32,000 nucleotides of DNA from Candidatus Saccharimonadota bacterium (lineage in GTDB: Bacteria; Bacteroidota; Bacteroidia; Cytophagales; Amoebophilaceae): contig NZ_OZ239769.1 in assembly GCF_965196625.1 (NCBI RefSeq), forward strand, positions 660,001-692,000, in the 5' to 3' direction. The notes under the pieces were generated by a model. It was not told where the DNA came from, searched no databases, and saw nothing but the letters and a program-made list of their open reading frames with translations. Shown here piece by piece: positions 1-32,000 of the stretch; positions within the stretch are counted from its first letter, which is position 1; each line of letters begins with the position of its first letter. Both the position numbers and the translations under genes were made by a program.

Positions 1-1
1 T

Positions 2-1312
2 CCTTGGTTGCCTGTAACTAGGGCAGATGAAAGATTGCATTTGGATAAAACAATTGCTAGAGTAAATGAAGCGTTTATTTTGCATTCTGATTTAGAAGCA
101 GTATGCAATCAATTGGCTTTACAACAAGGTAAAGCAGTGGATGCGTCTGTAAAGATGGATCTATTGCGAGAGTTGGTTTTAGACAAGATTTTCTTATCAG
201 AGGCGCTATTGAATGATGTTAAGATCCCTAAAGCATATATTCAAGGCCGCTGTGAGGATAGGGTGGCCAGTTTGATACAGCGATTTGGTTCTGAAGAAAA
301 GCTTGTTGAAGCTGCCGGTCAACCTATTTATGCTTTTAAGAAACGCATCAAGGAAATGATAAAGTCAGAATCGTTGGCTCAACAGACCTATGCTTATATT
401 ACAAAAGAGGTAAGGGTTACACCAGCAGAGGTAACAGCTTATTTCAATAGGTTATCCCCAAATGCGCGTCCTTACTACCCTGCTGCTGTTCAGGTGCATC
501 AATTGGTTGTTTATCCTAAGATAGATGCAAAAAGACAAGAAGCCGCTAAAAGTAAACTTTTGGATTTAAAAAAGTTGCTATTAAATGGTGTGGCTACTTT
601 TTCTGAATTGGCTAAGGAACATTCCGATGACTTTCATTCTGCTCGTAAGGGAGGTGAAATTGGTTGGGTTCCTTTGGGTGTATTGCCACCAGCTTATGAA
701 TCAACTGCTCTTTCGCTAAAGGTTGGGGAGGTTAGTGATCCTATAGCTTTTGAGTTTGGGTGGTATCTTATAACCCTAATAGGGCGTAATAAAGACCAAT
801 ACAATACCCGTCATATCCTGAAGATGCTACCACCTACAGAGCAAGAAATTGAATGGACTAAAGGTGAGTTGAATAAAATTAGATCAGATATAGTGGCTGG
901 AAAATTAACCTTTGAAGCAGCTGTTCAGCAATATTCAGAAGACAAGGGAACGGTTGCTCAAGCAGGATTGATTAAAGCCCCTAGTCAGGGGGGTGACCTT
1001 TTTCCTGGCCTACTCATCCCTGTTGAATCTTTAGATCCAGAGGTCTATTTTGCCATTGATGGACTTAAAGAAGGTGAAGTCAGTGCACCCCAGTATATGG
1101 GCACATCTGCTAGATCCGCTTGTCGGTTGCTCTATCTCAAGCAAAGGGTAGCGGCTCATCCAATGAATCTCACGCAGGATTATGAAAAAATCTACGCTCA
1201 TTTGCTTGAAGAGAAAAAAAAAGAAGCCGTTGCTAAATGGATTCAAACCGCTAAGTCAAAGTTTGTGATTGAGTTTTCTCCAGAATATAGCAAAGTAAAG
1301 GAGTTGCTTTGA
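2..1312 (+). CDS. SurA-like periplasmic chaperone / peptidyl-prolyl cis-trans isomerase with two parvulin (PpiC-type) domains; 5' partial
   Basis: The reading frame is open to the window edge; the listed start at 8 is a TTG and codons continue to position 2. Two parvulin-like segments are present (HSDDFHSARKGGEIGWVPLG...GWYLITLIGR and YSEDKGTVAQAGLI...ACRLLYLKQR), preceded by a SurA-type helical N-terminal region. Confidence 0.8.
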   Translation, partial: PWLPVTRADERLHLDKTIARVNEAFILHSDLEAVCNQLALQQGKAVDASVKMDLLRELVLDKIFLSEALLNDVKIPKAYIQGRCEDRVASLIQRFGSEEKLVEAAGQPIYAFKKRIKEMIKSESLAQQTYAYITKEVRVTPAEVTAYFNRLSPNARPYYPAAVQVHQLVVYPKIDAKRQEAAKSKLLDLKKLLLNGVATFSELAKEHSDDFHSARKGGEIGWVPLGVLPPAYESTALSLKVGEVSDPIAFEFGWYLITLIGRNKDQYNTRHILKMLPPTEQEIEWTKGELNKIRSDIVAGKLTFEAAVQQYSEDKGTVAQAGLIKAPSQGGDLFPGLLIPVESLDPEVYFAIDGLKEGEVSAPQYMGTSARSACRLLYLKQRVAAHPMNLTQDYEKIYAHLLEEKKKEAVAKWIQTAKSKFVIEFSPEYSKVKELL

Positions 1313-1360
1313 TGGTACCCTTGTGTCAACGTGACTGTAGGCTTTGGTATACGCCTCCGT

Positions 1361-1460
1361 TTAAGGAAAATTTAGTCTAGCATAGAGATGCAAATGGATG
1401 GCTAGCATACTCCATCACCCATGTCCGCCGATAAAAAGTTGGCGCGAAGTAAAAGTAAAC
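1361..1460 (-). repeat. Dispersed repeat family A, copy 1 (inverted orientation)
   Basis: The reverse complement of 1361..1445 aligns to 28575..28659 with 8 mismatches over 85 positions (hand alignment). The core is GCGCCAACTTTTTATCGGCGGACATGGGTGATGGAG. The TTACTTTTACTT extension (to 1460) is shared with 13597..13646. Confidence 0.75.
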
Positions 1461-1473
1461 CTATATTGATAAA

Positions 1474-2340
1474 CTAGGGCGTGTCGTCAATTATGTGATT
1501 AATATAATGGAAGCGGCAAATTTAATTGCTTCCAAAAAATATTTTCCTCGTTTACAGTAACGCGTAGCAATGCCTCTAAATTGTTTTAATCGAGCAAAAA
1601 ATCGTTCAACTACATTTCGGTTTTTATAATAATTTTTGTCAAAATCACGTGTTTCCTTTCTATTTGATCTAGGAGGGATAACAGCTATTGCTCCCATATT
1701 TTCAATGCATTTAAGAATAGCTTGACTATCATAGGCTCTATCAGCTATTACAAAATTGGCTTTTTTATTATCTAATAAATCCTCAGCAAGTTGACTATCG
1801 TGGACTTGACCACCTGTAACTACCAAATCAACAGGATTTCCAGATTGATCTGATAAACAATGTATCTTACTTGTTAACCCTCCCCGAGAACGACCTAACC
1901 ATTCATCTTGAAATTCTCTATTATTTTTTTTTAGATGCACCAGAAGCATGTTGATGCGCTTTGACAAGCGTTCCATCCATAGCTAAAAAACCCCTATTAC
2001 CATCATCTGATAATGAACGAAAAATAGCGTTAAAAACACCTTTTTTTGACCAAAGTGAAAACCTTCGATGCGCATTTTTCCAGCAACCATACCGCTCTGG
2101 TAGATCACGCCAAGGAGCACCTGTTTTAAACAACCAAAAAATTCCATTTAGAAAGGTTCTATTACTTTTTGCAGTTACGCCTACTGAACCTTGACGACCA
2201 GGAAGTAAATGGGATATTTTTTCAAATTGTGATTCAGTCAATTCGTGACGTCGCATCTTGTGTTATTGATTTATTGAAAGAAATAAAGAAATTAAATCCT
2301 TAATAAATATAACTTATTTTTAATTGACGACACACCCTAG
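1474..2340 (-). mobile_element. Complete IS5-family insertion sequence (IS427/IS1031-like), about 867 bp
   Basis: Terminal inverted repeats are CTAGGGCGTGTCGTCAATTA (1474..1493) and TAATTGACGACACACCCTAG (2321..2340), 20 bp with 1 mismatch. They enclose a two-ORF transposase. The outermost CTAG on each side may instead be a 4-bp target duplication. Confidence 0.85.
1491..2256 (-). CDS. IS5-family DDE transposase, orfA+orfB joined by a programmed -1 frameshift
   Basis: orfA is 1921..2256 (MRRHELTESQFEKISHLLPG...APWRDLPERYG). orfB is 1491..1976 and carries DDE-domain motifs (FVIADRAYDS, YKNRNVVERFFARLKQFRGIATRY). The overlap contains a run of 9 A on the coding strand (T-run 1924..1932 on +), an A-AAA-AAA type slippery site. 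Confidence 0.85.
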
Positions 2341-2553
2341 ATATTCACGCTCAGGGGAAAGCGTGCCATCCTCCCATGCTATTAATTTATTTAATGTATA
2401 ATTGCTACTCATATCTAACATAGATTTAGATCTTTCTATAGTAAGCCCCTTGCAAGCGCTTTCACTTGATTTTTTCTAATTAGAAGTTAAGTGCATTATA
2501 TTTTTAATTATTATTATAGTGTAGCGTGTAATTTTTATATAAATCTTAATGTT

Positions 2554-2862
2554 ATGACCCGATTTACCAGATTTAAAGAAGAGAGATTATCCTTACAAGA
2601 GTATGAAATGATAGTTGGTGGCGGTGGTAATGCATCTAAGACATATGTAGGAGATGGGCTCTATTATAGAGGAAGCAATCTCTATCACGATAATGTTGAT
2701 CCACCAAAAGGTTCTCTGTATGCATTCAAACCAGGTGATAGTGCAGAAATGAAAACAGTGAAAAGCGAGATGTTTCAAGATGCGATAGGATCAAATCCTT
2801 GTGATGAAAAGGTAAAAGGAATGCATTTCCATCCTGAGGTTTTTCAAAAGCGTTCTAAGTAA
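2554..2862 (+). CDS. Small exported-peptide precursor with double-glycine (GG) leader, 102 aa
   Basis: From the ATG at 2554 the product begins MTRFTRFKEERLSLQEYEMIVGG|GGNASKTYVGDG. The segment LSLQEYEMIVGG matches the class II bacteriocin / ColV-type leader consensus LSxxELxxIxGG (hydrophobic at -4, -7, -12; Glu at -8). The 79-aa core is Gly/Tyr-rich at its N-terminus. The upstream GTG at 2491 adds only an implausible AT-rich extension. Confidence 0.55.
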   Translation: MTRFTRFKEERLSLQEYEMIVGGGGNASKTYVGDGLYYRGSNLYHDNVDPPKGSLYAFKPGDSAEMKTVKSEMFQDAIGSNPCDEKVKGMHFHPEVFQKRSK

Positions 2863-2986
2863 TATACTTTACCTGTTAGATTATAACAGTGTTGCATTCA
2901 ATATACAATTGAATTTTATATGGCTGCATTTTATGCAGTATTTTAATAGGCAGTTTTAATAAGCTGCTAAAGATGTAAATCAAAAT

Positions 2987-3022
2987 TAAATAGAAGGCGT
3001 TATGCATTAAGCCTTCTATTTA
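2987..3022 (+). terminator. Candidate rho-independent terminator / hairpin
   Basis: AAATAGAAGGC (2988..2998) pairs perfectly with GCCTTCTATTT (3011..3021). The loop is 12 nt and the stem is followed by ACGTTTTTA. It lies between the GG-peptide gene and the 3043 ORF. Confidence 0.4.
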
Positions 3023-3042
3023 CGTTTTTACATAAATAGAAA

Positions 3043-4325
3043 ATGTTAAATAGGACTATAATTAAAAAATGGAGGCTATGCTTATATAGCTTATTGGTTT
3101 TAGGTGTGCAGCCACTAGTTGCATCGGCAAGTAGAGCTTCCGATGTTGTAAAGCAGGCTAAGCAATCAGTAGTTTCTATTGATTATAAGCCAATCTTAAC
3201 CGCCTATTCCATTCCTTTGGAGGGAGGAGCAACTGGTGTGGTAGTTGATAAACAGGAGGGGTATCTCTTAACCAATGGTATGATCGGTGAACCTACAATC
3301 GCAGAATATACCGTTAGCTTTTTTAATGGTACAAAAGCTAAAGCAAAAATTTGCTATTCTGATCCCTGGTTAAACTTTTCTATTCTAAAACTAGATCCAG
3401 CTATTATTCCAACTGAAGCCCTTGCTGTGAAAATCAGTGAGCAAGAGCCTATAGAGGGGGAAGCTATTTTTACAATTACAATTCCTGAAGAAAAAAGGAC
3501 ACAAAGGATTCTATCCAAGGGTAGGGTATCAGATATAAACTTTGTAAAAGTGGTAAGAATGCCAGAGCATCTTATTGATATCAGCATGGATACCAATGAT
3601 GGAGGAGTTGGTTCTTTAGTATTTAATCAAAAGGGCGAGGGGATTGCTTTAATAAATTTCAAAAGGCAAAGAACACTACACTGGTAGTAAACTCTATACT
3701 AAAAGGTTCTCCTGCAGAAGGGAAGCTTATGGTTGGTGATATTATCTGGGCAATTGATGGTAAGCAGATAGGACCCAGCTTAGTAGATTTTGATATGGCT
3801 CAAAATAAATCTACTAAAGACCATATTCTATTGACTATATGTAGAAGAGGTCGATTTCAGGATATCATCATCCCGCTTTATAATTTAGAGGATCATCGCA
3901 TTACCAGAATGGTTCAGTTTGGTGGAACTGTTTTCTTTGAAACAGATGATTTTTCTAGCCGGCTTGGTGGTGTTTTTCCTAAAACATTGACCTTTTGTTT
4001 CGCACAGCCTAATAACATTTTTAAAGAAATATTTCATAGTTCTTTTAAAAAAATTAAAGTTTATACTTTAGAGTTGGTAGCTGTAAATGGTCAGCCTGTT
4101 TGTCGATTAGATGAACTAATAACGGGAATCCCTACCTGGATAAAACAGCAATATTTTACAGTTGACTATATTAACCATGCAAATGAGCCTGTATTGGGAA
4201 ACAGCTATCTATCTGTTGCGCAAGATCGATACAAAGCCAATGTAGCATATGACACAACCCTACAACTACCTAAAATATGGCTATGGAATGCTTTAAAGTT
4301 ACAGTGGGAAGAAAAATCAATTTAA
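3043..4325 (+). pseudogene. HtrA/Nma111-like trypsin-fold protease + PDZ protein, frameshifted, with apparently substituted catalytic triad
   Basis: ORF 3043..3687 has a signal peptide (LVLGVQPLVASAS) and a trypsin-fold domain. ORF 3729..4325 begins inside a PDZ strand. Its frame is open back to 3627 and reads ...TTLVVNSILKGSPAEGKLMVGDIIWAIDGKQI, so the two ORFs are one gene split by a frameshift near 3650..3687. The barrel-to-PDZ linker also looks shortened. Triad positions read TNGMIG (expected TNxHV), LNFSILKLD (expected D-[FL]-x-[LV]-LK) and DGGVGSLV (expected GxSGxP). Confidence 0.65.
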
Positions 4326-4479
4326 CTATCGTAATACCACGTGTGGTTACGTAATCTATAATGGACTGAAAATAACTACAGGGTATGGGTTGCTATATGT
4401 GGCAAAACAAATTTTTGCCAATGGCGTCAATATAAGGCTTATGTTTTAATTGATTTTCAGTTATAACAGTATCGTTTTA

Positions 4480-4514
4480 GCTAAAAAGTAGGATTTTATA
4501 TCCTACTTTTTAGC
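4480..4514. terminator. Bidirectional rho-independent terminator between convergent genes
   Basis: Perfect 15-bp stem: GCTAAAAAGTAGGAT (4480..4494) pairs with ATCCTACTTTTTAGC (4500..4514), with a 5-nt loop. A/T runs lie on both sides. It sits 10 nt beyond the stop of the minus-strand ankyrin gene. Confidence 0.6.
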
Positions 4515-4523
4515 CTTTAGTTT

Positions 4524-5142
4524 TTAGCTGCTAGCTTTTAGTTGCTCTTCTTCTGGCTCCTCTTTCAATTCCTCTGCAGGTGTCTTTTCGTGTTTTTTAC
4601 ATTTTATCGTCAAATCAGCTCCAGCTGATGCGAGTAAATTGTATGTTTCCTTATAACCTTTACGTGCTGCCTGATGTGCTGGCGTATGACCATTATTATT
4701 TTGTATATTGATTAGATATGTATTGTCTGGGTGGCCTTTTATCCATTCAAGTATATGCCCCACTATATTTATATACCCTCTAGTTGCTGCCATATGGAGT
4801 GGCGTGTTTCCGTATTTATTAACTGTCTCCAAAACCTTTGGGTCTTTTGTAACTAATTCGTGGAATCTATTTAAATCATTGTCCTCTGCTGCTAAATGTA
4901 TCGGGGCATTGTCATGCTCATTTGACGTGTATACCTCTAGAAGTTGTTGTTATTTCAGTTGAATTTATTGTATTTAATCTTTCTGCTTCTTTTTGACCTG
5001 GGCTGTCCGTTGGGTTGTCTCCTATGCCATAACGCATACTGCTTTTGTTGCAAGCAGTAAGCAAAGCTGTGCCTATCATTGTCGCTATTATATACCATGA
5101 TGTATGGTTCATATGCTTTGGTAATCTGTGTGTGTTATACAT
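4524..5142 (-). pseudogene. Ankyrin-repeat lipoprotein, interrupted by a frameshift
   Basis: The N-terminal ORF (start most plausibly ATG 5142 or 5112) encodes a lipoprotein signal, ...WYIIATMIGTALLTAC|NKSS, and stops at 4918. A second frame is open from 4949 and reads LLEVYTSNEHDNAPIHLAAEDNDLNRFHELVTKDPKVLETVNKYGNTPLHMAATRGYINIV...NNGHTPAHQAARKGY (three ANK repeats). It has no start codon until the TTG at 4832. A single indel in 4921..4949 would join the two. Confidence 0.65.
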
Positions 5143-5652
5143 GATACTATTTATTTTAGGTTTATATGATTTATATACTAGGAACGAACCAATTGGCGCC
5201 ATTTTTTATAGCGTATTGTGCTTGCTCCCTTACTTTGAACGATTCACTACGTTGTTAACCTCTTAAGCAATTACTGAAAGTTGATACAAGCGCAAGCCGT
5301 TGATAGGCTATTTGTATAGTCTATATATTTAAACCTGCTTGCACATTTTTTTATTAAAAAAGTTAAAACTAATGTGAATAATTCATAGTATATAAAAAAA
5401 TTCATTTATGCAATATGTAAAGGCCTAATTTTTTCAATCGTTATATAGCTTTTTGTTTTAGTATCTATTTTTACCACCTAATGGTCGCTTTCGTTCCAGC
5501 AAAATTGCTCCTTTCGGCTATGGAGCTTTTTATAATGTAGCACAAGTCCAGGCATCTTAGTTTTTTTTGGATAAATTTTAATAAATTGCTATGCTTAGCA
5601 TCAGCCATTTTGCGCTTTTAGCGTAGTGTTGTCACCATATATCCTTTTAGGC

Positions 5653-6957
5653 ATGTCAGAAATTATCGCTAGTCTTGACATAGGTACCAGTAAAATTTGT
5701 GTCGTTATAGGGGCGCAAAGCCAGTATGATGCTGGTAAACTTGAGGTTTTAGGTATGGGAACGGCTGCTGCAGATGGGATTGTGCGTGGTATGATCGTGA
5801 ACATTGATAAAGCCGCTATTGCGATCAGGCAAGCATTGCAAGCTGCTGAAGAAGATTCGGGTATAAACATCAATATCGTAAATGTAAATATTTCAGGCAA
5901 GCATGTAGCAGGTGCTTGCCATCATGGCAGCATTACTAGAGATGCCATAGAAGAGGAAATTACAGTGGAAGATATCAAAAAACTTACCAGTGATATGTAC
6001 CGCATTGTAACCCCTCTGGGTACAGAAATTATTCATGCTATGCCCCAAGAATATACCATAGATTATGAAATTGTAACCCAAGATCCAGTAGGCATGTCAG
6101 GTGTGAAGTTAGAGGCGAATTTTCATATCATTACAGCGAAGACACATGCCATTCAAAATATACATAAATGTATTAAAAAGGCTGGTGTAGAAGCAGAAAT
6201 GGTTATGGCTTCTGCATTAGCGGCCAGTTTGGCGCTATTGAGTGATGAAGAAAAGGAGGCAGGGGTTTGTTTGATCGATTTTGGCGGGAGTATTATTAAT
6301 ATAGTGGTCTTTTATGATGCCATTATTCGGTATACTGCTACCATTCCACTTGGCGGTCATATGATTACTTCAGATATACAGCAGAGTTGTATGGTTATGG
6401 AGCGGCAAGCGGAGTTGTTAAAGGTTAAATTTGGCAATATTGAAGCGAATGCCTTGGATACGCAAGCAGTCGTAACCATTCCCGGATTGCGCAATCGTAC
6501 ACCCAAAGAGGTGGTTACCACGAATTTGACTAAAATTATACAGGCACGTGTAGAAGAAATGGTAACTTTTATCCATGAAGAAATTGTAGGTTCTGGTTTT
6601 TATGACAAACTAGTAGCTGGTATCGTTGTAACGGGTGGAAGTGCCAATTTACCAGGCATACAGTCGATGCTTCAGCAGATAACCGGATTGGACACCCGTT
6701 TGGGCTTTCCAGATGAGTATTTAGAGGAGGGCAGCAGGAAGCAGCTACGCGACCCTAGTTACGTAACGGCTGTTGGGCTCGCTTTAGCAGGGTTTAAAAC
6801 ATTAGACTATAGAGAAGCCTACTATAGATCGGCTCAGTCTGCTGATTTGAATTTTACCAAAAAGAATATTAAAAAAGCAAAAAAAAGCAGTTTTTCTTTT
6901 GCACGTATGATTACCAAAACGAAAGCTTTTTTAGTAGATGACTATGATGATAATTAG
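5653..6957 (+). CDS. ftsA: Cell division protein FtsA
   Basis: Actin-fold motifs are present: MSEIIASLDIGTSKICVVIG, LIDFGGSIINIVVF, VVTGGSANLPGI. It lies immediately upstream of ftsZ. The ATG at 5653 is preferred over the GTG at 5626. Confidence 0.93.
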   Translation: MSEIIASLDIGTSKICVVIGAQSQYDAGKLEVLGMGTAAADGIVRGMIVNIDKAAIAIRQALQAAEEDSGININIVNVNISGKHVAGACHHGSITRDAIEEEITVEDIKKLTSDMYRIVTPLGTEIIHAMPQEYTIDYEIVTQDPVGMSGVKLEANFHIITAKTHAIQNIHKCIKKAGVEAEMVMASALAASLALLSDEEKEAGVCLIDFGGSIINIVVFYDAIIRYTATIPLGGHMITSDIQQSCMVMERQAELLKVKFGNIEANALDTQAVVTIPGLRNRTPKEVVTTNLTKIIQARVEEMVTFIHEEIVGSGFYDKLVAGIVVTGGSANLPGIQSMLQQITGLDTRLGFPDEYLEEGSRKQLRDPSYVTAVGLALAGFKTLDYREAYYRSAQSADLNFTKKNIKKAKKSSFSFARMITKTKAFLVDDYDDN

Positions 6958-7032
6958 TGGCTAAATAGTGGTTCACTTATTATATTTGTTCTGCCTGCAT
7001 ATAGGTTGTTTGAGTACCGCATTGTATAAGTT

Positions 7033-8442
7033 ATGAAGGATATTACCTATAAGTTTGATTTACCTACCCACCATAAATCTATTATCAGAGTGATAGGGGT
7101 AGGAGGTGGCGGCAGCAATGCAGTAAACAATATGTATAAGCGTGGCATCAAAGATGTCTCCTTTATTGTGTGCAACACCGATGTACAAGCGCTGCAAAAT
7201 AGCCCTATACCCATTAAGCTTCAAATTGGCGCGGCACTGACCAGTGGGCTAGGTGCTGGTGCGAATCCAGAGGTAGGGCGTAATGCGGCATTAGAAAGCA
7301 AAGAGAGCATTCGAGAATTGTTGGATGATGATACAAAAATGCTTTTTGTTACAGCTGGTATGGGAGGGGGGACAGGTACAGGTGCGGCCCCTGTAATTGC
7401 TAGCATTGCCCGTAAGCAGGGTATTTTAACGGTTGGCATTGTCACGCTACCTTTTTCATTTGAAGGTAAAAAAAAGCATTTACAGGCCCAAGAAGGTATT
7501 AATGAGTTGCGCAAACATTGTGATACCGTTCTGATCATTTTAAATGATAAAATCCAAACCATATTAGGGGGGCTTTCGATCAGTGAAGCTTTTCTAGAAG
7601 CAGACAATGTATTGACCACTGCTGCTAAAAGCATTGCCGAGATTATTACCGTTCCTGGTTATGTAAATGTGGATTTTGAAGATGTGAAGACGGTAATGAA
7701 AAATGCAGGGGCAGCGGTTATGGGTTCTGGTGAAGCCGAGGGGGAAGGCAGGGCATTACAAGCTGCTGAAACGGCATTGGCTTCTCCTTTATTGGATTAC
7801 ACAGATATTCGTGGCGCAAAAAAAATACTCTTATCAATCGTTTCTGGTAAAACGGCTGAATTACAAATGGATGAGCTTACCATTATTACCAATTACATAC
7901 AGGAACAAACGGGCAATGATGCTGAAATGATTTTTGGCCATGGTTCTGATCCAGAGATGTCAGAAAGCATTAGGGTTACGGTGATTGCCACTGGGTTTAG
8001 TAAAGAAGAAGAGGATGTAAGTCAGGATATTTGTGACTACGCAAAGCCCAACGCCATGCATCTTAATGCGCAAGCCTTGTATCATTCTGAAGCCAATAGG
8101 CCAATCGTGGAAGGCTCAGCTGATCAACCAGCCCTTGAAGTGGCTTTAAAAGCAACTAAAAAAAGAGCCAAAGAAGCTGGTGGAGCGGAACCAGCTGCGG
8201 TACAGTTGCCTTTGCCTTTTAGTGCGCCTCAGGAGGTAGCGTTGGAAAAAAGTTGTCCATATGGGCATTCGGTTACTACCCATGCCAAGCGCGGGCGTCC
8301 GTCCAGAAGCTGGGATGATCGTTCTTTCAAAGAAGAATTAGAAATACCTGCTTATTTAAGAAAAAAGATAACACTTGATGGTGGAGAAAAAGAATGGACC
8401 CGCTATCGGTTAGAAGATCCACTGGATGATCCTGCTTCGTAG
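7033..8442 (+). CDS. ftsZ: Cell division GTPase FtsZ
   Basis: Tubulin signature GGGTGTGAAPVIA, plus IRVIGVGGGGSNAVNNM and NTDVQAL. The conserved C-terminal peptide EIPAYLRKK is present. Confidence 0.97.
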   Translation: MKDITYKFDLPTHHKSIIRVIGVGGGGSNAVNNMYKRGIKDVSFIVCNTDVQALQNSPIPIKLQIGAALTSGLGAGANPEVGRNAALESKESIRELLDDDTKMLFVTAGMGGGTGTGAAPVIASIARKQGILTVGIVTLPFSFEGKKKHLQAQEGINELRKHCDTVLIILNDKIQTILGGLSISEAFLEADNVLTTAAKSIAEIITVPGYVNVDFEDVKTVMKNAGAAVMGSGEAEGEGRALQAAETALASPLLDYTDIRGAKKILLSIVSGKTAELQMDELTIITNYIQEQTGNDAEMIFGHGSDPEMSESIRVTVIATGFSKEEEDVSQDICDYAKPNAMHLNAQALYHSEANRPIVEGSADQPALEVALKATKKRAKEAGGAEPAAVQLPLPFSAPQEVALEKSCPYGHSVTTHAKRGRPSRSWDDRSFKEELEIPAYLRKKITLDGGEKEWTRYRLEDPLDDPAS

Positions 8443-8652
8443 CGAAGTATTGCATATAAAGATTATTATAGAAGTGCATCTAAAGTTACATTTTATACTT
8501 ATTCAGGAAATAGTGTCAGATGAAAGAGCTATGTTTTGTTGATTTTCAAATAAAAAATATGTAATATATAAATAGGCTGTTTCAAGGACGTGTTTTTGTC
8601 TTGTTCCGGAGATGTTAGAAATCTTATTATTGTAAATGCTCTCGATTAGTCT

Positions 8653-9921
8653 ATGTTGAAATTTAGGATTAAAAAATGCTTTTTGTTTATTCTAGTTTGT
8701 GTATTTATTTCGTGTGAGGTTAATCATATATCTAGGCCAGGAGTAGGTAATTCAAAGCCTTTAAAAAGCCAGTCTGTGGATAAAAAGAATCCTGCTTTAG
8801 GTGGAGTTAAACAAATAACAGAAAATCCCGATTTGGCAGAGGTGGCGTTTAACGATGCAGGCAAAGATAAACAGAGCCAACAGGAAACAGCGCGTCAGGA
8901 CATATGTTGTGTGGTAGTACTGTTGCATGGCCTTACTATGCCTTCATCTGAAACGGATAAGATTAAGAAAGGGGTAGAGGAAAAATTTGGTAAAGTTGTT
9001 GAGGTCATTCAGCCAACATGCAGAAAGGGTGTAATATCAGCGCGGCTATCGATAGATAAGCAAGCAGAAATGGTAGTTGAGGAGGTCGAATCAGAATTAT
9101 GTAAAAAATATCTGAAATATTCTAAGAAAGCGCTTAAGGACTTGCCATGGATGATAATTGGCCATAGCCAAGGTGCGGAGGTAGCTATGAATATAGGCTA
9201 TTATTATAGCGATCAACTCAACATTGCAGGTATTATTTCCATTGGTGGACCTCTAACTGGTACAGATGTACTTGAAAATACTAGATCTGATGTAAATGAG
9301 TTTTATGAAAAAGCAGAAAAAGGATTAGAAGTTATAGGCGTAAGCGATTCTAGGTGGTCACAGAAGCGAGCGAAAGCGGCCGCAACAGTGCTCAACAACT
9401 TTTTGTTAAAGCCAGGTGCTGATTGTTTATTGAAAGGTGTAAGTGACATGCGAACAGGTTCTTCATGTAGCCAAAAAATAAAAGAATTTATACGCGACAA
9501 TAAGAATCATAAAAGCAATGCGCATCATATTCCTATATTACTTATAGCTGTTTATATACGTGACTGGAACAAATGTTTTCCTCTTGAAGAGGAACAGGGG
9601 AAGGATGTTGAGGAATTCTTTAAAGTCTATACAAAATTTACTACTCGGCAAGAAAATGGAGCGCATGATTTGCTGATTTCTGTAAAACGTCAGCTCTGTA
9701 GAACAAATAGCTTTGGAAATCTTGCTGCTTCTAAAAATGACCCTGTTTATCCTCTTAACGTAAGCACATATATTCTTGAGGACAAATTACATTGTACCAA
9801 TTTAATGTCCATCACTTCTTTTGTTTCAGTGGCCAATGGAGAACTTTCAGTTAATGCTGAGGAAACTATAGAGGTTATAACAGATTTTATTACAAAAAAT
9901 TTATATACGTTAAGACCATAA
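8653..9921 (+). CDS. Lipoprotein alpha/beta-hydrolase (lipase/esterase, PGAP1/DUF676-like)
   Basis: Lipoprotein signal MLKFRIKKCFLFILVCVFISC|E. Oxyanion-hole-type VVVLLHGL. Nucleophile elbow GHSQG in WMIIGHSQGAEVAM. A following IISIGGPLTGT resembles the TLGTPHxG motif of this lipase class. Confidence 0.6.
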   Translation: MLKFRIKKCFLFILVCVFISCEVNHISRPGVGNSKPLKSQSVDKKNPALGGVKQITENPDLAEVAFNDAGKDKQSQQETARQDICCVVVLLHGLTMPSSETDKIKKGVEEKFGKVVEVIQPTCRKGVISARLSIDKQAEMVVEEVESELCKKYLKYSKKALKDLPWMIIGHSQGAEVAMNIGYYYSDQLNIAGIISIGGPLTGTDVLENTRSDVNEFYEKAEKGLEVIGVSDSRWSQKRAKAAATVLNNFLLKPGADCLLKGVSDMRTGSSCSQKIKEFIRDNKNHKSNAHHIPILLIAVYIRDWNKCFPLEEEQGKDVEEFFKVYTKFTTRQENGAHDLLISVKRQLCRTNSFGNLAASKNDPVYPLNVSTYILEDKLHCTNLMSITSFVSVANGELSVNAEETIEVITDFITKNLYTLRP

Positions 9922-9999
9922 CAACCTTAGCATATAAATGGCTTATTCATTTGTGTAAGTCTATTAAAAAGCTTAAATTGCCTCTCCTTGAATTATGTT

Positions 10000-10072
10000 G
10001 GTGATGTAGCTCAGTCGGTAGAGCATCGGACTGAAAATCCGTGGGCCGGAGGTTCGAGTCCTCTCATCACCA
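10000..10072 (+). tRNA. tRNA-Phe: tRNA-Phe (anticodon GAA), CCA not encoded
   Basis: Hand-folded cloverleaf: acceptor GGTGATG/CATCACC, D arm GCTC-AGTCGGTA-GAGC, anticodon loop CT-GAA-AA, T arm GGAGG-TTCGAGT-CCTCT, discriminator A. Total 73 nt. Confidence 0.93.
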
Positions 10073-10120
10073 CTTTATGCTCTATAATTTCAGCTTAGCG
10101 CTATTTTTATCCATACAAAG

Positions 10121-13100
10121 ATGTTCAATCGACTTTTTGCTAAATTTTTTACTTCGAAAAAAGAAAAACAATACCGTTTTTACAATCAAAAAGTAGCTGA
10201 GGTCAATGCGCTATATCAGTTGTTGCAACCGCTTTCCCATGATCAATTGCGGGAAGAGGTTACATCTATTCGCAAAGAGATCGCCGCGCACCTACAGCCT
10301 ATTACATCTGAGATGGAAGCACTCAATAGGCCCATGGAGGCCTCATCAATCGATGCTTTGGCTACCGTTCACGAAAGGGCCGACCGGTATAAGCGGTTGG
10401 AGCAGTTAACCAAACAACACAAAGCAGCCTTGGCCGTCATTTTAGATCAGGTATTGCCGCGTGTTTTTGCCATTGTAAAAGAAACCGCTCGCCGCTTTAG
10501 GGATTATAGCCAGTTAAGCGTTGCGGTTAATGCGCATGATGAAGCGATTGCCGCTTATAGGCCTTATGTGACCATAGCGCAGGATCAAGCTATTTGGCAA
10601 AATCAATGGCAAGTAAGTGGGCGCATGGTGGTTTGGGAAATGGTTCATTACGATGTGCAATTGATAGGCGGGATGGTCTTACATCAAGGTAAAATAGCTG
10701 AAATGGCTACTGGGGAGGGTAAGACCTTGATTACCACTTTAGCGGCCTTTTTAAATGCATTAAGCAATCAAGGCGTTCATGTGGTTACCGTAAATGACTA
10801 TTTGGCCAGGCGGGATGCAGAATGGATGGCACCTATTTTTGAGTTTCATGGTTTTACCGTTGACTGTATAGATAGCTATGCTGCCTATTCTGTTGAGCGG
10901 CAGCGCGCCTATCAGGCGGATATTATCTTTGGCACCAATAATGAGTTTGGTTTTGATTATCTAAGGGATAATATGGTAACCGATGCCAGTGATTTGGTAC
11001 AGCGTGCCCACTATTTTGCCATTGTAGATGAAGTGGACTCTGTACTTATTGATGATGCCAGAACCCCCCTTATTATTTCAGGTCCTGTAGAAGAGAGTGA
11101 TGAGCATATTTATAAAGAGTTGGCTGCTAAAATTGCACAGCTTTATACGCTACAAAAGGAGCTGGTTATTAAGCTCCTACAAGAAGCAAAGCAAAAAATA
11201 AAAGAAAACAATATAGAGGAGGGAGGATTAGCCCTTTTTCGTGCCTATAGGGGATTGCCTAAGTATAAGCCTTTGATTAAATTCCTTAGTGAAAAAGGTA
11301 TGCGTCAGATTCTAGATAGTGTAGAGTCGTATTACATACAGGAAAATGCTAAGATGATGCCTGAAGCAGATCAGCCTCTTTTCTTTGCCATTGATGAGCG
11401 CCATAACAATGTTGAAATCACCGAAAAAGGGCTAACCTATTTAACAGAGCAAGAAAAAGATACCTCTTTTTTTGTATTGCCAGACGTAGCAGCCCACATT
11501 GCAGCCATTGAGAATGACACCACTTTAACCCATGAAGAAAGCATTGCCAAGCGTTCTTATTTCCAACAAACCTATAAGGTAAAAGCACAACGCATTCATG
11601 CCTTGCATCAGTTGTTAAAAGCCTATGCGCTATTTGAAAAAGATGTGGCCTATATTGTTGCCAAGGGTAAGGTCAAAATTGTAGATGAACAAACCGGTCG
11701 GGTATTGGATGGCCGTAGATATTCAGATGGCCTCCATCAAGCTTTAGAAGCAAAAGAAGGGGTGAAGATTGAAAAACCTTCTCAAACCTATGCCTCTATT
11801 ACCCTGCAAAGCTATTTCCATATGTATGATAAATTGGCTGGTATGACTGGTACAGCGGAGACCGATGCCGAGGAGTTTTGGGATATTTATGGTCTTGCTG
11901 TAGTACCTATTCCTACCCATAGGCCACTCTTACGGGAAGATAGAGAAGATAAAATTTACAAAACAGTACGGGAAAAGTTTAATGCCATTATCGAAGAAAT
12001 TGGCACCTTATCTGCCCAAGGAAGACCTGTTTTGGTGGGTACTACTTCGGTAGAAATATCTGAATTGGTGAGTAAAATGCTTGCTTTTCGCAAAATTCCT
12101 CATCAAATCTTAAATGCAAAACATCATCAAAAAGAAGCGGAAATCGTAGCACAAGCTGGTGTAGCGGGTACGGTTACCATTGCCACCAATATGGCCGGTC
12201 GTGGTACCGATATTAAACTGGATCAGGCTTCAAAAGCAGCTGGTGGGCTGGCCATTATTGGCACAGAGCGTCATGAATCAAGACGTGTAGATCGGCAGTT
12301 GCGCGGCCGTTCTGGAAGGCAGGGCGATCCCGGTTCTTCTCAGTTTTTTCTTTCCTTAGAAGATAGTTTAATGCGGCTCTTTGGTTCTGATCGAATTGCG
12401 GTTATCATGGATCGAATTGGCTTAGAAGAAGGCGAGGTCATTCAACACAGCATGGTGAGTAGGTCTATCGAAAGGGCACAAAAAAAAGTAGAGCAGAATA
12501 ACTTTGCTATGCGCAAGCGTTTGTTGGAGTATGACCGTGAAATGGGCACCCATCGTGGTGCGGTTTATCAGCGGCGGAATCATGCTTTATTAGGCAAGGG
12601 CGTTGAGGTGGATATTATGAATATGCTCTACGATACGGTGACCAATATTATAGAGCATGAAGATAGTAAACTAGAAGCCAGTTTTCTCAATCCAATTTTT
12701 GCTGCTGTATTTGGTATGTCAGATGGCTTTTCAGCCTCCTTTTTTGAAGGAAAAAAGAAAGAAGTGCTTATAGAGGATATCTATCAGCAGTTGGTAAAGC
12801 TATATGCCGAACGCACTACAAGATTGCAGGAGGTGTTGTTTACCTATTTTAAACAGCCTATTTTCAGCAGCAGTAATGGCTTTGAAGCTCCTTTTTTTGA
12901 TGGTAAAATATACATTAGAGCCACTGCTTACGCTGCTGACTTTATCGATACGCAGGGAAGTGCGTTGGTTAAAAATTTAGAATGCATGGTTATTCTTCAT
13001 GTAATTGATCAACATTGGAAAAGCCATTTGCGCGTTATGGATGATTTAAAGCAATCGGTTCAAAATGCGATTTATGAAAGACAAGATCCTATTATCACTT

Positions 13101-13243
13101 TTAAGTTTGAAGCCTACCACTTGTTTAGAAAGTTCATGGCCACTGTAAGCCAAGAAATTATTTCTTTCTTGTTTCATGCACCTCTTTATGTACAATTGCC
13201 ATTAAAGAGCGCTGAAGCAGACCAATCAGGTAAAAAAGGGTAG
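10121..13243 (+). CDS. secA: Preprotein translocase ATPase SecA (long Bacteroidota type)
   Basis: Walker A region MATGEGKTL, DEAD-like IVDEVDSVLIDDARTPLIISG, and TNMAGRGTDIKL...LAIIGTERHESRRVDRQLRGRSGRQGDPGSS. Confidence 0.97.
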   Translation: MFNRLFAKFFTSKKEKQYRFYNQKVAEVNALYQLLQPLSHDQLREEVTSIRKEIAAHLQPITSEMEALNRPMEASSIDALATVHERADRYKRLEQLTKQHKAALAVILDQVLPRVFAIVKETARRFRDYSQLSVAVNAHDEAIAAYRPYVTIAQDQAIWQNQWQVSGRMVVWEMVHYDVQLIGGMVLHQGKIAEMATGEGKTLITTLAAFLNALSNQGVHVVTVNDYLARRDAEWMAPIFEFHGFTVDCIDSYAAYSVERQRAYQADIIFGTNNEFGFDYLRDNMVTDASDLVQRAHYFAIVDEVDSVLIDDARTPLIISGPVEESDEHIYKELAAKIAQLYTLQKELVIKLLQEAKQKIKENNIEEGGLALFRAYRGLPKYKPLIKFLSEKGMRQILDSVESYYIQENAKMMPEADQPLFFAIDERHNNVEITEKGLTYLTEQEKDTSFFVLPDVAAHIAAIENDTTLTHEESIAKRSYFQQTYKVKAQRIHALHQLLKAYALFEKDVAYIVAKGKVKIVDEQTGRVLDGRRYSDGLHQALEAKEGVKIEKPSQTYASITLQSYFHMYDKLAGMTGTAETDAEEFWDIYGLAVVPIPTHRPLLREDREDKIYKTVREKFNAIIEEIGTLSAQGRPVLVGTTSVEISELVSKMLAFRKIPHQILNAKHHQKEAEIVAQAGVAGTVTIATNMAGRGTDIKLDQASKAAGGLAIIGTERHESRRVDRQLRGRSGRQGDPGSSQFFLSLEDSLMRLFGSDRIAVIMDRIGLEEGEVIQHSMVSRSIERAQKKVEQNNFAMRKRLLEYDREMGTHRGAVYQRRNHALLGKGVEVDIMNMLYDTVTNIIEHEDSKLEASFLNPIFAAVFGMSDGFSASFFEGKKKEVLIEDIYQQLVKLYAERTTRLQEVLFTYFKQPIFSSSNGFEAPFFDGKIYIRATAYAADFIDTQGSALVKNLECMVILHVIDQHWKSHLRVMDDLKQSVQNAIYERQDPIITFKFEAYHLFRKFMATVSQEIISFLFHAPLYVQLPLKSAEADQSGKKG

Positions 13244-13262
13244 CGCATTGCTTTTAAAGCAA

Positions 13263-13300
13263 GTTATTGTATTGGTTTAATACAATAACGAATGGTTTTT
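13263..13300 (+). terminator. Candidate rho-independent terminator of secA
   Basis: Perfect 11-bp stem: GTTATTGTATT (13263..13273) pairs with AATACAATAAC (13279..13289), loop GGTTT. A T5 run lies at 13296..13300. Confidence 0.5.
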
Positions 13301-13302
13301 AA

Positions 13303-13560
13303 ACTTATTTAATAAAACACCCTCCCCTACATTTAGCTGTAGCATTAGGCAATGTCAAAGCAGCTGAAGAGATTTTGAATCGTCATAACATTGATGTTAA
13401 TCAACCTTACAGTGTTACACTCACTGATAAAATGGTAACACCGCTTGAATTGGCAGTTGAAAACATAGATCTAAAAATGGTTGGAAACGCTGTTAGAAGA
13501 TAAACGTGTTGACCCAAACTTAACCAGCTCCAACAATGCAGGGGATTGCTGTCCATGTAG
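13303..13560 (+). pseudogene. Ankyrin-repeat gene relic (no start codon, internal frameshift)
   Basis: One frame reads ...HPPLHLAVALGNVKAAEEILNRHNIDVNQPYSVTLTDKMVTPLELAVENIDLKMV then hits a stop at 13501. The ANK consensus continues in the next frame (..ETLLEDKRVDPNLTSSNNAGD). No ATG/GTG/TTG start follows the upstream stop at 13300. Confidence 0.7.
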
Positions 13561-13596
13561 CATTTTGCGTCAATGTAAAGCGCTAATGGCCGCTTA

Positions 13597-13646
13597 TTAC
13601 TTTTTACTGCGTGCCAACTTTTTATCGGCGGCCATGGGCGATGGAG
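13597..13646 (+). repeat. Dispersed repeat family A, copy 2 (5' half only)
   Basis: TTACTTTTTACTGCGTGCCAACTTTTTATCGGCGGCCATGGGCGATGGAG matches the reverse complement of 1411..1460 and also 28577..28610. Confidence 0.7.
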
Positions 13647-13666
13647 GGTGGAAAGACTATAAAATT

Positions 13667-13683
13667 AGCCCGCTACGCGGGCT
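13667..13683 (-). terminator. Candidate terminator of the Hc1-like gene
   Basis: 7-bp GC-rich stem AGCCCGC/GCGGGCT with a 3-nt loop, 31 nt downstream of the stop on the minus strand. It is followed on that strand by AATTTTAT. Confidence 0.45.
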
Positions 13684-13713
13684 TCAAACTGATGATTTAC
13701 TTTCAATTACTGG

Positions 13714-13923
13714 TTAAACCTGTTTGCCATCTGAACCTTTTAGATCATCCTTAGACGCTTTGGACTCCGAAACATGCGCTCGAATTTCTTGCGCAATTTT
13801 TTTTAACGTTTGCATACCCTTACGAACCCTGGTTCCAGCTGCTTTATTCTCTTTCTCATAGAATTTGTGAAACTCATCTTCTAATGAAAGTATTAATGTT
13901 TTTAATTCTTCAAATCGATTCAT
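13714..13923 (-). CDS. Histone H1-like nucleoid protein (Hc1 family), 69 aa
   Basis: KENKAAGTRVRKGMQTLKKIAQEIRAHVSESK parallels the chlamydial Hc1 core KGNKAAAQRVRTESIKLEKIAKVYRKES. Small, basic and helical. Confidence 0.7.
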   Translation of the reverse strand: MNRFEELKTLILSLEDEFHKFYEKENKAAGTRVRKGMQTLKKIAQEIRAHVSESKASKDDLKGSDGKQV

Positions 13924-14336
13924 GATATAATAATTAATCGTGCCTATTTATGCTTGCTAGATTTTACCTAGCTTTCTTTTTTTATGAATCTAATCATTTT
14001 TTATCACATTGTTCTGATCTTTCTTTAAATTTTAAACCTTTTTTTGTCACTTCGCTTTGAATACTAACCAGTAGCATTGTTGTAATGCCTGTTTTAGCAG
14101 CTCACTAATTCATATCATTTATCTATTTTATATTCCACTATAATTTTTAAAAATGCGTTAATCTTCTGTGCTTTCTATAGCTTTTTGATCAGATTTAATG
14201 CAATATAGCATCCTTTTCAAGATGGAGCGGGTTGAAAGTATTGCTAAATATAAAATTAAATACCATGGTAATAAATGGTTAACTATCTAGTATACTTACT
14301 GGCAAGCAATTATATTAAAAACAGAAATATTGTATT

Positions 14337-14483
14337 ATGCGCACAGAACATTTCATTATTTGGCGTTTGGTGGTAATCTTTATTTTATTTAATCTTTCAG
14401 CATGCTCTTTAGGCCATAAGGTTTGTATGGGCACGCTCAGTAGTTTTAGCGGGAGCAATAGTAGTGAAGACTTTGGTGGATAA
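14337..14483 (+). CDS. Possible small lipoprotein ORF (48 aa), or the N-terminus of a frameshifted gene
   Basis: MRTEHFIIWRLVVIFILFNLSAC|SLGHK has a positive n-region, a hydrophobic core and an LSAC lipobox. It ends at TAA 14481 and overlaps the next ORF in another frame. Confidence 0.3.
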   Translation: MRTEHFIIWRLVVIFILFNLSACSLGHKVCMGTLSSFSGSNSSEDFGG

Positions 14484-14808
14484 GTGTTCTTTAATAAAAG
14501 GTGTAAAAAAACCAGAAGAAAAAAAAGCAAAAACGAAAGAGGAAAAAAATGCAGAGCATGCTGAGATAGTTGGTGCAGTAGTGGCATTTCCGCCTGCATT
14601 AGCTGCTGGATCTGCTGCTATGGTATCTGCAATAGAGATTTTAGGTGCATCATCCATCACACCGCTAATAGGCCTAACGGTGTTCCCACTTATAGGGGGA
14701 CTTTTTATAGGAGGTCCACTAATCATAGCCGGCGCATGGGCAGGCCATAAGATCTATAAGGTATGTCAGAAGCGGAATAATAAGGATTGTAAGCCTGATT
14801 TTAGATAA
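14464..14808 (+). CDS. Hypothetical Gly/Ala-rich membrane protein
   Basis: GTG start. A Lys/Glu-rich stretch (KKPEEKKAKTKEEK) is followed by two hydrophobic Gly-rich segments (IVGAVVAFPPALAAGSAAMVSAI, LIGLTVFPLIGGLFIGGPLIIAGAWAG). No family recognised. Confidence 0.4.
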   Translation: MKTLVDKCSLIKGVKKPEEKKAKTKEEKNAEHAEIVGAVVAFPPALAAGSAAMVSAIEILGASSITPLIGLTVFPLIGGLFIGGPLIIAGAWAGHKIYKVCQKRNNKDCKPDFR

Positions 14809-14842
14809 AAAGCTTGTGCTGAAATAGATACTAAGCATCTAT

Positions 14843-15325
14843 TCAGTGCGCATTTTTTAAAAAATGCGCTATTGCTGCTAATTTTTCATCTGACTCCCGT
14901 TCTGCATCGTGAGAGGAAATGTAGCCAGGGTATCTATCGAACTTAGTTTTAATCGTACTTGCTATCCTCTTCCAACTATCCCCCTTCGTTCCATGCAGCG
15001 GGATTAATTTAGCGTGCAGATGGTTGACACCATATCCTTCAAATACAAGGGCTGTTCGCTCAACGGTTGAAAATTTATGGACCAATAGGTCAGATACTTG
15101 CTTAGCGGCTGCCATTAACCCATTGATCTCTTCTGAGGCATGATCAAAAATATAGCTACTTAGGTGGTGTTTAGGGATTACCACTGTAAACCCTTCTGTA
15201 TTAGGGAATATAGACAAAAAGGCCATATATGTTCCATTTTCCCATATTTTATGACAAGGCGCTCGCCCAGCTGCGATCTCGCAAAAAATACAGCTTTGTA
15301 CGGATAGATGAGTAGCCATTTCCAT
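14843..15325 (-). CDS. HIT-family (histidine triad) nucleotide hydrolase
   Basis: N-terminal CIFCEIAAGRAPCHKIWENGTYMAFLSIFP and the histidine triad in GYGVNHLHAKLIPLH. Confidence 0.85.
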   Translation of the reverse strand: MEMATHLSVQSCIFCEIAAGRAPCHKIWENGTYMAFLSIFPNTEGFTVVIPKHHLSSYIFDHASEEINGLMAAAKQVSDLLVHKFSTVERTALVFEGYGVNHLHAKLIPLHGTKGDSWKRIASTIKTKFDRYPGYISSHDAERESDEKLAAIAHFLKNAH

Positions 15326-15475
15326 AGTATTTTAATTATGCTTGTTTGCAATCACTCTAAAATAAAGATTATCAAGCGTTTAGGTTGTATGAGATCTATT
15401 TAATTTTAGTCAAAAAATCTAAATAAACCAAGCCTATGGTCAGCCTTAAGATCATAGAAGCAGACATTAGCTGTT

Positions 15476-16594
15476 TTAATGCATGTTATGGCCTGAAGCG
15501 TTATCCTGTTGGCAGGTGGCATTTTGGACGGCCACTTGTTGCGCTAACCTTTCAGCAATTTTGTTAAAAGGCATAATGGTTGCATCAGGTATGGTACCCA
15601 AGTCTCCCTGTTGGCAAATCATTGTAAGCAGTGGAACTTGCCCTAAAAAGGGTATAGCTGCTTTTTCTGCTAGTAGTTTGCCGCCATCTTTTCCAAAGAT
15701 ATAGTGGCGGTTGTTTGTCTTTTCTTTGTCTACCAGGAAATAAGACATATTTTCTATTAAACCTAAAATGGGGACCTTAATCTGTTCTTTTTGAAACATA
15801 GCCATCGCCTTTATGGCATCTATTAATGCAATATTGTGTGGTGTGGTAACGATTACAGCGCCTGTAATGGAAAGGGTTTGCACGAGTGTAAGGTGAATGT
15901 CACTGGTTCCGGGGGGAAGATCGATTAATAAATAATCTAATGTACCCCAATTTGTATCTTGTAATAATTGCTTAAAAGCGGCACTGGCCATAGGTCCACG
16001 CCATACAATGGCCTCTTCCCTATTCGATAAAAAGCCAATAGAAAGCAATTTTACATTATGGCGGCTTATCGGCATAATCAAATGCTTTCCTCCCTCTTTC
16101 ACCACAGTTGGTTTCATGGTTTGGCAACCCCACATGGTAGGAATAGATGGCCCAAATATATCCGCATCTAACAGCCCTACCGCTGCACCATGGTTGGATA
16201 GCGCAAGTGCCAAATGCGTGGCAATTGTAGACTTGCCAACGCCACCCTTTCCAGAAGCAATAGCAATAATATTTTTGACACCAGGCAGTATAGAGGAGGC
16301 AGATCGTCCTGAAGTGACTTTTGATGTAAACTTAATTACAATTTCAAAATCATCTTTTACCTGGTCACGAATGGCTTGTATACAGGCCTGTTTTATTACT
16401 TCTTGTAACGGGCAAGCAGGCGTGGTAAGTATAATCGTAAAAGAAATGGTAGTGCCATCTATCTCCAGCGCATCAACCATTCCCAGGGAGACTAGATCTT
16501 TCTTTAAGTCAGGATCATCTACCTTACCTAAAGCTGCTAATACCTTTTTTTTTAATGTGCCCATAATGGCCTGTTTTGCTTCAATTATATTCAT
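15476..16594 (-). CDS. mrp: Fe-S cluster carrier ATPase Mrp/ApbC (NBP35 family)
   Basis: DUF59/MIP18-like N-domain (DDPDLKKDLVSLGMV...TTPACPL), a deviant Walker A (IAIASGKGGVGKSTIA), and LIDLPPGTSD. The ATG at 16594 (MNIIEAKQ...) is preferred because the 14 upstream codons lie in a repeat arm. Confidence 0.9.
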   Translation of the reverse strand: MNIIEAKQAIMGTLKKKVLAALGKVDDPDLKKDLVSLGMVDALEIDGTTISFTIILTTPACPLQEVIKQACIQAIRDQVKDDFEIVIKFTSKVTSGRSASSILPGVKNIIAIASGKGGVGKSTIATHLALALSNHGAAVGLLDADIFGPSIPTMWGCQTMKPTVVKEGGKHLIMPISRHNVKLLSIGFLSNREEAIVWRGPMASAAFKQLLQDTNWGTLDYLLIDLPPGTSDIHLTLVQTLSITGAVIVTTPHNIALIDAIKAMAMFQKEQIKVPILGLIENMSYFLVDKEKTNNRHYIFGKDGGKLLAEKAAIPFLGQVPLLTMICQQGDLGTIPDATIMPFNKIAERLAQQVAVQNATCQQDNASGHNMH

Positions 16595-16602
16595 GTAACC
16601 AT

Positions 16603-16746
16603 TAGACCTCTTGCATAAGCTATTTATGATCAGCAATTTTTAGGAGAAACGCAGTCGAGCACCGCAGAATACTACATGTATTTGAGGAGTATAGACAAGC
16701 TTCGACACCAAAATGGCCATTAGAAATAGGTTATGCAAGAGGTCTA
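16603..16746. repeat. MITE-like element (repeat family B, copy 1) with perfect 16-bp terminal inverted repeats
   Basis: TAGACCTCTTGCATAA (16603..16618) and TTATGCAAGAGGTCTA (16731..16746) are exact reverse complements, 112 bp apart. The internal segment CATGTATTTGAGGAGTATAGACAAGCTTCGACA (16675..16707) recurs at 23712..23744. Confidence 0.7.
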
Positions 16747-16838
16747 TTGATGCGTTATGCGTGGTCAATAACCCCCTAATTTATACAAATTAACTGATAA
16801 ATATTGGTATCTTTTTATGCAATGGTGGTTTTGTTTAC

Positions 16839-17156
16839 TTGCTTATACTATTTGTTATAGGGCTTACTGGTATATTTGTTTTTTTAGTCCATCCAGCGTT
16901 ACCAGAAACAGAGGTTTGGGCATATATCATGGCTCATGTTCCTCCTGCTTTTAAAGGATGTATTGCTATTGGCTTATTGGCAATGACCATGTCCACAGCT
17001 GATTCTAGCTTACATGCTTGTAGTGTGATTGTTAGCCATGATATCATGGAAATTATACAGGGCACAAAAGATGCACCTTCTTTTGCCCATCAAATCCGCT
17101 TGGCTAAGAGTAGTACCATTGTATACCCTGCCTGCTCTATATTAATGAATTATTAA
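16839..17156 (+). pseudogene. Internal fragment of a sodium:solute symporter gene (third paralogue relic)
   Basis: ...PPAFKGCIAIGLLAMTMSTADSSLHACSVIVSHDI... aligns with aa ~270-375 of the 1159-aa protein (PGMRGILVTAIIALLMSTADSSLHTSAVLFTNDI). It has only a TTG start, and both the N- and C-terminal parts of the transporter are missing. Confidence 0.7.
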
Positions 17157-17426
17157 GATGGGATGGCCCATAAGGCGGTGTGTGGGAATAGATCATTGCT
17201 TATGCGCTTGAAAAGTTAAAATAAAGTTTATAAAAAATTTCATAATTTTGAGCCATTGGGCCATTTAGTCGATTCAATAGGATGCTTGCACTTTTGATGG
17301 TAGGCAGATTATAAAAAAATTATACCTATTGCTTAATATAAATATTATAACTATATATTCGTTGATGCACACTAAGTTGTGTATCTAAGGCTGCTCTCTT
17401 TTTTTTTGATTTTATTTTTTATCCTT

Positions 17427-18152
17427 ATGCCGATACAGCCAAGAAAAATTGGGTTTATAGTTTTTGTATTGCTCTTTTTTGTATGCCTATTTTTTTTTAG
17501 ATCTATTTCTAGTCGCCTTGCTTTAGGTGTAGATTTTATAGAAAAAGCCCATTTTAATGAAGATGGATCTGGTCAATTTAGCATTGAAGTGGATTTAACC
17601 AAGACCAGTAGTTTTATTTCCGTTATTAAATATCTAAATAAGGATTATAAATACAAAGGTATAACTCAATCTATTGGTTATAAGGCTTTTAATGATGCCA
17701 AAGAACGTTTTAAAAAAATAGCTGATATTAGTGACGTCTTCGTGCGCTATAATGAAGAAATGCTTAGCTTTGAGCTGGCCTTTAGATTTCGTACCATTCA
17801 AGCACTTAATAAAGCCATACGGAAAATCAATAAAGGCTTAGCCCCCCCTAAGATTACTTATTTTAGCCTGGATGATGGCCTATTTGTCCGCCAGGATATA
17901 AATGGTATTGCGCAAAAGGTACTTTTTTATCAAAAGTATGATAATTCTTTAATTAAAAGTTTAAATCTAGCCTCCTTTTTTAAGGAAACTACCTATACGA
18001 CGATTTATACTTTCCATAAAGAAGTTGAAGACTATAGCAATCCACTAAGCGAATTAACGAAGGATAAGAAGACCATACGCATTACCCACTATGTTTTTGC
18101 GCCTGATCAGATAGAAGAGTCTATAGGGAATCGTGTTCATTTTATGAAATAA
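17427..18152 (+). CDS. Hypothetical N-terminally membrane-anchored protein
   Basis: The ATG at 17427 gives MPIQPRKIGFIVFVLLFFVCLFFFRS (a single TM segment) followed by a soluble domain of about 215 aa. No recognisable motif. The GTG at 17379 is an alternative start. Confidence 0.5.
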   Translation: MPIQPRKIGFIVFVLLFFVCLFFFRSISSRLALGVDFIEKAHFNEDGSGQFSIEVDLTKTSSFISVIKYLNKDYKYKGITQSIGYKAFNDAKERFKKIADISDVFVRYNEEMLSFELAFRFRTIQALNKAIRKINKGLAPPKITYFSLDDGLFVRQDINGIAQKVLFYQKYDNSLIKSLNLASFFKETTYTTIYTFHKEVEDYSNPLSELTKDKKTIRITHYVFAPDQIEESIGNRVHFMK

Positions 18153-18163
18153 AAATAAGTTGT

Positions 18164-19238
18164 ATGAAAACCCAATATTTTGATCTAAAAGAAAGAATTA
18201 ATGCCTTAAAGGACTGTCTTTGACTATGCTGGTAAAAACAAACAACTGCAGCTATTAGAAGAAGCAGTTGCAACCCCTTCATTTTGGTCTAATCCAGTTG
18301 AGGCCCAACAAACCATCCAAAAAATTAAAGTTTTAAAAGAATCAGTTGATCCGTTTAATACGCTGCAAGCGCAATGGGAAGAACTACTTGTATTAGAAGC
18401 TTTATTTGAAGAAGATCCTGTTGCACAAGAAGAATTATCTGTTGTAGCCTCTTCTTTGTCTGCATTGTTAGAGGAAGTTGAATTAAAAAAAATGCTAGAT
18501 GGCCAAGAGGATCATTTAGATGCAATGATAGATATAAAACCTGGTGCAGGTGGCACAGAAAGCCAAGATTGGGCCTATATGTTGGTACGTATGTATACCA
18601 TGTGGGCGACCAAAAGAGGTTATATGGTTAAAACGATTAACTACCAGCCAGGGGATGGTGCAGGTATAAAGGCTGTTACGCTGGAAGTGATCGGTGCCTA
18701 TGCTTATGGATATATTAGAGCAGAAGTAGGTATCCATCGGTTGGTACGTCTTTCTCCCTTTGATGCAGCAGGTAAACGACATACTTCATTTGCTTCTATA
18801 TATGCCGCACCTGTTATCGATGATTCCATAAAAATTGAAATAAACCCTTCAGATTTAAGTTGGGATACCTTTCGGTCTGGTGGAGCAGGAGGGCAAAATG
18901 TTAATAAAGTAGAAACCGCTGTTCGTGTAAAGCATATTCCTTCTGGCATTACAGTAGAGTGCCAACAAGAACGCTCTCAACTGCAAAACAGAGATAAAGC
19001 TTTGCAATTGCTTAAATCTAAGCTTTACCAACAAGCATTAGAAGAGAAACAGGCTAAACAGCAACAGATAGAAGCAAGCAAAAAAAAGATCGAATTTGGT
19101 GCACAGATTAGGAGTTATATATTGCATCCCTATAAAATTATTAAAGACAATCGAACGGGATATGAACGAAAAGATGTAGAAAATGTTTTAGATGGAGACT
19201 TGGATGGGTTTATAAAAGCCTATTTGTTACAGCGTTAA
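18164..19238 (+). CDS. prfB: Peptide chain release factor 2, with programmed +1 frameshift at 18218..18224
   Basis: ATG 18164 gives [19 protein letters not shown], then an in-frame TGA at 18221 within the canonical CTT TGA C site. The +1 frame continues [14 protein letters not shown]... into ORF 18456..19238. That ORF carries the RF2 SPF motif (LVRLSPFD) and GGQ ([11 protein letters not shown]). Confidence 0.93.
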
Positions 19239-19277
19239 ATATTAAGTGGATGTTATGGCCAGGAGGGAAACTACTAA

Positions 19278-19436
19278 GAAAAGAATTTGGAATTAACTTA
19301 TAATATAACCGAAATCTGCTTTTGTTTGAGTAAATGTGATCCAGAGGTTCTAAAAAAGGAAAATAATGCAGGAGAAACTGCTTTGGGTATAGTGGTAAAA
19401 AAGCATGAGGCTTCTCCTAGTTGTATGCCTCATTGA
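19278..19436 (+). pseudogene. Ankyrin-repeat gene 3' relic
   Basis: The frame is open only from 19278 and reads ...LSKCDPEVLKKENNAGETALGIVVKKHEASPSCMPH*. No start codon and no upstream repeats remain. Confidence 0.5.
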
Positions 19437-19446
19437 TTGTCAAATA

Positions 19447-19690
19447 AAACATCATTTTAATGGGCGGTTGTTCCCATTACGTCAACTTAAGATATGGTAG
19501 CCGTCGATAAGAAATTTGGCACTTTCAGTAAAACAGTTCGTTGCATTATTTTACTGTATGCAAATTTTTTATCGGCGGCTACCAGAGCCCGGCATGCGAA
19601 TGGGGCTTATAAAGACAATTGTAATTACAATTGTCCTAAGCCCCCGCCATATGCGTGAATAGATACGAATAGATTTTCCTTAAGATGATA
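19447..19690 (+). repeat. Mosaic copy of repeat family A modules, with an internal 24-bp inverted repeat
   Basis: AAAACATCATTTTAATGGGCGGTTGTT (19447..) matches 28543... CGTGAATAGATAC (19654..19666) matches 28672..28684. TGGTAGCCGTCGATAAGAAATTTG (19495..19518) is the reverse complement, at 22/24 positions, of CAAATTTTTTATCGGCGGCTACCA (19561..19584), which contains the family A core TTTTTATCGGCGG. Confidence 0.65.
19602..19644. promoter_or_regulatory. Composite palindrome / hairpin upstream of the Lrp/AsnC gene (possible operator)
   Basis: A perfect 22-bp palindrome GACAATTGTAATTACAATTGTC (19614..19635) is flanked by GGGGCTTA (19602..19609) and TAAGCCCC (19637..19644). It ends 54 nt before the ATG at 19698. 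No T-tract follows. Confidence 0.4.
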
Positions 19691-19697
19691 CCATTTT

Positions 19698-20177
19698 ATG
19701 AACAGATACATAAGTACTATGGAACTAGATGCAATAGATAAACATATTTTAAATACCCTTCAAGTTGATTCAAAAATCACAAACGCTGCGCTTGCGCAGA
19801 AAATCAACCTATCTCCTGCCGCTACGTTTGAACGGGTCAAAAAGTTAGAACAACAGGAAGTTATTACAAATTACGCTGCACAGGTTGACCATTCAAAGTT
19901 AGGCTTTTTGGTACACCTCATCGCGGGCATTCGTCTGCAAAAAATCACAGCCGAACATATCAAATTGTTTAAACTTACTATTGATAAAATAGCATCCATT
20001 ACCACTTGCTATCAAGTAATAGGCGACTTTGATTTTATTTTAATGGTGCAGGCTAAAGATTTAGCTAGTTACCAAGCCACAGTAGTAGAAAAAATTCATA
20101 TGCTTCCCTTTATGGATCATGTAAAAACTTTATCCGTTGCCAGGTTGGTTAAAAATAAACCACTATCTATAGAATAA
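19698..20177 (+). CDS. Lrp/AsnC-family transcriptional regulator
   Basis: HTH region LDAIDKHILNTLQVDSKITNAALAQKINLSPAATFERVKKLEQQEVI, followed by an RAM/ACT-like C-terminal domain. Its 3' end overlaps the convergent 20167..23646 gene by 11 nt. Confidence 0.88.
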   Translation: MNRYISTMELDAIDKHILNTLQVDSKITNAALAQKINLSPAATFERVKKLEQQEVITNYAAQVDHSKLGFLVHLIAGIRLQKITAEHIKLFKLTIDKIASITTCYQVIGDFDFILMVQAKDLASYQATVVEKIHMLPFMDHVKTLSVARLVKNKPLSIE

Positions 20178-23100
20178 ATTTTGTGCTGTCATCGGGAGAG
20201 GTATCTTTTTTATTTAAAATTTCCTCGCAAATATCGCTCATTTCCAACACCCAATTCGAAATTTTGTTTTTTTTGCCCCATGGAATATAAAACGCAATCG
20301 TTTCTTTTGCGATTCTTTTTTGGTCTACTAGTTTGCGAAAATGTAAGGTTCTGATGTTGTGGAGCCTATCGGCTAGTTTAACCTGTACTACACGAATATC
20401 TTTACATTGGCCCAGCAGGTTTTTGTTTTCTTTATCATCTAATTTCCATCGGTAACCATTTGTATTGTAATGCGTGACCATGTCTACAATATAGGCCACT
20501 TCATGGCCATACATCAGTTCTACTTGGGTCAGTGGTATCGGTGTATCTTCTACTACGTCATGCAATAAGGCAGCTAGAATGGTTGTAGGGTCTTTCGTAA
20601 CCTCCAACAGTATTTTGGCCACTTCCATAGGGTGGGTATAATAGGGTGCACCAGATTTACGTGTTACAAGCCCATGTGCATTTTTAATAAAATGAATCGT
20701 CTTTTCTACCGTTGCCTTGGTCAGGGCTGTTTCAGCAATAAGCAGTTCTGTTAACTCTTGCTCTTGCGCTACGCTTTCTGCTGTTTCGCTTATTTTATGG
20801 TTTAAAACTGTAGGATCATAGGTTTTAAAGCGCATGACCTTTTGGCCAGCTATAGGCAATACATAGCAGTAGGTTAGTACTGATTGGGTATCTAGTATGG
20901 TGGCATAGCCCCCATGTGCTTGTACAATTTGTCTGCTTTCTGCTTGATAAAGGTGGTTTTCTGATTTCGGTAGATGCGTATACGCTGCCTCATCTGTGAT
21001 ATCATATACCAGTTGTATATTTTGCATGGCTGCATCGGTACTCATACAAAAGGCCAGCGCAGGTAAGGTAAGTGCAGTTTGACCAGATTGTACAGCACTT
21101 TCATAGTCGTACCGCAACACCGTGTTGGCAATGGTTAAGGTAACCATATGATCGGTAGCCTGCTCACTTTTGCTGATCCCAAATAGGTTTACCGTTAAAA
21201 GACGTTCAAAAAGCGTTCGATCTGCCATCAGATGCGTTACTTTTGTTTGATTCCGTACCAGCAATGCAATAGGCTTCTCTAATGCAAGAATCATGCTATG
21301 TGCTTGTAAGATAGCTGAATCGATTTCTATTTGTTGCACTGCTTTTTTGCTCAGCGTTAAAGTTTGTTCTTCTTTTACCCTTTTTAGTAATATCTTGCTA
21401 AACTTGTGCAACTGTTTCATAAATAAGTTGATCGTTTCCCCGAGTTTGGGTTGACCATTTGTGTAGAGGTAATGACAGGGCTTTTGCAGTGTTTCGCGCA
21501 TCTCTTGTAACATTTTATTGCTATAGATGGGATTAAGCCTAGACCAGTTTACTTGGTTATAGATTGCTTCTAGGGCTGCTTTGCGTTCAAAATGTCTAGC
21601 CAATGCTATGATTTTAAGTTTGGTTTCTATTTTGTCACGTAGATATTTATAGGTTCCAGAACCTACTAGAGCAGCTGCTACAAGAGCTGTTGCCAAGATG
21701 AGCTCTACAGAAATTTGGTTGCAATTGGTCAAAAATGTACTCCAAAAGTCCATGCTAGGTGGTATAAATTTATGTAGGAACATGGCTATGCCCAACATGC
21801 TAAGGCCTACTTTTAAAGAAAAAAGCACGATGCCTAAGGCTAGGCTAGCGATAAAAAAAGCAAAAACCATAGGCTTAAAATGGCCTAGTTTTGCAAATTG
21901 TATACCCGAAACAAAAAGCAATGCAAATAATAAAACAGGCCATGCCCAGTGGAATATGAGGCTGCCTTTGGGTTTATAACTGTGTAAAGATGGATAAATC
22001 ATTAAAATGGTTCCAAAAGCTATGACCAAAATATACCAATACGTATAGCGCGAAAAGTAATCTTTCTGCATAAAGTAGAGGGCTGTAAAGGTATGGAGTA
22101 TTATATAAATACCCAATAGTATAAAAGTTCTTTCCTTTTTTGGAAAAAAGTTTTTCCAGTATGCTTTTGTAAAGGGTTGTTTACAACCTTGTAATCTTCT
22201 GCACCACCAGCGCTTGGTTTCTTGATTTTGCAAATCTAATGGGCTAAGATCTTTGATGCCTACCCAACCTGTGTTAGCGCTTTTAGGAAGAAGATAATGG
22301 GTCGTAATCAGAATAAAAAGGTTGCAGTAAAAAGCTTCAGCTATACTTTGTTTTAATATAAATGGTATGAACATATTGATTCCCATGTTTAATAAGACAG
22401 CAGTCGAATGGGGTCTAAAGCCAAAACTAGCCATGATAAGCGGAATGGTAAAGGTAAGATAATACCGACCTGCGATTTCGGATAGTTTTGAGAAATCAAT
22501 CTGATAGGATATCATCAGAATACTGACTATGCCTATGCAAGCAGAAGCAATGCGGGCCGTTCTAAGTGGGTATTTGTTTACCTTTTTAGCTGAGCGACCC
22601 GTTATAGGCAATGCAATATCATTTGTAAATAAAACAGCAGAAGTATGCAAACTGGAATCAGCGGTAGACATCAGTAAAGCAATAATAGCCGTTACTAAAA
22701 TGCCACGCATACCAGGAAAGTAAACAAGCTGTATTAAATAATCTATCACATGCTGACTGGTTGGGATCTCATAATTACCTAAGTGTGCAGCTACTGCAAT
22801 AGTGAAAAAAAGTATAACCAAGATGGCTTCTATAATAATGCCTTTATAGAAAGCTTTTACGGCTTTTTGTGTAGAAGATGCCATATAAAAACGTTGGAGG
22901 CATCGAGGGTCAAATATAGATAGAGAAGCCCAAAAAGGGGCAATCGATATACAGGTTAAAATGTTATTGAGTGTGCATACATTACTAATATTAAAATGAG
23001 GGGCAGTAGTCAGTTTTGCCCAATTGGCTAGTGGATTTTTTACATAGTAAAGGCACATAAAAATTAGGATGGGAAAGCAAATGCCAAAAAGAAAAAACTC

Positions 23101-23646
23101 ATAAACGTCTGTTAGCGCTACAGACCTAGCCCCTCCAAATGTTGCATAACCAATCACTAATAGTGCTAAAATAATAGCTAGGTAGGGTGAAAACTGTTCT
23201 ATTTCAGGATAGAGCGCCTTGGTAATGCTTAGGCCGAATTTCAACTGAGCAACTATTACAAATGTACTGAATAGAATGCCGAATATTCCTGTAATCACTC
23301 GGATCGTTGAACCATATAAACTGCCCATAGACTCAACTATAGAAAGATGTCCTATGAACGCTTTCATTCTCAATACTATAAATCTTGAAGTTACATATAA
23401 GCCTGCTATGTGTACTATATTAGAGATAAGGTAGTACAAACCGCTTTGATAACAGATGTCCATACCATATGTTAAACTTCTACCTCCATAGCTGGTGGCT
23501 ATTAGGGAAATAGCAATCACAAAACTGCGCATTTTTTTATTCCCAACTGCATAATCTTGGAAGGTTGTAATGCCTGTGCCACAATAAAAACCAATGGAAA
23601 GTGTTATGGCTAAGAATATTATTATAATGATTAAATCAATATTCAT
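20167..23646 (-). CDS. Multidomain membrane protein (1159 aa): SSS/SLC5 symporter domain + ~6-TM module + degenerate HisKA/HATPase-like core + RelA/SpoT-type HD hydrolase domain
   Basis: SSS motifs (FGGARSVALTDVYEFF, LLMSTADSSLH) lie in aa 1-455. A second hydrophobic block spans aa ~505-665. The HK-like layout spans aa ~675-935 (ERKAALEAIYNQVNWSRLNPIY; DRTLFERLLTVNLFGISK; LYQAESRQIVQAHGGYATILDTQSVLTYCYVLPI). The HD domain spans aa ~975-1125. It is a single uninterrupted ORF. Confidence 0.85.
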   Translation of the reverse strand: MNIDLIIIIIFLAITLSIGFYCGTGITTFQDYAVGNKKMRSFVIAISLIATSYGGRSLTYGMDICYQSGLYYLISNIVHIAGLYVTSRFIVLRMKAFIGHLSIVESMGSLYGSTIRVITGIFGILFSTFVIVAQLKFGLSITKALYPEIEQFSPYLAIILALLVIGYATFGGARSVALTDVYEFFLFGICFPILIFMCLYYVKNPLANWAKLTTAPHFNISNVCTLNNILTCISIAPFWASLSIFDPRCLQRFYMASSTQKAVKAFYKGIIIEAILVILFFTIAVAAHLGNYEIPTSQHVIDYLIQLVYFPGMRGILVTAIIALLMSTADSSLHTSAVLFTNDIALPITGRSAKKVNKYPLRTARIASACIGIVSILMISYQIDFSKLSEIAGRYYLTFTIPLIMASFGFRPHSTAVLLNMGINMFIPFILKQSIAEAFYCNLFILITTHYLLPKSANTGWVGIKDLSPLDLQNQETKRWWCRRLQGCKQPFTKAYWKNFFPKKERTFILLGIYIILHTFTALYFMQKDYFSRYTYWYILVIAFGTILMIYPSLHSYKPKGSLIFHWAWPVLLFALLFVSGIQFAKLGHFKPMVFAFFIASLALGIVLFSLKVGLSMLGIAMFLHKFIPPSMDFWSTFLTNCNQISVELILATALVAAALVGSGTYKYLRDKIETKLKIIALARHFERKAALEAIYNQVNWSRLNPIYSNKMLQEMRETLQKPCHYLYTNGQPKLGETINLFMKQLHKFSKILLKRVKEEQTLTLSKKAVQQIEIDSAILQAHSMILALEKPIALLVRNQTKVTHLMADRTLFERLLTVNLFGISKSEQATDHMVTLTIANTVLRYDYESAVQSGQTALTLPALAFCMSTDAAMQNIQLVYDITDEAAYTHLPKSENHLYQAESRQIVQAHGGYATILDTQSVLTYCYVLPIAGQKVMRFKTYDPTVLNHKISETAESVAQEQELTELLIAETALTKATVEKTIHFIKNAHGLVTRKSGAPYYTHPMEVAKILLEVTKDPTTILAALLHDVVEDTPIPLTQVELMYGHEVAYIVDMVTHYNTNGYRWKLDDKENKNLLGQCKDIRVVQVKLADRLHNIRTLHFRKLVDQKRIAKETIAFYIPWGKKNKISNWVLEMSDICEEILNKKDTSPDDSTKFIL
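20272..20724 (-). other. HD (p)ppGpp-hydrolase-type domain of the 1159-aa protein
   Basis: RKSGAPYYTHPMEVAKILLEV...TILAALLHDVVEDTPIPLTQVELMYGHEVAYIVDMVTH...IRVVQVKLADRLHNIRTL. The HD dyad codons are at 20557..20562. No synthetase domain follows. Confidence 0.8.
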
Positions 23647-23663
23647 ATTTTTTTTAATTTTTT

Positions 23664-23779
23664 TGTGCTAGACTGACTTCTGTGGTAGTAGCCTATTCGT
23701 GGAGTGCAATATATGTGTTTGAGGCGCATAGACAAGCTTCGGTAATACAATTGCCATGGGCGAGTTTTACAAGAGGTCT
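23664..23779 (+). repeat. Repeat family B, copy 2 (with a short family A-like piece at its left end)
   Basis: TATGTGTTTGAGGCGCATAGACAAGCTTCGGTA (23712..23744) and CAAGAGGTCT (23770..23779) match 16675..16707 and 16736..16745. TGTGCTAGACTGACTT (23664..) resembles TGTGCTAGACTAGACTT at 28636... No left-hand TIR partner was found. Confidence 0.6.
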
Positions 23780-23850
23780 TTTATGAAATGAAATAAATAA
23801 GTTTTAATTATGCAAGCATAATGGTTCTGCGGGCATAATTTATTTACTTA

Positions 23851-32000: not shown

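What the first reader, a model, noticed from the sequence alone, without database searches (positions are those of the whole stretch)
20167..23646. Transporter-tethered alarmone hydrolase: SSS permease + TM bundle + dead histidine-kinase core + SpoT-type HD domain in one 1159-aa protein
The ORF reads as four modules. (1) aa ~1-455 form a sodium:solute symporter fold (FGGARSVALTDVYEFF, LLMSTADSSLH). (2) aa ~505-665 form a second block of about six hydrophobic helices. (3) aa ~675-935 are laid out like a histidine-kinase core. A DHp-like helix ERKAALEAIYNQVNWSRLNPIY lies about 115 aa before an N-box-like DRTLFERLLTVNLFGISK, followed by FCMSTDAAM and LYQAESRQIVQAHGGYATILDTQSVLTYCYVLPI. The last of these mirrors the GLGLxIxxxIxxxHGGxI...FxFxLP end of HATPase_c. 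However, there is no histidine at the H-box position and no G1 (DxGxG) or G2 (GxGLG) glycines, so this looks like a pseudokinase scaffold. (4) aa ~975-1125 are a clear RelA/SpoT-type HD hydrolase domain (YYTHPMEVAKIL, LAALLHDVVEDT, KLADRLHNIRTL). The signature His, HD, ED and DRLHN residues are present, and no synthetase domain follows. A hydrolase-only RSH fused to a transporter-like sensor would couple solute binding or transport directly to (p)ppGpp degradation. I do not know of a characterised protein with this architecture. The gene also overlaps by 11 nt a convergent Lrp/AsnC (amino-acid-responsive) regulator gene, which fits a nutrient-sensing theme in a host-dependent bacterium.
Basis: partly seen in the sequence, partly recalled or inferred. 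Interest (0 to 1): 0.85.

Follow-up and report, generated by a model that had tools for sequence, protein, structure and literature searches.

The report
Symporter-like sensor fused to alarmone hydrolase
This Cardinium endosymbiont gene encodes a real 1159-residue membrane protein in which a sodium:solute-symporter-like sensor and a dead histidine-kinase core carry an intact RelA/SpoT-type (p)ppGpp hydrolase domain; the family is already catalogued and expanded in Cardinium and Amoebophilus, but nobody has characterised it.

Summary
ORF 20167..23646(-) is intact and identical to WP_419241074.1 of the Cardinium endosymbiont of Nabis limbatus. All four modules were confirmed.

- **Symporter part:** Pfam SSF match, and a fold match to the sialic acid symporter SiaT.
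- **Second membrane block:** about six helices.
- **Kinase-like core:** it is homologous to real SSF+HisKA+HATPase_c relatives and has their fold. It lacks the H-box His, the N-box Asn and the G1/G2 glycines.
- **HD_4 domain:** 36-38% identical to the Rel/SpoT hydrolase domain, with every catalytic residue kept. No synthetase domain follows.

The gene is not a chimera. Of the 120 listed protein clusters, 66 share the architecture, from Cardinium, Amoebophilus and other Bacteroidota.

It is not unnoticed either. Atkinson 2011 counted the Amoebophilus copies as a "rickSpo[H] expansion". Brown 2018 called them "spoT/sodium glucose cotransporter". No paper found here analyses the architecture or the dead kinase.

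The most likely function is a transporter-like receptor that controls (p)ppGpp hydrolysis directly. This is inferred, not shown.

Two points remain open or weak. I could not test whether Cardinium has a (p)ppGpp synthetase. The 11-nt overlap with the Lrp/AsnC gene is real but was not seen at the three other loci where the downstream neighbour could be checked.

Interest is moderate.

The parts
20167..23646 (-). Whole gene, 1159 aa: SSS-like domain, 6-TM block, pseudo-histidine-kinase core and RSH hydrolase domain
   Evidence: ORF. 100% identical to WP_419241074.1. Full-length AlphaFold model has pLDDT 85.9 and pTM 0.76.
22282..23646 (-). aa 1-455: sodium:solute symporter (SSS/SLC5, LeuT-fold) domain
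   Evidence: Pfam SSF aa 32-380, E 8e-16. NCBIfam sss, panF and PutP partial matches. Foldseek matches SiaT 5nva (E 2e-11, TMt 0.81), CHT1 and SGLT. The MSTADS motif (M326, S327, T328, D330, S331) is at least 90% conserved or invariant across 78 relatives.
22135..22281 (-). aa 456-504: strongly basic juxtamembrane segment (GWVGIKD motif plus an amphipathic helix at aa 468-500), inferred cytoplasmic
   Evidence: Sequence. H450 and G460 are nearly invariant. Helices 468-492 and 494-500 appear in the model.
21646..22134 (-). aa 505-667: second membrane block of about six helices, shared with the real-kinase relatives and with SSS-less relatives
   Evidence: Hydropathy peaks. Model helices 505-524, 528-555, 563-587, 592-608, 611-624 and 647 onward. 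The L001 695-aa protein aligns to aa 512-1126 without any SSS domain. Both flanks are basic, so an even number of membrane passes is inferred.
21367..21645 (-). aa 668-760: signalling helix plus a DHp-like helical hairpin. The H-box position is E718, with no phospho-acceptor His
   Evidence: Alignment with real kinases. At that column, His is 19/19 in real kinases and D/K/E/other in the HD family. Model helices 647-702, 706-729 and 733-760.
20842..21366 (-). aa 761-935: degenerate CA (HATPase_c/Bergerat-like) domain. N-box Asn, G1 DxGxG and G2 GxGxG are lost; the AH(G/Y)G motif is kept
   Evidence: hhalign probability 91.6%, E 8e-7. Residue counts. Alpha/beta topology in the models. Foldseek top 50 are all histidine-kinase cores, including RetS, DivL and the phyA kinase-related domain.
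20722..20841 (-). aa 936-975: linker with the conserved ET.ES.AQEQEL motif
   Evidence: Alignment and consensus.
20212..20721 (-). aa 976-1145: RelA/SpoT-type HD (HD_4) hydrolase domain, equivalent to RelSeq aa 25-198. The protein ends where a long RSH would start its synthetase domain
   Evidence: Pfam HD_4 E 1e-22. TIGR00691 positions 4-158 of 687 only. phmmer to 1vj7 E 1e-32, with R996, H1005, H1029, D1030, E1033, D1034, D1093 and N1097 aligned to R44, H53, H77, D78, E81, D82, D144 and N148. Foldseek matches SpoT 7qpr, RelSeq 24io and S. aureus Rel 7oiw at rmsd 2.3-3.8 A.
23851..26757 (-). Tandem upstream paralogue, 968 aa: the same SSS, TM block and pseudo-kinase, but it ends right after the CA-like domain (no HD)
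   Evidence: ORF. Pfam SSF only. 45% identical to the 1159-aa protein but 68% identical to the 965-aa gene that sits in the same position in C. hertigii.
16839..17156 (+). Pseudogene fragment of a third family member (SSS TM8 region, ...LLAMTMSTADSSLHACS...)
   Evidence: blastx E 1.7e-5 to aa 311-378. ORF translation.

Best explanation
The gene encodes a one-polypeptide membrane signalling enzyme of a family that is expanded in Amoebophilaceae (Cardinium, Amoebophilus).

Anatomy (shown): an N-terminal SSS/SLC5-type domain and a second six-helix membrane block lead into a long signalling helix. This runs into a DHp-like hairpin and a CA-like domain that descend from a real histidine kinase but can no longer autophosphorylate. 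The chain ends in a catalytically intact RelA/SpoT-type Mn-dependent pyrophosphohydrolase domain with no synthetase.

Mechanism (inferred):
1. The SSS domain binds, and perhaps transports, a host-derived solute together with Na+.
2. The conformational change passes through the membrane block and the (probably dimeric) pseudokinase scaffold.
3. This switches the C-terminal hydrolase, so that (p)ppGpp is degraded according to nutrient supply. The phosphorelay output of the ancestral SSS-kinase has been replaced by direct second-messenger turnover.

Paralogues would differ in the solute they sense.
For: - The architecture is confirmed by Pfam and NCBIfam, alignment to real SSF+HisKA+HATPase_c relatives, hhalign, two AlphaFold models and Foldseek.
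- Kinase motifs are lost while HD catalytic residues are 96-100% conserved in 55 family members down to about 21% overall identity. This indicates selection on hydrolase chemistry, not on kinase chemistry.
- The HD module is 41-48% identical to the hydrolase domains of bona fide long RSHs and 36-38% identical to solved Rel enzymes bound to (p)ppGpp.
- The membrane part alone separates the pseudokinase family from the real kinases in 33 of 40 NJ bootstraps. This fits a single replacement event.
- No response regulator was found in the window ORFs scanned or among the genes called at four related loci.
- SSS-domain sensor kinases that both transport and signal (CbrA) are established.
- Amoebophilus, which carries the family, also has one long Rel[HS] synthetase/hydrolase.
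Against: - There is no biochemical evidence for hydrolysis, solute binding, transport or coupling.
- Whether this Cardinium genome encodes any (p)ppGpp synthetase could not be tested.
- RSH-type HD domains can act on other substrates. Mesh1 is reported to act on NADPH, and a solved (p)ppApp hydrolase is a distant hit.
- The direction of signalling is assumed.
- HD-less paralogues (968 aa here) and SSS-less relatives with a dead HD (L001) show that the modules can function, or at least persist, without the hydrolase.
- The SSS part is too divergent for any PDB sequence hit, so transport competence is uncertain.
Confidence: 0.6

Rival explanations
1. It is primarily a working nutrient transporter. 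The cytoplasmic tail is regulatory in the opposite direction: the HD domain binds or hydrolyses (p)ppGpp and, through the pseudokinase, gates uptake according to the cell's alarmone level.
For: The SSS fold and the MSTADS motif are well conserved. RefSeq names it a transporter. Driscoll 2017 treats the related SLC5sbd and SLC5sbd+HK proteins as metabolite importers of obligate intracellular bacteria. HD-less paralogues persist as conserved orthologues. CbrA does transport histidine.
Against: Full conservation of the catalytic residues, not only the binding residues, of the HD domain points to turnover as the selected activity. SSS-less relatives keep the TM block, pseudokinase and HD cassette. 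The ancestry is from sensor kinases, where information flows outward from the membrane domain.
Confidence: 0.17
2. The HD domain is an active hydrolase, but its physiological substrate is not the bacterium's own (p)ppGpp. Candidates are (p)ppApp, pGpp, NADPH or a host-derived nucleotide, because reduced Cardinium genomes may have lost every alarmone synthetase.
For: A synthetase could not be shown for Cardinium. The literature searches found none described, and the closest long RSHs are from unrelated phyla. Mesh1 and a (p)ppApp hydrolase are distant structural relatives. Hydrolase-only expansions also occur in Rickettsiales.
Against: The domain is much closer to long Rel/SpoT hydrolase domains (E 1e-32, 36-48% identity) than to Mesh1 or the (p)ppApp hydrolase (E 1e-11 to 4e-4). 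The residues that contact ppGpp in RelSeq (R44, K45, S46, H53, HD, ED, DRLHN) are kept. Amoebophilus has a Rel[HS] alongside the family.
Confidence: 0.17
3. The middle module is still a working kinase that uses a non-canonical acceptor or nucleotide site, and the protein is a bifunctional kinase/hydrolase.
For: The DHp+CA fold is intact. H911 and G913 are invariant in both real kinases and this family.
Against: The H-box His, the Mg-binding N-box Asn, G1 and G2 are all replaced throughout the family. Pfam HisKA and HATPase_c do not score even at E<=1. No response regulator was found in the window ORFs scanned or among the genes called at four related loci.
Confidence: 0.03
4. The ORF is an assembly chimera or a decaying pseudogene.
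For: Some relatives are split (P0045, 990 aa, followed by a 144-aa HD ORF). A family fragment lies at 16839..17156.
Against: The reading frame is uninterrupted. Collinear full-length homologues occur in 66 of the 120 listed clusters from independent assemblies, including complete genomes. Catalytic residues are conserved. The full-length model is confident.
Confidence: 0.01

Closest known systems
SSS-domain sensor histidine kinases: CbrA, CrbS/MxtR (SLC5/STAC family), and the 'SLC5sbd+HK' proteins of Rickettsiales and Bacteroidota (e.g. P0087, P0088, P0098)
   Same: An N-terminal SSS/SLC5 domain is fused in one chain to a cytoplasmic DHp+CA core. The ~930-aa relatives P0087, P0088 and P0098 share the second TM block and align along the whole length up to the end of the CA domain. 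CbrA is a proven transporter-receptor.
   Different: The H, N, G1 and G2 boxes are lost here, and an RSH hydrolase is appended. Unlike CbrA and CrbS there is no soluble STAC or PAS domain; a six-helix membrane block sits in that position. No partner response regulator was found nearby.
Hydrolase (HD) domain of long RelA/SpoT homologues (RelSeq 1vj7/24io, S. aureus Rel 7oiw, A. baumannii SpoT 7qpr)
   Same: 36-38% identity over about 170-195 residues, rmsd 2.3-3.8 A, all metal- and substrate-binding residues conserved.
   Different: There are no synthetase, TGS or ACT domains. The domain is C-terminal to a membrane sensor rather than N-terminal to a synthetase, so its regulation must differ.
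rickSpo[H] group of 'small alarmone hydrolases' (Atkinson 2011; Jimmy 2020)
   Same: Hydrolase-only RSHs that nest within the long RSHs and have multiplied in Rickettsiales and in Amoebophilus (14 copies). The Amoebophilus homologues of this protein (Aasi_0939 and others) are almost certainly those copies.
   Different: These proteins are not small. They are ~1150-aa polytopic membrane proteins. The census papers do not mention the symporter or kinase-like parts ('symporter' and 'transmembrane' have 0 occurrences in Atkinson 2011; 'transmembrane' has 0 in Jimmy 2020).
Histidine-kinase-fold pseudokinases and scaffolds (DivL, RetS, the plant phytochrome kinase-related domain)
   Same: A DHp+CA fold is retained for signal transmission without canonical autophosphorylation. 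These are among the top structural matches.
   Different: These proteins act on other two-component proteins, whereas here the scaffold is covalently joined to an enzyme output. The similarity is in fold only (10-19% identity).

Membership tests
Sodium:solute symporter family (SSS, PF00474, TC 2.A.21) | Significant match to the family profile | tested here: met
   Pfam SSF 58.3 bits against a cut-off of 22.8, aa 32-380. The TIGR00813 match is below its trusted cut-off.
Sodium:solute symporter family (SSS, PF00474, TC 2.A.21) | LeuT-type SSS fold | tested here: met
   Foldseek matches SiaT 5nva (E 2e-11, TMt 0.81, rmsd 3.7 A over 472 columns), and also CHT1, SGLT1/2, NIS and vSGLT.
Sodium:solute symporter family (SSS, PF00474, TC 2.A.21) | Na+ site Ser/Thr pair on TM8 and actual Na+-coupled transport | tested here: inconclusive
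   The MSTADS motif is nearly invariant. Its equivalence to PutP S340/T341 rests on my own knowledge and was not aligned here. Transport cannot be tested with these tools. phmmer finds no PDB homologue.
Histidine kinase (HisKA PF00512 + HATPase_c PF02518) | Phospho-acceptor His in the H box | tested here: not met
   The column holds His in 19/19 real relatives, E718 in the query, and D/K/E/other in the HD family.
Histidine kinase (HisKA PF00512 + HATPase_c PF02518) | ATP-binding N, G1 and G2 boxes | tested here: not met
   The second N-box Asn, the G1 D.G and the G2 G.G are 18-19/19 in real kinases and are replaced here (G823, T870/A872, H898/Y900). No Pfam hit at E<=1.
Histidine kinase (HisKA PF00512 + HATPase_c PF02518) | DHp + CA fold and common descent | tested here: met
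   hhalign 91.6%, E 8e-7. Foldseek top 50 are all kinase cores. Full-length collinearity with SSF+HisKA+HATPase_c proteins. It therefore works as a kinase-derived scaffold and is not a kinase.
Two-component system | Cognate response regulator encoded nearby | tested here: not met
   No REC-domain gene was found in the window ORFs scanned or among the genes called at four related loci.
RelA/SpoT homologue (RSH) hydrolases (HD_4, PF13328) | Profile match above threshold | tested here: met
   HD_4 81 bits against a cut-off of 27.2. HD 34.5 bits against 22.
RelA/SpoT homologue (RSH) hydrolases (HD_4, PF13328) | Catalytic and metal residues (RelSeq R44, H53, H77-D78, E81-D82, D144, N148) | tested here: met
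   All are present (R996, H1005, H1029-D1030, E1033-D1034, D1093, N1097) and are 96-100% conserved in 55 relatives.
RelA/SpoT homologue (RSH) hydrolases (HD_4, PF13328) | (p)ppGpp pyrophosphohydrolase activity | not testable with these tools
   Needs an enzyme assay or a toxSAS-neutralisation test.
Hydrolase-only RSH, rickSpo[H] subgroup (Atkinson 2011) | HD domain without a synthetase domain | tested here: met
   The match to TIGR00691 covers positions 4-158 of 687 only. The protein ends at the RelSeq-equivalent residue ~198 and has no RelA_SpoT hit.
Hydrolase-only RSH, rickSpo[H] subgroup (Atkinson 2011) | Assignment by the authors' subgroup HMM or phylogeny | not tested
   The HMMs are not available here. 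The assignment is inferred from the authors' listing of 14 rickSpo[H] in Amoebophilus asiaticus and from the homology of Aasi_0939 (P0063) to the query.
SLC5/STAC sensor kinases (CbrA/CrbS type) | Soluble STAC (and PAS) domain between the SSS domain and the kinase | tested here: not met
   No such Pfam hit at E<=1. The interval is occupied by a basic segment and six membrane helices.

The most novel reading that the evidence does not exclude
The family may be a previously unrecognised class of one-component 'transceptor' in which a symporter-like sensor sets alarmone levels directly. In this reading the ancestral kinase was converted into an allosteric, dimerising scaffold that gates an RSH hydrolase. 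Each of the 2-18 paralogues per genome would read a different host metabolite. Conserved HD-less partners, such as the 968-aa tandem neighbour, could modulate the HD-bearing protein through DHp-type heterodimers, as RetS does with GacS. This would give host-restricted bacteria a stringent response wired straight to host nutrient supply. It would also mean that RSH censuses have misfiled large membrane receptors as 'small alarmone hydrolases'.
Probability: 0.3. Interest if true: 0.75.

Novelty: new variant of a known kind. Interest (0 to 1): 0.5.

Why it matters
If the inferred mechanism is right, this is a direct link between a transporter-like membrane sensor and degradation of the stringent-response alarmone, with no phosphorelay and no ribosome sensing. 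That would be a new input route into (p)ppGpp control.

It would also help explain why obligate intracellular Bacteroidota, and in parallel Rickettsiales, multiply hydrolase-only RSH genes.

The family is a clean natural example of a histidine kinase turned into a pseudokinase scaffold for another enzyme.

On the practical side, current annotation is wrong in two ways. RefSeq's 'sodium:solute symporter family transporter' omits the hydrolase. UniRef's 'bifunctional (p)ppGpp synthase/hydrolase' and 'GTP pyrophosphokinase' claim a synthetase that is not there.

The gene itself is an ordinary member of a family that is already catalogued, which limits the surprise.

Tried and rejected
- **Looking for a Cardinium (p)ppGpp synthetase.** Three literature searches and name look-ups on the closest long RSHs (Spirochaetaceae, Mitsuokella, Fimadaptatus, none from Amoebophilaceae) gave nothing. 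The tools cannot scan one chosen genome, so the question stays open.
- **Genome-contig scan with the whole protein.** The patterns were too specific and only one locus (Cardinium cBcalN2) came back. It was useless for counting paralogues or establishing distribution.
- **phmmer of the SSS part against PDB.** No hit. Only the fold search placed it.
- **Name look-ups on short HD-only hits and mid-length variants.** No organism names were returned, so the link to Rickettsiales rickSpo could not be checked directly.
- **Schmitz-Esser 2010 (Amoebophilus genome paper).** Not held in the library.
- **First NJ bootstrap script.** It timed out. A faster version was used.
- **Rejected: Lrp/AsnC as a functional partner.** The overlap was not seen at the other loci checked.
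- **Rejected: the HD-less 968-aa neighbour as a fresh truncation.** It is 68% identical to its positional counterpart in C. hertigii and only 45% identical to its neighbour. P0045, by contrast, really is a split gene.

Full report
**What is there**

The ORF at 20167..23646 on the minus strand is uninterrupted, 1159 aa, and starts with ATG. It is 100% identical to WP_419241074.1, annotated 'sodium:solute symporter family transporter', on a 1,158,289-bp contig of the Cardinium endosymbiont of Nabis limbatus. Its N-terminus aligns from residue 1 with its homologues.

The surrounding genes are housekeeping: a SurA-like PPIase, FtsA, FtsZ, SecA, Mrp/ApbC, HIT, prfB, MurA and UvrD. There is also an IS fragment. 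The convergent 159-aa gene at 19698..20177 is an Lrp/AsnC regulator, and it overlaps the 3' end by 11 nt as stated.

**Module by module**

1. *Symporter domain.* Pfam SSF covers aa 32-380 (58.3 bits, cut-off 22.8). NCBIfam gives sub-threshold sss, PanF and PutP matches. The sequence is too divergent for any PDB hit by phmmer. However, a confident full-length AlphaFold model (78-sequence alignment, pLDDT 85.9, pTM 0.76) superposes on the sialic acid symporter SiaT (E 2e-11, TM-score 0.81 on the target) and on CHT1, SGLT1/2, NIS and vSGLT. The MSTADS motif is nearly invariant in 78 relatives. By my own knowledge this is the TM8 Na+-site motif of PutP; I did not test that equivalence.

2. *Second membrane block.* After a strongly basic segment (aa 456-504), hydropathy and the model give about six helices between aa 505 and 667. 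Both flanks are basic, so I infer an even number of passes and a cytoplasmic C-terminal half.

3. *Kinase-like core.* No Pfam HisKA or HATPase_c hit appears even at E<=1. The homology search nevertheless recovered about 25 relatives of ~930 aa with SSF+HisKA+HATPase_c. They are collinear with the query up to the end of the kinase-like region.
   - Independent profiles of the two groups align over the CA domain with 91.6% probability and E 8e-7.
   - A model of aa 645-960, built from an alignment that contained no real kinase (pLDDT 80), returns only histidine-kinase DHp+CA cores in its top 50 PDB matches (E 2e-9 to 2e-7). These include RetS, DivL and the phytochrome kinase-related domain.
   - Column counts show the following. 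H-box His: 19/19 in real kinases, E718 here. Second N-box Asn: 19/19, G823 here. G1 D.G: 18-19/19, T870/A872 here. G2 G.G: 19/19, H898/Y900 here. Only the AH(G/Y)G motif (H911, G913) is invariant in both groups.
- This is a kinase-derived pseudokinase.

4. *Hydrolase domain.* HD_4 covers aa 986-1123 (81 bits, cut-off 27.2). phmmer gives E 1e-32 to RelSeq aa 25-198. R44, H53, H77-D78, E81-D82, D144 and N148 all align to identical residues, and these positions are 96-100% conserved in 55 family members. The fold matches SpoT, RelSeq and S. aureus Rel at 2.3-3.8 A. The protein ends where a long RSH would begin its synthetase domain, and only positions 4-158 of the 687-position spoT_relA model are matched.

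**Family and evolution**

Of the 120 listed 90%-identity clusters, 66 carry HD_4 at ~1110-1185 aa. They come from many Cardinium strains, Amoebophilus asiaticus (Aasi_0939 and others), Amoebophilaceae and other Bacteroidota MAGs. Some lie on contigs of 0.6-0.9 Mb.

One C. hertigii genome has 13 distinct clusters. The present genome has this gene, the 968-aa tandem neighbour, a 662-aa relative (P0056) and a fragment at 16839..17156.

An exhaustive search with aa 668-1159 finds 93 clusters (50% identity) at E<=1e-30, essentially all with the pseudokinase+HD cassette. After these come ordinary long RSHs of 700-750 aa, whose N-terminal HD is 41-48% identical.

A neighbour-joining tree of the membrane part alone separates the real kinases from the pseudokinase family in 33 of 40 bootstraps. 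This fits one ancestral event that killed the kinase and added the hydrolase.

Several variants exist:
- HD-less forms. The 968-aa neighbour is 68% identical to the gene in the same position in C. hertigii and only 45% identical to its neighbour, so it is a conserved type.
- A split gene: P0045 followed by a 144-aa HD ORF.
- SSS-less 695- and 731-aa proteins with the TM block, the pseudokinase and a degenerate HD (LLYDLVNHA, KLAERLYDLRH).

Gene neighbourhoods are not conserved. They contain no response regulator, and no Lrp/AsnC gene lies next to the homologue at the other loci checked.

**What is already known**

- Atkinson et al. 2011 list Amoebophilus asiaticus as 'Rel[HS] + rickSpo[H] expansion' (15 RSHs, 14 of them hydrolase-only). 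They do not mention any symporter or membrane part.
- Jimmy et al. 2020 note that RickSpo members sit among the long RSHs and seem to have lost domains secondarily. This agrees with the high similarity to Rel found here.
- Brown et al. [quoted passage not shown]
- Driscoll et al. 2017 describe SLC5sbd and SLC5sbd+HK proteins that have proliferated in Orientia and Occidentia and spread laterally to Amoebophilus and Cardinium.
- SSS-domain sensor kinases (CbrA, CrbS) are established transporter-receptors.
- No paper in the library analyses the four-module architecture, the dead kinase or the function.

**How it most likely works**

Shown: the anatomy, the loss of kinase chemistry, the retention of hydrolase chemistry, and descent from SSS sensor kinases.

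Inferred: the SSS domain binds or transports a host solute with Na+. The signal runs through the membrane block and the long helix 647-702 into a DHp-like bundle and CA-like domain. These act as a (probably dimeric) allosteric scaffold that switches the C-terminal (p)ppGpp hydrolase on or off. I give this 0.6.

The main rivals are these:
- Information flows the other way, with (p)ppGpp gating a transporter (0.17).
- The substrate is not (p)ppGpp, because Cardinium may lack a synthetase (0.17).
- A still-active kinase (0.03) or an artefact (0.01) is effectively excluded.

**What could not be settled**

I could not determine whether this genome encodes a (p)ppGpp synthetase.

**Verdict**

The gene is an ordinary member of a catalogued but uncharacterised family. 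Relative to characterised systems, it is a new variant of the SSS transceptor in which a pseudokinase carries an alarmone hydrolase output. Interest is moderate (0.5).

Noticed in passing
window 23851..26757 (-): A tandem 968-aa paralogue has the same SSS, TM block and pseudokinase but stops right after the CA-like domain. It is the positional orthologue (68% identity) of a 965-aa gene in C. hertigii, so the HD-less + HD-bearing pair is conserved between at least two Cardinium lineages. The pair is not present next to the Culicoides Cardinium homologue.
   Followed up: partly
window 16839..17156 (+): A 105-codon remnant of a third family member (SSS TM8 region, 'LLAMTMSTADSSLHACS') lies between the Mrp/ApbC gene and a 257-aa ORF. 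It is probably a pseudogene fragment.
   Followed up: partly
window 18218..18224 and 18456..19238 (+): prfB (RF2): the listed ORF is only the C-terminal part. The classical CTTTGAC +1 frameshift site lies upstream at 18218, as expected for programmed frameshifting.
   Followed up: partly
L001:15723-17918 (+) and L001:11455-13542 (-) (C. hertigii GCA_022763005.1): Two proteins of 731 and 695 aa (56% identical to each other) have no SSS domain. They consist of an N-terminal ~6-TM block, the CA-like 'AHYGY..VLP' region and an HD_4 domain whose catalytic residues are replaced (LLYDLVNHA; KLAERLYDLRH). They are SSS-less, apparently dead-hydrolase relatives of unknown role.
   Followed up: partly
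L004:6001-9462 (Cardinium sp. GCA_025268635.1): P0045 (990 aa, 'HD-less') is immediately followed by a separate 144-aa HD_4 ORF. This is a family member split by a stop or frameshift, or a genuine two-gene version.
   Followed up: no
P0297, P0296, P0072 (eukprot entries): Family members turn up in eukaryote transcriptome sets: a full-length 1149-aa member (P0297) and a 377-aa fragment (P0296) in a diatom transcriptome (Astrosyne radiata, MMETSP), and a 961-aa SSF-only relative (P0072) in another eukprot record. They probably come from an unrecognised Amoebophilaceae-like symbiont or contaminant.
   Followed up: no
database names for P0001, P0010-P0028: The annotation is inconsistent and partly wrong. 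RefSeq calls these proteins 'sodium:solute symporter family protein', which misses the hydrolase. UniRef calls paralogues 'Bifunctional (p)ppGpp synthase/hydrolase SpoT' or 'GTP pyrophosphokinase', although no synthetase domain is present.
   Followed up: yes
window 27188..28555 (+), 17379..18152 (+), 2491..2862 (+), 3729..4325 (+), 14464..14808 (+): Five ORFs of 114-455 aa have no Pfam match at E<=1e-5. The 455-aa and 257-aa ones flank the family locus, and blastx shows no similarity to the family.
   Followed up: partly
window 1491..2256 (-); L003 flanks of Aasi_0939: A DDE transposase fragment lies in the window. In Amoebophilus the homologue is flanked by IS and integrase genes, which fits the family's proliferation alongside mobile elements.
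   Followed up: no
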